A stretch of DNA of 63,502 nt, counting the filler. It is 4 parts of 4 records of this genome, joined end to end, with 100 filler letters (N's around TTAATTAATTAA, not from the genome) between each part and the next. Parts side by side here need not be neighbours in the genome. Positions count along the whole stretch, not along the records: positions 1 to 25,968 come from SRR20825019_504; 3 more parts are not named here. One strand, written 5' to 3'. The stretch's first letter is position 1. Each line of letters starts with the position of its first letter. Under the pieces are notes generated by a model, which worked only from the letters and a program-made list of their open reading frames with translations, was not told where the DNA came from and ran no database searches. The position numbers were made by a program, and so were the translations under genes. Positions 1-63,502 of this stretch are shown one piece after another.

Positions 1-323
1 TCCAGCGTGCGACAGCAATTCGGCTTTTCCTGCCGACAGGCAATGCACTGGCCACAGCTCAAATAGGGTTCCACCGCGCAATGATCACCGATGGCCAAGT
101 GTTTGACGCTCTCACCGACAACCAAGACCTCGACACCCAATTCGTGACCGAGAATTCGCGGATAAGTGAAGAATGGCTGACGCCCCGCAAACGCATGCAG
201 ATCCGTGCCGCAAACCCCGATGCGATGAATGCGAATCAATGCTTCGTCCGCAGCCGGGGTGCTATCTGCCTGAGTGTCAGCCGTGACGAATTTGCCCGGT
301 TCTTGGAGGATTAAGGTATGCAT
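1..323 (-). CDS. Zn-dependent alcohol dehydrogenase (L-galactonate 5-dehydrogenase-like), 3'-truncated by the window edge
   Basis: Manual translation, not in the ORF track: MHTLILQEPG...RIGVCGTDLHAFAGRQPFFTYPRILGHELGVEV...EPYLSCGQCIACRQEKPNCC. Has the MDR catalytic CGTD/GHE motifs and the structural-Zn CxxCxxC...C. Confidence 0.9.
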   Translation of the reverse strand, partial: MHTLILQEPGKFVTADTQADSTPAADEALIRIHRIGVCGTDLHAFAGRQPFFTYPRILGHELGVEVLVVGESVKHLAIGDHCAVEPYLSCGQCIACRQEKPNCCRTL

Positions 324-345
324 GTATAAATGTGGGGGAGTGAGT

Positions 346-431
346 GACCGCCCTCCGTTGCCAAGGCTATGGAGGACAGGCTGGGTGATCTGTTGGTGAT
401 TCGCGGGCGGCCTAGCGGTCCGTCCCTACCA
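346..431. repeat. Intergenic palindromes: CCTCCGTTGCCAAGGCTATGGAGG and a GTAG-type REP (minus strand GTAGGGACGGACCGCTAGGCCGCCC)
   Basis: Visible hairpins. The REP resembles GTAGGGAACGGACCGCTGGTCGTCCGC at about 11875. Confidence 0.6.
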
Positions 432-432
432 T

Positions 433-1383
433 TTAGCGAATTAGCGGATCGTGATTATCGGGGAGGCCACGCGTGAAATTGTGATTATGGATCGGTTGAA
501 GAATATCGAGAACCTTTGCGAGAAGCGCTTCGTCAATCTTCTCGGCCGCGTAGGCAACATTCTTACGGATATTCTCGGGATTGGCTGTGCCCACCAAGGT
601 CGTCGCAATCTCCGGATGACTGATCGAATACTGCACGGCGAGTTTCACAATATCTGCGCCCACCGATTCGCAATAAGCGACGGCCCGTCGACACCCTTCG
701 ATGAGCGTTGGGGAGGCCGGATGCCAATCCGGCGCACCTCGCGAGGTGAGCACGCCCATTCCCGTCGGTGAAGCGTTGATCACGCCGACCCGCTTTTCCT
801 TAAAATAGGGCAGCAACGATTCGAGTGAGGTGTCATTCAGCTCGTAATGACAGAACGAGAGAATCGTTTCGACCATCCCGGCATCAACCTGATCGATGAC
901 CTTGCGGAAAATATTCAGTGGCAATCCGGTGATCCCCACATGTCCGATGCGCCCGGCCTGTTTGAGTTTCTGCAGTGCGGGTAACGTCTCGTTCACAATC
1001 TGGCTGAGCTCCACGAATTCGATGTCGTGGCACTGGAGGAGATCGATGTAGTCCACGCCGAGTCGCGCACAGCTCTCATCGAGACTGCGGGTGACGCGAT
1101 CCGCCGAGAAATCAAAGGTGTTCCCATACTGGCCGACTTTTGTAGCGAGATAATAGCGGTCGCGATTGATGTCTCGCAGCGCTTTCCCGAGAACAGTCTC
1201 CGCCTTGGTGTCGCCATAATAGGGCGATACGTCGATGAAGTTGATGCCGAGATCCAGCGCGGTATGGACGGTGCGGATACTCTCGGCATCATCGGTCTCG
1301 CGAAATACACTGCCGAGCGAGGACGCTCCAAAACTGAGGGTTGATACATTGAGGCCAGTCTGGCCAAGCGCACGATATTCCAT
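433..1383 (-). CDS. Aldo/keto reductase, L-galactose/L-fucose dehydrogenase-like
   Basis: MEYRALGQTGLNVS, DVSPYYG, LATKVG, LGVDYIDLLQCHDIEF: AKR catalytic D-Y-K-H pattern of the L-galactose dehydrogenase subfamily. Confidence 0.85.
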   Translation of the reverse strand: MEYRALGQTGLNVSTLSFGASSLGSVFRETDDAESIRTVHTALDLGINFIDVSPYYGDTKAETVLGKALRDINRDRYYLATKVGQYGNTFDFSADRVTRSLDESCARLGVDYIDLLQCHDIEFVELSQIVNETLPALQKLKQAGRIGHVGITGLPLNIFRKVIDQVDAGMVETILSFCHYELNDTSLESLLPYFKEKRVGVINASPTGMGVLTSRGAPDWHPASPTLIEGCRRAVAYCESVGADIVKLAVQYSISHPEIATTLVGTANPENIRKNVAYAAEKIDEALLAKVLDILQPIHNHNFTRGLPDNHDPLIR

Positions 1384-1769
1384 CAGGCGGATTCGATGAT
1401 CATGTTGGCGTATTGGGTGGTGTCGCCGGTGCGGATCAATCCGATGGCGGAAGGCACCCGTTTCTTCAGGGACACATGCGATTCGAATTCAAGGCTCGAT
1501 CCGATCGCACTTTGAAAGGCGGCCAGCGTGTCGGCGGTATTCGCAGACTTAAATTCCTCGGCCATGCGCACACTGCCGTAGTCGAAGTTGTCTTTGATCG
1601 CTGCGAACACCTGGAGCACGGTGGGCACATCATCGATCAACGAAATGTCCACGGTTTCGATCTGCGGCCAAAAGGGGAAACCGCGATCAGAAATCACGAG
1701 GGTGTTGGTGTGCCGAATCCGGGAAACGAGTTCGAGGATGCGGGGGTTAAGAATTCCGGTGCGAAGCAT
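1383..1769 (-). CDS. RbsD/FucU family sugar mutarotase/pyranase
   Basis: MLRTGILN...RHTNTLVISDRGFP...IRTGDTTQYANMIIES. Start taken at MLRTG. Confidence 0.9.
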   Translation of the reverse strand: MLRTGILNPRILELVSRIRHTNTLVISDRGFPFWPQIETVDISLIDDVPTVLQVFAAIKDNFDYGSVRMAEEFKSANTADTLAAFQSAIGSSLEFESHVSLKKRVPSAIGLIRTGDTTQYANMIIESA

Positions 1770-1821
1770 AGTGGGAGGGGGATTAAGAAACGGGATGAGG
1801 GAAATAATCCTCAACAGCCTT

Positions 1822-1914
1822 TGTCATTCTGAGCATCGCGAAGAATCCATCGGCAACGCCACGTTTGGCCATGGGTGCATCTGCACTGGATTCTTCACTT
1901 CGTTCAGAATGACA
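1822..1914. repeat. Long inverted-repeat element TGTCATTCTGAGC..GAAGAATCCA / TGGATTCTTC..GTTCAGAATGACA (copy 1)
   Basis: Self-complementary arms of about 28 nt. A second copy lies at 26512-26606. Confidence 0.85.
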
Positions 1915-1935
1915 CATTGATTAAAACAAAACATG

Positions 1936-3423
1936 TCACTCTCCAACCGCGGCCTTCGGATGAGCTTTGGCTAATGCGTCGGCCCCGTCGGCACGACCGG
2001 TTTCACGGAGGCGTTTCAAATAATCGGGCAACACGCCACGGGTGTGCAACGGCCCGCCTTCGAGCATCACCGTGCGCATCGGGTCGTCGGGGTGGGTGGC
2101 CGTATCCAAAATCTCGCCCATCCATTTATCGAGGAGTGCGATCCCTTGGTTGCTCACATCGGCGTGCGTGGGGGCGAGATCGTTTTGGAGATGCGGATCC
2201 TCCTTCACGTTGAAGAGCATCACGGGAGGGAAACCATGATAACCGTCGTGATAGGAACGGATGCAGAGCCAGTCGCCCCAGCGAATCGAACGCTGGCAAC
2301 TCCACGCCATTTGCGAGAGCACCAGCTCCGTGCGATGATCGGCGGGTTGATCGCTCGAGAATTGTTTCGCGAAACTCTGGCTATCCCAATCGGCGGGCAC
2401 ATCACCACCGGCGAGTTCCAGCATGGTCGCGGCCATGTCACCTTGATAAAGAAGCGAGTCATCCACGCGGCCGCGTTTGATCGAAACACTCTTCGGGGGA
2501 CGGATAATCAACGGCACGCGTGAGGTAATCGTATCGGCCGTCTGGTGATCGCCGTAGATATTAAACTCGCCGAGGTTCTCGCCGTGGTCGGAGGAAATGA
2601 TCACCCAGGTATCCTCGAGCCAACCGCGTGCTTCCACCGCCTGGAGCACGCGCTCAATCGTGCGATCGGCGTAGAGGACACCCGTATCGTAGCCGTCGAA
2701 AACTTTGCGGGCATCCGCCATCGTATTGATCTCGGTGGGCTGACGCGGGAAAGGTTGATTAAAAGGATACTCGGCATCGAAACCGCAGACTTCGCGCGCC
2801 GAATGCGGACCATATCCCGCACGGTGTTTGGCGAGCACCTCTTCCGTATACCAAGCGGGGAGCGGCGTCTCCGCAAACGGTTCACCAAATTCGTCCGGCG
2901 TGTTGTAGGGGGTGTGCGGATCCCAGACATTGACGTGGAGAAAGAAGTTATCCGCATCGTCCGGCTGACGGTTTACCCAATCGAGCGCGAGTGGTTCGAC
3001 CACATCGGCATTTTCCAATCCACCGCCGCCGTTGTTATAGATTTCGTTGAATCCCGCATACCAGTGCCAGGCAGAATGGCGTTCGCCAAAGCTGCTGATC
3101 GTGCAGGTGCGCAGTCCCTGATCGTGGAGACAACGCATCCAGTTATTCCGGCCATGCTCGGAGACGAAGTCGCGTCGCACACCCTCATTAAACATCTCCG
3201 AAGCCGTGCCGCCGTGGTTGACGACGCCGTTGTGAATGCCGAAGCGACCGCTGAACAGTGCGGTGCGCGAGGGCAGGCAAGGCGCATCGGAAACGTGGCA
3301 TCCGGTAAACTGCACGCCTTGGGCCGCCAGGCGGTCGATGCAAGGGCTCGTCGCCCGGTGGTAACCATAGCAGCCGAGATGATCGGCTCTGAGAGAATCA
3401 ATATCGAAGTAGAGAATGCGCAT
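1936..3423 (-). CDS. Sulfatase (S1, Cys-type formylglycine)
   Basis: DIDSLRADHLGCYGY, CLPSRTALFSGR, DPHTPY, SSDHGE motifs. No signal peptide evident. Confidence 0.92.
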   Translation of the reverse strand: MRILYFDIDSLRADHLGCYGYHRATSPCIDRLAAQGVQFTGCHVSDAPCLPSRTALFSGRFGIHNGVVNHGGTASEMFNEGVRRDFVSEHGRNNWMRCLHDQGLRTCTISSFGERHSAWHWYAGFNEIYNNGGGGLENADVVEPLALDWVNRQPDDADNFFLHVNVWDPHTPYNTPDEFGEPFAETPLPAWYTEEVLAKHRAGYGPHSAREVCGFDAEYPFNQPFPRQPTEINTMADARKVFDGYDTGVLYADRTIERVLQAVEARGWLEDTWVIISSDHGENLGEFNIYGDHQTADTITSRVPLIIRPPKSVSIKRGRVDDSLLYQGDMAATMLELAGGDVPADWDSQSFAKQFSSDQPADHRTELVLSQMAWSCQRSIRWGDWLCIRSYHDGYHGFPPVMLFNVKEDPHLQNDLAPTHADVSNQGIALLDKWMGEILDTATHPDDPMRTVMLEGGPLHTRGVLPDYLKRLRETGRADGADALAKAHPKAAVGE

Positions 3424-3629
3424 GGGGAGGGGAATGTCTCAAAATCAGTCCTTTAACTAACTCACTTCCAATGCAATGAAGCAGGCACTTCGTCGCAATC
3501 GGAAAAGCGCGTCACACCACGGTTCCGTCCGCTGAAACGCTCAATCTCCCTGTTGTTTCAGAAACAAAATATTCTTAAATACTGTCTCAATTTGTTTACC
3601 AAATCGCGCTCGGTGTTCTCACTATAGTC

Positions 3630-5453
3630 ATGATTTCGATTCCGTCAGCCAAACGCCTCATTGCTGGAATCGTTATCGCATGCGGTTCCTTAGCGGGATT
3701 CGCTTCCGAGCCAGCGGCGAGTCCAGTGGTTGAGCTGCCTCCGTTTTATTTGGAGCATTCGCTACGGCCACCATGGAAACACGCCACCGTGCCCGGGGTG
3801 GAAGTGCTTTCCCGCTGCTCCGACGAGATAACCGAGCGATTGATCGATCGTCAGCATCGACTGCATGAATTACTCGCCTTGATTCTCCCTCCGGAGTTTC
3901 AGCTGCAACATGATGTGCCGCGTAGCTTCGTGCTGAATAATTTTCAAACCCAGCCGCAAATCAGTGAGGCACTGGTCTCGGAGCTGACAGAGGGAATACG
4001 TTCATCCGACAATCCTCAACAAAAGAAGCAGGTTCAGTTTCTGAGCAATTTTCGATTTTGGGACCGCGATTCCATGGCGGTGTATTTCGTCCTCGATTCG
4101 CTGAGTTTTGATCGCACCACCGTGACGCTCACGCCGGGCTATTTGCTTTATCTCATGGAGAATCGCACCCCGGCACTGCCACGCTGGTTTATTGAAGGTA
4201 TGATGGAACTCTACCGGACCATCAGTCTGCCCGTTGCGCCGATTGTGCCTCCGTTTGACCCCGGTCTGGGGATCAATACGAGCCCTAACGTGAATCCGGA
4301 GGAAATCGATCTGGCGGTCATCGCCCCGTTTGTCTGGCTTTCCCGTGAGCAGACCAAGGAGATGATTGAGATGGCGGGAGGTGCCTTTGTTCAGAGCGGC
4401 TATCTGCGTTTCCCCGATGGAATGGAGCCGATGCCCCTCAAACAGGTGCTGATGAGTGCGATTCCCGCTGACACTTCCGGAGCCCATCGTGCGCTTTGGC
4501 GCAATCAAGCTGCTCTCTTTATTCGATGGGCGTTGGATCCCAATCCGACCGAGTTGAACGGGGTGCGCAGCAAGGCTGGTCTCGCCGAAGAGTTCAGAGG
4601 CTCAAATCCGTTGTGGAATTTTCTGGATCGAGCCAGTCGTGAACCGGTCACTGAAGCCCTGTTCACGGAGTGCTTTGGAGAATCGTTTGAGAAAGTGGGG
4701 GCGCGCCTGAGGCGTTACTTGCCGGCAGCCACTCTCAAAGGCAGCACGATCCGTTTGTATCCCGAACGGAGCATCGAACCACCGGCCTTCGTGATCGACG
4801 ATGCCAGTATCGAGCAAATCAGTCGGATCAGAGGCCGTTTGGAACGTCTGGAAATTGCTTACGTCAAAGAGCTCTATCCCGAACTGACTGATCGTTACGT
4901 CCAACAGGCGCGAAAAACATTGAGGCGGTCCTACGACCGGGAAGACCGTGATCCCCGGCTACTGGCCGAATTGGGACTTTGCGAAATCGACGCCGGAGAT
5001 GATCGCACCGCCGAACCGTTTTTGACCGCCGCCGCCAAAGCACGGGTCATTCATCCCCGGGTCTATTTTGAACTAACCCGAATCAAGTTCGCCGCGATTC
5101 GAGCCGCTCATCCTGAATCCGGAGTGACCTCCCGGCACGTCGAGGAACTGTTGGGAATACTTGCGACTGCCCTCGAGCAATCACCTGCCTTGCCAGAGGT
5201 CTATGAGCTCCTCACGAAAATCCGGTTGAGCAGTCAGGAAACACTTTCGAGCGAACAATTCGCCCAATTGAGTCGAGGCGTGCAGGCATTTCCGGCCAGC
5301 TTCCGTTTAAGATACGGATTGGCGCTCTTGCTGGCGCGACAGGGTGAGATCGACAGGATGCACGCCGAAATCTCCGCAGGTCTGCAATGGATCTCTGATT
5401 CACGAGAGAAAGATAAACTGAGATCGCTCACGTCAGTAGCCCACGGAATCTGA
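3630..5453 (+). CDS. Secreted hypothetical protein, DUF1570/gluzincin-like core with a TPR-like C-terminus (paralog 1)
   Basis: 607-aa ORF with a signal peptide, PRWFIEGMMELY motif and helical C-terminus. Clear paralog of the next gene. Confidence 0.7.
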   Translation: MISIPSAKRLIAGIVIACGSLAGFASEPAASPVVELPPFYLEHSLRPPWKHATVPGVEVLSRCSDEITERLIDRQHRLHELLALILPPEFQLQHDVPRSFVLNNFQTQPQISEALVSELTEGIRSSDNPQQKKQVQFLSNFRFWDRDSMAVYFVLDSLSFDRTTVTLTPGYLLYLMENRTPALPRWFIEGMMELYRTISLPVAPIVPPFDPGLGINTSPNVNPEEIDLAVIAPFVWLSREQTKEMIEMAGGAFVQSGYLRFPDGMEPMPLKQVLMSAIPADTSGAHRALWRNQAALFIRWALDPNPTELNGVRSKAGLAEEFRGSNPLWNFLDRASREPVTEALFTECFGESFEKVGARLRRYLPAATLKGSTIRLYPERSIEPPAFVIDDASIEQISRIRGRLERLEIAYVKELYPELTDRYVQQARKTLRRSYDREDRDPRLLAELGLCEIDAGDDRTAEPFLTAAAKARVIHPRVYFELTRIKFAAIRAAHPESGVTSRHVEELLGILATALEQSPALPEVYELLTKIRLSSQETLSSEQFAQLSRGVQAFPASFRLRYGLALLLARQGEIDRMHAEISAGLQWISDSREKDKLRSLTSVAHGI

Positions 5454-5606
5454 CTTACGCCCAGGAGAGCAGCTGCCCATCGTATCGACGTCGGATTAGC
5501 CTGAGTTCTGGTTGATTTCTTGGACTCCAGAGAGACTGCCGTTTTTTCAGGAAAACTTTGCCTTAAACGTTACCTCATCCCGACACTGGCGTCTCACTTT
5601 TGTCCC

Positions 5607-7400
5607 ATGGCTACCCCATACCATCACCGACCTTGGATCGCAGGCCTGATCAGCCTCATCTGCCTCTGCAATATTCTCTCTGCTCAGAAGGAAAACGGCC
5701 AGATTATCGAGCTACCGCCGTTTGTCATCGAGGAGTCGTTAACGCCTCCCTGGCGCTATGCCGCGATTCCCGGAGTCGAAGTTATCTCCCGCACTCCCGA
5801 CCGAATCACCAAACAGTTGATCACGGGGCATCATCGGTTGCACACCCTGCTCGCGTTGATGATCCCGCGGGAACTTCAGCTCCAGCGGGACAAGCCGTTG
5901 CAATACGTGGTTTACATCGAGGAGAACCAATCCGCCGGCATGAGGGAGATGGTGGCCAGTATCGAAGAGCAGGAAAAGGAAGCCATGGCGGCATCGCCCC
6001 ACAGCAATAATTTTAATGCGGCCGATGTGACCGTAGGTTACATGCCGAACTTCCGCTTCTGGGATCAGGATTCGCTCTCGATCTTCTTCGTCGTCGATTT
6101 GCTGAGTGATGACCGCGACGAAATCACGTTGTCCGCCAGTTACGTGCGCTATCTGCTCGAAGATCGCACCCCCTCGTTGCCGCGGTGGTATCTCGAAGGC
6201 ATGATGGAGCTCTATCCTTCGGCACTCTTTTCCGAACCACCACTCGAAACGTCCTCAAACCCGCTCGTCTCGCAGACCATCACCAAAACGAGAACCACCC
6301 GACTCGGCATTACGATGAAAGCCTTTACCTGGGGTTCAGGCCAGGAGGCCAAACTCCTTAAGAAGAATCCCCGCAAGGCTCCGGACCTTTTGCCGTTGGC
6401 CACTTTGTTCACCTTAACGGCGGCGGATCTAGAGAATCCTCAAAAACAGAGTCTCTGGAAAAACCAGTCGGCCCTGTTCATTCGCTGGGTCCTCGATCCT
6501 CAGTCTCATAAAAATAAATCCACGGAAAAGTCTTATCCGGATGCACTACGCGAGTTTGTCAGTCGCAGCAGTGTCGAGTCTCCCACCGAGCAACTCTTTC
6601 GGGAATGCTTCGGGCTGGGTTACGCCGACGCCCACAAGGAATTAACCGCCTATTTGCCGAAAGCCCTTCGCCAGTCCTTTGATCTTTATCCCGATAAGTC
6701 CATCGCGACGCCATCCTACACACTGCGCGATGCCACGGGTCTGGAAATCAGCCGAATCAAGGGGGGATTGGCCCGACTCGAAATCGGTTACGTGCGCGCA
6801 CGCTATCCCACGTTGACCGAACAATACATCAACCAGGCCCGCCGGGTTTTGCGCACCGCCTACGATCAGGGTTCCCGTGATCCTGAACTCCTGGTTGAGC
6901 TTGGTTTGGCGGAATGCGATGCGCTCAATGGAGAAGCGGCGATACCCTATCTTCGGGCAGCCACGGACGCCGGAGTAATCCGGCCCCGGGCCTACTACGA
7001 GCTCGCCCGGATCGAACATGAGCGACTGAGCGAAGAAGGACAAACCGTCAAAAGTGCCCCGGAAGACTATGCGGCGATTTTCGATCTCTTGAAAACAGCC
7101 CGGGAGCAGTCTCCATCCTTGGTGGAAATCTACGAGCTCTCTACCCGGATCTGGATGGCGAGTGAAATGGAACCTACCGATGAAATTGAGGAGATCCTTC
7201 AGGAAGGGCTGCGATTCCATTCCCGCCATCATAAGCTCATTCTCGCGGCGGCACTTTATCGCACCATGTTTTGGCAAAACGAAGCGGCCCAATCCTTGAT
7301 TGATCAAGGTTTACAATCGGCCTCTTCATCCAAGGAGCGCGAGACGCTGCTTCGCCTGCGGACGATGATCGCCGAAGCAGCCAAACAGTCATCCTCTTAA
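5607..7400 (+). CDS. Secreted hypothetical protein, paralog 2
   Basis: Shares the ELPPF, PPW, NFRFWD, PRWxxEGMMELY, QxALFIRW and ECFG blocks with 3630-5453. Start taken at MATPY. Confidence 0.7.
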   Translation: MATPYHHRPWIAGLISLICLCNILSAQKENGQIIELPPFVIEESLTPPWRYAAIPGVEVISRTPDRITKQLITGHHRLHTLLALMIPRELQLQRDKPLQYVVYIEENQSAGMREMVASIEEQEKEAMAASPHSNNFNAADVTVGYMPNFRFWDQDSLSIFFVVDLLSDDRDEITLSASYVRYLLEDRTPSLPRWYLEGMMELYPSALFSEPPLETSSNPLVSQTITKTRTTRLGITMKAFTWGSGQEAKLLKKNPRKAPDLLPLATLFTLTAADLENPQKQSLWKNQSALFIRWVLDPQSHKNKSTEKSYPDALREFVSRSSVESPTEQLFRECFGLGYADAHKELTAYLPKALRQSFDLYPDKSIATPSYTLRDATGLEISRIKGGLARLEIGYVRARYPTLTEQYINQARRVLRTAYDQGSRDPELLVELGLAECDALNGEAAIPYLRAATDAGVIRPRAYYELARIEHERLSEEGQTVKSAPEDYAAIFDLLKTAREQSPSLVEIYELSTRIWMASEMEPTDEIEEILQEGLRFHSRHHKLILAAALYRTMFWQNEAAQSLIDQGLQSASSSKERETLLRLRTMIAEAAKQSSS

Positions 7401-7401
7401 G

Positions 7402-8154
7402 CTAGAGCAGGGGAGGCTCCTGCTGTCGTTCACGATGGAGTCGCGCAAGCATCTCTCGCCAATGCGCATCCTCCAGTTCACGACGTTTCACCGAGCGATA
7501 CTCGGCATCGCCCGCCATGAATATAAATAGAAAAAGGAGCGAACCCAGCCAGTGATCCCACCAGAACAGCATCAGGAGCATTCCGGCAATGGAGAGCACT
7601 TTCCCCACTTGCGCGGCCCAACGCGTTGCATTGAGGTAAGTGAGTTTGGTCGCCAAAAGCGCGCGAAAAATACGCCCCCCGTCCATCGGAAAAACCGGCA
7701 CGAGATTGAACAGACCCATGGCCAGATTTGCCCACAGGAGCTGATAGAGCAGCCCTTCGGCTGAATAAAAAAGAATCTGCTGCGGTAGCATGGTGACAGG
7801 CCACCAGAGCAGGGCGGCCAAAATGAAATTCACCGCCGGACCTGCAAACGTGATCACGAGCTCCTTGCTCGGTTGACGAGGAAGCGAATCAAACTCCGCC
7901 ATGCCGCCGATCGGCATGAGCAAAATCCGGCGAACCCCCACGCCATAGCGTCGCGCTGCGAATGAATGCCCCAGCTCGTGCAGCACCACACAGACAAAAA
8001 ACGCCGTGACCGTCAGCACGCTCCAAATCAACCCCGCCCAGGTCTGGGCCGTCCATCCCTGATACCCCACGTAAGCGAGGAGTAGGAAAAAACTATAGTG
8101 GATCGAGAGAGGAATTCCTCCAATTCGAAAAAGGTGCAATGACCACGACGACAT
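7402..8154 (-). CDS. Site-2 protease, peptidase M50 family
   Basis: VVLHELGH, AGPAVN and FNLVPVFPMDGGR motifs; multiple TM segments. Confidence 0.93.
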   Translation of the reverse strand: MSSWSLHLFRIGGIPLSIHYSFFLLLAYVGYQGWTAQTWAGLIWSVLTVTAFFVCVVLHELGHSFAARRYGVGVRRILLMPIGGMAEFDSLPRQPSKELVITFAGPAVNFILAALLWWPVTMLPQQILFYSAEGLLYQLLWANLAMGLFNLVPVFPMDGGRIFRALLATKLTYLNATRWAAQVGKVLSIAGMLLMLFWWDHWLGSLLFLFIFMAGDAEYRSVKRRELEDAHWREMLARLHRERQQEPPLL

Positions 8155-8225
8155 GTTAGGCACGAAAACGCACACTTGCGGTTTCGCCAGTGTGAAGTTG
8201 AAACTTAACTTTCACGTCCATCACT

Positions 8226-9635
8226 ATGTCCGCCACCGAACCCAACACGATCCTCATTATCGATGATGACACCGAAGTGCGTTATTCGCTTTCGCGTGTG
8301 CTCACTTCCAAAGGATACCACGTTTCCGAAGCCGGCAGCGGTGAAGAAGGCGTTGCCGCCGTTAAAAAAGGTCCGGCCCCTGATTTGATTTTTCTCGATG
8401 TGCGGATGGGTGGCATGAGCGGAATCGAGGCGTTGCAGCACATTTGCTCTGCCAATCGCAAACAGCTGGTCATTCTGATGACGGCTTTCGGCACGGCTCA
8501 GACGGCGATCGAAGCGATGAAATACGGCGCGTTCGATTACATCATGAAACCCTTTGATCCGGAGAAGGTGCTCTCTCTCGCTTCCAAGGCCCTGCAGGCC
8601 CATGCGGATCTCAGTGCGGTCGGGGATTATCAACCCAAGGTCAATGTCGACGACTACCGCGAAGGCATCGTCGGCGCAGCTCCGGTCATGCAGGATGTCT
8701 TCAAGACCATCGGCCAGGTCACCGCGAGTGATGTCACGGTGATGATTACGGGGGAAAGTGGCACCGGCAAGGAGCTGATCGCCAATTCGATTTGGAAGCA
8801 CTCTCATCGCTCCTCGAAGGAATTTATCGCCGTCAACTGTGCGGCCATTCCCGACAACCTGATCGAGAGCGAACTCTTCGGTCACGAAAAGGGCTCATTC
8901 ACCGGTGCGACTACCCAACGCATCGGCAAGTTCGAACTCTGCGATGGCGGCACGATCTTTCTCGATGAGATCGGCGACATGGCACTCGCCACTCAAACGA
9001 AAATTTTGCGGGTGCTCCAACAAGGCGAGATTCAGCGGGTGGGGGGAACCAACTCGTTGAAGGTCGACGTCCGCATTATCGCCGCGACCAACAAGGATCT
9101 CGAATCCATGGTGAAGGCCAAAACCTTCCGTGAAGATCTCTATTATCGCCTCAATGTCGTGCGGATTAAAATGCCGCCCTTGCGGGAACGCGCTGAAGAT
9201 ATCCCGCAAATCGTCGATTTCTGCCTGCAAAAACTGGCCAAAGAGAAGAAGACCCGCGTGACCAAGGTTTCCGCGGAAGCTCTTGGTTTACTCAAGAAAC
9301 ACAACTGGCCCGGCAATGTGCGCGAGTTGGAAAACACGATTTACCGCAGTGCCGTCATTGCGCAGGGCGATGCGATTCTCGTCACCGATCTTCCGGCTGA
9401 ACTGGGCGGTTCCGCCAGTGAGTCACGGCCGCCGATCCCGACCGAAGGCGCATCCACTCTCACCGTGACCAGCGCCTTGGATTTCCTTTTCGAACAGCTC
9501 TTGGACAGCGATATGCTCCCCACCGTGCAACGCGAGCTCGCCCAACGCACCCTCGATACACTCGACGGCGATGAAGCCGCCACCGCCAAGAAACTCGGGA
9601 TCACCAAACCGGCGCTGAAGAAGCTGCTCGGCTAA
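8226..9635 (+). CDS. Sigma-54-dependent response regulator (NtrC/AtoC family)
   Basis: REC domain (IIDDD, FLDVRM), AAA+ [39 protein letters not shown], and a C-terminal Fis-like HTH. Confidence 0.95.
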
Positions 9636-9654
9636 GTTCCCGGGATCGTTCCGT

Positions 9655-9938
9655 TCCGACCTCAGCGAGGTCGGCTACATTCAACCCACGATTCAACTTG
9701 GTCACTACGAGCGTGAACGTGTGGCCCGCTCGTATTGTCGCCGGGGGCGTTGACCCCGGTCCGTGGCAAGATTCGGGCGCGGACTAGCCGCGCCCCTACC
9801 TGACTGCCGTAGGGGCGTGCCCGTATTAATTGAATCACCCGTAGCCCGTTTGATTTTAGATGACTCGTAGGGGCGTGCCTTGAGCGCGCCCGTATTAATT
9901 AATTCCCCCGTAGGGGCGTGCCTTGCGCACGCCCGCAT
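9655..9938. repeat. Cluster of GTAG-type REP palindromes
   Basis: CCGACCTCAGCGAGGTCGGCTAC; GGGCGCGGACTAGCCGCGCCCCTAC; three GTAGGGGCGTGCC... copies (about 9809, 9867, 9910), two followed by GCCCGTATTAATT. Confidence 0.8.
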
Positions 9939-10034
9939 TAGACGAGAAGCACGCGCCTAGAGCCACTCGACCCGAGAGCGACTTTCTGCACGCTCCGTCT
10001 TTACATGGCGCGACACTTTGTTCGTGCTACCGCG

Positions 10035-11708
10035 ATGCAACTGCACCCCCAGGCCGAGCGTCTGCCCTTTGCGCACCAAGGTCCCTTCGTCACCACCGCC
10101 AGCGGAGGCATTCTCTGCTTCGATGAACAGCATGCGCTCCACAGCGATGATGAAGGCGTGACCTGGGATTCCTTCCCATTGTTTTCCGATGCGGCAAACT
10201 ATCGCACCAGCACCGAACGCGCGCTCCTGCGCACGCGGAACGGCACGACGATTGCCGCCTGGATCAATCTCGAGGAACTCCAGCGCGGGCTCAACAACGA
10301 TTGGGGCGCTTCGACCGAAGAGTTCGCTGAGTGGATCCTGCCACTCTACGTAAGCCGCAGTCACGACGATGGTCGCACCTGGGAGGCTCCGATTCTCCTC
10401 AATCGCTCATGGTGCGGTTGCGTGCATTCGATTCTGCAAACCCGCAGCGGCCGCATTGTCCTGGTCGGTCAGGAAATCATTTCCGAATGGCGCCACGCGA
10501 CCGTGATGTATCTCTCCGACGACGAGGGGGCCACATGGCAACGCAGCAACGTCCTTGATATTGGAACCGGCCAACACGACCACGCCGGCTCCTGTGAAGC
10601 GACCGTAGTTCAACGCGCCGATGATTCGCTCTATCTGCTGTTACGCAATGAGACCGGATTCCTCACCGAATCCCTCTCATTCGATGATGGCCAGACCTGG
10701 TCTGCTCAATCGCCGACCACTATTCCCAACGTGATGTGTTGTGCGCAAATGAGCACGCTGTCGGATGGCACGGTCGCGCTGCTCTGGAATCCACCGCCAC
10801 GCTACGATCCCGCCGAACCCGTTTCCCGCGATGAACTCGCCTTGGCGCTTTCTCGTGACGGCGGCAAAACCTGGGAGCCTCGCGTGATCGTCGCCGCGGA
10901 TTACAGCCGCATCCGCGAGCTCCCCGAGTATATCCGCGCGTCCTATCCGTATCTCTACGAACGTCGCCCCGGCGAACTCTGGATCACCACCATGTATGGC
11001 GATGTGCGGATGAAGCTCGATCCCGCCAAGATCAATTCGGGTGCCATCCCGTTGCCACCGACCGTTGTGCTGTTTGGCGATTCCACGACCGCGCGACGTC
11101 CCGCCGAAGTGAAGTCGGTCTATGCGGTGCGTGTGCAGGAAAAGCTCATCGCGGCCGGCCTGAACCATGTGATCGCGAATCGCGGGATCGGCGGCCATAA
11201 TACCGGCCACGCCATCTCCCGGTTTGAGACCGATGTGCTCAGTTTGAAACCCGCCCTAGTGGTGATCCAATTCGGTCTCAACGATGCCGCGGTCAACGTG
11301 AACAGCGATCCGCCGGCGACCGGTCCGCGGGTGTCCCGAAAAATCTTCCTCGCCAATCTTCGGCACATGATCGAGGCCCTCAAGGAACGGCAGATTCCCG
11401 TGGTGCTGATGACCCCGAATCGCATGTATTGGTCGCCTTTACTTAAGTCGATTTATGATAAGCCGCCCTATGATGCGAATGATCCGGAGAGCTTCAACGA
11501 GCTCCATCTCGATGGCTATGCCGCCGGAGTCCGTGAATTGGCCGCTGAACAAAACGTTCCGCTGGTGGACATCAACCAGGCCTATCTCGATTCCGGAGAC
11601 CCGCGGCAATTTCTCCTCGAACGCTGCAGGCAACATCCCAACGACACCGGCCATGCCCTCGTCGCCGATCTCCTCGCTCCGGTCGTGATCGATCAGTTGA
11701 AAAGGTAA
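10035..11708 (+). CDS. BNR/Asp-box (sialidase-like) propeller fused to an SGNH/GDSL esterase
   Basis: Five Asp-boxes (SDDEGVTW, SHDDGRTW, SDDEGATW, SFDDGQTW, SRDGGKTW) and SYPY, then FGDSTT, QFGLND and HPN of SGNH. Confidence 0.85.
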   Translation: MQLHPQAERLPFAHQGPFVTTASGGILCFDEQHALHSDDEGVTWDSFPLFSDAANYRTSTERALLRTRNGTTIAAWINLEELQRGLNNDWGASTEEFAEWILPLYVSRSHDDGRTWEAPILLNRSWCGCVHSILQTRSGRIVLVGQEIISEWRHATVMYLSDDEGATWQRSNVLDIGTGQHDHAGSCEATVVQRADDSLYLLLRNETGFLTESLSFDDGQTWSAQSPTTIPNVMCCAQMSTLSDGTVALLWNPPPRYDPAEPVSRDELALALSRDGGKTWEPRVIVAADYSRIRELPEYIRASYPYLYERRPGELWITTMYGDVRMKLDPAKINSGAIPLPPTVVLFGDSTTARRPAEVKSVYAVRVQEKLIAAGLNHVIANRGIGGHNTGHAISRFETDVLSLKPALVVIQFGLNDAAVNVNSDPPATGPRVSRKIFLANLRHMIEALKERQIPVVLMTPNRMYWSPLLKSIYDKPPYDANDPESFNELHLDGYAAGVRELAAEQNVPLVDINQAYLDSGDPRQFLLERCRQHPNDTGHALVADLLAPVVIDQLKR

Positions 11709-11713
11709 TCAAG

Positions 11714-12037
11714 GTAGAAGTATGAAGGAAGAATGAAGAAGTTAGGCGTCTCGCACACCGGCCTGACCGGGTAGGGCGAACCGTCCCCGGTGAGCCGCGC
11801 TCTGTTGATCACTCATGCGAAACCGGGCATAGGGACATGCCCGGCCACCTTATGCACTGGTGCTCACCATTAGGTAGGGAACGGACCGCTGGTCGTCCGC
11901 GAAGTTTCCACGAGTGCACACATGTTACAGGTAGCCGAACTTGAATCCCGCCACGCGGGTTGAAAGTTTGGTGAGCAAAATGTCGCGCCAGCCGATCAAC
12001 CAAACTTTCTCCACTGAGGGGATCAAGTTCGGCTACA
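11714..12037. repeat. Intergenic stack: GAAGTATGAAG-type heptamers plus GTAG REP palindromes and a GTAGCCGAACTTGA...TCAAGTTCGGCTAC inverted pair
   Basis: Seen at about 11714-11742, 11771-11799, 11875-11901, 11932-11945 and 12022-12036. Confidence 0.75.
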
Positions 12038-12148
12038 CTCGAATGTTTCAGGAACAGGAGGATTGTTCGACGACCGGCTCATTATTCGGCTATTCCATGC
12101 GGTCGGTTCGGCCTGCCTTGATAGCCCAACCTGCATGGCCTGACCTCT

Positions 12149-12877
12149 TCATTCTTCCTTCGGCAAATCGATCACTTTGATATAGCGACGGCGCACCCGG
12201 CTCTGGCCTTCGAGCGGTTTGCGTTCACCGGCCTGCTTATAAGCCTGGCGCCGATAGCCGCCAAGATTCGGATCGGCCGCGCACTCCATTTGAAACTGCT
12301 GCATCCGTTCAAACAGGGCGAGCAACTGATCGGGCAGGGGATAGTCATCCAATTTCGCACGCTCCAAAACCGTCAGGAGTTCGTGCACCGATTCGAGGGT
12401 CGAGAGACAGCCCTGCTGCGGCTGCTGTTTGATCCGGTAGCGACTCGGCGCGGACGGTGTAAACATCACGCGAGGGAGGCGTTGCAGGCTCGGACTGATC
12501 CGGAGGATTTTGCGTGCGCCGCTCCAAGTCGCATCGAGAATGAAAACCTGCAATGGTTTTTCCGTAAACGTCGCGGGCAGGGCGGCATCGCTTGAAAGAT
12601 TCACGGCCTCGAGTCCCGGATAGAGCAGCACGGAATGGTAATGCGGATCGGCGATTCGTTTCTGCACGGCGGGGTGTTCGTCGAAATTCATGCCCATCTG
12701 GATCTCGCTGTGCGGCAGACAGAGATGTGCAAGTCGTCCGGTGTTGGCACGCTCCCGTTTGAATTCCTTCGGGTGCATTAATAGCACAAATTTTGTGCGC
12801 GTGGGCATCGGCGTGATCGAGTCGCACCAACACAGCCGTGCCGGCCAAAAGCAACGATAGCAGGTTACGCGGGCCAT
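12149..12877 (-). CDS. DTW-domain protein (tRNA-uridine aminocarboxypropyltransferase TapT/YfiP-like)
   Basis: CYRC..LCWC, LLMHPKE, NTGRLA, ILDATW, SRYRIK, LSTLES. Confidence 0.88.
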   Translation of the reverse strand: MARVTCYRCFWPARLCWCDSITPMPTRTKFVLLMHPKEFKRERANTGRLAHLCLPHSEIQMGMNFDEHPAVQKRIADPHYHSVLLYPGLEAVNLSSDAALPATFTEKPLQVFILDATWSGARKILRISPSLQRLPRVMFTPSAPSRYRIKQQPQQGCLSTLESVHELLTVLERAKLDDYPLPDQLLALFERMQQFQMECAADPNLGGYRRQAYKQAGERKPLEGQSRVRRRYIKVIDLPKEE

Positions 12878-12901
12878 GAGATAAAACTGCTGCGATTGAC
12901 G

Positions 12902-13429
12902 TTATTCGACATGATGTGCGGTCGGTGACGAGTGAAGCGCTTCCGCGATCACGGCGGTGCGGCTGCGATAATACAGCGCGAGCCCACCTTGATAAACCAA
13001 GGTCACGAGGAGCACCGTGCCGTAGAGCGAATAGAAGGCAATCTTCACCAGCGGTAACACCTCGCTCATCATGATACCGGAATCGGCCAGCAGGCGCTCC
13101 ATGTCGGCCGTCATATTCCCCATCGCCAATTCGGGGTCAAAACTCGCCAGTCGGGAAACCGTGTAGACCCAGATCATGCCCAGAACGAGCAATTGCCCCC
13201 GGACCAACCATTGCACGCCGTCCGCCTGGCCTTCTCCCAGCATCCGTCGGCCGCGCAATTCCATCACCCCGCCGAAGCTCACCATCAAGCCCACCGCCGC
13301 GGCTCCGGCAGCTCCCACGATGAATGAGAGCAGGGTGCATAACCCCGAAAATACGGCGACACTCCCTCCATTGACCGCGGCAATGCGGCGCACCCGCTTG
13401 AGCGTGTCTTGAGGAGTTCGTTTGGCCAT
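12902..13429 (-). CDS. Hypothetical membrane protein
   Basis: About 175 aa with roughly four hydrophobic segments. Confidence 0.7.
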   Translation of the reverse strand: MAKRTPQDTLKRVRRIAAVNGGSVAVFSGLCTLLSFIVGAAGAAAVGLMVSFGGVMELRGRRMLGEGQADGVQWLVRGQLLVLGMIWVYTVSRLASFDPELAMGNMTADMERLLADSGIMMSEVLPLVKIAFYSLYGTVLLVTLVYQGGLALYYRSRTAVIAEALHSSPTAHHVE

Positions 13430-13511
13430 TCCCTTGGTGATGTCGCGTTGCATTTATTGATGCAATCCAGGAAGCCAAGTCGATCTCGCCAAACCTCCCC
13501 AACCAGTCAGT

Positions 13512-14744
13512 GTGAAGGCTCAGTTGCGCGCTTTCCTTCCCAATCTTTTTCGCGATCTTCGTGCACTGCCTGCTCCGGTGCATGTCCTCGTCGGCGGACA
13601 TTTCATCAATCGGTTCGGCAGCTTTGTGATGCCGTTTCTGGCGCTGTTTCTCGCTACCCGGGGGATTCATCTGGGGCAGGTCGCGGTGGTTTTAATGGCA
13701 ATGAGTTTGGGCGGATTGTTGGGTCCGGTCGCGAGCGGTTATCTTTCGGATTCGATCGGGCGGCGAAATACGATCGTGATTTCTCTGATCAGCAGCGCTC
13801 TGAGTATCGTGGCGCTGTATTACTGTCGCACGCTGCCCGCCCTTGTCACCGTGGCGATGATTCACGGATTCTGCTCCTTTCTTTATGCCCCCGCGGCGAA
13901 TGCGTTGCTCACTGATCTCGTCTCCACGGAACAACGCGTGCTGGCCTTTGCCTACATGAGATTGGCGATCAACGCCGGATTCGCCGCCGGTCCGGCCGTC
14001 GCGGGATTACTGTTCAGTCGGGCCCCATTGCTGATCTTTCTCGGCGATGCGATCACCACCCTGATCTTTGCCGGCCTTTCCCTGATGTGGTTACCGCACG
14101 GTTTGCGGACGGTCGCGGGTAAGGTGTCTTCCGTGACAGTGATCTGGAAAAGTTGGGCGCGCGCCTTGGCGCACATCGCCCGCAACCGGCCTTTCCTCAT
14201 CTACCTGTTCGCGTCCCTTTGCATGGAGATCGCGTTTGTTCAGGTCTTCAACGTGCTCGCGTTATCCTCAACGGACCGGGGTCTTACGCCGGCGCAATAC
14301 GGCGTCATCATGGGGCTCAATGGCGCTCTGATCATGTTCATCGAACTGCCGCTGAATCACTGGGCGCGACGTTTCAATCTACGTCATGTCCTCGTCATCG
14401 GTTTTATCCTCACCGGGCTGGGCTGCGCTTCCTTTGGGATCATGAACACTCAAAGCGGATTCTTCGCTGCGATGATGTTGTTTACCCTCGGGGAAATGCT
14501 GTCGTTGCCGATCAGTATGAGCTACGCGAGCCAACTCGCACCGGAAGAATTACGCGGACGCTATTTTGGCGTCAAAGGCGTCTGCTGGGCTCTCGCCGGA
14601 ATGGCGGGGAGCAGCGGCGTGTGGTTCTATGGGCGACTCGGTGATCACTGGTGGTTTCTCGCAGGAGGAATCGGCGTGCTCGGAGGGCTCATTATGTTAG
14701 GTTCCAGTTATCGAGACACGACCAGACCGGCCGCAACTTCCTGA
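13512..14744 (+). CDS. MFS transporter (MdtH-like)
   Basis: 12-TM pattern, GYLSDSIGRR motif A, LAPEELRGRYFG. Confidence 0.92.
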   Translation: MKAQLRAFLPNLFRDLRALPAPVHVLVGGHFINRFGSFVMPFLALFLATRGIHLGQVAVVLMAMSLGGLLGPVASGYLSDSIGRRNTIVISLISSALSIVALYYCRTLPALVTVAMIHGFCSFLYAPAANALLTDLVSTEQRVLAFAYMRLAINAGFAAGPAVAGLLFSRAPLLIFLGDAITTLIFAGLSLMWLPHGLRTVAGKVSSVTVIWKSWARALAHIARNRPFLIYLFASLCMEIAFVQVFNVLALSSTDRGLTPAQYGVIMGLNGALIMFIELPLNHWARRFNLRHVLVIGFILTGLGCASFGIMNTQSGFFAAMMLFTLGEMLSLPISMSYASQLAPEELRGRYFGVKGVCWALAGMAGSSGVWFYGRLGDHWWFLAGGIGVLGGLIMLGSSYRDTTRPAATS

Positions 14745-14756
14745 ATCACTTTTATT

Positions 14757-15923
14757 ATGAACTCATCGCTCCTCATCCGAAACTGCCGCGCGATCTGCTC
14801 CGACTATGTGCTGCCTCATGCGGCGATCCGCATCGAAAACGGATTGATCACGTCCATCGGCCCCGAGGCGGAGGCCAATCTCGCCGACGCCACAATCATC
14901 GACGCGGACGATCAATTCGTCGCACCCGGATTCATCGATGTGCATTGTCACGGCGATGGGACCACTCGGTATTTCGACAACCCTGAAACTGTTTCGAAAA
15001 ACCTCCTCGGCGGAGGCGTCACCAGCGTGCTCGCGACGCTCGGCTATCCCGACATGCAGGCGGGAAACCTGGCTCATCAATTGCGCGCGTTCGCTTCCGA
15101 TTCAGGCGAGATCAGCCGTCGCGTGGTCGCGGGAATTCATCTCGAAGGGCCCTACGTGAATCCAAAATACGGCGCCCAGACTTCACGCGGTGTGATCAAG
15201 GACCCGGATGCCTCTGAATACACCGCCTGGCTCGAAGAATTTGGCGATGTCATCAAATGGTGGACCTGTGCGCCCGAACTACCCGGAGCCCATGAATTCA
15301 TTCGTGCCGCCGTCCAATGCGGTGGTGTCGTGGGGGCGGGGCATACCGAGGCCACCGCCGAACAACTCGCCACGGCGATCGCATCCGGCCTCCACGTGAT
15401 CACGCATTGGACCAATGCCACCGGCAATCCCCAGGCCGCGGCCTATCGCGGCACGCGTTATCCGGGGATCGATGAAGCTGCGCTCGTCTGCGATGAAGTC
15501 ACCGCCGAAATCATTCCCGACGAGAACGGCCTCCACGTGCATCCGCTCATGGCAAAACTCCTCTACAAGGCCAAAGGCTCGGATCGCATCATGATTATCA
15601 CCGATGCCGGCTATGCACGTCCGGATGATCCGGTCGAAACCGGCAAACCGCGTGATGTCTCCATCGATGCGAATGGCGATCTCGCCGGTTCGCGTCTCAC
15701 GATGGCAGGAGCGGCCCGCAACTTCCGTCGGTTTACCGCCTGCTCATGGCCGGAATTGTTCCGGATGACCTCCCTGAATCCCGCCCGGCTCCTCGGTCTC
15801 GATCAAGAGGTCGGTTCGCTCGAAATCGGGAAGCGCGCCAATCTGATCCTCTGCAATGAAGCGCTGGAGGTTTCCCGGGTCTGCCTCAGCGGTGCGATGG
15901 TCCCCAACCATCCTGCCAGTTAA
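14757..15923 (+). CDS. nagA: N-acetylglucosamine-6-phosphate deacetylase-like amidohydrolase
   Basis: PGFIDVHCHG, GIHLEGPY, APE, GHT, ITDA, LAGSRLTM, NPARLLG. Confidence 0.75.
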   Translation: MNSSLLIRNCRAICSDYVLPHAAIRIENGLITSIGPEAEANLADATIIDADDQFVAPGFIDVHCHGDGTTRYFDNPETVSKNLLGGGVTSVLATLGYPDMQAGNLAHQLRAFASDSGEISRRVVAGIHLEGPYVNPKYGAQTSRGVIKDPDASEYTAWLEEFGDVIKWWTCAPELPGAHEFIRAAVQCGGVVGAGHTEATAEQLATAIASGLHVITHWTNATGNPQAAAYRGTRYPGIDEAALVCDEVTAEIIPDENGLHVHPLMAKLLYKAKGSDRIMIITDAGYARPDDPVETGKPRDVSIDANGDLAGSRLTMAGAARNFRRFTACSWPELFRMTSLNPARLLGLDQEVGSLEIGKRANLILCNEALEVSRVCLSGAMVPNHPAS

Positions 15924-16012
15924 ACGGGAAGGGCACGGGGAACCCCTTGTGTTGTGATCGACAATGAGTGAGACTCACTCCGCTTTCTAAACCATGCCAG
16001 TCGTTTAACCCT

Positions 16013-16666
16013 ATGTCCACCGACCCCCATTCAGAATTCGATCATTCTGTTCTCGATAAGATTGATCTCAGTCCCGTTGGCGCTGTCCCCAGCACCCCCT
16101 CTTATCAGGACGCCATGCGGCGACTCTACGCCGCGCGGCAAGTCTATGCCGATGCCGATCACAAGGATGGCCATGTGACCGCCCGTTCACTGACGGAGTT
16201 GCCCATTTTCTATCCCACCAATCTCGACGATTTCATCGCGGGAAAAATCCCGGAAGAGGCCATCGAATCCAACGCCACGATCTATGACCGTTATGTCGCC
16301 TCGCTTCCGGCAGCCTTGCGCGAACGTGCGGAAGACTGCCGGATCATGGTGATCGGCAAGCCCACTCATCATCGCGCCAAACACGGTGCTGAAGTCGTCC
16401 ACGATCCGATGCACATGCTCTTTCTCGTTCCGGGTGCCGGACCACATCCCGGTATCCCCGGTAATTATCTGCACGGTGCGCTCTTTCATCTCGGTGCCGA
16501 TGAAGAGACCGGCACGTGGGTCATCAACGTTCACGATGCCGATGATGGGGCCGCGGAAATTCGCCTTCAGAAAAAAGCCGACGCTCTCGCCATGCTGCAG
16601 GACGTGATCGCCAGCGCGCCATTTCATTTGGACGAATTGGATACCCTCGGGTTTGCGATGAATTAG
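16013..16666 (+). CDS. Hypothetical protein
   Basis: 217-aa ORF with host-like codon usage filling the gap. No recognised motif. Confidence 0.7.
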   Translation: MSTDPHSEFDHSVLDKIDLSPVGAVPSTPSYQDAMRRLYAARQVYADADHKDGHVTARSLTELPIFYPTNLDDFIAGKIPEEAIESNATIYDRYVASLPAALRERAEDCRIMVIGKPTHHRAKHGAEVVHDPMHMLFLVPGAGPHPGIPGNYLHGALFHLGADEETGTWVINVHDADDGAAEIRLQKKADALAMLQDVIASAPFHLDELDTLGFAMN

Positions 16667-16795
16667 GCCACCGTATCGGTTCATTTGTGACGGGGTGGTT
16701 TACCGGAATTTAGCACGGCGCTAAAAGCCCGTTAAAAGCCCGCGAGAAGCTGCTTTGGGAGTGTCGTGTAGGGATGGATACGATTGAGTCGGGTC

Positions 16796-17272
16796 ATGAA
16801 ATCGCCCATGGCTTCCCGTGCCAGTGCCCCGCCGCAAGGATTCACCTTGGTCGAGATCATGGTGGTCGTTACGATCATCGGATTGCTCGCTGCGATCGCG
16901 GTCCCCGCTCTCCAACGTGTGCAGCGTCGCGCGCAAAACAGCCGCTTCGTCAGCGATCTTAGCACCTACACTCAGGCGTTCGAGACCTACGCCATGGAGC
17001 GCGGAGTCTGGCCCCCCAATGCCGGCAGCGGCCAAATTCCCGCTCCGCTGGTCGGAGAGATCGCCAACAAGTGGACCAGCCCCAACACTCTCGGGGGCGA
17101 ATGGAATTGGGATTACAACCGACTCGGCATCCAAGGTGGCATCGCCACCACCGGCGTCACGGCCTCCGCCTCACAAATGGTCGAGATCGATGCGATGATC
17201 GACGATGGCGATGTCAGCACCGGCAGCTTCCGGCTCTTTGGCACGCGCTACATCCTCGTGCTCGAAGAGTAG
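16796..17272 (+). CDS. Prepilin-type N-terminal cleavage/methylation protein (type IV pilin/pseudopilin)
   Basis: QGFTLVEIMVVVTIIGLLAAIAVP and a C-terminal IDAMIDDG. Confidence 0.92.
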   Translation: MKSPMASRASAPPQGFTLVEIMVVVTIIGLLAAIAVPALQRVQRRAQNSRFVSDLSTYTQAFETYAMERGVWPPNAGSGQIPAPLVGEIANKWTSPNTLGGEWNWDYNRLGIQGGIATTGVTASASQMVEIDAMIDDGDVSTGSFRLFGTRYILVLEE

Positions 17273-17281
17273 GGCGGCCAT

Positions 17282-17776
17282 TCACACTTCGATCACGGGA
17301 AGGCTCGCCATCAACTCCCGCGGGGAATGCTGGATAATGATATCCGCCTGCGGGTCATCCTTTCGAAGATTCGCGCGCTGTTCTTCCATCGCCTGCGTGA
17401 GAAGCGTCATGCATTCCGAACGAAACTCCGCGGCATTCTTTCCGCGAAAGGCCAATTTGATCGTCTTCCGGCTCACCACATCCGACATCCCTTTCCGCGT
17501 GTCACGCACCGTGAGGTCCGCGTGAAACGTGTGTCGACCGACAAACGGAATCAACGGATCGGTGATGTGCACCGAGGCCTCAATCAGATAGGCGTGTTTC
17601 GGTGCAAAGGCGTGCTGAGTGACCCGATAAACCAGCCATCCCACCATGATGACTGCCACGGCCACAAACACCCACGTGAGATCCAACGTGATCCGACTCA
17701 ACGACAGACCACCTACGACCAATGCCACAATCAGCGTCGCGAGAATCCACCAGGGAAGTGCTTTAAAAAAGGACAT
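17282..17776 (-). CDS. Hypothetical membrane protein
   Basis: Two N-terminal TM helices followed by a soluble domain. Confidence 0.65.
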   Translation of the reverse strand: MSFFKALPWWILATLIVALVVGGLSLSRITLDLTWVFVAVAVIMVGWLVYRVTQHAFAPKHAYLIEASVHITDPLIPFVGRHTFHADLTVRDTRKGMSDVVSRKTIKLAFRGKNAAEFRSECMTLLTQAMEEQRANLRKDDPQADIIIQHSPRELMASLPVIEV

Positions 17777-17977
17777 GAGTGAGTTGCCCCGGCTTGATTC
17801 GGACGGGCGCATCGATAGCCAACCGACCATTGCGGTTCTCCGCAAGCATCGGAATCACCCATCGATTTGCCAATCCACCCAAGTCACTCATCGTGCTCCT
17901 ATCCGCTGGGCATTAAAGATCGCCCCAATCACATCTGACGTGCAACTTTCCACCACTTTCGTGAGTCTTAGACACTA

Positions 17978-18232
17978 ATGGGGTTATTCCGCTTTATTCT
18001 TACCGCCTTATTCGGGCTCTTCGCCATCGTCGCCGGACTCTTTGCCGCGCTGCTCGTCGCCATCACCGGGATCATCGCCGCGCTCTTCGGAGGCCCCCGA
18101 CAGAAACGCCCGATTCGCCGTCCCGCCTCCGCCCAGCGTCCCCAAGCACAATCCCGTCCCCGGGAATCACGCCATGTCGATTCCGACGTGATCGACGTCG
18201 ATGCCAGCGAAGTGGAAAGCGAGAAGCGGTAA
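17978..18232 (+). CDS. Small membrane protein
   Basis: Hydrophobic N-terminus, then a basic linker and a C-terminal DVIDVDA motif. Confidence 0.75.
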   Translation: MGLFRFILTALFGLFAIVAGLFAALLVAITGIIAALFGGPRQKRPIRRPASAQRPQAQSRPRESRHVDSDVIDVDASEVESEKR

Positions 18233-18370
18233 GCGTTAGCGGGAAGCTGTAAGACGTAAGCGGGAAGCGGGAAGGGGTAAGCGCTAAGCAGTCAGCGAAC
18301 AGCGGTCAGCACTACGCCGGAAGCTATCAGCTGTCAGCCGATAAGCTTTAAGCGATCAGCTCTCAGCAAA
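18223..18370 (+). repeat. Degenerate heptamer tandem array (nnnAAGC/nnTCAGC)
   Basis: gaagcggtaagcgttagcgggaagctgtaag...tcagc, with 7-nt period. Confidence 0.85.
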
Positions 18371-18415
18371 CAGAAGGTAGGTCGAAGCGCGTGTCCTTTC
18401 CTAGCTTCAAGCGAC

Positions 18416-18567
18416 GAAGGATCCCCGGTGACGTAGCGCGGTAGCGCGGAGATGGTGCTCTGCTGACGAGCAGAGTGCCCCGGAGGGGTGACAAAGCGGG
18501 TGCCCTTATGGGCTGCTGCGAAACAACCGTTCGATGTTTTGCGTGTAGTCACCTGGATTCATCCTTC
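18416..18567 (+). ncRNA. Candidate structured RNA or ssDNA multi-hairpin element
   Basis: Closing stem GGATCCCCGGTGAC/GTCACCTGGATTC encloses four internal hairpins. The G-U pairs favour the + strand. Confidence 0.45.
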
Positions 18568-18603
18568 TTGCTACTTCATTCACCCTTCTAACTTTTTCCT
18601 TCC

Positions 18604-19092
18604 TCATTCTTCCTTTCCATCCCGTCCGAATCCCCAGGAAAACGAGGCCTTGAATTTTTCCGTGCCGCCGATCCGCACGCCGTGAAACATCGTCTCGGCC
18701 ATCTCGGTTGATCCGAGCAGACGCGCGACATCGATCATCAATTCCGCATCCGCGATCAGTCGCTCGACTTCCTCGCCCGGATAGCCCGCCCAGTATTTTA
18801 GATCGTGCAGGAATCCGGCGGGGTAGAGGCTCACGCCATTCCACGTGTCGAACCAACCCGTGACACCGTCGCTCTTGAACGGCTGGACCGGAGGATCGCG
18901 TTCGATCTTCTGCCAGAGTGATTCCAGTCCGTAGGCCAGACAGATCTTCTTGATTTCTTCCAACGACACTTCCTCCCCAATCGCCGGTAGTTCAATGCCG
19001 GGCTCCTGTGAAGTCAAAGCTGACTCAGTCGCTTTCACCGCCGGAGCGACGAGCAACAAGCCGAACAGGAATCTTAGATTATTGAATTTCAT
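18604..19092 (-). CDS. Secreted protein, prokaryotic phospholipase A2/DUF1353-like
   Basis: Signal peptide; SDG...FLHDLKYWAG...RLIADAEL...MFHGVRIGG...WGFG. Confidence 0.6.
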   Translation of the reverse strand: MKFNNLRFLFGLLLVAPAVKATESALTSQEPGIELPAIGEEVSLEEIKKICLAYGLESLWQKIERDPPVQPFKSDGVTGWFDTWNGVSLYPAGFLHDLKYWAGYPGEEVERLIADAELMIDVARLLGSTEMAETMFHGVRIGGTEKFKASFSWGFGRDGKEE

Positions 19093-19169
19093 GAGTCGGT
19101 GCATTACCGCGGCTCACCCAGATTTCACAGATACGGCCCTCCGCTTCGAGGAAATAGCGATCTACTCAA

Positions 19170-19260
19170 TGCCAACCGCCCATTGCCGACAACCTTCCGC
19201 TTACCGCTGATTGCTTAAAGCTTATAGCTGACCGCTTTCCGCCTATCGCTTATCCCTTAA
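19170..19260 (-). repeat. Heptamer array, reverse orientation (GCTTnnn)
   Basis: ccgcttaccgctgattgcttaaagcttatagctgaccgctttcc. Confidence 0.8.
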
Positions 19261-20353
19261 ACCTACGGCTTACCCCATCCCTCAGCTCTTCCACGATAGC
19301 GGACAGCGCCGACTCAGCCTGGAGCAGATTTCGAGTCATCCCCAGCGCGAGACCGGATTTACGATCCGCGAAGGCCATCGAGCCGCCGTGTCCGCCATGA
19401 CCGAACGCCTGATCCAGATCCGGCATATTCGCTTGAACCACTCCAAGCGCGTAGCCCAAGGCAAAAGGATCGGGCTCTTCGTCGCTCGGCGAATCAGGGA
19501 GGGGGATATGCTTCGTGGCCAGATCAACCCGTTCGGGCGAGAGTAAAGTCACTCCATCAATTCCCTCCGGCAGCAGCGCGGCATAGTGCTTCGCAATCGC
19601 CCGGGCCGAGGCCACGCCACTCCCGGCGGGTAAACAGGCGCGACGCCCTTCGTCCAAATTCATCCAATGTCCCAGCGGAAGCAGCGCCGGCGGCGTCACC
19701 ATCGGCCCACCATCATTCTCGGGCATCACGAATTCCGGTTCCTCCAGCCAGGCAATCGAATGTTTCTCAGGATGCGGCATCCCCAGAAACAAATCCGTCA
19801 GCCCCAGAGGCTCGCTCACGATTTCCCGCAGAAGCACCTCGGGCATCCGCCCGGTCACGCGACGCGCCACTTCGCCCAAAATCCACCCATAGGTGAGTCC
19901 ATGATATTCGCAGCGTGTGCCCGGTTCCCATTCCAGCGGACACGCCGCCACGATAGCACAAATCCGTTCCCAATTGAGCGTGTCGGCCCGCGTTGTCTCC
20001 CGGGGAATTTTTGTCACTCCCGCGCGATGCCGCAGCACCTGTTCCACGGTAACCGCTTCTTTGCCCTGTGTCCCAAACTCAGGCCACAGCTCGGCCACGC
20101 GCGTTTCATACGAAAAAAGTCCTCGATCCACCAACTGATGGATCACGGTTGCAAACAATCCCTTTGAAATCGAGAAGACGGGGAAGAGCGTTGTTCCGTT
20201 GACCGCAGCTCCCGTGCGCTCATCCGCGACACCGGCCCACGCATTCACGATCAACTCCCCGTGCAGATAGGCCGCCACCTGGATCCCACGCTCGCATCCG
20301 TCGGTGCAAAGACGATCAAGGAGCGATTGGATGCGGGATTGAATATCAGCCAT
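19250..20353 (-). CDS. Serine hydrolase, beta-lactamase/EstA (class C-like) family
   Basis: FSISKG (SxxK), YHGLTYG, FGHGGHGG. Confidence 0.92.
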   Translation of the reverse strand: MADIQSRIQSLLDRLCTDGCERGIQVAAYLHGELIVNAWAGVADERTGAAVNGTTLFPVFSISKGLFATVIHQLVDRGLFSYETRVAELWPEFGTQGKEAVTVEQVLRHRAGVTKIPRETTRADTLNWERICAIVAACPLEWEPGTRCEYHGLTYGWILGEVARRVTGRMPEVLLREIVSEPLGLTDLFLGMPHPEKHSIAWLEEPEFVMPENDGGPMVTPPALLPLGHWMNLDEGRRACLPAGSGVASARAIAKHYAALLPEGIDGVTLLSPERVDLATKHIPLPDSPSDEEPDPFALGYALGVVQANMPDLDQAFGHGGHGGSMAFADRKSGLALGMTRNLLQAESALSAIVEELRDGVSRRFKG

Positions 20354-20355
20354 GG

Positions 20356-20697
20356 CAGTAAGCTTTAGGCGGTCAGCGCTAAGTGGGAAGTGTTAAGCGG
20401 AAAGCCCTAAGCTTTAAGCTCTGAGCTTTTAGCTGTTAGGAGCATGGCTGCCGTTTATCTTCACAGCCTTTTCACCCCGTAGGCCGTCTGCTTGCAGACG
20501 CATCGGCCTGTTCGCGCGAGCACGCTCGCAGCCTACTTGTTAAGCGTTAGGGTGTCAGCGGTAAGGTTTAAGCGATAAGGCGTAAGCTGGTGAGCGAGAA
20601 GCGGTAAGCCGTAAGGTGAAAAGCGATCAGCCATAAGTGGGAAGCTTTTAGCCGTAAGCGATCAGCATTCAGCCGTAAGCGATCAGTATTCAGCTGT
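20356..20697 (+). repeat. Two heptamer arrays (20356-20440, 20538-20697) around a REP doublet (20479-20536)
   Basis: 7-nt periodic AAGC/CAGC units; GTAGGCCGTCTGCTTGCAGAC...GCGAGCACGCTCGCAGCCTAC. Confidence 0.85.
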
Positions 20698-20852
20698 AGT
20701 GATTTCTAATTGCCGCAAAAAGACTCATAAGTCGCAAAATCGGTCAGGCCCAATGATCAGGCACCCGCGCTTCGTCATCCTTCTGCCTTTTTATTTCCCC
20801 CTTCTTCCCTTGCCGCGATCTTCGCGGGCAGCCACAAACGTCGCCTATTTTC

Positions 20853-21695
20853 ATGTCTGTAATCACTTCCCAGCTCCAATCCCTCGCCGTTGATCTCATT
20901 GATATTTACGGCGGCACTCAAACCCGCGTCGCCACGAGTGATGACGCGATCGAAAGCTACGCCGATGAGATGGAGCGGGGCGCCGTCTTTCCGCCCATCA
21001 CCGTCTTCTACGACGGATCGAAACACTGGCTCGCCGATGGCTTTCATCGTCTGCTCGCCGTGAAGCGCAATCAGGGGGAAGAGATTTCCGCCGAGGTCCG
21101 GGCAGGCAGTCGCACCGATGCACTGCGATTCGCACTCGGAGCCAACGCGACCAACGGACTCTACCGCACCAATGCCGATAAACGAAACGTCGCCGATATC
21201 GCCCTCCGCGAATGGCCCGATCTCTCCAATGCCCTTATCGCCGAGGTCTGCAAGGTCTCCGGCGAACTCGTCCGCAACGTGCGCAAGGACCTCACCCAGA
21301 AAGGCGAGATCGCGAAAGCCGAGATCGTCACCGGACGCGACGGCAAGGAATACAACGTTGGCATCGAGCGTCAGCCCCGCGGCAAGGCCGAGGGCTCTTC
21401 CGCAGAGGAAGGCGGTTCGGGCGCCGGACAGGGCAGTGGTCCCGGCAAGGGCAAAGCGGAAATGGGCGCGCCCGGCGGCGCGATCAAAGAACTCGAAATG
21501 GAGGCGCGTTCGATGATCCGCAAAGGCGAAATGAATCCCTTCGAATTGCCCACGCTTCTGACGGCAACCGGACACGATTACGCCGCGACTGTCATCACCT
21601 TGCTCGAAGGCATGAAACCCGAAATCAAAGACCGCACCGAAGCGCTCGAGCGCCTCCAACGTTGGATCGAGAAAGCGTTGGCGCAGAATGCGTAG
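20853..21695 (+). CDS. ParB/Srx N-terminal-domain protein with HTH (orphan, StrR-like)
   Basis: FPPITV...LADGFHRLLA, ANATNGL, HTH SNALIAEVCKVSGELVRNVR, GRDGKEY. Confidence 0.8.
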   Translation: MSVITSQLQSLAVDLIDIYGGTQTRVATSDDAIESYADEMERGAVFPPITVFYDGSKHWLADGFHRLLAVKRNQGEEISAEVRAGSRTDALRFALGANATNGLYRTNADKRNVADIALREWPDLSNALIAEVCKVSGELVRNVRKDLTQKGEIAKAEIVTGRDGKEYNVGIERQPRGKAEGSSAEEGGSGAGQGSGPGKGKAEMGAPGGAIKELEMEARSMIRKGEMNPFELPTLLTATGHDYAATVITLLEGMKPEIKDRTEALERLQRWIEKALAQNA

Positions 21696-21990
21696 GGGTA
21701 GGCGTTAAGCGGTAGGCGGTAAGCAGAAAGCGGTAAGTTTGAAGCTTTGAGCTCTGAGCTCTGAGCGATCAGCCTTCAGCGATCAGCAGTCAGCTATACG
21801 AGGTAGGGCGAAGCGTGTGTCCTCTCAAAGCTTCAAGCCACGGCTCTTCTAAAGCATATCGCTTATTGCCTACTGCTTATAGCTTTCGGCTTATAGCTTA
21901 TAGCTTACGGCTTATAGCTTAAGGCTTATCACTTATCGGCTTACCGCTTCCACCTTACCGCTTAGAGCTTAAGGCTTAAAGCTTACCGCT
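21696..21990. repeat. Inverted pair of heptamer arrays (21696-21796 AAGC; 21851-21990 GCTT) around a conserved 41-nt motif
   Basis: gcttacg gcttata gcttaag gcttatc... units. The motif at 21802-21842 matches 18376-18416. Confidence 0.85.
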
Positions 21991-21999
21991 CGTGGCCTT

Positions 22000-22158
22000 C
22001 TAACACGGCTGATGGCCCCAGTCGTCTTCCTTGAGCTGTTCCGCAAATTTCTCCATCTGCTCTTCCGGGGTCAGTTCATTGACGGGTTTCACGACACCTT
22101 CGGAATCCGTCGTTTCCTTTTCCGGGTCCGAATCAGGCGATGGAGGTGAGTCGCTCAT
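22000..22158 (-). CDS. Unannotated 52-aa acidic small protein ending DDWGHQPC
   Basis: Manual translation: MSDSPPSPDSDPEKETTDSEGVVKPVNELTPEEQMEKFAEQLKEDDWGHQPC*. ATG to TAG, with host-like codons, filling the only non-repeat space. Confidence 0.7.
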   Translation of the reverse strand: MSDSPPSPDSDPEKETTDSEGVVKPVNELTPEEQMEKFAEQLKEDDWGHQPC

Positions 22159-22191
22159 GGATCCGAAAGTTAGGGCAATTTATTAAATGTG

Positions 22192-22474
22192 GAAAGCTGG
22201 AAAGCGATATGCGGTAAGGGATAAGCAGTAAGCTGTAAGCTGGTGAGTAGTCAGCGATCAGCTATCAGCTTTAAGCGATAAGCGGGAAGCTCTGAGCGAT
22301 CAGCTTTCTTCCTTTTCTCGACGTAGGCCGTCTGCTTGCAGACCCATCGCCTGACCGCGCGAGCAAGCTCGCCGCCTACAAGCTCAGGCTCTAATATATT
22401 AGCGCCAATGAGCGAAGATTAGCGGTTAAAAAATCTCTGCCTCGCGGCACTACTCACTACTCACTGCTCGCTAC
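22192..22474. repeat. Heptamer array, REP doublet (22323-22379), nonamer repeat and CTACTCA heptamers
   Basis: Seen directly. The REP doublet is nearly identical to 20479-20536. Confidence 0.8.
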
Positions 22475-23230
22475 TCACTTGATCTCCAACAACTCCACTT
22501 CGAAGATCAGCGCGGATTGGGCCGGGATTGTCGGACGTGTCTGCGGGCCATAGGCGAGATTAGCCGGCACGTAGAGTTTCCATTTGTCGCCGACCGACAT
22601 CAGCTGCAGGGCTTCGGTCCAGCCGGGAATCACACCGGTGACCGGAAATTCGATGGGCTCGCCACGACTGACCGAGCTGTCGAAGACCGCGCCGTCGATC
22701 AGCGTGCCATGATAGTGCACCTTGACCGTGTTCTCCGTGGTCGCTTTCGGACCGGAGCCGGATTCGACCACTTCGTATTGCAGACCCGAATCGGTCACGG
22801 TGACGCCGGGGCGCTGTTTGTTCGCTTCCAAAAACGCATTACCCGCGGCGAGATTCTTTTCGCCTTCCTGGGCCATGATGGCCGCGACCTTCTCCTGCAC
22901 GGCCATAAATGCCGCACGGATGTCCTCTTCGTTGATCTGTGGTTCCGCCTGGTTCAACGAGTCCATCAACCCGGCCGTCAGCGCCGCTTGATCGATATCG
23001 AGTCCTTTCTGGGAAGCCATGTCCCGGCCGATATTAAAACCGATCCCGTAGCTCACCTTCTTCTCATCGGTCGAAAAATCGACGTCACCGGAAGTCGCGG
23101 CCGTCTTGGGAGCCGTCGTCTTCGCATCGCTCTTGGATTCGTTTTTACTGCACGCCGTGAACAACAGAGCAAAGGCCGCAAGCGCGATCGTGAGAGAGGA
23201 ACGGGAAAAGGGGGAGGGTTTAGTCATCAT
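22475..23230 (-). CDS. FKBP-type peptidyl-prolyl isomerase (FkpA/Mip-like lipoprotein)
   Basis: LLFTAC lipobox, KVSYGIG, TDSGLQY, VHYHGTLIDGAVFDSS, VIPGWTEAL, LIFEVELLEI. Confidence 0.95.
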   Translation of the reverse strand: MMTKPSPFSRSSLTIALAAFALLFTACSKNESKSDAKTTAPKTAATSGDVDFSTDEKKVSYGIGFNIGRDMASQKGLDIDQAALTAGLMDSLNQAEPQINEEDIRAAFMAVQEKVAAIMAQEGEKNLAAGNAFLEANKQRPGVTVTDSGLQYEVVESGSGPKATTENTVKVHYHGTLIDGAVFDSSVSRGEPIEFPVTGVIPGWTEALQLMSVGDKWKLYVPANLAYGPQTRPTIPAQSALIFEVELLEIK

Positions 23231-23269
23231 GGGAAAGCGACATGCAGAATTGTCCGGAGGTTCCTTGCA

Positions 23270-23365
23270 AGCGGGAAGGGTGAAAGGATAAGCCAAAAGC
23301 GATAAGCTGTAAGCTATCAGTAATAAGCCGTAAGCAGTAGGCGCTAAGCTTTCAGCTTTCAGCCA
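23270..23365 (+). repeat. Heptamer array (AAGC) upstream of the FKBP start
   Basis: gataagccaaaagcgataagctgtaagctatcag... Confidence 0.8.
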
Positions 23366-23534
23366 TTCAGAAGAGATTGCCGCAATAAGGCGCGAAAATC
23401 GCAATAAGGTTTACCCCGAAGGCACGAAGCGATGGTGGGTGCGGTTGTCCCTAACCGCACTTTGAGTCTCACCACGAAACGTTGGTTGTCACGATGGTCG
23501 CCGCATACTGCTTATCACTTATTGCTTAAAGCAT

Positions 23535-23695
23535 CTTAACGAAAATGAGTGCCCATTAGTGTCCATTAGCGGTGAAAAACAATCCTGCCTCACGGTGTAT
23601 CGGAATACGTATTTCAACGCGGAGTGCGCGGAGAACGCGAAGGATAGGAGTTTTCTAAGCCAGTGAGCATTAGCGTAGAGTGGTGGTGAAAACTC
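23535..23695. repeat. 8- to 10-mer repeat arms (CCATTAGTGTCCATTAGCGGTG; AACGCGGAGTGCGCGGAGAACGCGAAG)
   Basis: Short degenerate tandem units seen directly. Confidence 0.6.
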
Positions 23696-23699
23696 CCAC

Positions 23700-24170
23700 T
23701 CAGAGCCTCCTGATCCTCGTGGTAATATTCGAGGACTGAATTTCAAGGATACTGAAATACAGCACCGCTTTGAGTCCTCTCGAATCTTTCCACGTCTTCA
23801 CGTCCTGACTCTGGTAGTCCTTGCGCCAATCCGAGCCATAAGTGGCGAGGGCAGCCTCAATCCGTTCCGCCCGCCAGTGGGCCGGAACCTCCAATTGCAC
23901 CGCAATCAGAGTGAGCGAAGGCCGAGCGAAAATCGCCCGCACATGCAAATGGCCGTGATAAAATTCACGGACGCTGAATCGCCCCTTTAGTTTCACCATG
24001 CCGTGCTTTTCATGCAGACTGTTCACCTCCCTAACATTCTGTGCCACACTCGGGTCGCCGTAACGATCGACGAAGTAGTCGGGCGTGCGTTGGATGAAAT
24101 TCGGCTCTTCCGCTTGCGCGGTTTGAACCAGCGCAAAACTCAGAATTGTCATGAGAACTCGGAGCAGCAT
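23700..24170 (-). CDS. Hypothetical secreted protein
   Basis: Signal-peptide-like start (MLLRVL...AQA), about 156 aa. Confidence 0.6.
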   Translation of the reverse strand: MLLRVLMTILSFALVQTAQAEEPNFIQRTPDYFVDRYGDPSVAQNVREVNSLHEKHGMVKLKGRFSVREFYHGHLHVRAIFARPSLTLIAVQLEVPAHWRAERIEAALATYGSDWRKDYQSQDVKTWKDSRGLKAVLYFSILEIQSSNITTRIRRL

Positions 24171-24267
24171 GGGGGGTAGAGGGTATCGCAAAAACTCGAA
24201 CGAAAGTTTACAGGCATACCATGGAGACGCTGCCGAACAAGCAGAACCCATCCAACTCAACCGAACT

Positions 24268-24951
24268 TCACGCAATCAGCAGCAATCGCGGCTGATTGCG
24301 TTGCGTCGCCGGGGCGCGGTGGATGCAGGGGAGGACCGGACTGCCGGGGAATTGGGTCGCGATGCGCCAGAGATTGAATCGTCCGAAGGAGTAAGGCTTT
24401 GCCTCGGGTTTTGCGGCGTAGTGCAGATCGTAACAGCACTCGCTCAGGTAAGTCGCAAAGTCAGCATCATCCGCTCCGCCATATTCCGCCAAAAGGACTG
24501 CGCGGGTTTCAGGAATAGCCACGCGACGGATCGCTTCCACATTCGGGAGGCCTTCGGAAGGCGATCCGGCATAACTGCACAGCCACGTATCGGCCTCGAC
24601 CGTCGCGCTGTCCACATGCCAGGAAAACACATCCGTCGGCACCGCTCCGGCCTCCTCATCCCGCGGATAACCATGAATGCAGTTCAGCACCGGATCGAGT
24701 TCGCGGGCCTTCAAGCTCCGCAGATCCGAGAGCATCGCCTCGCGGGCGATGACGCCCTCCGGACTCAATGACAGCGAGAGCAGGGTGGCCTCATCCAATG
24801 TGCGCACGCCATCGCCATCACCGAGCGCTGACACGACTTCATTAAAGTCACCGTCCAAGTTGCGTTCCCAGCACAGCGCATTCACGCCATCCGAGAAAGG
24901 AGTCGCGACGAGCTCGGCAAAGCTATGGACGGTTTTGAATGAAAAAGGCAC
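24268..24951 (-). CDS. DUF1826-like protein (HxD...H-R, possible 2OG-Fe(II)-like fold)
   Basis: WHVD...WLCSYAG...CIHRAP...PRLLLI. Confidence 0.7.
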   Translation of the reverse strand: MPFSFKTVHSFAELVATPFSDGVNALCWERNLDGDFNEVVSALGDGDGVRTLDEATLLSLSLSPEGVIAREAMLSDLRSLKARELDPVLNCIHGYPRDEEAGAVPTDVFSWHVDSATVEADTWLCSYAGSPSEGLPNVEAIRRVAIPETRAVLLAEYGGADDADFATYLSECCYDLHYAAKPEAKPYSFGRFNLWRIATQFPGSPVLPCIHRAPATQRNQPRLLLIA

Positions 24952-24959
24952 GGATTGAG

Positions 24960-25160
24960 CAAGTAAGAAGTATGAAAGAGGAGTGATGAAGTGTCCCGGC
25001 CGAACAGTCGCAGGCTTAAAACCAAAAAGAGATTAAACCACTACTAATCTTCGCTCATTGTCGCTCATTGGAATACCTGTTCTCACGCGGAGACGCCGAG
25101 ACGCGGAGATGATAAATAGGGGACTTAATTTGGAACTCAGAAAAGCTGGAAACCAGCAAA
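24960..25160. repeat. Stack of short-period repeat arms
   Basis: GAAGTATGAAAG; CTAATCTTCGCTCATTG; CACGCGGAGACGCCGAGACGCGGAG; GGAACTCAGAAAAGCTGGAAA. Confidence 0.65.
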
Positions 25161-25186
25161 ACCACCGATCTTACAAAATCTGAAAC

Positions 25187-25968
25187 TTAATCTTCGACAT
25201 CGCGGCAGACTGCGTCGAGTTGCCGGGCGATGAGGTCGATTTGATCGCCGGTCAGTTCCACTTGGCCGCGCCCTTTAATCGCAGTGGCGAGGTTCTTGGA
25301 ATTCTGAACATTGACGGGGCCACGCGCGGTGGTCTTCACATACCAACCGGGAAGGGCGAGCATCGGTTTAGCGGTAATCGAATGACCCGTCAGTTTATGA
25401 ATCCATTTAGTAAGCCACTCGGCTTCCTTCTGAGCTTGTTTCAAACCATGCCTATCTTCGGCCCAAGGCCAAATCAACTGGGTGCCATCGTAAGTGACCT
25501 CGTGATCTTTGAACCCGGGACGCGTCCGGCCTTTGCGGCGAGTCTTGCTTTCGATTAAAAACAGGCCAGTGGGTCCAACCACAACATGATCGAGATTGAA
25601 TTTCCGATCACCATTGGCTGCGGGAATATCATGAAATACTCGATAACCTTGGGAGAGGAGGGACTCGAGTGATTCACCCACCGTCCGTTCGCCCATATAT
25701 CCGAGTTCATAGTTTTCTATGATGAGTAATCTTCGCTGAATCCAAACCACGCCGATAGCAGCACAAAGCAGTAAGCAACCAGTCAGAATCACTAATGCTA
25801 AGCCCAGAGTCATGTCGGGTGCAGTTCTGGAAAGTATCAAGATGACCACACAGACAACGGCCAGCGGAGTTAACAAAGCACCAAGAAGATGAAACGATAG
25901 GTTCTCCTCTAGCTTGGATATTTTTTTTCGCAATGACTCCCCGGGAGCACGCAGAAGTTTAAACTCTA
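25187..25968 (-). CDS. Membrane-anchored NERD-domain (nuclease-related) protein, 5'-truncated at the contig end
   Basis: GYMGERTVGESL, VFHDIP, NLDHVVVGPTGLFLIESK. The frame stays open (EFKLLRAPGESLR) to the gap. Confidence 0.88.
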
Positions 25969-26068
25969 NNNNNNNNNNNNNNNNNNNNNNNNNNNNNNNN
26001 NNNNNNNNNNNNTTAATTAATTAANNNNNNNNNNNNNNNNNNNNNNNNNNNNNNNNNNNNNNNNNNNN
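25969..26068. other. Artificial contig linker (N44-TTAATTAATTAA-N44)
   Basis: All-frame stop spacer, identical at three places. Confidence 0.98.
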
Positions 26069-26461
26069 AATCGGGCAATCCAGCGGATGATTGATGAGGA
26101 GAAATTCCATGACACCCTCGCGGCAGTCCTTGACGACCTGCGAGTTGGTTTTGATCTGCATGCCCGGAGCGACGGTCGTGCCGCAACCGATCACCGGACG
26201 TGGAATCCAGCCGATCTTCTGCTTGCCGGTCGCTTCATCCATGATCGGCTCGCGCGTCGCACGATCCGTCATCGGCATGCCCATCTCGATCAGGCACATG
26301 CGGCAGTTACCCGCAACACTGAGCTTTGGATGATAGCAATAATGCGGGATGTCGGTCTGAAGTTGGCGCGCGGCCTCGATCACATTCGTGCCCTTGGGCA
26401 CGGAGATCTCCTTGCCGTCGATGATGACGGTGACGAGGTCAGGTTTGGCAGGCTGGATCAT
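26069..26461 (-). CDS. nuoG: NADH-quinone oxidoreductase subunit G, N-terminal fragment
   Basis: IPHYCYHPKLSVAGNCRMCLIE, EFLLINHPLDCPI; truncated by the gap. Confidence 0.95.
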
Positions 26462-26511
26462 TGAGTGAGAAATTAATTAAGCGCGAAACGGAATATTCTG
26501 ATGTTGTCTAC

Positions 26512-26640
26512 TGTCATTCTGAGCAACGCGAGGAATCCAGCGAGTCGTTCGATTTCATCAGAGTTACGGAAATCAAAGTGGATTCTTCACTGCGTTCAGA
26601 ATGACAAATCATCGTGTTTTTTCGTGTTTTTCGTAGTGGA
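26512..26640. repeat. TGTCATTCTGAGC inverted-repeat element (copy 2) plus TTTCGTG repeats between nuoF and nuoG
   Basis: Arms match 1822-1914; the loop differs. Confidence 0.85.
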
Positions 26641-26645
26641 AATTA

Positions 26646-27989
26646 TCAGACCAAAGGACGGGCGTCTGCGGATTTCGTTTTCTTCGTTTCCGGATAGGCT
26701 TCGAATTCGTCGCCGAATTTGGTGAGGAAACTCTGGGTGGGCCAGGAACAGGCTTCGCCGAAGGCACAAATCGTCCGACCGGGAATCTGATCGGCGACGC
26801 TCTTGAGCAGCTTGCCATCTTCCGGACGGGCATCGCCGTGGACCATGCGCGAGCTGATCTTCTTCATCCAGAGCGAACCTTCGCGACAAGGGGTGCATTG
26901 GCCGCAGCTTTCGTGCGAGTAAAACGCGTTAATATTGGCGAGGGCTTCGACCATGTTGACGGAATCATCCATCACGATCACGCCGCCGGAACCACCCATC
27001 GTGCCGATCATCGCGAGCGAATCGAAATCCATGGGCACATCTTCGACGCCCATATCGTATTCCACCCCATCACGCGACTTACCCTTGAAGCGTTCGCCGA
27101 ATTTCAAAATCTTCGCCGAAGACCCACCGGGGATCACGGCCTTGAAAGAGCGACCGGGCAGCGGACCACCGCAGACCTCGTTGAGCAACTCGCCCATCGT
27201 GATCTTGCCGGCTTCGAACTCGTAATAACCGGGCTTTTGCACGTGACCGGAAACACAGAAGATCCGGGTGCCGGTATTTCCGGGGGTGCCGATCTTCGTG
27301 TATTCATCACCACCCATGTCGATGATGTGCTTCACGTGGCAAAGCGTTTCCACGTTGTTCACGATGGTCGGACATTGATAGAGACCGAGGACGGCGGGGA
27401 AATACGGGGGCTTGATGCGTGGGTTGGCGCGTTTGCCTTCGAGCGATTCGATCAGCCCGGTTTCTTCGCCGCAGATGTAAGCACCGGCACCGCGATGCAC
27501 GAAAATGTCGCAGGAGTAATCGGTGCCGAGAATGTTCTTTCCCACGAGATTCTTGTCGCGGGCTTCCTGAATCGCTTTCTCCAAAATCTTTGCACCGTGG
27601 GGAAATTCACCACGGATATAAATGTAGGCCTGCTTCACATCATTCGCGAAACACGAGATCATCGTGCCCTCGATCAGCTGATGCGGATCCTGATGCATGA
27701 TGTAGCGATCCTTGAACGTGCCGGGTTCCGATTCGTCGGCATTGACGATCAGGTAAATGGGCTTGCCGCTCTTGCGATCGACCAGGCCCCACTTCACCCC
27801 GCAGGGGAAACCCGCCCCACCGCGACCACGGAGACCGGATTTTTTCACTTCTTCACGAAGATCTTCGGGCTTTTGCGTGACCGCTTTTTTGAGGACTTCG
27901 TAGCCACCGTTGCGCAGGTAGCAATCGATGTCGTTGGAGTAACCCTCCTCGTCGATGTGCTGGAAAATTAGGCGTCGTTGTTCAGGCAT
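26646..27989 (-). CDS. nuoF: NADH-quinone oxidoreductase subunit F
   Basis: GLRGRGGAGFP, NADESEPGTFKDR, GAGAYICGEET, ESCGQCTPCREG. Confidence 0.97.
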   Translation of the reverse strand: MPEQRRLIFQHIDEEGYSNDIDCYLRNGGYEVLKKAVTQKPEDLREEVKKSGLRGRGGAGFPCGVKWGLVDRKSGKPIYLIVNADESEPGTFKDRYIMHQDPHQLIEGTMISCFANDVKQAYIYIRGEFPHGAKILEKAIQEARDKNLVGKNILGTDYSCDIFVHRGAGAYICGEETGLIESLEGKRANPRIKPPYFPAVLGLYQCPTIVNNVETLCHVKHIIDMGGDEYTKIGTPGNTGTRIFCVSGHVQKPGYYEFEAGKITMGELLNEVCGGPLPGRSFKAVIPGGSSAKILKFGERFKGKSRDGVEYDMGVEDVPMDFDSLAMIGTMGGSGGVIVMDDSVNMVEALANINAFYSHESCGQCTPCREGSLWMKKISSRMVHGDARPEDGKLLKSVADQIPGRTICAFGEACSWPTQSFLTKFGDEFEAYPETKKTKSADARPLV

Positions 27990-27994
27990 GGCGA

Positions 27995-28480
27995 TTAGCT
28001 TTCCTTCGGTTCCGCTTTGATTTGATCGGCGATCTGTTTCGCCTTGGCGCAATCCACTTTCTCGTGGAGTTCGTCATCCACCATCAGCACCGGTCCGGTG
28101 CCACAGCTCGCAAGACATTCGACAAACTCGATCGAGACTTCGCCGTCGGGGGAGACTTGATTGAGCTCGGTGTTGAATTCCTTCTTCAGCGTTTCGCAGG
28201 TTTGGTATCCACCCATGAGCGCACAGGAGAGCGTGCGGCAAACACGGATATGACGCCGACCCGGCGCCGTGCGGCGGAACATCGGATAAAAGGTCACGAC
28301 CTCGTAGACGTTGATCGGCTCGAGCTCGAGTTTCTCGGCGACCCAGACCTCGGTATCTTCAGGGAGATAGCCAATATCTTCCTGGATCAGATGGAGGAGT
28401 GGTAACGTGGCGCTGCGCTTCTCCGGGTAATGCGTGATTACCTCGTCGATTTGCTTCAGTGTTTCGGACTTGAGATTCAT
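27995..28480 (-). CDS. nuoE: NADH-quinone oxidoreductase subunit E
   Basis: VVTFYPMF, CRTLSC, ECLASC. Confidence 0.96.
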   Translation of the reverse strand: MNLKSETLKQIDEVITHYPEKRSATLPLLHLIQEDIGYLPEDTEVWVAEKLELEPINVYEVVTFYPMFRRTAPGRRHIRVCRTLSCALMGGYQTCETLKKEFNTELNQVSPDGEVSIEFVECLASCGTGPVLMVDDELHEKVDCAKAKQIADQIKAEPKES

Positions 28481-28488
28481 TTAACGGA

Positions 28489-28682
28489 AGTAGCGGGTAA
28501 CAAGTAGTGACTAGTGACTAGCCCGGCAGGAACTACGGTAATGCCACTGGACGACTCACTCGTTGGAATTAAAATTGGATTAGTCATGCTCACTATTCGC
28601 TACTAAATTCTCACTACTGGTTGGATCGGAATACTTGGAAGGGTTTTTTCAATATGCTCTCTACTCGCTACTAATTACTCTT
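28489..28682. repeat. TAGTGAC/CTACTCG heptamer arms in inverted arrangement between nuoD and nuoE
   Basis: gtagtgactagtgactag versus ctcactattcgctactaa, ctctactcgctactaattactc. Confidence 0.7.
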
Positions 28683-28683
28683 A

Positions 28684-29910
28684 TCATCGGTCGCACTCAC
28701 CCATCACGAAGTCGAGGGAGCCGAGAATGGAGACAACATCGGACACCATGGTGCCGACGCAGACTTTGGGAAGGATGGAAAGATTACAGAAAGACGGGGC
28801 GCGGATCTTCATGCGATATGGCACTCCCCCGCCCTTGCTGACGATGTAGAACCCGAGGGCTCCCTTGGGATTTTCCGCTTCGAAATAGACTTCACCGGCC
28901 GGCATCTGCGGACCTTCGGTCACGATCATGAAGTTGTTAATCAACTCTTCCATCGAGGACATCACTTTGTCCTTCGGCGGAGCGAAAATCTTCTTCGCGT
29001 CCTTCGCATACCAATCGCCTTCCGGGAAATTCTTGATCGCCTGCTTCACGATGCGCACCGATTGACGCATCTCTTCGCCACGCACCAAGTAACGGTCGTA
29101 GGAATCGCCGGTCTTACCCACGGGAACGTCGAAATCGTATTTCTCGTAGCCGCTGTAGGGTTTGTCCTTCCGCAGATCCATCGCCACGCCGGAAGCGCGG
29201 AGATTCGGGCCGGTCAAACCGTAGGCGATCGCGTCTTCCTTTGAGATCGTGCCGACATCGACAGTGCGATCCATGAAGATCTTGTTCCGCGTCAACATCG
29301 CGAGAATGTCTTCGAGGATCGGCAAAAATTGGTCACAGAACTCGACCACGCGTTCGTTCCACCCCTCGGGCACATCGCGGGCCACGCCACCGATTCGGGT
29401 GTAGCTCGTGGTGAAACGCGCACCGGTCAGTTCTTCGAAGAGCTTGTAGAGTTTTTCACGCTCGGTGAACGAATACATGAACACCGTCCACGCGCCCGTA
29501 TCGATGCCGAAGGCGCCGAGGCCGAGCAAATGCGCGGAGATCCGGGCGAGTTCGGCGGTGATCACGCGGATCGCCTGACAGCGTTCCGGCACTTCGAGGT
29601 TCGCGAGACGTTCCACCGCAATCGCGTAAGCCATGTTATTGGCGAGCGGCGCGAGGTAGTCCAACCGGTCCGTGTAAGGCACGAACTGGTTATAAGTCAT
29701 GTTTTCCGCGATCTTCTCATCGCCGCGGTGCAGGTAACCGATCACCGGCTCGGCCTTGGTGACGACTTCACCATCGAGCTCCATCTGAATGCGCAACACC
29801 CCGTGAGTGGACGGGTGCGACGGTCCCATCGAAAGGGACATTTTTTCGGTTTCAAACTCGCCGGTAGCGTTTTTCGCCTCGGTATCGGGATAGGTAAATT
29901 CTGTGGACAT
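28684..29910 (-). CDS. nuoD: NADH-quinone oxidoreductase subunit D
   Basis: GPSHPSTHGVLR, GYLHRG, DRLDY, SLDFVMGECDR. Confidence 0.97.
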   Translation of the reverse strand: MSTEFTYPDTEAKNATGEFETEKMSLSMGPSHPSTHGVLRIQMELDGEVVTKAEPVIGYLHRGDEKIAENMTYNQFVPYTDRLDYLAPLANNMAYAIAVERLANLEVPERCQAIRVITAELARISAHLLGLGAFGIDTGAWTVFMYSFTEREKLYKLFEELTGARFTTSYTRIGGVARDVPEGWNERVVEFCDQFLPILEDILAMLTRNKIFMDRTVDVGTISKEDAIAYGLTGPNLRASGVAMDLRKDKPYSGYEKYDFDVPVGKTGDSYDRYLVRGEEMRQSVRIVKQAIKNFPEGDWYAKDAKKIFAPPKDKVMSSMEELINNFMIVTEGPQMPAGEVYFEAENPKGALGFYIVSKGGGVPYRMKIRAPSFCNLSILPKVCVGTMVSDVVSILGSLDFVMGECDR

Positions 29911-29981
29911 TACAGTAAGGGACGGAATTCAGACTTCGCGATCACGAGAAGAGTATGTGGTTTGGATTCCATTTCAGCTTT

Positions 29982-30623
29982 TCAGTCGTTCAGTTTTTCC
30001 GGCTTTGGATTTCTTTCGTTCCAGCTCTCGTCCTTGGCGCGTGGTTCCGCCTCGGTCATATTCATTTCACCCGTCGAGGCGACAAACGGTCCGCCAGCCA
30101 TTGGCGCGGCGATGACGGGAGTGCCCGTTGCGGCGGCGATTTCCGGATCCGGCAATTCGGTTTCGATTCCCGCCAACGGGAATTCCTTGCGGAGGGGATG
30201 ATAGGGATAACCTTCCCACATCAGGATGCGGCGGAGATCAGGATGGCCCTCAAAGATGATGCCAAACATGTCGAACGTCTCGCGCTCGTGCCAATCAGCC
30301 CCCGCCCAGAGACTCGTTACGCTGGGAACGGTCGGCTTTTCCTCATCACCCGTGCAAGGCGTCGCGACACGGATGTAAATGTGCTGCTCGGTAGAATAGA
30401 GATGATAAACAACCTCGAATCGCGGATCAGCCCCTTCGGCCCAATCGATCGCGGTCAAATCGGTCAACAGATCGAACGAATGCTCGTCGCGGAGGGTTTG
30501 GAGGACGGCGAGCACATCGCCGGTCGGCACATTGATCGCTTCGAGATCGAGACTCTCACGCGAGGTGATCCCGGAGAATTTTTCCTGGAGGACAGACGTG
30601 ACGTCGGCGGTGGTGGAAGACAT
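29982..30623 (-). CDS. nuoC: NADH-quinone oxidoreductase subunit C
   Basis: WHERETFDMFGIIFEGHPDLRRILM, HPLRKEFPL. Confidence 0.96.
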   Translation of the reverse strand: MSSTTADVTSVLQEKFSGITSRESLDLEAINVPTGDVLAVLQTLRDEHSFDLLTDLTAIDWAEGADPRFEVVYHLYSTEQHIYIRVATPCTGDEEKPTVPSVTSLWAGADWHERETFDMFGIIFEGHPDLRRILMWEGYPYHPLRKEFPLAGIETELPDPEIAAATGTPVIAAPMAGGPFVASTGEMNMTEAEPRAKDESWNERNPKPEKLND

Positions 30624-30642
30624 TGCGCGTATAAAAAGGCGT

Positions 30643-31152
30643 TTAAGCAGTCAGCAGGTTTTTGGCCGCAGGCGATTTCTTCACCTTGGTCTGCAATTTG
30701 AGCAAAGCATCAAGCAGAGCCTCCGGACGCGGCGGACAGCCACTGATGTAAACATCCACCGGAATAATGCGATCCACTCCCTGTAAAGTCGCGTAGCTGC
30801 GATACATCCCACCGGAAGAAGCACAGGCCCCCATCGCGATCACCCACTTGGGTTCCGCCATCTGGTCGTAAATACGACGCACCGAAGAGGCCATCTTGTA
30901 AGTCACCGTGCCGGCCACGATCATGCAATCGGCCTGACGCGGCGAAAAGCGCATGACCTCCGCACCGAAACGGGCGATATCGAAACGCGCGCCACCGGTC
31001 GCCATGAGTTCAATCGCACAACAAGCGAGGCCCATGGGCATCGGCCACATGGAGTTGGTGCGGATCCAGTTGATGACAGCATCGGCTTTGGTGACGACGA
31101 CTTCGCCCTCTACCTTGCTGTTGTAGGCCAGTTCTGTGTTGGAGGATACCAT
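30643..31152 (-). CDS. nuoB: NADH-quinone oxidoreductase subunit B
   Basis: [32 protein letters not shown]. Confidence 0.97.
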
Positions 31153-31345
31153 GGTGAAATGCCGCTCTGATTAAACGGAATCCCCGCCAGAGTTACTCTC
31201 TGCGCAAGAGCGTGCAAGTGGCATTTTGGGAAAATATTCGGAACTGCTTAAAATCCGGATTTGCGATTGACCAAGCGCCCTCAGCTCCACTTTGTTCTCC
31301 CCTCACTCAACTGCCTTGAGACACAAGTCTTGCGGCAAAGCACCC

Positions 31346-31436
<91 letters not shown>

Positions 31437-31536
31437 NNNNNNNNNNNNNNNNNNNNNNNNNNNNNNNNNNNNNNNNNNNNTTAATTAATTAANNNNNNNN
31501 NNNNNNNNNNNNNNNNNNNNNNNNNNNNNNNNNNNN
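31437..31536. other. Artificial contig linker
   Basis: N44-TTAATTAATTAA-N44. Confidence 0.98.
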
Positions 31537-31619
31537 GCCCTACAGGGACGTATTCACGGGCGTGTTTCTGAAGGCCCGCCCCGCCGCGACCTGACTCCCA
31601 ACCAGCAGGCTACAGTCAC

Positions 31620-31658
31620 AAAAAAACCGCCCAAGCCAGAGGCAAAGGCGGTTTTTTT
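31620..31658 (-). terminator. Rho-independent terminator (bidirectional-type)
   Basis: AAAAAACCGCC...GGCGGTTTTTTT downstream of the Spy-like gene. Confidence 0.8.
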
Positions 31659-31691
31659 CGGGCTCCGGGGAATAACCCGGAAAACAGATGT

Positions 31692-32132
31692 TTACTGCAT
31701 ACCCTGCTGCATCTGACGCTGCTGTTGCATCTGCTGCTGCATTTGCTGCATGCGCTTGTTCAACTCGTCACGCTGCTCCTGGGTGAACACCGCATCAACC
31801 TTCGCCTGCATCAGGGTAGACATGGCCGTCATCTCACCAGTTACATCACCCAGCTTCTCGGCGTTGTCACGAATCGCGTCTTCGTCGTAATCCGGCTTGA
31901 TCTGAGCCTGGATCTGCTGCTGCAGTTGCTGGGCTTCGCCCTGAAGCTCCTGAATCTCAGCCTGCATCTCTTCAATGATGCCGCGAATTTCTTTCTGCTG
32001 GTCTTCACTCAAGCCAACCATCTGAGCCAGCTGATCAACCTGGTCCGGCTGCCCGCCAGATTGCTGCGCCATCGCCGGAGAAGACAGCCCGATAGCAATC
32101 AGGGCAATTCCGAACAGTTTCACGAGCTTCAT
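31692..32132 (-). CDS. Spy/CpxP family periplasmic chaperone
   Basis: Signal peptide, LSEDQ and FTQEQR (LTxxQ-like) motifs, Gln-rich. Confidence 0.8.
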   Translation of the reverse strand: MKLVKLFGIALIAIGLSSPAMAQQSGGQPDQVDQLAQMVGLSEDQQKEIRGIIEEMQAEIQELQGEAQQLQQQIQAQIKPDYDEDAIRDNAEKLGDVTGEMTAMSTLMQAKVDAVFTQEQRDELNKRMQQMQQQMQQQRQMQQGMQ

Positions 32133-32352
32133 AGAAATCTCCACTAATCGATTATTTAAGTCGCTTTGGGTTTTCGAGCCCTACACCCTAAATCAAAACA
32201 ACCGGGTATTTCACCCCGAACCCCCTTCTTTTTGTACATACTTCACACCCTCGCATGCCTCAGCTCCCACCATGGGCGGGTTGAGAGAAATGTGAAAATT
32301 TAGTCATTCCCGTCCATAATGGCGCCGTTCAGCCACTTCAGGAGTATCAACC

Positions 32353-33240
32353 ATGGCCATTAACTGGTTTCCAGGGCACATGCACAAGGCCCGCAAGGAA
32401 ATCAAAAAGGTAATGCCCCAGATGGATCTCATTATCGAGGTCGTGGACGCGCGCCTGCCGTTCAGCAGTGAAAATCCGCTGGTCCCTGCCCTGCGCGGCG
32501 ATACGCCCGTCATCAAGGTGCTTAACAAGCGAGATTTGGCTGACCCGGCCATTACCGAACAATGGCTCGGCTGGTTGGAAAAGGAACGTGGCGTTCGGGC
32601 CATCACCATGACCCACAACCAGCGCGCGGAAGCCCTCGACATCCTGCGACTGGCCGGTGAAATGACGCCGGATCATGATCGCCAGAAACGGGCGTTGCGG
32701 GTGATGATCCTGGGCATCCCCAATGTCGGGAAGTCCACGCTGATCAATACTATGGCGGGCCGGCCGGCGGCCAAGACCGGAAATGAGCCCGCAGTGACCC
32801 GGGCGCAGCAGGCCATCAAACTGCCAGACAACGTTCTGCTCTATGACACACCGGGGTTTCTCTGGCCCAAGCTGTCTCCGGAAGCCTGCGGATACCGCCT
32901 GGCTATTAGTGGCGCCATTCGCAGTGCGGTGATTGAGTTTGAGGACGTGGCGTTATTCGAGGCGGATTACCTGCTGGACGCGTATCCCGAACTGGCAATG
33001 GCGCGCTACGGGTTTGAAGAAAGGCCCCGGGACGGCCTGGCACTGATGGACGGCATCGCGGAAAAACGACGGTTCCTGGGGAGAGGCGGGGTTCCGGACC
33101 TGCACAAGGTGTCGGAAATACTGCTCAACGAATTCCGCTCCGGGAAGCTCGGGCGAATTTCGCTGGAGACGCCCGCCATGGTCGAGCAGGAAGCCCGGGA
33201 AGAGGCTGAACGTCAACGCGAGAAATCCGACAAAGCCTGA
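32353..33240 (+). CDS. ylqF: Ribosome biogenesis GTPase YlqF/RbgA
   Basis: INWFPGHM, DARLPFSS, NKRD, GIPNVGKS, DTPG. Confidence 0.96.
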   Translation: MAINWFPGHMHKARKEIKKVMPQMDLIIEVVDARLPFSSENPLVPALRGDTPVIKVLNKRDLADPAITEQWLGWLEKERGVRAITMTHNQRAEALDILRLAGEMTPDHDRQKRALRVMILGIPNVGKSTLINTMAGRPAAKTGNEPAVTRAQQAIKLPDNVLLYDTPGFLWPKLSPEACGYRLAISGAIRSAVIEFEDVALFEADYLLDAYPELAMARYGFEERPRDGLALMDGIAEKRRFLGRGGVPDLHKVSEILLNEFRSGKLGRISLETPAMVEQEAREEAERQREKSDKA

Positions 33241-34022
33241 TCATCGAGACCACAACGGCATACGTTGAACCATCCCGCCGCCACATAGGCGGACGGCAGT
33301 GCGTCGAACATATCACGTGCCGTGCGAACCAGATGGGGCTGGTCGTAGAACCCGGCCTCTGTCGCCAACCGGGAGACGGATATACCCGGTTTCCAGAACG
33401 CCAATGCCCGGTTGATCTTCAGGTGCAGGAGAAAGCGGCGCAGCGGCACGCCCGTTTCCTGGCGAAACAGATGCGTCAGCCGTGACGAGGACAGCCCGAC
33501 ACTTTGAGCCAGAGCGTTCAGTTCCAGGCGTTCCGGCAGTTCTGCCCTCAGCTTCCTGCAAATGCCTGCTATACGGTCGTCCAGCGCAACGGGCGCGTGC
33601 CCGCTCTGAGAGATCACTCTTGCCAGCGCGCAGGCCATGGCCTCGCAGTCTGTCTCCCCGGGATCAGGCAGACCCACACCGGTCAACGAAAGATCCGTGG
33701 AGGCCATGCCTGCCGTAACGGATTTCAGGGACCGCCAGTAAACGCTGTCGGGGTCGAGCTGGACGCTCCAGATTCTGGCCTCCCCAGGCTCCAGTGCCTG
33801 GGGAACGTCAGGGGCTACGATGGCGGCGCGGGTTTCCCGCCATTCACCATCCACAGCCAGCCGAAAGGGACTGTCGAGCCCCACCAGCAAGGAAGCGCTT
33901 ATGTGGCGGTGGGAGCGGTTGGGCATCAACTGTCCGAGTACCTGCCAGTGATCCTGCCACAAAAACAAGGTGCCCTTGTGGCCCTGACCGCTCGTTGGCG
34001 TTTTGAAGGGCGGTGCCTGCAT
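33213..34022 (-). CDS. AraC family transcriptional regulator
   Basis: LSSSRLTHLFRQETG, AGFYDQPHLVR. Confidence 0.9.
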   Translation of the reverse strand: MQAPPFKTPTSGQGHKGTLFLWQDHWQVLGQLMPNRSHRHISASLLVGLDSPFRLAVDGEWRETRAAIVAPDVPQALEPGEARIWSVQLDPDSVYWRSLKSVTAGMASTDLSLTGVGLPDPGETDCEAMACALARVISQSGHAPVALDDRIAGICRKLRAELPERLELNALAQSVGLSSSRLTHLFRQETGVPLRRFLLHLKINRALAFWKPGISVSRLATEAGFYDQPHLVRTARDMFDALPSAYVAAGWFNVCRCGLDDQALSDFSR

Positions 34023-34074
34023 GGTGTCACTCAACTCTGCATTTCCCTGCAAGCATACCTCAAGCAGCCTTGGT

Positions 34075-34599
34075 TCAGTGACTCTGAGGCTGGCGCCCAC
34101 CGTCTTGACCACCCTGGGCATGAGGTACCGGTAAGCCCAGTTTCGCCGCAAACTCGATGCTAACGAAGATCGGCCCGATCAGCAGGAACACAAGGTCTTC
34201 CACGAACGACGGCTTCTTGCCTTCAATTTTATGGCCAACCACCTGGACCGCCCAGGCAACGATCCAGACCACAAGACTGGTCCAGAACAGGGACAGACCA
34301 CTGGCCAGCACACTCTGTATGGCCCACAAAGACAGTACAAACCAGCCCGCCATCAATACGAACACCCAAAGCGACAAGCGCAGATAGACGATACCCGACA
34401 AGCCCGCGAGAATCGTGGCGCCGTTGACCCAATAGGCCCCAGAGCCAGAAAGGCCAAGCCAACTGCCTACCGGTATCAGCCAGAACAATCCCAGTGTTGA
34501 TATCAGGATTGCCGGAACGCAGGCAATATGGACCCACTGGTTAACGGTGTTCTGATGGCTGTCGCCGTAGTCATGCAGAAACTGAGACAGTGAACGCAC
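34075..34599 (-). CDS. DUF962/Mpo1-like membrane protein
   Basis: YGDSHQNTVNQWVHIACVP, QVVGHKIEGKKPSF, LLIGP. GTG start with a GGAG RBS. Confidence 0.88.
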   Translation of the reverse strand: MRSLSQFLHDYGDSHQNTVNQWVHIACVPAILISTLGLFWLIPVGSWLGLSGSGAYWVNGATILAGLSGIVYLRLSLWVFVLMAGWFVLSLWAIQSVLASGLSLFWTSLVVWIVAWAVQVVGHKIEGKKPSFVEDLVFLLIGPIFVSIEFAAKLGLPVPHAQGGQDGGRQPQSH

Positions 34600-34817
34600 G
34601 GTGAATCTCCCTCGGGTTATTGTTGATAAACGCCATCTTACCAACGTCCATGATCGCCGCCTTGTACGTAACGGCTATGCCAGCTCGCCTGGCCTCTTCT
34701 TGCACCTTACCAAGGTCAAATATCGCCGCAGCGCCAAAGCGCCTAGACTGATGGTTATAGTCAGAGACAGAGGGGACCGGCCCAGTTCGCGGTGCAGGCC
34801 CCGCTAAGGAGGAAAGT

Positions 34818-36026
34818 ATGAGACGGGTTGTAGTTACCGGAATGGGCATTGTTTCCTGCCTCGGCAACTCCACGGATGCGGTGCTGGAAAGCCTCAAGGC
34901 CGGCAAATCGGGCATCCGGTTCAATGAAACCTATCGTGACATGGGCTTCCGCAGCCAGGTGGCAGGTTCTGTTGATGTGGATACGTCGGTCATCGACCGT
35001 AAAACCCGACGCTTCATGGGCCAGTCGGCGATGTACAGCTACCTCGCCATGGAGCAGGCCATTGCGTCCTCACGATTGACAGACGATCTGGTTTCCAATG
35101 ACCGTACCGGCCTGATCGCCGGCTCCGGCGGCGCGTCCAGCGCCAGCCAGGTGGAGGCCGTCGACATCATGCGTGAAAAAGGTGTCAAACGCATCGGGCC
35201 CTACATGGTGCCACGGATCATGACCAGTACCGTGTCGGCCTGTCTGGCCACCGCCTTCAAAATTCGCGGCGTGAACTACTCCATGTCATCCGCCTGCGCC
35301 ACCAGCGCCCACTGTATTGGCCACGCCGCGGAGCAGATCCAGTCTGGCAAGCAGGACATTGTATTCGCCGGCGGTGGCGAGGAAGAGGACTGGAGCCTGA
35401 CCATGCTGTTCGACGCCATGGGCGCCTTGTCCACCAAGTATAACGATGCCCCGGAAACCGCATCCAGGCCCTTCGACGCCGGTCGTGATGGATTCGTTAT
35501 CGCAGGCGGTGGCGGAATGGTGGTAATGGAAGAGCTTGAGCATGCCCTCAAGCGCGGTGCCCCCATTATTGCCGAGCTGACCGGTTATGGCGCCACGTCC
35601 GACGGACACGACATGGTCGCCCCCTCTGGCGAAGGCGCCATGCGTTGCATGCAACAGGCGCTGTCCACGGTTGAGACACCGGTGGATTACATCAATGCAC
35701 ACGGCACCAGCACGCCGGTGGGCGATGTGGCGGAGATGAAGGCGGTACGGAACGTCTTCGGTGATAAAGTGCCGCAGATTTCGTCCACAAAGTCGCTATC
35801 CGGCCACTCTTTGGGCGCATCGGGTGTTCATGAAGCGATCTATTCCCTGATCATGCTGCAGAACGGATTTATTGCGGGCACTAAAAACCTGACAAACCTG
35901 GATGACACCATTGCCGGAATGCCGGTTGTGGGGCCTGATTCCAAAGCGGCGCCACTGAATACAGTGATGTCCAACAGCTTCGGGTTCGGCGGCACCAATG
36001 CCTCGCTGGTATTCGGAAAAGTCTGA
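34818..36026 (+). CDS. fabB: Beta-ketoacyl-ACP synthase I
   Basis: [54 protein letters not shown]. Confidence 0.96.
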
Positions 36027-36030
36027 CTTC

Positions 36031-36059
36031 CTGACGAGCCTAGCTTGTGGGCTCGTCAG
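36031..36059. terminator. Hairpin between convergent fabB and the RmlD-like gene
   Basis: CTGACGAGCC/GGCTCGTCAG 10-bp stem. Confidence 0.5.
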
Positions 36060-36918
36060 TGAGTTCCTTGCCGCCGTTCAGGGACAGTAGCTCCAGCTCC
36101 TCGGCCAACCCCGAACGCCACGGGAGCTGCTTGACGCCAAAGGTGTTGCGGATCTTGGTGCAGATCATGGTGGCGTTCGCGGGCTCCAGGGTTGCCCATG
36201 CGGGCGTTTCATCCACCACCCGGATACCATCGGGAATACCCCTCAAACCGGTTATTGCAAGCCCCAGCTCATAGAGCGAGATATCTTCCGCACCGGCGTA
36301 CTGATAGGTGCCCCACACCTCCGCACCACAGTCTATCTGCTGCACAATCGCGGTAATCACCCGGGCAAGATCACTGACAGTCACAGGTTGGCCACGGCAT
36401 TTACCGGGTAACTTGATGGTGTCGGACCCTGCGGCAACGGACTGCACCTTGCGGACAAAACGCCCCAGGCTCCAGCCCGTCCTCAGAATGATATGCCGCG
36501 GCAACAACGTTCTCAGCGCCTGTTCGCATTCCCACTGCCAGTTACCCAGCTCGTTACAGGGCTGACCGGGATTGGAGGCAATATAGGCACTCTGCTTTCG
36601 GCCGTCGAACACGTAGGAAGACGACAACTGCAACAACGCGATATTGTGCTCACAGGCGTGCTCAGCCAGCGCCACAGGCAACGAAAACGACGCCTTGTGG
36701 GCCAACTCGGGGTTCTTTTCCGCACTTTCAGGGTCCGCAAGCCAAAGCGCGTTCACGATCAAGTCAGTGTCCTCGGGAACCCAGCCTTCCAGCGCCGAAA
36801 GATCCGCGGTTTCAAGCTCGCTGATCAGCAACGGGCTGACATGGAGCGAGGTATTCCTTAAACGCTCCAGCAATACCCGCCCCAATGGGCCATAATCATG
36901 AACAACAAGAACGTGCAC
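36040..36918 (-). CDS. RmlD/RfbD-like sugar-nucleotide-binding protein (degenerate)
   Basis: SSSYVFDG, ILRTGW, GQPVTVSDLARVI, WGTYQYAG. The canonical GxxGxxG and YxxxK motifs are absent. Confidence 0.8.
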   Translation of the reverse strand: MHVLVVHDYGPLGRVLLERLRNTSLHVSPLLISELETADLSALEGWVPEDTDLIVNALWLADPESAEKNPELAHKASFSLPVALAEHACEHNIALLQLSSSYVFDGRKQSAYIASNPGQPCNELGNWQWECEQALRTLLPRHIILRTGWSLGRFVRKVQSVAAGSDTIKLPGKCRGQPVTVSDLARVITAIVQQIDCGAEVWGTYQYAGAEDISLYELGLAITGLRGIPDGIRVVDETPAWATLEPANATMICTKIRNTFGVKQLPWRSGLAEELELLSLNGGKELTDEPTS

Positions 36919-37167
36919 GAGCGCTCATCGCCTCCGGTTTCTATCTTCGCAACGGGTAACAATACCGTTGCCACTTTATCGGTATGCTGCTGTAAGTCTT
37001 TACCACACTGTAATCGTTCCCACAGCTTGTTGGAACGCGTGCACGGGATATCACTGATATGACGGGCACCCGATACCGTTCGAGCCAATGGCACGCGGTG
37101 TACACCCCATAGAATACGTGTCGGAGTACTGAGCAGACCTGACGAGCATACAACAACAGGATCCTAC

Positions 37168-37527
37168 ATGCTGAAACAACAAAGCCATATCGTTGCCCCC
37201 ATCCCGGATGAGCTCCGCACCCGCGCACTTTATACCGTCAATGAGCTCCGGGAGCGGGGAAAGGCGGACAAGATAGCCATCGACAAACTGTTCGAACTGA
37301 TTGTCGAGATGACCGACAACGGTCTGGATTTCTTTTTCCTGGAACCCCTGCGCCGGCTGAATGCCAGCAGCATGCTGATGGGTATGGCCAGAATGGGCAT
37401 CGGCAGCATGCTCAAAGGCAGCAAGATGGTCGTCCACAAAGTCCTGAAGAAACTGGACGACCGCAGCCTGGCCGCGATTCTCGACTTCATCGAGGAAATC
37501 ATCCACGAGCCGGAACCCGCTTCCTGA
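37168..37527 (+). CDS. Hypothetical protein
   Basis: 119-aa helical ORF with a CAGGA RBS. Confidence 0.75.
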   Translation: MLKQQSHIVAPIPDELRTRALYTVNELRERGKADKIAIDKLFELIVEMTDNGLDFFFLEPLRRLNASSMLMGMARMGIGSMLKGSKMVVHKVLKKLDDRSLAAILDFIEEIIHEPEPAS

Positions 37528-37531
37528 TCAC

Positions 37532-38632
37532 CTACCCTGCTGCGGTGTTGCCCGAATCCTCGTACAGCCTGGGCACCCGGGCTGTAATACCCGTTAGCAG
37601 TTCGTAGCCAATGGTACCGGCGTGTTGCGCCACTTCATCCACACTGACATGCCGCCCCCAGAGCTCCACAGGGTCGCCAGGACAAGCGTCAGGGGCGCCC
37701 GTCAGGTCCACGGCCAGCATGTCCATGGACACCCTGCCAATCAGGCGTATGCGGTTACCGCCGACCCACGCCGGAGTGCCCGTGCCGGCATGGCGAGGAT
37801 AGCCATCACCATAGCCAATGGCCACAATCCCCATTCGTGTTTCCTGAGTCGCGGTCCAGCTGTAGCCATAGCCCACGGACTCTCCCGGTTTTAGTGTTCG
37901 CACGGCGGTTAAAGGGGCTTCCAGTGTCATTACCGCTTCCAGTCCCAGCTCCGGGCCAGTCTTGCCCAAGGTCGGGGAGGCGCCATAAAGCATGATGCCG
38001 GGACGGGTCCAGTCGAACGACGGCTGGGCAGGAAGAAAATGGGCGGCGGAATTGGACGCGCTTTTCTCAAGTTTTGGCCAGTCCACCACGGCTTCACTGA
38101 ATATCCGCGTCTGCTGGTCCGTGTCATCGCTGGAGATATCGTCCGCACAGGCAAAGTGCGTTACGAAACCCGCCACCTTCTCCGCCGCGGCAATGGTACC
38201 CAGTCGTGCCATAACATCGGCCAGTACGCTCGGCGCGAAACCAAGCCGATTCATGCCGGTATTCACTTTTACCCAGACCGTCGGCGTCCCACCAGCCTGC
38301 TCCAGCCAGTCCAACTGATAATGACTGTGGACCACCACTTCAAAACCTTCGCGAACACACATCGCGACGTCCTCGGCACTGTGCATGCCCTGCAACAACA
38401 CCACAGGATGGTCAACACCGGCCTCACGGATCGCCAGGGCTTCTTCCAGACAGGCAACGGCAAATTTGGGTGCATCGCTCGCCAGGGCCCGTGCGACTTC
38501 ACGGATGCCATGGCCATAGCCATCGGCCTTGATAACGGCCATCGCCCGGGCCGGGCTGGCCAGCCGGCAGGCGAGGCGATAGTTGTGGCGGAGTGCACGG
38601 GTATCAATACGGGCAAGGGTCTTCCGTGGCAT
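37532..38632 (-). CDS. alr: Alanine racemase
   Basis: AVIKADGYGHG, NTGMNRLG, RPGIMLYG, GRVSMDM, TIGYEL. Confidence 0.97.
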   Translation of the reverse strand: MPRKTLARIDTRALRHNYRLACRLASPARAMAVIKADGYGHGIREVARALASDAPKFAVACLEEALAIREAGVDHPVVLLQGMHSAEDVAMCVREGFEVVVHSHYQLDWLEQAGGTPTVWVKVNTGMNRLGFAPSVLADVMARLGTIAAAEKVAGFVTHFACADDISSDDTDQQTRIFSEAVVDWPKLEKSASNSAAHFLPAQPSFDWTRPGIMLYGASPTLGKTGPELGLEAVMTLEAPLTAVRTLKPGESVGYGYSWTATQETRMGIVAIGYGDGYPRHAGTGTPAWVGGNRIRLIGRVSMDMLAVDLTGAPDACPGDPVELWGRHVSVDEVAQHAGTIGYELLTGITARVPRLYEDSGNTAAG

Positions 38633-40029
38633 TAATAATCCCCGCCGTAATCGCCGTGGGCCAGATCCTCGAACTTGGTGTACTTGCCGATGAAGGCCAG
38701 TCGCACAGTGCCAATGGGGCCGTTACGTTGCTTACCGATGATGATTTCGGCAATGCCCTTGTCGGAGGTGTCTTCGTTGTAGACCTCATCCCGATAGACA
38801 AACATGATGACGTCCGCGTCCTGCTCGATCGCACCGGATTCCCGCAGGTCCGAGTTGACCGGGCGCTTGTTCGGCCGCTGCTCCAGGCTCCGGTTCAGCT
38901 GCGAAAGCGCCACGACCGGGCAGCTGAGCTCCTTGGCGATCCCTTTCAGGGACCGGGAGATCTCGGAAATCTCGGCGGTCCGGCCCTCGGTGTTGCCGGG
39001 CACCCGCATCAACTGGAGGTAATCGACCATGATCAGGCCAAGCTTGCCTTCGTTCTCCCGGGCAATACGACGAGCCCGGGAACGCATTTCGGTTGGGCTC
39101 AGACCAGGCGTGTCGTCGATATAAAGCGGCTTGTCTTTCAGCAGACTCACCGCGGATGTCAGCCTGGGCCAGTCGTCCTCTTCAAGCTTACCGCTACGAA
39201 TCCGGCTCTGATCAATACGCCCTAGTGACGACAACATACGCATGACCAGCGCATCCGCCGGCATTTCCATACTGAACACCAGAATCGGCGCGCCGGTGCT
39301 TATCAAGGCGTTCTCGACGATATTCATGGCAAAGGTGGTTTTACCCATGGACGGTCGCCCCGCCACGATCAACAGATCCGAGGGCTGCATCCCCGACGTC
39401 CACTCGTCCAGGTCCTTGAAGCCCGTGGTCAGACCCGTTGTAGTCTCGCCGGACTCGAACAGCTCCTCAATGCGACTGAGGGCCTTGGTGAGAATCGGGT
39501 TGATGGCCTGGGGGCCAGAGCCTTCCTTGACCCGCGATTCGGCGATCTGGAAGACGTTACGCTCGGCTTCATCCAGGATCTCGTTGCTGTTCCGGCCCTG
39601 GGGGTTAAACGCCGAATCGGATATCTCGCCGGACACCTGCACCAGTTGTCGCAAAATAGAGCGCTCCCGCACAATCTCGGCATAGGCGCGGATATTGGCG
39701 GCACCGGGTGTCTTCTCGGCCAGCTCTGCCAGGTAGGAAAGCCCACCCGCGTCTTCGATATCACCGGCACGCTCCAGGAATTCGGTCAGCGTGACAACAT
39801 CAAGCGGTTCGCTTTCGCCCGCCAGTCGCTCGGCAGCACCAAAAATGAGGCGGTGATCCTGGCGATAAAAGTCGCCAGCGGAAATGATCTCCGAGATTTC
39901 ATCAAATCGGCGGTTGTCCAGCATCAGGCCACCAAGCACCGCCTGTTCGGCCTCCACGGAATGAGGTGGAACCTTGATTCGGCTGGTCTCAGGGTCGCTG
40001 TTTACCGGTTTGAAATTCGGGTTGGCCAT
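38632..40029 (-). CDS. dnaB: Replicative DNA helicase
   Basis: PPHSVEAEQ, AGRPSMGKT, VDYLQLM, SDLRESGAIEQDAD, KQRNGP. Confidence 0.98.
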   Translation of the reverse strand: MANPNFKPVNSDPETSRIKVPPHSVEAEQAVLGGLMLDNRRFDEISEIISAGDFYRQDHRLIFGAAERLAGESEPLDVVTLTEFLERAGDIEDAGGLSYLAELAEKTPGAANIRAYAEIVRERSILRQLVQVSGEISDSAFNPQGRNSNEILDEAERNVFQIAESRVKEGSGPQAINPILTKALSRIEELFESGETTTGLTTGFKDLDEWTSGMQPSDLLIVAGRPSMGKTTFAMNIVENALISTGAPILVFSMEMPADALVMRMLSSLGRIDQSRIRSGKLEEDDWPRLTSAVSLLKDKPLYIDDTPGLSPTEMRSRARRIARENEGKLGLIMVDYLQLMRVPGNTEGRTAEISEISRSLKGIAKELSCPVVALSQLNRSLEQRPNKRPVNSDLRESGAIEQDADVIMFVYRDEVYNEDTSDKGIAEIIIGKQRNGPIGTVRLAFIGKYTKFEDLAHGDYGGDY

Positions 40030-40129
40030 GGAAACGTCTTCGTCTGGGCATCACATCCGTGACAGTTTACGGGGATTGTCGATGCGATGGGAGAGCTACG
40101 GAAAACACAAATCATACACCAGAAAGCAA

Positions 40130-40165
40130 CAGGCCCGGAATCCACCTGAGTGGATTCCGGGCCTG
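40130..40165 (-). terminator. Strong hairpin downstream of rplI
   Basis: CAGGCCCGGAATCCAC/GTGGATTCCGGGCCTG. Confidence 0.65.
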
Positions 40166-40212
40166 TATGGCTGCACCGGGTAGTAACCCGATGTTCAGAC
40201 TAAACCGTCAAT

Positions 40213-40659
40213 TTACTCGGCCACAACAGCCAGGTTAATGTGAACGGTTACGTCAGAGTGCAGCTGAAGCTCGATTTCGTACTCGCCAACCACGCGGAGC
40301 GGGCCTTCGGGCAGACGAACTTCACTTTTCTCAACGTCGGTACCGGTGGCGGTAATCGCATCTGCGATGTCACGCACACCGATGGAGCCGAACAGCTTGC
40401 CTTCTTCACCAGCCTTGGAGGTAATGGTGACTGAGGCGCCTTCCAGAGCTTCGCCACGAGCCTGGGCCGCAGCCAGCTTCTCAGCTGCCGCTTTCTCCAG
40501 CTCTGCACGGCGCTCTTCGAACGCTTTCAGGTTGTCAGCGGTTGCCGCAACAGCTTTGCCATAAGGCAGAAGAAAATTACGACCGTAACCGGCCTTTACC
40601 TTGACCTTGTCACCCAGTGAACCAAGGTTTGCTACTTTTTCGAGCAGAATAACATCCAT
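40213..40659 (-). CDS. rplI: 50S ribosomal protein L9
   Basis: [31 protein letters not shown]. Confidence 0.98.
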
Positions 40660-40679
40660 CTCGTTAACCTCTTCGTGCT

Positions 40680-41546
40680 TTATTCAGCCGGGCCGGAGGG
40701 CTTCATTCGCCTCCGGATGTCCAGCCAGCTATCCACAAAAGCCAGAACTACCAACAGAATCATCAGGCTTGGACCAAGCAGTACCAGTGCCAGGTAGAAC
40801 AGCACCAACCACTGACCACTCAGGTTTTTACGACCGACAACACCATGAACCAGGGCCAGGCCCGCAACAAACAGCGGCAAACCTCCAACCCAGCCCAGCA
40901 GCATGGAATTCAACCCGAGAACGGGCCCTGCCACCATGGTAATCACACAGATAACCGCGATTGCCGGTGACAGCCGGAGCGAGTGAAACTCGGTCCGGAA
41001 TCCGCCGGGGTTGTACAACCCGGCCTGCCAGGATCTTGCCAGCATGGTCATGCACACCCCGATTACCAGGTAGGTGCCCGCCATGCTCGCATTCATGGTT
41101 TGCCGAATGACTGTTTCCAGCTCACTGCCAAGACTACTGGCAATTTCGGCGTTGTACTCTTCGTAAAATCTCACCCCGGCCTGCACCAGATCGTTCAACA
41201 GATCCGGGTACACCAAGGGCAACATCAAGCCTGTCACAATCCCCAGGAAACTGCCTGCGAGCAGCGCTTTCTCCCACGACAGGGTTATTCTCAGGATGGA
41301 CGCCATCAACATTGCCTGAAGCAACACCACCAGGGCCGTCGGGTCCTGCCCGAACCAGCTCCAGCCGAGTGCCGGAAGCAATGCCCAGAGGCCGATACTA
41401 AGCCCCTGGCTGATACCCAGTCTGAGAATGACCAGGCCAATAACCGCCGCACCTATCCAGAACAACAAGGGTATTGCAGTGGTAACTGCTGCCACCCCGC
41501 CTGCCTGCAGAGGACCGCGCATTACAAACTGTGCCAGTGCACGCAT
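40680..41546 (-). CDS. Conserved membrane protein (YybS/DUF2232-like) between rpsR and rplI
   Basis: Multi-[16 protein letters not shown]; position typical of Pseudomonas/Marinobacter-type operons. Confidence 0.8.
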
Positions 41547-41573
41547 GGTCCCGGGTCCTGTTTATTCTGTTAC

Positions 41574-41804
41574 TTAGTTGTCGTGGCTGTCCGAATACGG
41601 CAGCAGTGCCAGGTAGCGGGCACGCTTGATAGCGGTAGCCAGCTGACGCTGATAGCGTGCCTTGGTGCCGGTAATACGGCTGGGCACGATCTTGCCGGTT
41701 TCAGTGATGTAACCTTTCAGGGTGTCCAGATCCTTGTAATCGATCTCTTTAACACCTTCTGCCGTGAAGCGGCAGAATTTACGACGTCTGAAAAAACGAG
41801 CCAT
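41574..41804 (-). CDS. rpsR: 30S ribosomal protein S18
   Basis: [31 protein letters not shown]. Confidence 0.98.
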
Positions 41805-41833
41805 AACTTAACTCCTCAACTCCGGTGATGGTT

Positions 41834-42250
41834 TTACTCTTCTTCGTCCTGGGTTTCAGCCTGCTGACGTGGCTCGTCAGATTCAGCTGAACGACGCGGA
41901 CGATCATCGCCGCCACGACGGTCTTCACGGGACTCGGAAGCTTTCATCGGGGACAGTTCGATGTCGGCACCATCGCGGCGCAGGATCATGTCGCGGATGA
42001 TGGCATCATTGAAACGGAAGTTGTGAGTCAGCTCGTCCATCGCTGCCTGTGAACATTCAATGTTCATCAGAACGTAGTGAGCCTTGTGAATCTTGTTGAT
42101 CGGGTAAGCCAGGTGACGACGGCCCCAATCTTCCAGGCGATGTACCTTGCCGCCATCTTCATTGATGACGCCGGTATAGCGCTCGATCATCGCGGGCACC
42201 TGCTCGCTCTGATCCGGGTGTACCATAAATACGATTTCGTAGTGACGCAT
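41834..42250 (-). CDS. rpsF: 30S ribosomal protein S6
   Basis: [30 protein letters not shown]. Confidence 0.98.
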
Positions 42251-42330
42251 GAGTTCTCCCTACGGTTTAAACAGCCTCCAGCACAGGCACCGGTTTCAAC
42301 AAACAGGGCAAATGCAGAAAGCAAGGAGGT
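42251..42330 (-). promoter_or_regulatory. rpsF leader (S6:S18-binding autoregulatory RNA)
   Basis: Minus strand CTCCTTGC...GGAGGCTG...CCGTAGGGAG..ATG, matching the gammaproteobacterial rpsF leader pattern with CCG next to the SD. Confidence 0.65.
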
Positions 42331-42482
42331 GGCAGGCAAAGCTGCCGGCTTCTTTTTGCTTTTATCAACAAGACATTACGTATAAAGCCTGCTCAAAAAG
42401 CCGATATTGATCACCAGGATTTCAGGCAATACAACACCGCCCCCTGAAAAGGGGGTCACGTATTCTAGGCGTGTGGCTGATA

Positions 42483-43220
42483 CTATGCAAGCCGTTGACG
42501 CAAGGCTTCGTAAAGGCAGGCACCGGTAGCCACCGACACATTGAGACTGTCCACGTGGCCAAGCATGGGGATATTGATCAACAGATCACAGTGTTCCCGG
42601 GTCAGGCGCCGCATACCCTTGCCCTCGGCACCCATTACCAGAGCGACTGGGCCGGTAAAATCTGCTTGATACAGGGTATTGTCCGCCTCGCCGGCGGTGC
42701 CAATGAGCCAGACGCCATCATCCCTGATCGTACGCATAAACCGCGCAAGATTGGTGACACGTACCAGAGGCACGGTTTCAGCCGCGCCACAGGCCACTTT
42801 CCTGACGGTCGGCGACAACGACGCAGACTTATCCTTGGGCACGACCACAGCCTGGACACCCACGGCATCAGCGGTTCGCAGGCAGGCGCCCAGGTTATGG
42901 GGATCGGTAACCCCATCCAGGATCAACAGAAACGGCGGCTTGTCAGACCCTGACAGCATGGCCAGGAGATCGTCCTCACTCCATTCACGGCTTTCGGAAA
43001 CCGCGGCCACAACACCCTGATGCACGCCGGCTACGCGCTGATCCAGTTCCTTGCGATGAACCACCTGCCAACGGACTCCAAGCTCATTCAGAGTTTCCGT
43101 TACCGTTTTGACACGGCGATCTTCGCGGCCAGTCTGGATCCACACCTGCTGCAAACGTTCCGGCTCACGTTTGAGAACGGCCTCAACCGCATGCCAGCCA
43201 AAAATGTACTCTTCAGACAC
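42483..43220 (-). CDS. rlmB: 23S rRNA (Gm2251) methyltransferase
   Basis: [36 protein letters not shown]. Confidence 0.97.
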
Positions 43221-43223
43221 GGC

Positions 43224-45836
43224 CTATTTTCCTGACTTGCGGGGCTTTCGTTTCTTGTCAGCGCCGGCGGTTTTAGCCGGTGCCTTCTTGCTCTTGCCCT
43301 TACCCAGTGCAAGCTTGGCCGCTTCCGCCACCAGCTTGTCACGGGCCGACATTTCGCCATCATCATCGAACGTTGGCGTGACCGCGTCGGACGCCCCCGA
43401 TTTGCCAGAGGGCCTTGAACCAGTCGCTTTCCTGCGGCGAGGTTTGGCGGCCGCATCACCAGCCGTGTCCCGGTCAGCCCTTGGAGCACGGCCAGCAGTG
43501 GATTTGCCACCCTTACCTCGCCCCTTACCTTTGCCCTTGCCCTTATCCCGCGGCTCTCGCTTGGTGACCTCCAGTGCATCCCGGTCGGCTTGGCGATGCT
43601 GTGGCTCGCTTACCAGTTCCAGGTCCACCTTGCGGTCTTCCATGCCCACACGCATCACCTTCACGCGGACCTCATCGCCCAACCGGAAGCTCATAGCGGT
43701 ACGCTCGCCGATCAGGCGATGTTTGACAGCATCGTGATGGAAGTAGTCACCACTGAGGGTAGACACATGCACCAGGCCCTCAATGTAAACCCCGGAAAGT
43801 TCCACAAAGAAACCGAAAGGCACAACGGCTGCAATCACGCCGTCGTACTCCTCGCCCACGTGATCCTTGAGGTATTCGCATTTGAGCCAGGCCATGACGT
43901 CCCGCGTTGCGTCGTCGGCGCGGCGCTCCGTCATCGAGCAGTGCTCACCCAGTTGATGCATTCTGGGAAGGTCATAAGGGTAATCCGCCAGTTCCGGGTC
44001 ACGCTTGGGCGGCACCGATACGTCTTTGCTACCGTCCTCGCCGTGAATCACGGACTTGATACCGCGATGCACGATCAGATCCGGATAACGGCGAATCGGC
44101 GAGGTGAAGTGGGCATAACTGGCAAACCCCAGACCGAAATGGCCACCCTCATCCGGGCTGTAGACGGCTTGGCTGAGAGAGCGCAGCATCACCGTCTGAA
44201 TGACATTCGCGTCGGAACGGTCTGCAATACTGGACAACAGCGCCTGATAATCAGCGGAGGTTGGCTTGTCTCCACCCCCCAGTTGCAGCCCCAGCTCGCC
44301 CAGGAAAAGCCGCACCGCATTGAGACGCTCCTCGGATGGGCCATCGTGCACCCGGTACAGTGATGGCACCTTGTGCTTCTTGAGGAATCGCGCCGTCGCC
44401 ACATTGGCGGCGAGCATACATTCCTCGACGATCTTGTGGGCGTCGTTGCGCTTGACCGGAACGATTTCCTCGATTTTGCGACTGGCGTCGAATATGACCC
44501 GGGTTTCCGTGGTTTCAAAATCGATGGCACCACGCTCAGTCCGGGCTTTGCGCAGCAATTTGTAGAGGTTGTAGAGGTTGTGCAGGTGCGGCAGCACATG
44601 CGCGTACTGCTCCGACAGCCTGTAACCCGGCTCGGAATCCGGCCGCTCAAGCATGTCACTGACCTTGTTGTAGGTCAGTCGCGCGTGGCTGTGCATCACC
44701 GCCTGATAGAAGGTATAGCCACTGACGCTGCCGTTGGCACTGATGGTCATGTCCGCCACCATGCACAGCCGATCCACACCCGGGTTCAGTGAACACAGGC
44801 CGTTGGACAGCTTTTCCGGCAGCATCGGCACCACGTGATCCGGAAAGTAGACGGAGTTGCCACGGTTAATCGCTTCTTCATCCAACGGTGAGCCGGGACG
44901 CACGTAATGGGACACATCTGCGATCGCTACCAGCAGACGGTAGCCACCACGCGGGCGCGGCTCACAATAGATCGCGTCGTCAAAGTCCCGGGCGGTTTCG
45001 TCGTCGATGGTCACCAGGCGCAGGTTGCGGATATCCACCCGATTCTGCTTGTCCTTTTCGGTCACCTCATCGGCAATACCGGCAATCTGCTCACCGACGG
45101 CCGGCGGCCAACTGTGAGGGATATCGTAGGAACGGATGGCCACATCGATTTCCATACCCGGTGCCATGTGCTCGCCAAGTACTTCCACCACCTTGCCCGT
45201 TGGCTGGGTACGCACCGTAGGCTGGCGCAGGATGTCGACCACGACGTATTGGCCGTGCCGTGCATCATTAATGTGCTCTGCCGGAATCAATACTTCGTGG
45301 TTGATGCGAGCGTTCTCCGGAACCACAAAGGAGATGCCGCTTTCCTGAAACAGACGACCAACGGTTTGATGGGTACGATACTCCAGCACCTCTACAATCA
45401 CCCCTTCGCGACGACCACGATCGTCCACCCGGTCCACCCGGGCGGCAACGCGGTCACCGTGGAAAACCTGGCGCATCTGGCGGGCTGTCAGGAACAGATC
45501 CGACCCCCCATCATCCGGGATCAGAAAACCGAACCCGTCTTTGTGCCCCGTGACACGGCCTGTAACAAGATCCGCTTCTTCAATGGGCAGATAGGCTCCC
45601 CGGCGATTACAGATCAGTTGTCCGTCCCGGCACATGGCAATCAGCCGGCGCCGAAGGGCTTCGATGCCCTCCTCGGACTGCTGCCCCAACTCGCTACACA
45701 GAGTCTCGTGAGTGGCCGGCGCTCCCCGCTCCTTCAGATGGTCGAGAATGAACTCCCGACTCTGAATCGGGTTGTCGTATTTGCTGGCTTCACGCTGCGC
45801 GTGTGGGTCTTTGTCGGTCTTCTTTCTGGAAACCAT
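43224..45836 (-). CDS. rnr: Ribonuclease R
   Basis: GHKDGFGF, TIDDETARDFDDA, HFTSPIRRYPDL, S1 domain and basic tail. Confidence 0.97.
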   Translation of the reverse strand: MVSRKKTDKDPHAQREASKYDNPIQSREFILDHLKERGAPATHETLCSELGQQSEEGIEALRRRLIAMCRDGQLICNRRGAYLPIEEADLVTGRVTGHKDGFGFLIPDDGGSDLFLTARQMRQVFHGDRVAARVDRVDDRGRREGVIVEVLEYRTHQTVGRLFQESGISFVVPENARINHEVLIPAEHINDARHGQYVVVDILRQPTVRTQPTGKVVEVLGEHMAPGMEIDVAIRSYDIPHSWPPAVGEQIAGIADEVTEKDKQNRVDIRNLRLVTIDDETARDFDDAIYCEPRPRGGYRLLVAIADVSHYVRPGSPLDEEAINRGNSVYFPDHVVPMLPEKLSNGLCSLNPGVDRLCMVADMTISANGSVSGYTFYQAVMHSHARLTYNKVSDMLERPDSEPGYRLSEQYAHVLPHLHNLYNLYKLLRKARTERGAIDFETTETRVIFDASRKIEEIVPVKRNDAHKIVEECMLAANVATARFLKKHKVPSLYRVHDGPSEERLNAVRLFLGELGLQLGGGDKPTSADYQALLSSIADRSDANVIQTVMLRSLSQAVYSPDEGGHFGLGFASYAHFTSPIRRYPDLIVHRGIKSVIHGEDGSKDVSVPPKRDPELADYPYDLPRMHQLGEHCSMTERRADDATRDVMAWLKCEYLKDHVGEEYDGVIAAVVPFGFFVELSGVYIEGLVHVSTLSGDYFHHDAVKHRLIGERTAMSFRLGDEVRVKVMRVGMEDRKVDLELVSEPQHRQADRDALEVTKREPRDKGKGKGKGRGKGGKSTAGRAPRADRDTAGDAAAKPRRRKATGSRPSGKSGASDAVTPTFDDDGEMSARDKLVAEAAKLALGKGKSKKAPAKTAGADKKRKPRKSGK

Positions 45837-45977
45837 TCGTATCCTTAGTCTGACTTCCCTGCTGGAAATCAATCGTTATATTGCGTTTGCCAAGGAGTAT
45901 AACGCCGCCAGCACCCGCCTGCCTAACCGACCGCCTAAAATAGACGTAAAAACCGGCCCCGGCGGGACAAAAAATAT

Positions 45978-46006
45978 TTGACAGGCTTTTTCCGAATGAT
46001 TAAAGT
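45978..46006 (+). promoter_or_regulatory. Sigma70 promoter for tRNA-Leu
   Basis: TTGACA-17 nt-TAAAGT, followed by a GC-rich discriminator (ACGCGCC), with an upstream A-tract. Confidence 0.8.
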
Positions 46007-46109
46007 ACGCGCCATCGGTTGACGGCAATGCCCGCAGCTGCGGCAGAAAGCCCGGAAATTCAACGAAGTAAAACGTTTGAATGCCCACCGGGAAGACTGC
46101 AAATCACCT

Positions 46110-46196
46110 GCCGAGGTGGTGAAATTGGTAGACACGCTAGCTTCAGGTGCTAGTGGGGGCAACCCCGTGGAGGTTCAAGTCCTCTCCTCGGCACCA
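46110..46196 (+). tRNA. tRNA-Leu(CAG)
   Basis: GCCGAGG/CCTCGGC acceptor stem, CTAGC-TTCAGGT-GCTAG anticodon arm, variable arm, GGTTCAAGTCC, CCA. Confidence 0.96.
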
Positions 46197-46316
46197 CTTC
46201 CTCCCTCAGGAAGTGTTAAGAATCCAACACCTTTATAAGCACATGTCGCAACAGATCTGCGCTCGAAAACGCATGACTCTCCGCACGTTCGCGAAGAGCC
46301 TGACCGCAGCCCTGGC

Positions 46317-48170
46317 TTACTCCACCAGCCCCGACAAATACTCCGAGAGCCGTTGATAGGTGTAATTCACCCGGGCATAGGCCGCAGAAGGCGCTCTTTC
46401 GAACTCCCGCCCACAGGCCCGGCTGCCGCCATGACGATTCAGGTAGGCGATGTTGATCAGGCTGGGCTGGTCTGCCACGAACTCGCTGGAATTGTCGAAC
46501 GGGTAGTAGAACGCCCAGTCAAACCCTTCTGTATTGCTGACCCCAGGCGTGGAACTCATTTCTTCATCCAGGAAGCCAAACCGTAGCGGCCGGAAACGGT
46601 CATTGCGAGTATCGAACTCCAGCGCCGGCGAGGTGAACTCGTCCGGTAGCGTGATACTGCCGGTGACCGTGAAAGGCTGCTGGGCAGACACCACCTGCGC
46701 CGCATCAACGTCCTCCGGATCAATATCCCCTTCGCAGGATTGGACACTACTCGTGAGCGCCACAATCTCCTCGTTCACGCCATCGACGGAACGCGTGAAA
46801 CCGAAAAAGGCATCGTTGGCGAACTGATAGTCGGGGCGCAAAATTTCCGTCTTGCTATCGGAAGTTGCTGTCAGGGACTCGACCCGGGCATCCGCCATGG
46901 TCCACTCGTAACGGATCGCCGGCGGGCCACCCAATGCCGAGGACGACGCCAGTCCAGGATGGCAGGTGGTGGTGGTTTCGAACGTCGCGGTACGGTCCTG
47001 CCAGTTGAATGTCAGCCGCTCATCGGCCCCTTCAACCTCATGGTAGCTGGCACTCTCCTGGGACAATGATATCGAAGGCATCCATTGCACATCGGTATCG
47101 GCGATTTTGCCACGGGCATTGATCAAGCGGGCCATCTCTCTCATTGACGGCATCATGCACCCGTTCGCCGTCACGGCCGTTAACCGGCCATCTTCCGAGT
47201 AGTCGAACTCCAGTTCAGCGGACACGCTGAGGTTGGACATTGTGGCCGGCAACTCGCTCCCCTCCCCCCTGGCGAGAACTGTCTGGCGCTCAAGGATAAC
47301 CGGATCGTCCAGCTCAACCGGCACTTCCGGCAATTCCAGCTCATCAATGTTGATGTTCTCGTAATTGCCTTGGGAAGCGGCGGCATCAACCACCTGAACC
47401 ACCTCCAGGGCATTGCGGGCAAAGGATATACCGAGAAGATAAACCGCCTCTTCACTCAGGTAGCGTTCACGTCCGTCACCATTGCGCAGGAGATTGGCGT
47501 ACTCCGGCGGGAACTGGCTGGCCATGAAGCGGGCGAAGGCGCGGGCGTATGCGTGGGCACGGTGATCACCGGACCGGATATAGTTACTGACCAGGTTCAC
47601 GTTGCCGAGAGCATCAGACAGATCGGTACTGATGACCGAAAGATCCTGCAACCCAATCAGGCGGCGCTGCCGCACCAGGTGGCTCAATGGCGTGACATTG
47701 CGCACGCCAGGGGGCGCACTAAGCAGGTAGGCGTCTTCCAGCACCACTTCCCCGATGCGGGTCTGCTCCATGGTCTGGCCAGGCAGCACCACGGCAAACA
47801 GCGGAAAGTCCCTGGGATCGATATCCGGGGATATGGACGGGTCCTGCACCAGTTCCGCAGTATCCAGCGAGAAGACGCCACCTTCTCCCGTTAACGCGGT
47901 AGGCTCTCCGTTCCGCAGGGTTATTTCCGTGCCGGCGCTGTTTTCAAAGGTCATCGGGCCCGGTGTGTATTGGCTGTCACCGTCCATGTCCAGCCACACC
48001 CTGGCATTGCGCAGGTAGCCGTCAATCACCCGGCCTGTATAGGGCTCGGGCTCGCTGTAATCCTCGGCGTCAAAGTCACGACCATCGACCGGTGACTTGT
48101 CGGATTCCTCGCCGCAACCGGCAAGGGCCAGCGTGAACAGGGCAACTGTAAAGGAGAGCAGACGTTTCAT
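46317..48170 (-). CDS. Large acidic lipoprotein of unknown function
   Basis: MKRLLSFTVALFTLALAGC lipobox; VIDGYLRNARVWLDMDGD and NVTPLS motifs of surface lipoproteins. Confidence 0.8.
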   Translation of the reverse strand: MKRLLSFTVALFTLALAGCGEESDKSPVDGRDFDAEDYSEPEPYTGRVIDGYLRNARVWLDMDGDSQYTPGPMTFENSAGTEITLRNGEPTALTGEGGVFSLDTAELVQDPSISPDIDPRDFPLFAVVLPGQTMEQTRIGEVVLEDAYLLSAPPGVRNVTPLSHLVRQRRLIGLQDLSVISTDLSDALGNVNLVSNYIRSGDHRAHAYARAFARFMASQFPPEYANLLRNGDGRERYLSEEAVYLLGISFARNALEVVQVVDAAASQGNYENINIDELELPEVPVELDDPVILERQTVLARGEGSELPATMSNLSVSAELEFDYSEDGRLTAVTANGCMMPSMREMARLINARGKIADTDVQWMPSISLSQESASYHEVEGADERLTFNWQDRTATFETTTTCHPGLASSSALGGPPAIRYEWTMADARVESLTATSDSKTEILRPDYQFANDAFFGFTRSVDGVNEEIVALTSSVQSCEGDIDPEDVDAAQVVSAQQPFTVTGSITLPDEFTSPALEFDTRNDRFRPLRFGFLDEEMSSTPGVSNTEGFDWAFYYPFDNSSEFVADQPSLINIAYLNRHGGSRACGREFERAPSAAYARVNYTYQRLSEYLSGLVE

Positions 48171-48323
48171 CGCGGCAACCATTGTCCTTGTTAGAGGTTG
48201 TGCCGCTACTGTAGGGGATGTTGCCGGGGGGAACCTTGATAGGTTTGGCAATTTGTAAACTTAGGTAACGAAAACGCGCCGCGGGAGCTGTCCCTGCGGC
48301 GCGCTAACGGGCACAAGCGCCTA

Positions 48324-49469
48324 CTAGAACGAGCGCGCAACAATCTCTTTCATGATCTCATTGGTGCCGGCGTAGATACGCTGTACCCGCGAGTCCGCCC
48401 AGGCGCGGGCGATGGGATACTCCCACATGTAGCCGTAGCCGCCGTAAAGCTGCACGCACTCGTCCATGACTTTGCACTGCAGGTCGGTGGTATGCTGTTT
48501 CAGCATGGCTGCCGTTGGAATATCCAGCTTCTTTTCCAGGTGCAGTTCCAGGCAACGGTCACAGAAGACGCGGGCAGCGGTAATTTCCGCCTTCATCTCC
48601 GCCATTTTGAAGCGGGTATTCTGGAACGCTATCACCGGTTTGCCGAACGCCTTGCGCTCCTTCACGTAATCCAGCGTCCACTCCCACGCGGCTTCCGCAG
48701 CAGCGACGGCGGTCAGGCCCACCTGCAGGCGCTCCGCCGGCAACTCCGCCATCAGTTGGAAGAAGCCCTGGCCTTCCATTGATCCCAAAAGCTTATCCGC
48801 AGGCACCTGAACGTCCTGGAAGAACAGCTCGGAGGTGTCCTGCGCTTTCATCCCCACCTTATTCAGGTTCTGCCCTTTCTCGAACCCTTCCCAGGCGGTT
48901 TCCACCAACAACAGGCTGGTGCCCTTGGCGCCTTCTTTCGGATCGGTTTTGGCCACCACGATCACCAGGTCCGCCAGCTGGCCGTTGGTAATAAAGGTCT
49001 TGGAGCCATTGAGTACGTAATGGTCGCCAGAAGCGTTTTTCACCGCCGTGGTTTTCACCCCCTGCAAGTCGGAACCTGCGCCCGGCTCGGTCATGGCGAT
49101 GGCACCGATCATTTCGCCGGTTGCCAGTTTCGGCAGGTAATACTGTTTCTGTTCTTCGGAGCCGTAATTGAGGATATAGGGGGCAACGATGTCGGAATGC
49201 AATGTCCAGCCGATGCCGGACAGGCCCGCCCTGGACACCTCCTCCATGATGACAGCGCTGTAGCGGAAGTCCGCGCCTACGCCGCCGTATTCTTCCGGCA
49301 TGGTCGGGCAGAGGAAACCAAGTTCGCCGGCCTTCTTCCAGAGCTCCCGGCTGACCTGGCCATCTTTCTCCCACTGTTCATGGTAGGGCGCCGCTTCCTG
49401 TTGCAGAAACTTGCGGACGGAATCCCGGAAGCCGTCAAGGTCGGCGTCAAAGACTGTGCGTGGAATCAT
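48324..49469 (-). CDS. Acyl-CoA dehydrogenase (long-chain type)
   Basis: AMTEPGAGSD, NGSKTFITNG, QLYGGYGYM, IYAGTNEIMK. Confidence 0.95.
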   Translation of the reverse strand: MIPRTVFDADLDGFRDSVRKFLQQEAAPYHEQWEKDGQVSRELWKKAGELGFLCPTMPEEYGGVGADFRYSAVIMEEVSRAGLSGIGWTLHSDIVAPYILNYGSEEQKQYYLPKLATGEMIGAIAMTEPGAGSDLQGVKTTAVKNASGDHYVLNGSKTFITNGQLADLVIVVAKTDPKEGAKGTSLLLVETAWEGFEKGQNLNKVGMKAQDTSELFFQDVQVPADKLLGSMEGQGFFQLMAELPAERLQVGLTAVAAAEAAWEWTLDYVKERKAFGKPVIAFQNTRFKMAEMKAEITAARVFCDRCLELHLEKKLDIPTAAMLKQHTTDLQCKVMDECVQLYGGYGYMWEYPIARAWADSRVQRIYAGTNEIMKEIVARSF

Positions 49470-49587
49470 GGTGTACCTCGGTGAATGACTGTGTTGTGGT
49501 TGTCGTTCACCAAGTCTCGGGGGCGCGGCGTTTTCGCTCAATGATGAAAAGCATCAATCGGGCTGACCAAAACCATCGCCCATCGGT

Positions 49588-50235
49588 TCAGTCGGGCTGT
49601 TTCGCCTTCGCCCTCTCCTCGCCCCAGCGCGGCATCAGATCCTGGGGCAGGCCCAGGTGATCCAGAAGTCGGGCAACGATGAAATCCACCAGGTCACTCA
49701 CGGAATTCGGCCTATGATAGAACCCCGGACTGGCCGGCATGATGACCGCCCCCATGCGGGTCAGGCGCAGCATGTTTTCCAGGTGCACTTCCGAAAAGGG
49801 CGCTTCCCGGGGCACCAGGATCAATTGCCGCCGCTCTTTAAGGGCGACATCTCCGGCGCGCTCGATCAGGTTGTTACTGGCGCCGGTGGCCAGGGCAGAC
49901 AGGGTGCCGGTACTGCAGGGACAAATCACCAACGGGGCTTTTTCACCCGAACCAGAAGCCGGCGGGGCGAACCAGTCTTCACGGCCGAACACCAGCACCT
50001 GCCCCGGACGGGCGCTGGCATAGCTGGCAAGCGCTTCCTGCATGGCGGCGGTGTTGCCCGGTAATTTCAGATCGGTTTCCGTGGCGATCACTACCTGTGC
50101 CGCCTTGCTGACCATCACATGCACCCGGCAGTTCGCCGCCACCAGGCACTGCAACAAACGCAAGCCGTACTGGGCGCCAGAGGCACCGGTAAAGGCCAGA
50201 TTGATCACCCGCTGTTTTTCGGACGCTGCCGTCAT
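49588..50235 (-). CDS. ubiX: Flavin prenyltransferase
   Basis: [35 protein letters not shown]. Confidence 0.96.
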
Positions 50236-50277
50236 AACTGAAGTTTCCTGATTGGATAGCGGAGGCAGGATGCCCCG

Positions 50278-51672
50278 TCAGCCGGATTCGCGTTCCAGTT
50301 CGGCAATCAGCTTCTGGTGAATACCGCCAAAACCGCCGTTACTCATAATGACAATATGGCAGGGACCGGATACCTGATCCAGAACCTGGCCGATCAGTTC
50401 CTCAACGCTGGCCCCGACACGATGGCGATCCGGTGTTGCCGACTCGGGACTACGGCCCTCAACTAATGCTGGCAACCAGTCCATGCCATTGAGATTGGCC
50501 CAGAATACCTGATTCGCCGCTGCAGCACTGGGCAGCAGGCTCTCCTGGTGAAAACCTTGCTGCATGGTGTTGGAGCGTGGCTCGATCAGCGCAAGGATGG
50601 TCTCATCGCCCACCTTGTGGCGTAGGCCCTCCAGCGTGGTAGCGATGGCCGTCGGATGATGGGCAAAGTCGTCGTAGACACAGACACCACCAACATCCGC
50701 AAGCAGCTCCATCCTGCGTTTGACGCCCGAAAAGCGGCACAGCGCCGCCACGGCATGGTCCGGGGTAACACCCACATGGCGGGCTGCTGCGATGGCCGCG
50801 AGGGCGTTGCGCACGTTGTGCAGGCCGGTTTGAGACCAACTGACTGAAGCCACCGGCTGTTCGTGGTGCACCACCATGAATCGACTGCCATCCTCAGCCA
50901 ACAGCTCCGCCCGCCAGTCGGCCATATAGGGCACTTCGCTGCCCACAGAGGTAGCCTGCACGCTGCTCCAGCAGCCAAGTTCCAACGCCCGATCAAGATG
51001 GGCATCCAGGGCCGGGCGCACAATCAACCCACGGGACGGCACCGTTCTGACCAGATGATGGAACTGACGCTCGATGGCTTCAACGTTGTCAAAAATATCC
51101 GCGTGATCAAACTCGAGATTGTTGAGGATTAGGGTATGGGGACGATAGTGGACAAACTTGGAGCGCTTATCGAAGAAGGCGCTGTCGTATTCATCGGCCT
51201 CAATAACGAAAAAGTCGCTACTCCCCAACCGTGCCGAAACCGGGAAATCATTGGGGACCCCACCTATCAGATAGCCCGGTTCCAACCCGGCCTGCTCCAG
51301 GATCCACAACAACATGGCGGTTGTGGTGGTTTTGCCGTGGGTCCCGGCAACCGCCAGCACCCAGCGGTGACGCAGAACCTCTCGCGCCAGCCATTCCGGG
51401 CCGGACATGTAATCAATATTCTGGTTAAGAACCGCTTCCACCTCCGGGTTGCCCCGGGACATGGCGTTACCAACCAGAACCAGGTCCGGCTGAGGCTTGA
51501 GGTTGTCAGGATCGTAACCTTCCATTAACCCGATTCCCTGGGCCTCCAACTGGGTACTCATGGGCGGGTAAACCCCCTGATCGGAGCCCGTCACGGTGTG
51601 CCCGAGCTCCCTCGCCAGTACGGCCAGACTGCCCATGAAGGTGCCACAGATTCCCAGGATATGGATGTGCAT
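50278..51672 (-). CDS. mpl: Murein peptide ligase
   Basis: HIHILGICGTFMG, GTHGKTTT, EADEYDSAFFDKRSKF, DDFAHHPTA, EPRSNTM. Confidence 0.97.
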   Translation of the reverse strand: MHIHILGICGTFMGSLAVLARELGHTVTGSDQGVYPPMSTQLEAQGIGLMEGYDPDNLKPQPDLVLVGNAMSRGNPEVEAVLNQNIDYMSGPEWLAREVLRHRWVLAVAGTHGKTTTTAMLLWILEQAGLEPGYLIGGVPNDFPVSARLGSSDFFVIEADEYDSAFFDKRSKFVHYRPHTLILNNLEFDHADIFDNVEAIERQFHHLVRTVPSRGLIVRPALDAHLDRALELGCWSSVQATSVGSEVPYMADWRAELLAEDGSRFMVVHHEQPVASVSWSQTGLHNVRNALAAIAAARHVGVTPDHAVAALCRFSGVKRRMELLADVGGVCVYDDFAHHPTAIATTLEGLRHKVGDETILALIEPRSNTMQQGFHQESLLPSAAAANQVFWANLNGMDWLPALVEGRSPESATPDRHRVGASVEELIGQVLDQVSGPCHIVIMSNGGFGGIHQKLIAELERESG

Positions 51673-51826
51673 TCGGTTATCGACCTCTTAAATGAAACCT
51701 GCAAAGCGTCCCGTATAGAATGCGGGTCGTCAAGCGTTCCTTATGACGTTTGATGTCATGAAAAAAAAAAGCGATTGGCGTATCATCTGCCGCACTTGAT
51801 GAAACTGCAGGAGGCACCAGCCGGAA

Positions 51827-53089
51827 ATGGCCACCAGAAATGCATTCTATGCCCAATCAGGCGGTGTGACCGCCGTCATTAACGCCAGTGCCTGCGGGGT
51901 TATCCAGACCGCCCGCAAGCACCCCGATCAGATCGGTAAGTTGTACGCCGGGCGTAACGGAATCATCGGCGCGCTCAAAGAGGAACTGATTGATACCAGC
52001 CTCGAAAGCGATGAGGATATCCAGGCGCTGATCCACACTCCGGGCGGTGCGTTCGGGTCATGCCGCCATAAACTGAAGAACTTTTCCGAGAATAAACGCG
52101 AGTACGAGCGCCTGATCGAGGTGTTCCGCGCTCACGACATTGGCTATTTCTTCTACAACGGTGGCGGCGATTCCCAGGATACCGCGTACAAGGTGTCCCA
52201 ACTTGCTGAAAAAATGGGCTACCCGATTACCTGCATCGGCGTACCCAAAACGGTGGATAACGACCTGCCCTTCACCGACTGCTGCCCCGGTTTCGGCTCG
52301 GTGGCCAAGTACATCGCCACCTCTACCCTGGAAGCCAGCCTGGACATTCGCTCCATGTGCGACACCTCCACCAAGGTATTCATCCTGGAAGTGATGGGGC
52401 GCCACGCTGGCTGGATCGCGGCGTCTGGTGGCCTTGCCGGGAAAGGCGAAGGCGAGCCGCCTCACGTTATCCTGTTCCCGGAAGTGCCCTTCGAGCGTGA
52501 GCGCTTCCTTGAACGTGTGGATTTCTGCGTCAAGGAGTACGGCTACTGCGTGGTCGTCGCCTCGGAAGGCGCCCAGTATGAAGACGGCCGCTTCCTGGCC
52601 GACGCTGGCGCCAAGGATGCCTTCGGTCATACCCAGCTCGGCGGCGTCGCGCCAGCGCTGGCCAATATGGTGCGCCAGGCCCTGGGCCACAAGTACCATT
52701 GGGCCGTAGCCGATTACCTGCAGCGCAGCGCCCGCCACATTGCGTCCGCTACGGACGTGGAGCAGGCCTACTCCGTAGGCAAGGTGGCCGTGGAAATGGC
52801 GCTGGCAGGTAAACAGGCGCTGATGCCAACGATTGTGCGCGAACAGTCACGCCCCTATCGCTGGCACATTGGTGAGGCGCCGTTGAGCGAGGTCGCCAAC
52901 CAGGAGAAGAAAATGCCGATCCATTACATCACGGATGACGGCTACGGCATCACGCAAGATTGCCGCGACTACCTGGAGCCACTGATTCACGGCGAGAGCT
53001 TCCCGCCGTTCGATGATGGTCTTCCGAGGGTCGCAAAGCTTAAGAATCAGCTGGTCGAGAAAAAACTGAAAGCCGACTTCCAGTTCTAA
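51827..53089 (+). CDS. pfkA: 6-phosphofructokinase (PfkA family, group II/PPi-type possible)
   Basis: QSGGVT, NGGGDS, PKTVDND, EVMGRHAGW. Confidence 0.9.
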   Translation: MATRNAFYAQSGGVTAVINASACGVIQTARKHPDQIGKLYAGRNGIIGALKEELIDTSLESDEDIQALIHTPGGAFGSCRHKLKNFSENKREYERLIEVFRAHDIGYFFYNGGGDSQDTAYKVSQLAEKMGYPITCIGVPKTVDNDLPFTDCCPGFGSVAKYIATSTLEASLDIRSMCDTSTKVFILEVMGRHAGWIAASGGLAGKGEGEPPHVILFPEVPFERERFLERVDFCVKEYGYCVVVASEGAQYEDGRFLADAGAKDAFGHTQLGGVAPALANMVRQALGHKYHWAVADYLQRSARHIASATDVEQAYSVGKVAVEMALAGKQALMPTIVREQSRPYRWHIGEAPLSEVANQEKKMPIHYITDDGYGITQDCRDYLEPLIHGESFPPFDDGLPRVAKLKNQLVEKKLKADFQF

Positions 53090-53102
53090 GCCGCTGACCT
53101 AC

Positions 53103-53143
53103 AAAAAAGGCGCCACCGAATCATCGGCTGGCGCCTTTTTTTT
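53103..53143. terminator. Bidirectional intrinsic terminator
   Basis: AAAAAAGGCGCCA...TGGCGCCTTTTTTTT between convergent pfk and grxA. Confidence 0.88.
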
Positions 53144-53153
53144 GCAGAACCGT

Positions 53154-53405
53154 TTATCCACCGGCAGCTTCAAACCTCTGCACGTACTGCGAGAAATGGT
53201 CGAACCCGCCAACGTGTTCTTCGCCCACAAAGATCTGGGGCACCGTATGTACGGGCTTACCAATGGTTATTTCCAGATCCGCCTTGCTGATGCCTTCCTC
53301 GATCATGTCCACGTAGCGGTAGGGAATATCCCTGATCTCGCAAAGTTGCCGGGCGCGCATACAAAAACCGCAGGATGCACGACCGTAGATGGTGACATGA
53401 TCCAT
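53154..53405 (-). CDS. grxA: Glutaredoxin (GrxA-like)
   Basis: IYGRASCGFC, TVPQIFV, HVGGF. Confidence 0.88.
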   Translation of the reverse strand: MDHVTIYGRASCGFCMRARQLCEIRDIPYRYVDMIEEGISKADLEITIGKPVHTVPQIFVGEEHVGGFDHFSQYVQRFEAAGG

Positions 53406-53590
53406 AAACTCACTCCTGTTCGAAACAATGGGCGACCCTGCGTATTGTGTTGCAGTCGTCGACAAGCTGTACCGTATGGTGGCACGCCCAATGAAAAAAT
53501 AAAATTAATGAACTGAATGGCGCCGATAGCCTGGACTGATGTATCCAGCGCTACCGGTGTTTCTCGGTGCAGCCTTACCTAACCGTGTGT

Positions 53591-54059
53591 TCAGGTTTTC
53601 AGGCGGCTCAACTCCGTCTCCAGCACTTTCACTTGCTCATCCAGTGTCTGCCCGCTGCCACTGACCCGTTGCGCCAATGCCCGAAGATCGTTGGCGGCGT
53701 CACCGATACGGGTGAGGTTGCGGTTGATCTCTTCACTGACGGAACTTTGCTCTTCCGCTGCCGTGGCCACATGGGTGACGTGTTCCACAATGGTTGCTAT
53801 GCGCTCAACTACTGAGGCCAGAGAATGGTCCGCTTCACGGGTTCCCTCCACCGCTCTGGTGGCGCGATCAACGCCACCCTTGATCACGGTAACGGCTCCG
53901 CCCACGTCGCTTTGAAGGCCATCAATCATCTGACTGATCTCATCGGTGGACTCACGGGTACGGGACGCCAGTGTTCTGACCTCGTCTGCCACAACCGCAA
54001 AGCCACGCCCCTGCTCCCCCGCTCGCGCCGCTTCAATGGCGGCGTTCAGCGCCAGCAGG
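53591..54059 (-). CDS. Methyl-accepting chemotaxis protein, C-terminal fragment
   Basis: [34 protein letters not shown]; truncated by the gap. Confidence 0.95.
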
Positions 54060-54159
54060 NNNNNNNNNNNNNNNNNNNNNNNNNNNNNNNNNNNNNNNNN
54101 NNNTTAATTAATTAANNNNNNNNNNNNNNNNNNNNNNNNNNNNNNNNNNNNNNNNNNNN
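54060..54159. other. Artificial contig linker
   Basis: N44-TTAATTAATTAA-N44. Confidence 0.98.
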
Positions 54160-54160
54160 G

Positions 54161-54481
54161 TTTAAAGGTGATGATGTCAATTGGCAAAATACATTTTTAA
54201 CACCGCAAAATGTAACTACTATAAAAAAGAAAATTCCAGATGCTTCTAAAGAATGGCATACATATACTGCCAAACTCAAAAGGGTAGACAACACACACAC
54301 AACAATTACCTATTTTATTGATGGAAAACAGACGGGAGTTCATTACACAGATTTTACTGATAAACCTCTTTGGTTAATTATAAATTTACAGATGGAAGGA
54401 TCTTCAGGGAACGCAAATGGTTTGGAACAAGCTTCCTATTTCAGTAAAAATGTGACTATAAAAAGAATTTCAGCAAAATGA
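54161..54481 (+). CDS. GH16 glycoside hydrolase C-terminal fragment (endo-beta-1,3-galactanase-like)
   Basis: Manual translation, not in the ORF track: FKGDDVNWQNTF...EWHTYTA...YFIDGK...KPLWLIINLQMEGSSG. The stop overlaps the next ATG (ATGA). Confidence 0.75.
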   Translation, partial: FKGDDVNWQNTFLTPQNVTTIKKKIPDASKEWHTYTAKLKRVDNTHTTITYFIDGKQTGVHYTDFTDKPLWLIINLQMEGSSGNANGLEQASYFSKNVTIKRISAK

Positions 54482-55782
54482 ATTCATCATTCTTAACTCT
54501 TCATAAATTAATCGTTTTATTATTAGGTTTTACTTTTATTGGTTGTAACTCTTTAAAAGTGGAAGAATCGGTTGTGGGATTGGGCTGGAGTAATAATTCA
54601 GTAAATACAGTTGTTTTTAGAAATTCTGCTGTGGTGAGCACGAACGAGTATCAATTTACAGCATATTACAATCCTGAGGGTTATTTAATATTAGCAAAGC
54701 GAAGATTAAATAGTAATACATGGAAAATTAAGAAGACTGCCTATAAAGGAAATGTAAAAGATGCTCATAATACCATTAGTATTGCTATGGATGCCGATGG
54801 ATTTTTGCATGTTTCATGGGATCAACACAATACAAAACTTCGCTATGCAAGAAGTAAGTTCCCCTTAGAATTAGAGCTGACAGAGGAATTATCTATGACA
54901 GGGCTTCAGGAAGATAAAGTAACCTATCCTGAGTTTCATAATTTACCAAATGGAAAGTTACTTTTTTGTTATCGGTCGGGAGAATCTGGTCGTGGAAATA
55001 TGGTTATTAATAGCTATGATGTTGAAACTAATAAATGGACACAATTACAAAATAATCTGTTAGATGGAGAAGAGAAAAGGAGCGCCTATTGGCAAACCGC
55101 AATAGATAGTTTAGGAAACATCCATTTGTCTTGGGTATGGAGAGAAACTTGGGATGTATCTTCTAATCATGATATGTGTTATGCCATATCAAGAGATGGT
55201 GGGATAACATGGGAGCAATCAAATGGAAAGAAATACGAGCTTCCAATTACTCAAGAAACGGCAGAAATAGCTTGGGAAATACCTCAAAAAAGTAGCTTAA
55301 TTAATCAAACCTCCATGGTAGTAGACAAAGAGGGAGTTCCATATATTGCTACTTATTGGAATAATGATAAATCTCCTCAATATAAAGTAGTCTATTTAAA
55401 AGATAAACAATGGAAACTTTTAAATACAGATTTTCGTAAAAGTAGTTTTTATTTAGGCGGCGGCGGAACAAAAAGAATTCCTATTTCTCGACCTAAAATT
55501 ATTATAGATTCAGAAAGAATCCATTTATTATTTAGAGATGAAGAAAGAGGAAATAAAATTTTATTAGCTTCCACATTAAAGAATTCAATCCAATGGAATT
55601 TAAAGGAAATTTCTAAAGAGTCTGTTGGACAATGGGAACCCAATTATGATGTAGATTTATGGGAAAAAGAAAAGGTTTTACATATTTTTTCTCAAAAAGT
55701 TACCCAATTAGATGGAGAAGGGGTTTCTGAAACGGAACCACAACTAATAAAAATAATTCAAATAAAAAATATTGCAGACTAA
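54478..55782 (+). CDS. BNR-repeat beta-propeller, PL42/GH145-like (Rha-GlcA lyase/rhamnosidase) lipoprotein
   Basis: SVNTVVFRN, DAHNTIS, TYPEF, YRSGESGRGN, AYWQ, SWVWRETW, LINQTSM, GGGTKRIPISRP, RDEERG, WEP. Confidence 0.8.
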   Translation: MNSSFLTLHKLIVLLLGFTFIGCNSLKVEESVVGLGWSNNSVNTVVFRNSAVVSTNEYQFTAYYNPEGYLILAKRRLNSNTWKIKKTAYKGNVKDAHNTISIAMDADGFLHVSWDQHNTKLRYARSKFPLELELTEELSMTGLQEDKVTYPEFHNLPNGKLLFCYRSGESGRGNMVINSYDVETNKWTQLQNNLLDGEEKRSAYWQTAIDSLGNIHLSWVWRETWDVSSNHDMCYAISRDGGITWEQSNGKKYELPITQETAEIAWEIPQKSSLINQTSMVVDKEGVPYIATYWNNDKSPQYKVVYLKDKQWKLLNTDFRKSSFYLGGGGTKRIPISRPKIIIDSERIHLLFRDEERGNKILLASTLKNSIQWNLKEISKESVGQWEPNYDVDLWEKEKVLHIFSQKVTQLDGEGVSETEPQLIKIIQIKNIAD

Positions 55783-55806
55783 TACTATTAACAACTAAAA
55801 TAAGCC

Positions 55807-57024
55807 ATGAAAAAATTATTATTTACAGTACTTTCTATACTGACTCTTGCTGGATGTAAAGAAAAAACACAAAAAGAAGAAATTGAAAGGGACACCCTTG
55901 ATGTAAAAATAGATTCTACATTTCAAACAGCTGTTAAACAATACAGATACTTAAGTAATCAAGTTACATTAGGTGAATATCCAAAAACTTTTTATAAAGA
56001 TAAAGAAGGACTGGAAACAAGTAATTCAGGTTGGTGGTGTAGTGGTTTTTTTCCTGGAACGTTATTTTATTTAGACGAAGCAGTTGGCGCTCAAGATTTA
56101 AAAGAAGAAGGAGTAGCAATATTAGAAGATTTAAAAAAGGAGCAGTTCAATACCTCTACACACGACCTTGGTTTTATGATGTATTGTAGCTTTGGAAATG
56201 CAGAACGTTTAGCGCCTAAAAAAGAATATGAAGAGATATTGATGAACAGCGCAAAATCGTTATCAACTCGATACAATGATACAGTTCAAGCTATTCGCTC
56301 ATGGAATAGTGCGCCATGGAATAAAGCAGGAGAAGACGACCTAGTGGTTATAATAGATAATATGATGAATCTAGAATTATTATTTTGGGCAACAAAGCAC
56401 AGTGGAGATAGCACATATTATGATATTGCAGTAAACCATGCTAATACAACTATAGAAAATCATTTTAGAAAAGATTATAGCTCTTATCATGAGGTTATTT
56501 ATGATGAGCTTACTGGTAAGGCTAAATTAAAAATTACAAATCAAGGAGCAGCAGATTCTTCAGCTTGGGCTAGAGGACAAGCATGGGGGTTATATGGTTA
56601 TGTGGTAATGTATAGAGAAACTAAAGACAAAAAATACTTAGAACAAGCCAAAAACATTGCAAATTTTTTATTGAACCATCCTAATCTTCCAAAAGATAAG
56701 ATTCCGTATTGGGACTTTAATGCTCCTAAAATACCAAATGCATTGAGAGATTCTTCTGCCGGAGCCATTATAGCTTCAGCATTAATAGAACTTAGTACGT
56801 ATACTACAGGAGAAATTTCTTCTAAATATTTAAACGATGCAAAAGTGATGTTAGAGAGTTTACTTTCATCAGAATATATTGCAGAAGTAGAAACAAATGG
56901 AGGTTTTATATTAAAACACGGGGTGGGTAATATGCCAAATAACACAGAGGTAGACACTCCGCTTTCTTATGGAGATTATTACTTAATTGAAGCAATGTTG
57001 AGATATAAAGAATTAAATAAATAA
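55807..57024 (+). CDS. GH88 unsaturated glucuronyl hydrolase (lipoprotein)
   Basis: WCSGFFPG, THDLGF, IIDNMMNL, AWARGQAW, DSSAGAI, YGDYY. Confidence 0.93.
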   Translation: MKKLLFTVLSILTLAGCKEKTQKEEIERDTLDVKIDSTFQTAVKQYRYLSNQVTLGEYPKTFYKDKEGLETSNSGWWCSGFFPGTLFYLDEAVGAQDLKEEGVAILEDLKKEQFNTSTHDLGFMMYCSFGNAERLAPKKEYEEILMNSAKSLSTRYNDTVQAIRSWNSAPWNKAGEDDLVVIIDNMMNLELLFWATKHSGDSTYYDIAVNHANTTIENHFRKDYSSYHEVIYDELTGKAKLKITNQGAADSSAWARGQAWGLYGYVVMYRETKDKKYLEQAKNIANFLLNHPNLPKDKIPYWDFNAPKIPNALRDSSAGAIIASALIELSTYTTGEISSKYLNDAKVMLESLLSSEYIAEVETNGGFILKHGVGNMPNNTEVDTPLSYGDYYLIEAMLRYKELNK

Positions 57025-61492
<4,468 letters not shown>

Positions 61493-61512
61493 TTTTTAGA
61501 CTTAATTATAAA

Positions 61513-63417
61513 ATGCAAATCATGATAAAATACCTTTTTAGTATGCTGTCGTTACTTTTTACCTGTATTACATTTGCTCAGGGAAAGCATCAAATTTTGG
61601 AAAAGGATTACAAAGCATATTTGTTTACATATTTCACTGGAAATAATGTGGAAGATGAAGCTATTCATTTTGCCATTAGCCCAGACGGATATAATTATTA
61701 TGCCCTAAATAATAATAAACCAGTATTAAACTCTAAAGAAATAAGTTCTACGGGAGGAGTTAGAGATCCGCATATTTTAAGGAGCGAAGATGGGAGTTAT
61801 TTTTATATGGTAGTAACAGATATGACTTCATACAAAGGATGGAGTTCCAATCGAGCTATGGTATTGTTGAAGTCTAAAGATCTTATAAACTGGACTTCTA
61901 ATGTGGTAAATATTCAAGAACGTTTTTCTGGTAATGAAGACTTGAAACGTGTTTGGGCACCTCAAACTATATATGATAAAGAAGCTGAAAAATACATGGT
62001 TTATTTCTCAATGAAACACGGAGATCAGTCAGACATCATTTATTATGCATATGCAAATAAAGATTTCACCGATTTAGAAACAAGACCAAAACCTTTATTT
62101 ATTCCAACCTCAAAAAAAGCATGTATAGATGGAGATATTGTTTTAAAAGATGGAGTATATCATTTGTTTTATAAAACTGAAACAGATAAACCTGGGATAA
62201 AAGTAGCTACCACTACAAATCTAACTTCAGGAGAATGGAAGGAAAAAGAAGGATATCTCCAACAAACAAAGGAAAGTGTGGAAGGATCGTCTGTTTTTAA
62301 AATGAAAAACTCTGAGCAGTATATTTTGATGTATGATGTATATATGAAGGGAGCATACCAGTTTACCAAAAGCAACGATTTAGAAAACTTTGAAGTGATT
62401 GATGAAGAAATTTCGATGAATTTTTCTCCAAGACATGGAACGGTAATTCCTATAACTAACAAAGAATTAAAAAGTTTAATAAATAAATGGGGGAGTCCTG
62501 TTGATTATCCTTCACTAGACAATAATCCTGTTTTAGAAGGCTATTATGCCGATCCTGAAATTATATATTCTCATAAAACTGGAAAGTATTATTTATATCC
62601 AACTTCCGATGGATTTGATCATTGGAGCGGAGATTATTTTGAAACTTTCTCTTCTATAGATTTAAAGGAATGGAAAAATGAAGGTACAATTCTCGACTTA
62701 AAAAAGGATGTAAGCTGGGCAGATAGAAATGCTTGGGCACCATGTATTATTGAGAAAAAGATAAAAGGAACTTATAAATATTTCTATTACTTTACCGCTG
62801 CCCAAAAAATTGGAGTTGCAGTTTCAGATAATCCAGAAGGACCATTTGTAGATAGTGGAAAGGCGTTAATAGACTCTCAACCAGCTGGAACAAAAGGTGG
62901 GCAGGAAATAGACCCTGATATTTTTGAAGACCCAGTAAGTGGTAAAAATTATTTGTATTGGGGAAATGGGCATATGGCTTGTGTTGAGTTAAATAAAGAT
63001 ATGGTTTCTATTAAAGAGAACACTTTGAAAATTTTAAATCCTGGAAATACTTTTAGAGAAGGAACAGAAGTTTTTTATAGAAATGGAACTTATTATTTTA
63101 TGTGGAGTGAAGACGATACTAGAAGCCCTAATTACAGAGTTAGGTATGCTACATCTAGTAGTCCCGCAGGACCATTAGATATTCCAGAAAACAATTTAAT
63201 TTTAGAGAAAAGACCTGAAGAAGGAATTTATGGTACAGGTCACAATTCTGTAATAAGAGTTCCAGAAACAGATGAATGGTATATTGTTTATCATCGTTTT
63301 TCAAGGCCTAATGGTATTTTAATGGGAGATGCTGCAGGTTACCATCGGGAAGTTTGTATTGATAAACTTAAATTTAACGATAAAGGAGAGATACTACCTA
63401 TTATTCCTACTCTTTAA
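61513..63417 (+). CDS. Two-domain GH43-like five-bladed propeller glycosidase
   Basis: Domain 1: YFTGN, GVRDP, WAPQ, IDGD, EG. Domain 2: YADPE, WAP, IDP, EG, GTGHNSV. Confidence 0.88.
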   Translation: MQIMIKYLFSMLSLLFTCITFAQGKHQILEKDYKAYLFTYFTGNNVEDEAIHFAISPDGYNYYALNNNKPVLNSKEISSTGGVRDPHILRSEDGSYFYMVVTDMTSYKGWSSNRAMVLLKSKDLINWTSNVVNIQERFSGNEDLKRVWAPQTIYDKEAEKYMVYFSMKHGDQSDIIYYAYANKDFTDLETRPKPLFIPTSKKACIDGDIVLKDGVYHLFYKTETDKPGIKVATTTNLTSGEWKEKEGYLQQTKESVEGSSVFKMKNSEQYILMYDVYMKGAYQFTKSNDLENFEVIDEEISMNFSPRHGTVIPITNKELKSLINKWGSPVDYPSLDNNPVLEGYYADPEIIYSHKTGKYYLYPTSDGFDHWSGDYFETFSSIDLKEWKNEGTILDLKKDVSWADRNAWAPCIIEKKIKGTYKYFYYFTAAQKIGVAVSDNPEGPFVDSGKALIDSQPAGTKGGQEIDPDIFEDPVSGKNYLYWGNGHMACVELNKDMVSIKENTLKILNPGNTFREGTEVFYRNGTYYFMWSEDDTRSPNYRVRYATSSSPAGPLDIPENNLILEKRPEEGIYGTGHNSVIRVPETDEWYIVYHRFSRPNGILMGDAAGYHREVCIDKLKFNDKGEILPIIPTL

Positions 63418-63502
63418 AGGTTTATTAAATACTCCTGAATGCCTTGTAGGCTTGCCTTGAGGTAGTTGATTTACTTATTTTATGATAGTTAAGATTTAGT
63501 CT

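Follow-up and report, generated by a model that had tools for sequence, protein, structure and literature searches.

The tandem heptamer arrays lying between 18.2 and 23.5 kb of the window (the whole 63,502-nt stretch of DNA that was analysed, made of four contigs with N/TTAATTAATTAA spacers between them) are most probably the arms of four selfish-looking, hairpin-type insertion elements, E1 to E4, of a class that carries a four-helix-bundle gene in its full form. Among the readings offered in an earlier note on this DNA, that of "empty arms of a mobile cassette" describes the arrays best. Their anatomy, their fixed polarity and, in relatives, their link to four-helix-bundle genes are directly observed. 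In each element, a heptamer arm of the AGC type would be followed by a loop and then by an arm of the GCT type, an arrangement that would be strand-symmetric, and E1 to E4 would have colonised each spacer of a string of mostly - strand genes in the first contig (contig A).

All the arrays named in the earlier note are present, at coordinates that match or are off by at most about 30 nt, and its count of eight is raised to ten by two additional - strand arrays, A9 and A10 (Table 1), the latter of the AGTAGYG type. A scan of the window for AGC at period 7 over four units yielded 31 matches, all of them within 18280-23314 and none elsewhere in the window, compared with a mean of 0.01 in 100 dinucleotide shuffles, none of which (0/100) reached 31. 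Arrays are limited to contig A (1-25968). The array unit, T-[A/C]-A-G-C-N-N, combines a conserved pentamer with a free dinucleotide after it, with base frequencies over 125 units of 0.80 for T, 0.70 for A or 0.22 for C, 0.94 for A, 0.99 for G and 0.87 for C, followed by the 2 variable positions, the values at positions 3-5 being inflated because the units were anchored on AGC. Seven irregular spacings occur among the 125 parsed units. TRF assigned the window arrays a period of 7 with 63-94% matches, the units being degenerate and not copies of one word, and also returned super-periods of 14 and 21 nt. Seven of the ten window arms measure at least 81 nt, and those of G341 and G047, two unrelated genomes of Verrucomicrobiota in which arrays of this type also occur, are far shorter (about 25-60 nt). 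A further genome, G001, matches the window at 97-98% over 31569-54059, on a different contig, and shows only weak paralogue matches in 1-25000, which makes it uninformative for contig A; arrays were found in 0 of 19 genomes of its genus.

Table 1. Features of the array-bearing region of contig A (18.2-23.5 kb), in window coordinates.
Feature	Position	Strand	Remarks
A1, left (AGC-type) arm of E1	18210..18372	+	Its opening units supply the final codons and the TAA stop of + gene 17978-18232 (84 aa)
Loop of E1	18373..19187	.	Module D9 (18375-18416), dispersed module (18429-18491), 166-aa ORF
Signal-peptide ORF, 166 aa, in E1 loop	18604-19104	-	Absent from the gene list of the earlier note
A2, right arm of E1 (GCT-type on +)	19188..19268	-	Overlaps stop of the - hydrolase
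Serine hydrolase gene (Pfam Beta-lactamase family)	19250..20353	-	Host gene between E1 and E2
A3, left arm of E2, first part	20356..20441	+	2 nt from hydrolase start codon
REP-like doublet copy 1 (D10/D11)	20479..20536	.	Two inverted GTAGG-headed short hairpins; separates A3 from A4
A4, left arm of E2, second part	20538..20700	+	
Module D12 copy 1	20709..20737	+	After arm A4
280-aa ORF inside E2	20853..21695	+	ParB-like N-terminal motif, no family match
A5, left arm of E2 inner hairpin	21690..21800	+	Includes TAG stop of 280-aa ORF
Module D9 copy 2	21801..21842	+	86% identical to 18375-18416; loop of A5/A6 hairpin
A6, right arm of E2	21851..21997	-	Begins 2-3 nt past stop of the - 52-aa ORF
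52-aa ORF	22000-22158	-	Between arms A6 (E2) and A7 (E3)
A7, left arm of E3	22192..22306	+	34 nt upstream of 52-aa ORF start
REP-like doublet copy 2	22323..22379	.	Matches copy 1 at about 88% identity
A10, right arm of E3	22446..22480	-	Second heptamer type, AGTAGYG (- strand); overlaps FKBP stop
FKBP-type isomerase gene, lipoprotein-like signal	22475..23230	-	Host gene between E3 and E4
A8, left arm of E4	23262..23366	+	31 nt upstream of FKBP start
Module D12 copy 2	23376..23404	+	After arm A8
A9, short right arm of E4	23500..23534	-	

Inverted period-7 arm pairs enclose a loop four times in the window (A1/A2, A5/A6, A7/A10 and A8/A9). E2 is a composite, and the parse given here is one among several possible. 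The hydrolase and the 52-aa ORF, each described in the earlier note as bracketed by mutually complementary arms, are not contained in one cassette, and each lies between two neighbouring elements. Ordinary genes are found in two of the window loops, and none was seen in the loops of relatives. The "ParB" label previously given to the 280-aa ORF is weak: its N-terminal motif is ParB-like, but Pfam gave no match at E<=5 and NCBIfam only the Noc N-terminal region, with an E of 0.02, far under the cut-off. Homologues of the hydrolase were recovered at six loci in genome contigs (best 45% identical) and at 15 loci in metagenome contigs (best 51%), and no period-7 array was found beside any of these 6 and 15 loci; none of them represents a close relative.

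The orientation of the arrays follows the ends of the neighbouring genes. The earlier note stated that every array abutting a stop codon reads AAGC on the mRNA of that gene, and all five stop-touching arrays of the window are indeed sense with respect to the gene that ends there, namely the + 84-aa gene (18210), the - hydrolase (19188), the + 280-aa ORF (21690), the - 52-aa ORF (21851) and the - FKBP gene (22446). The array at 23500 is sense too, but lies 166 nt away from the stop at 23700. The companion claim, that arrays just upstream of a start read the complement, stands for the three arrays situated at most 35 nt upstream of a start (20356, 22192 and 23262), all antisense, but not for two farther ones, since array 19188 is sense at 84 nt upstream of the - 166-aa ORF and array 20538 is sense with 152 nt between it and the downstream + gene at 20853.

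The same polarity recurs genome-wide in G341 and G047, with gene ends taken from our own crude ORF/GC3 gene calls: the two genomes together have 26 sense vs 2 antisense arrays at stops, and 16 antisense vs 4 sense at starts. The 37 unambiguous arrays of G341 include 14 sense and 2 antisense at stops and 9 antisense and 4 sense at starts, its six minority cases all having a second label or deriving from over-extended starts; the 25 arrays of G047 include 12 sense and 0 antisense at stops, and 7 antisense and 0 sense at starts. Counting as pairs neighbouring arrays on opposite strands with at most 300 nt between them, the AGC arm precedes the GCT arm in 14 inverted pairs (10 in G341, 3 in G047 and 1 in the window), vs 1 pair of the reverse order (0, 0 and 1, respectively). 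This sole exception surrounds the 52-aa ORF and is formed by arms of two different elements. Two further G341 pairs were spotted by eye. An element made of an AGC arm, a loop and a GCT arm is the same on both strands, and therefore presents AGC after the stop of the upstream gene and GCT before the start of the downstream gene. Thus, the facing rule at gene ends results from hairpin geometry, that is, from inverted pairs of fixed polarity, and this strand-symmetric geometry makes the orientation-aware propagation suggested earlier unnecessary.

The statement in the earlier note that similar arms flank TIGR02436-like genes in other genomes held when tested in relatives. G341, G047 and G371 together have 18 TIGR02436 genes that pass the cut-off, and 12 of these are flanked by cognate inverted arms of period 7, with scores beyond the 99th percentile of the non-cognate pairs; TAAGC, TCAGC and GTAGCGA are among the arm types. 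The full form of the class would accordingly be a TIGR02436 / 23S-rRNA-IVS-type gene between period-7 arms, and the window copies would be forms without the gene. As the same note had remarked, no such gene is present here: a profile search of all four contigs gave a best E of 6, no TIGR02436/PF05635 gene or remnant being found in the window with a model that recovered 8/8 held-out positives, and NCBIfam returned no TIGR02436 match on 8 local ORFs. As the window copies have no four-helix-bundle gene, it is by their architecture that they would belong to the cassette class, and they are filed as gene-less relatives of four-helix-bundle cassettes, not as cassettes.

Empty sites in relatives demonstrate that elements of this kind insert at stop-start junctions. 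One G341 junction was compared across 16 loci by means of the coding anchors common to them. In nine of these loci the anchors are separated by a mere 19-68 nt, without hairpin, whereas six carry hairpins with as many arm sets (TAAGC, AAGCGCG/AAGACGC, GTAGCGA, TCAGC, a GTAGG palindrome and a composite), and the remaining one holds an unrelated small gene. The upstream stop falls inside the first arm unit in the four heptamer-armed filled sites, and an ATG follows the last arm unit in all six filled sites. A larger gap at this junction, that of G462:C109, is occupied by a small Cys-rich ORF of an unrelated kind and not by a four-helix-bundle gene.

These data bear on the proposal that the arrays are plain intergenic heptanucleotide SSRs of the STRR type, made and kept in place by replication slippage, with incidental hairpins and no element identity. 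Heptamer SSRs are over-represented in the intergenic DNA of many bacteria (PMC4692102, PMC4679880); the super-periods of 14 and 21 nt are consistent with block slippage, and AGC-phase arrays occur in 100 of 401 sampled Verrucomicrobiota genomes, many of them as perfect tandem repeats. However, slippage alone gives no account of the 14 to 1 inverted pairing, and it leaves unexplained the conservation of a pentamer core next to two free positions, the presence or absence of entire hairpins with genome-specific arms at one junction, and the cognate arms at 12 of 18 four-helix-bundle genes, so that we consider this proposal unlikely. In the insertion elements favoured here, slippage would have a narrower role, with arms of T[A/C]AGCNN units growing through slippage of 7-, 14- and 21-nt blocks.

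The segment 21690-21999, described earlier as a long imperfect hairpin, does fold as such (-128.1 kcal/mol, z -4.07, 0/100 shuffles as good), and the mean fold z-score was -3.7 for eleven G341 hairpins vs -1.6 for 25 array-free spacers. Folding stronger than that of shuffles and control spacers, together with the strict placement of arrays at stops and starts, would also suit host-serving RNA stems, intercistronic or in 3'-UTRs, which would end or attenuate transcription, make the upstream mRNA more stable or adjust how the following gene is translated, and which would owe their persistence to selection instead of selfish spread. In line with this, some single sense arrays of G341 are followed by a GC hairpin and a T-run (L043, L046; by inspection), and REP/BIME elements of E. 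coli have terminator-, stability- and translation-type effects on mRNA. Nevertheless, the junction is empty in 9/16 relatives, where inspection places the stop and the start 0-15 nt from each other, so that the genes can do without the element. No T-run is present in the arrays, inspection detected no GC stem with a T-run (intrinsic terminator) after the right arms of the window, Rfam yielded nothing at E<=1 in 17000-25500, and arm pairing is not cognate-specific. A host function of this kind thus appears improbable, slightly more so than slippage. Complementarity was not higher between cognate arms than between non-cognate ones of like type (local scores of 15.1 vs 17.2 and 17.7 vs 18.0): pairing is generic and stems from the shared pentamer, and it lends no specific support to the mRNA looping formerly proposed. 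Local alignment was used for this comparison instead of duplex energy on 180-nt flanks, which was non-discriminating, as sequences of high GC content pair over their full length. Nothing points to selection for a specific stem. The sense RNA was less stable than the antisense in 10/11 G341 hairpins, but array-free controls lean likewise (26/40), and the sense and antisense z-scores showed no consistent difference.

DNA-level binding arrays for an oligomeric protein (heptad iteron or centromere-like), with the ParB-like protein encoded between two arrays as one candidate, are very improbable, since, despite a 7-bp period and conserved core like those of heptad operator arrays such as that of the omega protein of pSM19035, same-type arrays sit at operon junctions throughout G341 and G047 (array positions alone counted), the orientation rule follows gene ends, which points to RNA or element geometry, and the 280-aa ORF has no family match. 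HutP-like NAG-N4 RNA binding is another candidate likeness for the arrays.

As insertion elements, E1 to E4 would exert their effects at the RNA level. The transcript would fold into a stem joining the upstream stop and the downstream start at its base, RNase III may cut this stem, as in the 23S IVS, and host tolerance of the insertion would follow from such folding or cutting. A more speculative extension, to which we give little credence at present, is that of an RNA-level mobile element, in which RNase III would excise the stem from operon transcripts and an Avd-like four-helix-bundle protein, encoded by full-length copies, would bind the period-7 arms and recruit a reverse transcriptase or nuclease, through which the hairpin would be copied into further stop-start junctions; copies without the gene, such as E1 to E4, would be its non-autonomous passengers. 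If true, it would provide a function for the free-standing TIGR02436 family ("four helix bundle / 23S IVS protein"), for which we know of no role, and would explain the commonness of intergenic heptamer repeats in bacteria.

The nearest known counterparts of the elements are the ORF-bearing 23S rRNA intervening sequence (IVS) and heptamer repeats of the STRR type. In the 23S IVS of Coxiella burnetii, an S23p ORF is accompanied by tandem GACAGAT heptamers of variable number, and RNase III cuts at the first heptamer repeat (PMC4990558). The elements share with this IVS a long stem formed by complementary ends, a variable number of tandem heptamers on the 5' side, a four-helix-bundle gene (S23p, PF05635/TIGR02436) in the loop of the full form, and a selfish character, the insertion being tolerated by the host although its site is transcribed and essential. 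In contrast to the IVS, the window elements lie between protein genes and not in rRNA, their copies are without the S23p gene, their arms extend over 35-163 nt vs a few repeats, and the RNase III excision that is proven for the IVS would only be predicted for them.

Reports of intergenic heptamer repeats in many bacteria, including the cyanobacterial intergenic heptanucleotide repeats termed STRR, go back decades, to our knowledge without an accepted explanation. The arrays resemble them in their 7-nt tandem units, their intergenic location near starts or stops, their lineage-specific units and the occasional inverted pairs, but differ in having degenerate units with a fixed pentamer and a free dinucleotide, in forming inverted pairs with one polarity, and in being tied to a cassette gene in relatives. 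Other intergenic heptanucleotide repeats have the units TAACTGA (PMC4679880) and GGGAATC (PMC4692102), and a literature search found no published description of such heptamer arrays in Verrucomicrobiota. In this phylum, as represented by the window and its relatives, the repeats appear as the arms of discrete hairpin insertions of one fixed polarity, located exactly between a stop and the next start, and the same arms enclose four-helix-bundle genes. A vague repeat class thereby becomes an element with testable predictions, namely RNase III cutting, binding of the arms by the four-helix-bundle protein, and translational coupling kept across the stem. For annotation, it accounts for odd C-terminal tails, stops supplied by the repeat, and genes without room for a ribosome-binding site.

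The loops would be made up of short conserved modules, with a REP-like GTAGG doublet present twice and an ordinary gene in two of the loops. GTAGG heads occur in the window at 20479 (+), 20536 (-), 22323 (+) and 22379 (-), forming short imperfect GC palindromes arranged as inverted doublets, and a GTAG head is the defining mark of REPs. The likeness to REP/BIME/REPIN systems with their RAYT (Y1) transposases concerns these loop modules, which are extragenic, palindromic, present on several contigs and made of inverted GTAGG-headed GC hairpins, and excludes the heptamer arms. GTAGG heads were rejected as a general partner of the arrays: in the window the two are strongly associated, but heads adjoin only 3 of 37 arrays in G341 and 2 of 25 in G047, with about 1 expected in each, a weak enrichment. 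The DNA run containing contig A has loop modules of about 90% identity on further contigs, and copies about 90% identical to the REP-like doublets are found in two more contigs of run X2 and in one of X3. Very similar GTAGG hairpins flank Y1_Tnp genes in genomes of related phyla, the Y1_Tnp genes of G449, G047, G341 and G371 being flanked by GTAGG- or GTAGC-headed hairpins.

Searching for AGC at a period of 7 nt over four units returned 31 matches, every one of them within 18280-23314, where shuffled sequences predict 0.01. A looser scan of the whole window found no array outside this region. Thus, the heptamer arrays reported in an earlier note are not a product of chance, but ten of them (A1-A10), instead of eight, were found. 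Among 125 parsed units the consensus was T (0.80), A/C (0.70/0.22), A (0.94), G (0.99), C (0.87), N, N, the values at positions 3-5 being inflated by the anchoring of units on AGC. The last two positions span 16 dinucleotides, so that each unit joins a conserved pentamer to a freely varying dinucleotide and the set cannot be read as a single word in decay. In several arms, AAGC units at the outer end give way to CAGC or GAGC units toward the loop; from outer to loop end, the AAGC to CAGC/GAGC ratio shifts from 8:0 to 3:7 in A1, from 3:0 to 0:7 in A5, and from 5:0 to 3:5 in A7. The TRF output for the arrays includes 14- and 21-nt periods, which are the mark of block slippage.

Heptamer arrays and associated features on the first contig; modules named in the last column lie straight after the array
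Feature	Position	Strand	Remark
A1	18210-18372	+	module D9
60-nt module	18429-18491		
8-nt direct repeat	18433-18449		GTAGCGCG, two copies
166-aa ORF	18604-19104		signal peptide
A2	19188-19268	-	
Serine hydrolase gene	19250-20353	-	
A3	20356-20441	+	doublet D10/D11
A4	20538-20700	+	module D12
A5	21690-21800	+	module D9
A6	21851-21997	-	
52-aa ORF	22000-22158	-	acidic; no family hit
A7	22192-22306	+	doublet D10/D11
A10	22446-22480	-	second unit type (AGTAGYG on -, CACTACT on +); overlaps FKBP stop
A8	23262-23366	+	module D12
A9	23500-23534	-	
NERD-domain protein gene	25187-25933	-	at the extreme end of the contig, which breaks just past it

All arrays are confined to the first (contig A, 1-25968) of the four contigs that make up the 63.5-kb window, the contigs being separated by N runs around TTAATTAATTAA at 25969-26068, 31437-31536, and 54060-54159. 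Contig A encodes, among others, a sulfatase, a BNR/GDSL protein, a prepilin-type N-methyl protein, a sigma-54 activator, and the hydrolase, whose closest relatives (45% identity) are found among Verrucomicrobiota MAGs. The nearest genome compared, G001, is 97-98% identical to the window over 31569-54059, in the third contig (31537-54059), and matched neither contig 1 nor contig 2 at the DNA level except for weak paralogue hits. As none of the 19 genomes of its genus carries AGC-phase arrays, G001 is no guide to contig A. The fourth contig (54160-63502) has 31-34% GC and a GC3 near 0.2, and the assembly may mix organisms. In a sample of 401 genomes of the Verrucomicrobiota, the phylum of the best relative of the hydrolase, 100 carry one or more AGC-phase arrays of five units; the reversed control pattern, CGA at period 7, was also common, indicating that many unit families exist. 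Some genomes (e.g., G312, G428, and G412) have several hundred matches to this control, more than to AGC, so that other heptamer families dominate other Verrucomicrobiota. Many of the arrays in the phylum repeat one word exactly, AGCATTC or AGCCACT for example; the degenerate TAAGCNN/TCAGCNN type of the window is present in the genomes G341 and G047, and the word family of A10, as GTAGCGA, builds arms in both of these and in G462.

The arrays are not randomly oriented with respect to genes. In the window, all five arrays touching a stop codon (A1, A2, A5, A6, and A10) are in sense, the stop itself being part of an array unit in A1, A2, and A5, and A9 is likewise in sense at 166 nt from its stop, while the three arrays located at most 35 nt upstream of a start (A3, A7, and A8) are antisense. 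Sense arrays also precede the 166-aa ORF, overlooked in the earlier note (A2, 84 nt), and a 280-aa ORF (A4, 152 nt). Because so few cases could reflect luck, the rule was tested around array seeds in 24 loci of G341 and 20 of G047, with genes called by a crude ORF-plus-GC3 rule devised for this analysis. G341 yielded 37 unambiguous arrays (10 self-complementary ones were set aside), with 14 sense and two antisense placements at stops, nine antisense and four sense placements at starts, eight inside called ORFs, and five without a neighbour within range; all six minority cases carried a second label or an over-extended start call. The 25 unambiguous arrays of G047 (six set aside) gave 12 sense and no antisense at stops, seven antisense and no sense at starts, one inside a called ORF, and five without a neighbour within range. 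The proposed rule, AAGC in sense at stops and its complement before starts, was therefore borne out in two independent genomes.

This rule had been attributed to an orientation-aware propagation or RNA-folding system; orientation sensing is not needed to explain it. Opposite-strand neighbours at most 300 nt apart follow the order AGC-then-GCT 10 times in G341, three in G047, and once in the window, whereas the reverse order appears in neither genome and once in the window, in A6/A7, which are arms of two different elements flanking the 52-aa ORF. Two apparently single arrays of G341 (L036 and L045) proved to be pairs when inspected, and at L043 and L046 a sense array is followed by a GC hairpin with a T-run. 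An AGC arm-loop-GCT arm unit reads identically on both strands, so that any gene ending at it sees AGC past its stop and any gene beginning after it sees GCT before its start. Thus, element geometry suffices for the rule, and what does need explanation is the presence of only one of the two possible polarities. The window was accordingly parsed into four elements, each with its left arm on the + strand and its right arm on the - strand: E1 (A1, a loop with D9 and the 166-aa ORF, A2), E2 (A3, D10/D11 doublet, A4, D12, 280-aa ORF, A5, D9, A6), E3 (A7, doublet, further loop sequence, A10), and E4 (A8, D12, further loop sequence, A9). E2 is composite, and this parse is one of several possible ones. 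Three genes lie between elements and none of them inside: the hydrolase, the FKBP gene, and the 52-aa ORF. The complementary arms noted earlier around the hydrolase and the small ORF thus belong to neighbouring elements and not to one cassette. The 52-aa ORF, exactly between A6 and A7, could be either a genuine small gene or a reading frame within element sequence.

In the Verrucomicrobiota genomes compared, the elements are discrete arm-loop-arm insertions of a single polarity that sit precisely at stop-start junctions, and those of the window are probably insertions too. In G341, hairpins occupy the short gaps that separate co-directional genes; their 5' arm begins at or includes the stop, and their 3' arm ends a few bases before the next ATG. 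A comparison with empty sites was carried out at one such junction, L029, with orthologues from the family of G341 (16 loci). Nine loci have just 19-68 nt between the same coding anchors, vs. 139 nt in G341, and in five of these the stop-ATG distance ranges, by inspection, from 14 nt to overlap. Six loci are filled, each by its own arm set: TAAGC arms in G341, AAGCGCG/AAGACGC arms in G439, GTAGCGA arms in G462, TCAGC arms in G215, a GTAGG...CCTAC palindrome in G449, and in G436 a composite of 300 nt whose outer arms enclose a GTAGGGCGAG palindrome. The remaining locus is a second copy in G462 with an unrelated Cys-rich small ORF. In all four heptamer-armed sites the first arm unit includes the upstream stop. 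Different hairpins have thus independently colonised one tightly coupled junction, which is short in nine loci and filled with differing arms in six. Relatives of the hydrolase locus in genome and metagenome collections did not exceed 51% identity, and those found lacked arrays. The ATG of genes following a right arm lies 2-15 nt past the last unit, after C-rich sequence with no space for a Shine-Dalgarno site (window 20353-20356; G341 L029, L035, L037, and L048).

When folded, 21690-21999 formed a single extended, imperfect stem with an energy of -128.1 kcal/mol and a z-score of -4.07, which none of 100 shuffles equalled, in agreement with the hairpin noted earlier for A5 and A6. Eleven G341 hairpins had a mean z of -3.7 (range -1.1 to -6.6), compared with -1.6 for 25 array-free co-directional spacers. 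Cognate arms had no advantage over non-cognate arms of the same type in local alignment (15.1 vs. 17.2 and 17.7 vs. 18.0) or in duplex energy. The pairing is thus generic, and the stem consists of 5-bp helices from the shared pentamer with 2x2 mismatches between them; no compensatory fit between arms was seen. The sense RNA was less stable than the antisense in 10 of the 11 hairpins, but 26 of 40 controls showed a similar bias and z-scores were not separated, so that the difference carries little weight.

The arm types of these insertions are common to cassettes carrying four-helix-bundle genes (TIGR02436/PF05635), as the earlier note had stated for other genomes. G341, G047, and G371 contain 19 TIGR02436 matches, 18 over the cut-off, and for each of these 18 genes the 180 nt upstream were compared with the reverse complement of the 180 nt downstream. 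The cognate score exceeded the 99th percentile of non-cognate pairs in 12, one of them borderline; in two of the six misses, arms lay just beyond the scanned flanks. The arms are locus-specific period-7 words, including TAAGC, TCAGC, and GTAGCGA. A model built from ten of these proteins recovered 8 of 8 held-out genes and found no match in any window contig (best E 6), confirming that the window holds gene-less forms only.

Cyanobacterial STRR sequences are intergenic heptamer repeats, a kind long known without explanation. Beggiatoaceae, cyanobacteria, and Bacteroidetes have TAACTGA repeats (PMC4679880), and GGGAATC repeats and heptamer over-representation have also been described (PMC4692102). 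The 23S rRNA IVS of Coxiella is a selfish element of 428 nt that carries an S23p ORF and is excised by RNase III with the 5' cut at the first repeat; its tandem GACAGAT heptamers differ in copy number among strains (PMC4990558). PF05635 proteins are likened to the DGR accessory protein Avd (PMC10053308). In a literature search covering few subscription journals, neither polar heptamer-armed hairpins at operon junctions nor a tie of such hairpins to free-standing four-helix-bundle genes was found described. The element class can be placed between STRR-type repeats, IVS, and REP; in the window its members are densely packed, lack the gene, and have unusually long arms. Of the earlier interpretation, arms of a mobile cassette are retained and orientation sensing is not. 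We propose that the arms would pair within the operon transcript and set the upstream stop beside the downstream start at the stem base, so that a junction tightly coupled before insertion could still work; the stem might be trimmed by RNase III, by analogy with the IVS, and arms may lengthen through slippage.

The loops contain three short modules, each in two copies and always straight after a left arm. Copies about 90% identical occur on other contigs of a DNA run containing contig A, identifying them as dispersed repeats; the 60-nt module likewise has copies of about 90% identity on further contigs of runs X2 and X3, and the 8-nt direct repeat in it runs on into a small hairpin. The D10/D11 module consists of two short GC hairpins, each headed by GTAGG, in inverted orientation; its first copy divides an otherwise single long + arm (A3 plus A4). 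A Y1_Tnp gene flanked by such headed hairpins is the hallmark of REP/RAYT systems, and in G449, G047, G341, and G371 closely similar hairpins headed by GTAGG or GTAGC lie on either side of Y1_Tnp (RAYT-like) genes. GTAGG heads stand beside three of eight arrays in the window by script, against 0.04 expected per array, and are weakly enriched elsewhere (3 of 37 in G341, 2 of 25 in G047). The GTAGG hairpins and the arrays are treated as two selfish hairpin kinds nested in the same safe sites and not as one system. In G449 (loci L157 on C15 and L142 on C1), one Y1_Tnp gene has at least seven flanking GTAGGAGC(C/T)TG(C/T)TT(G/A)CA(G/A)GCGA hairpins, and a sister-REP doublet fills the gene junction that bears heptamer hairpins in G341, G215, G439, and G462.
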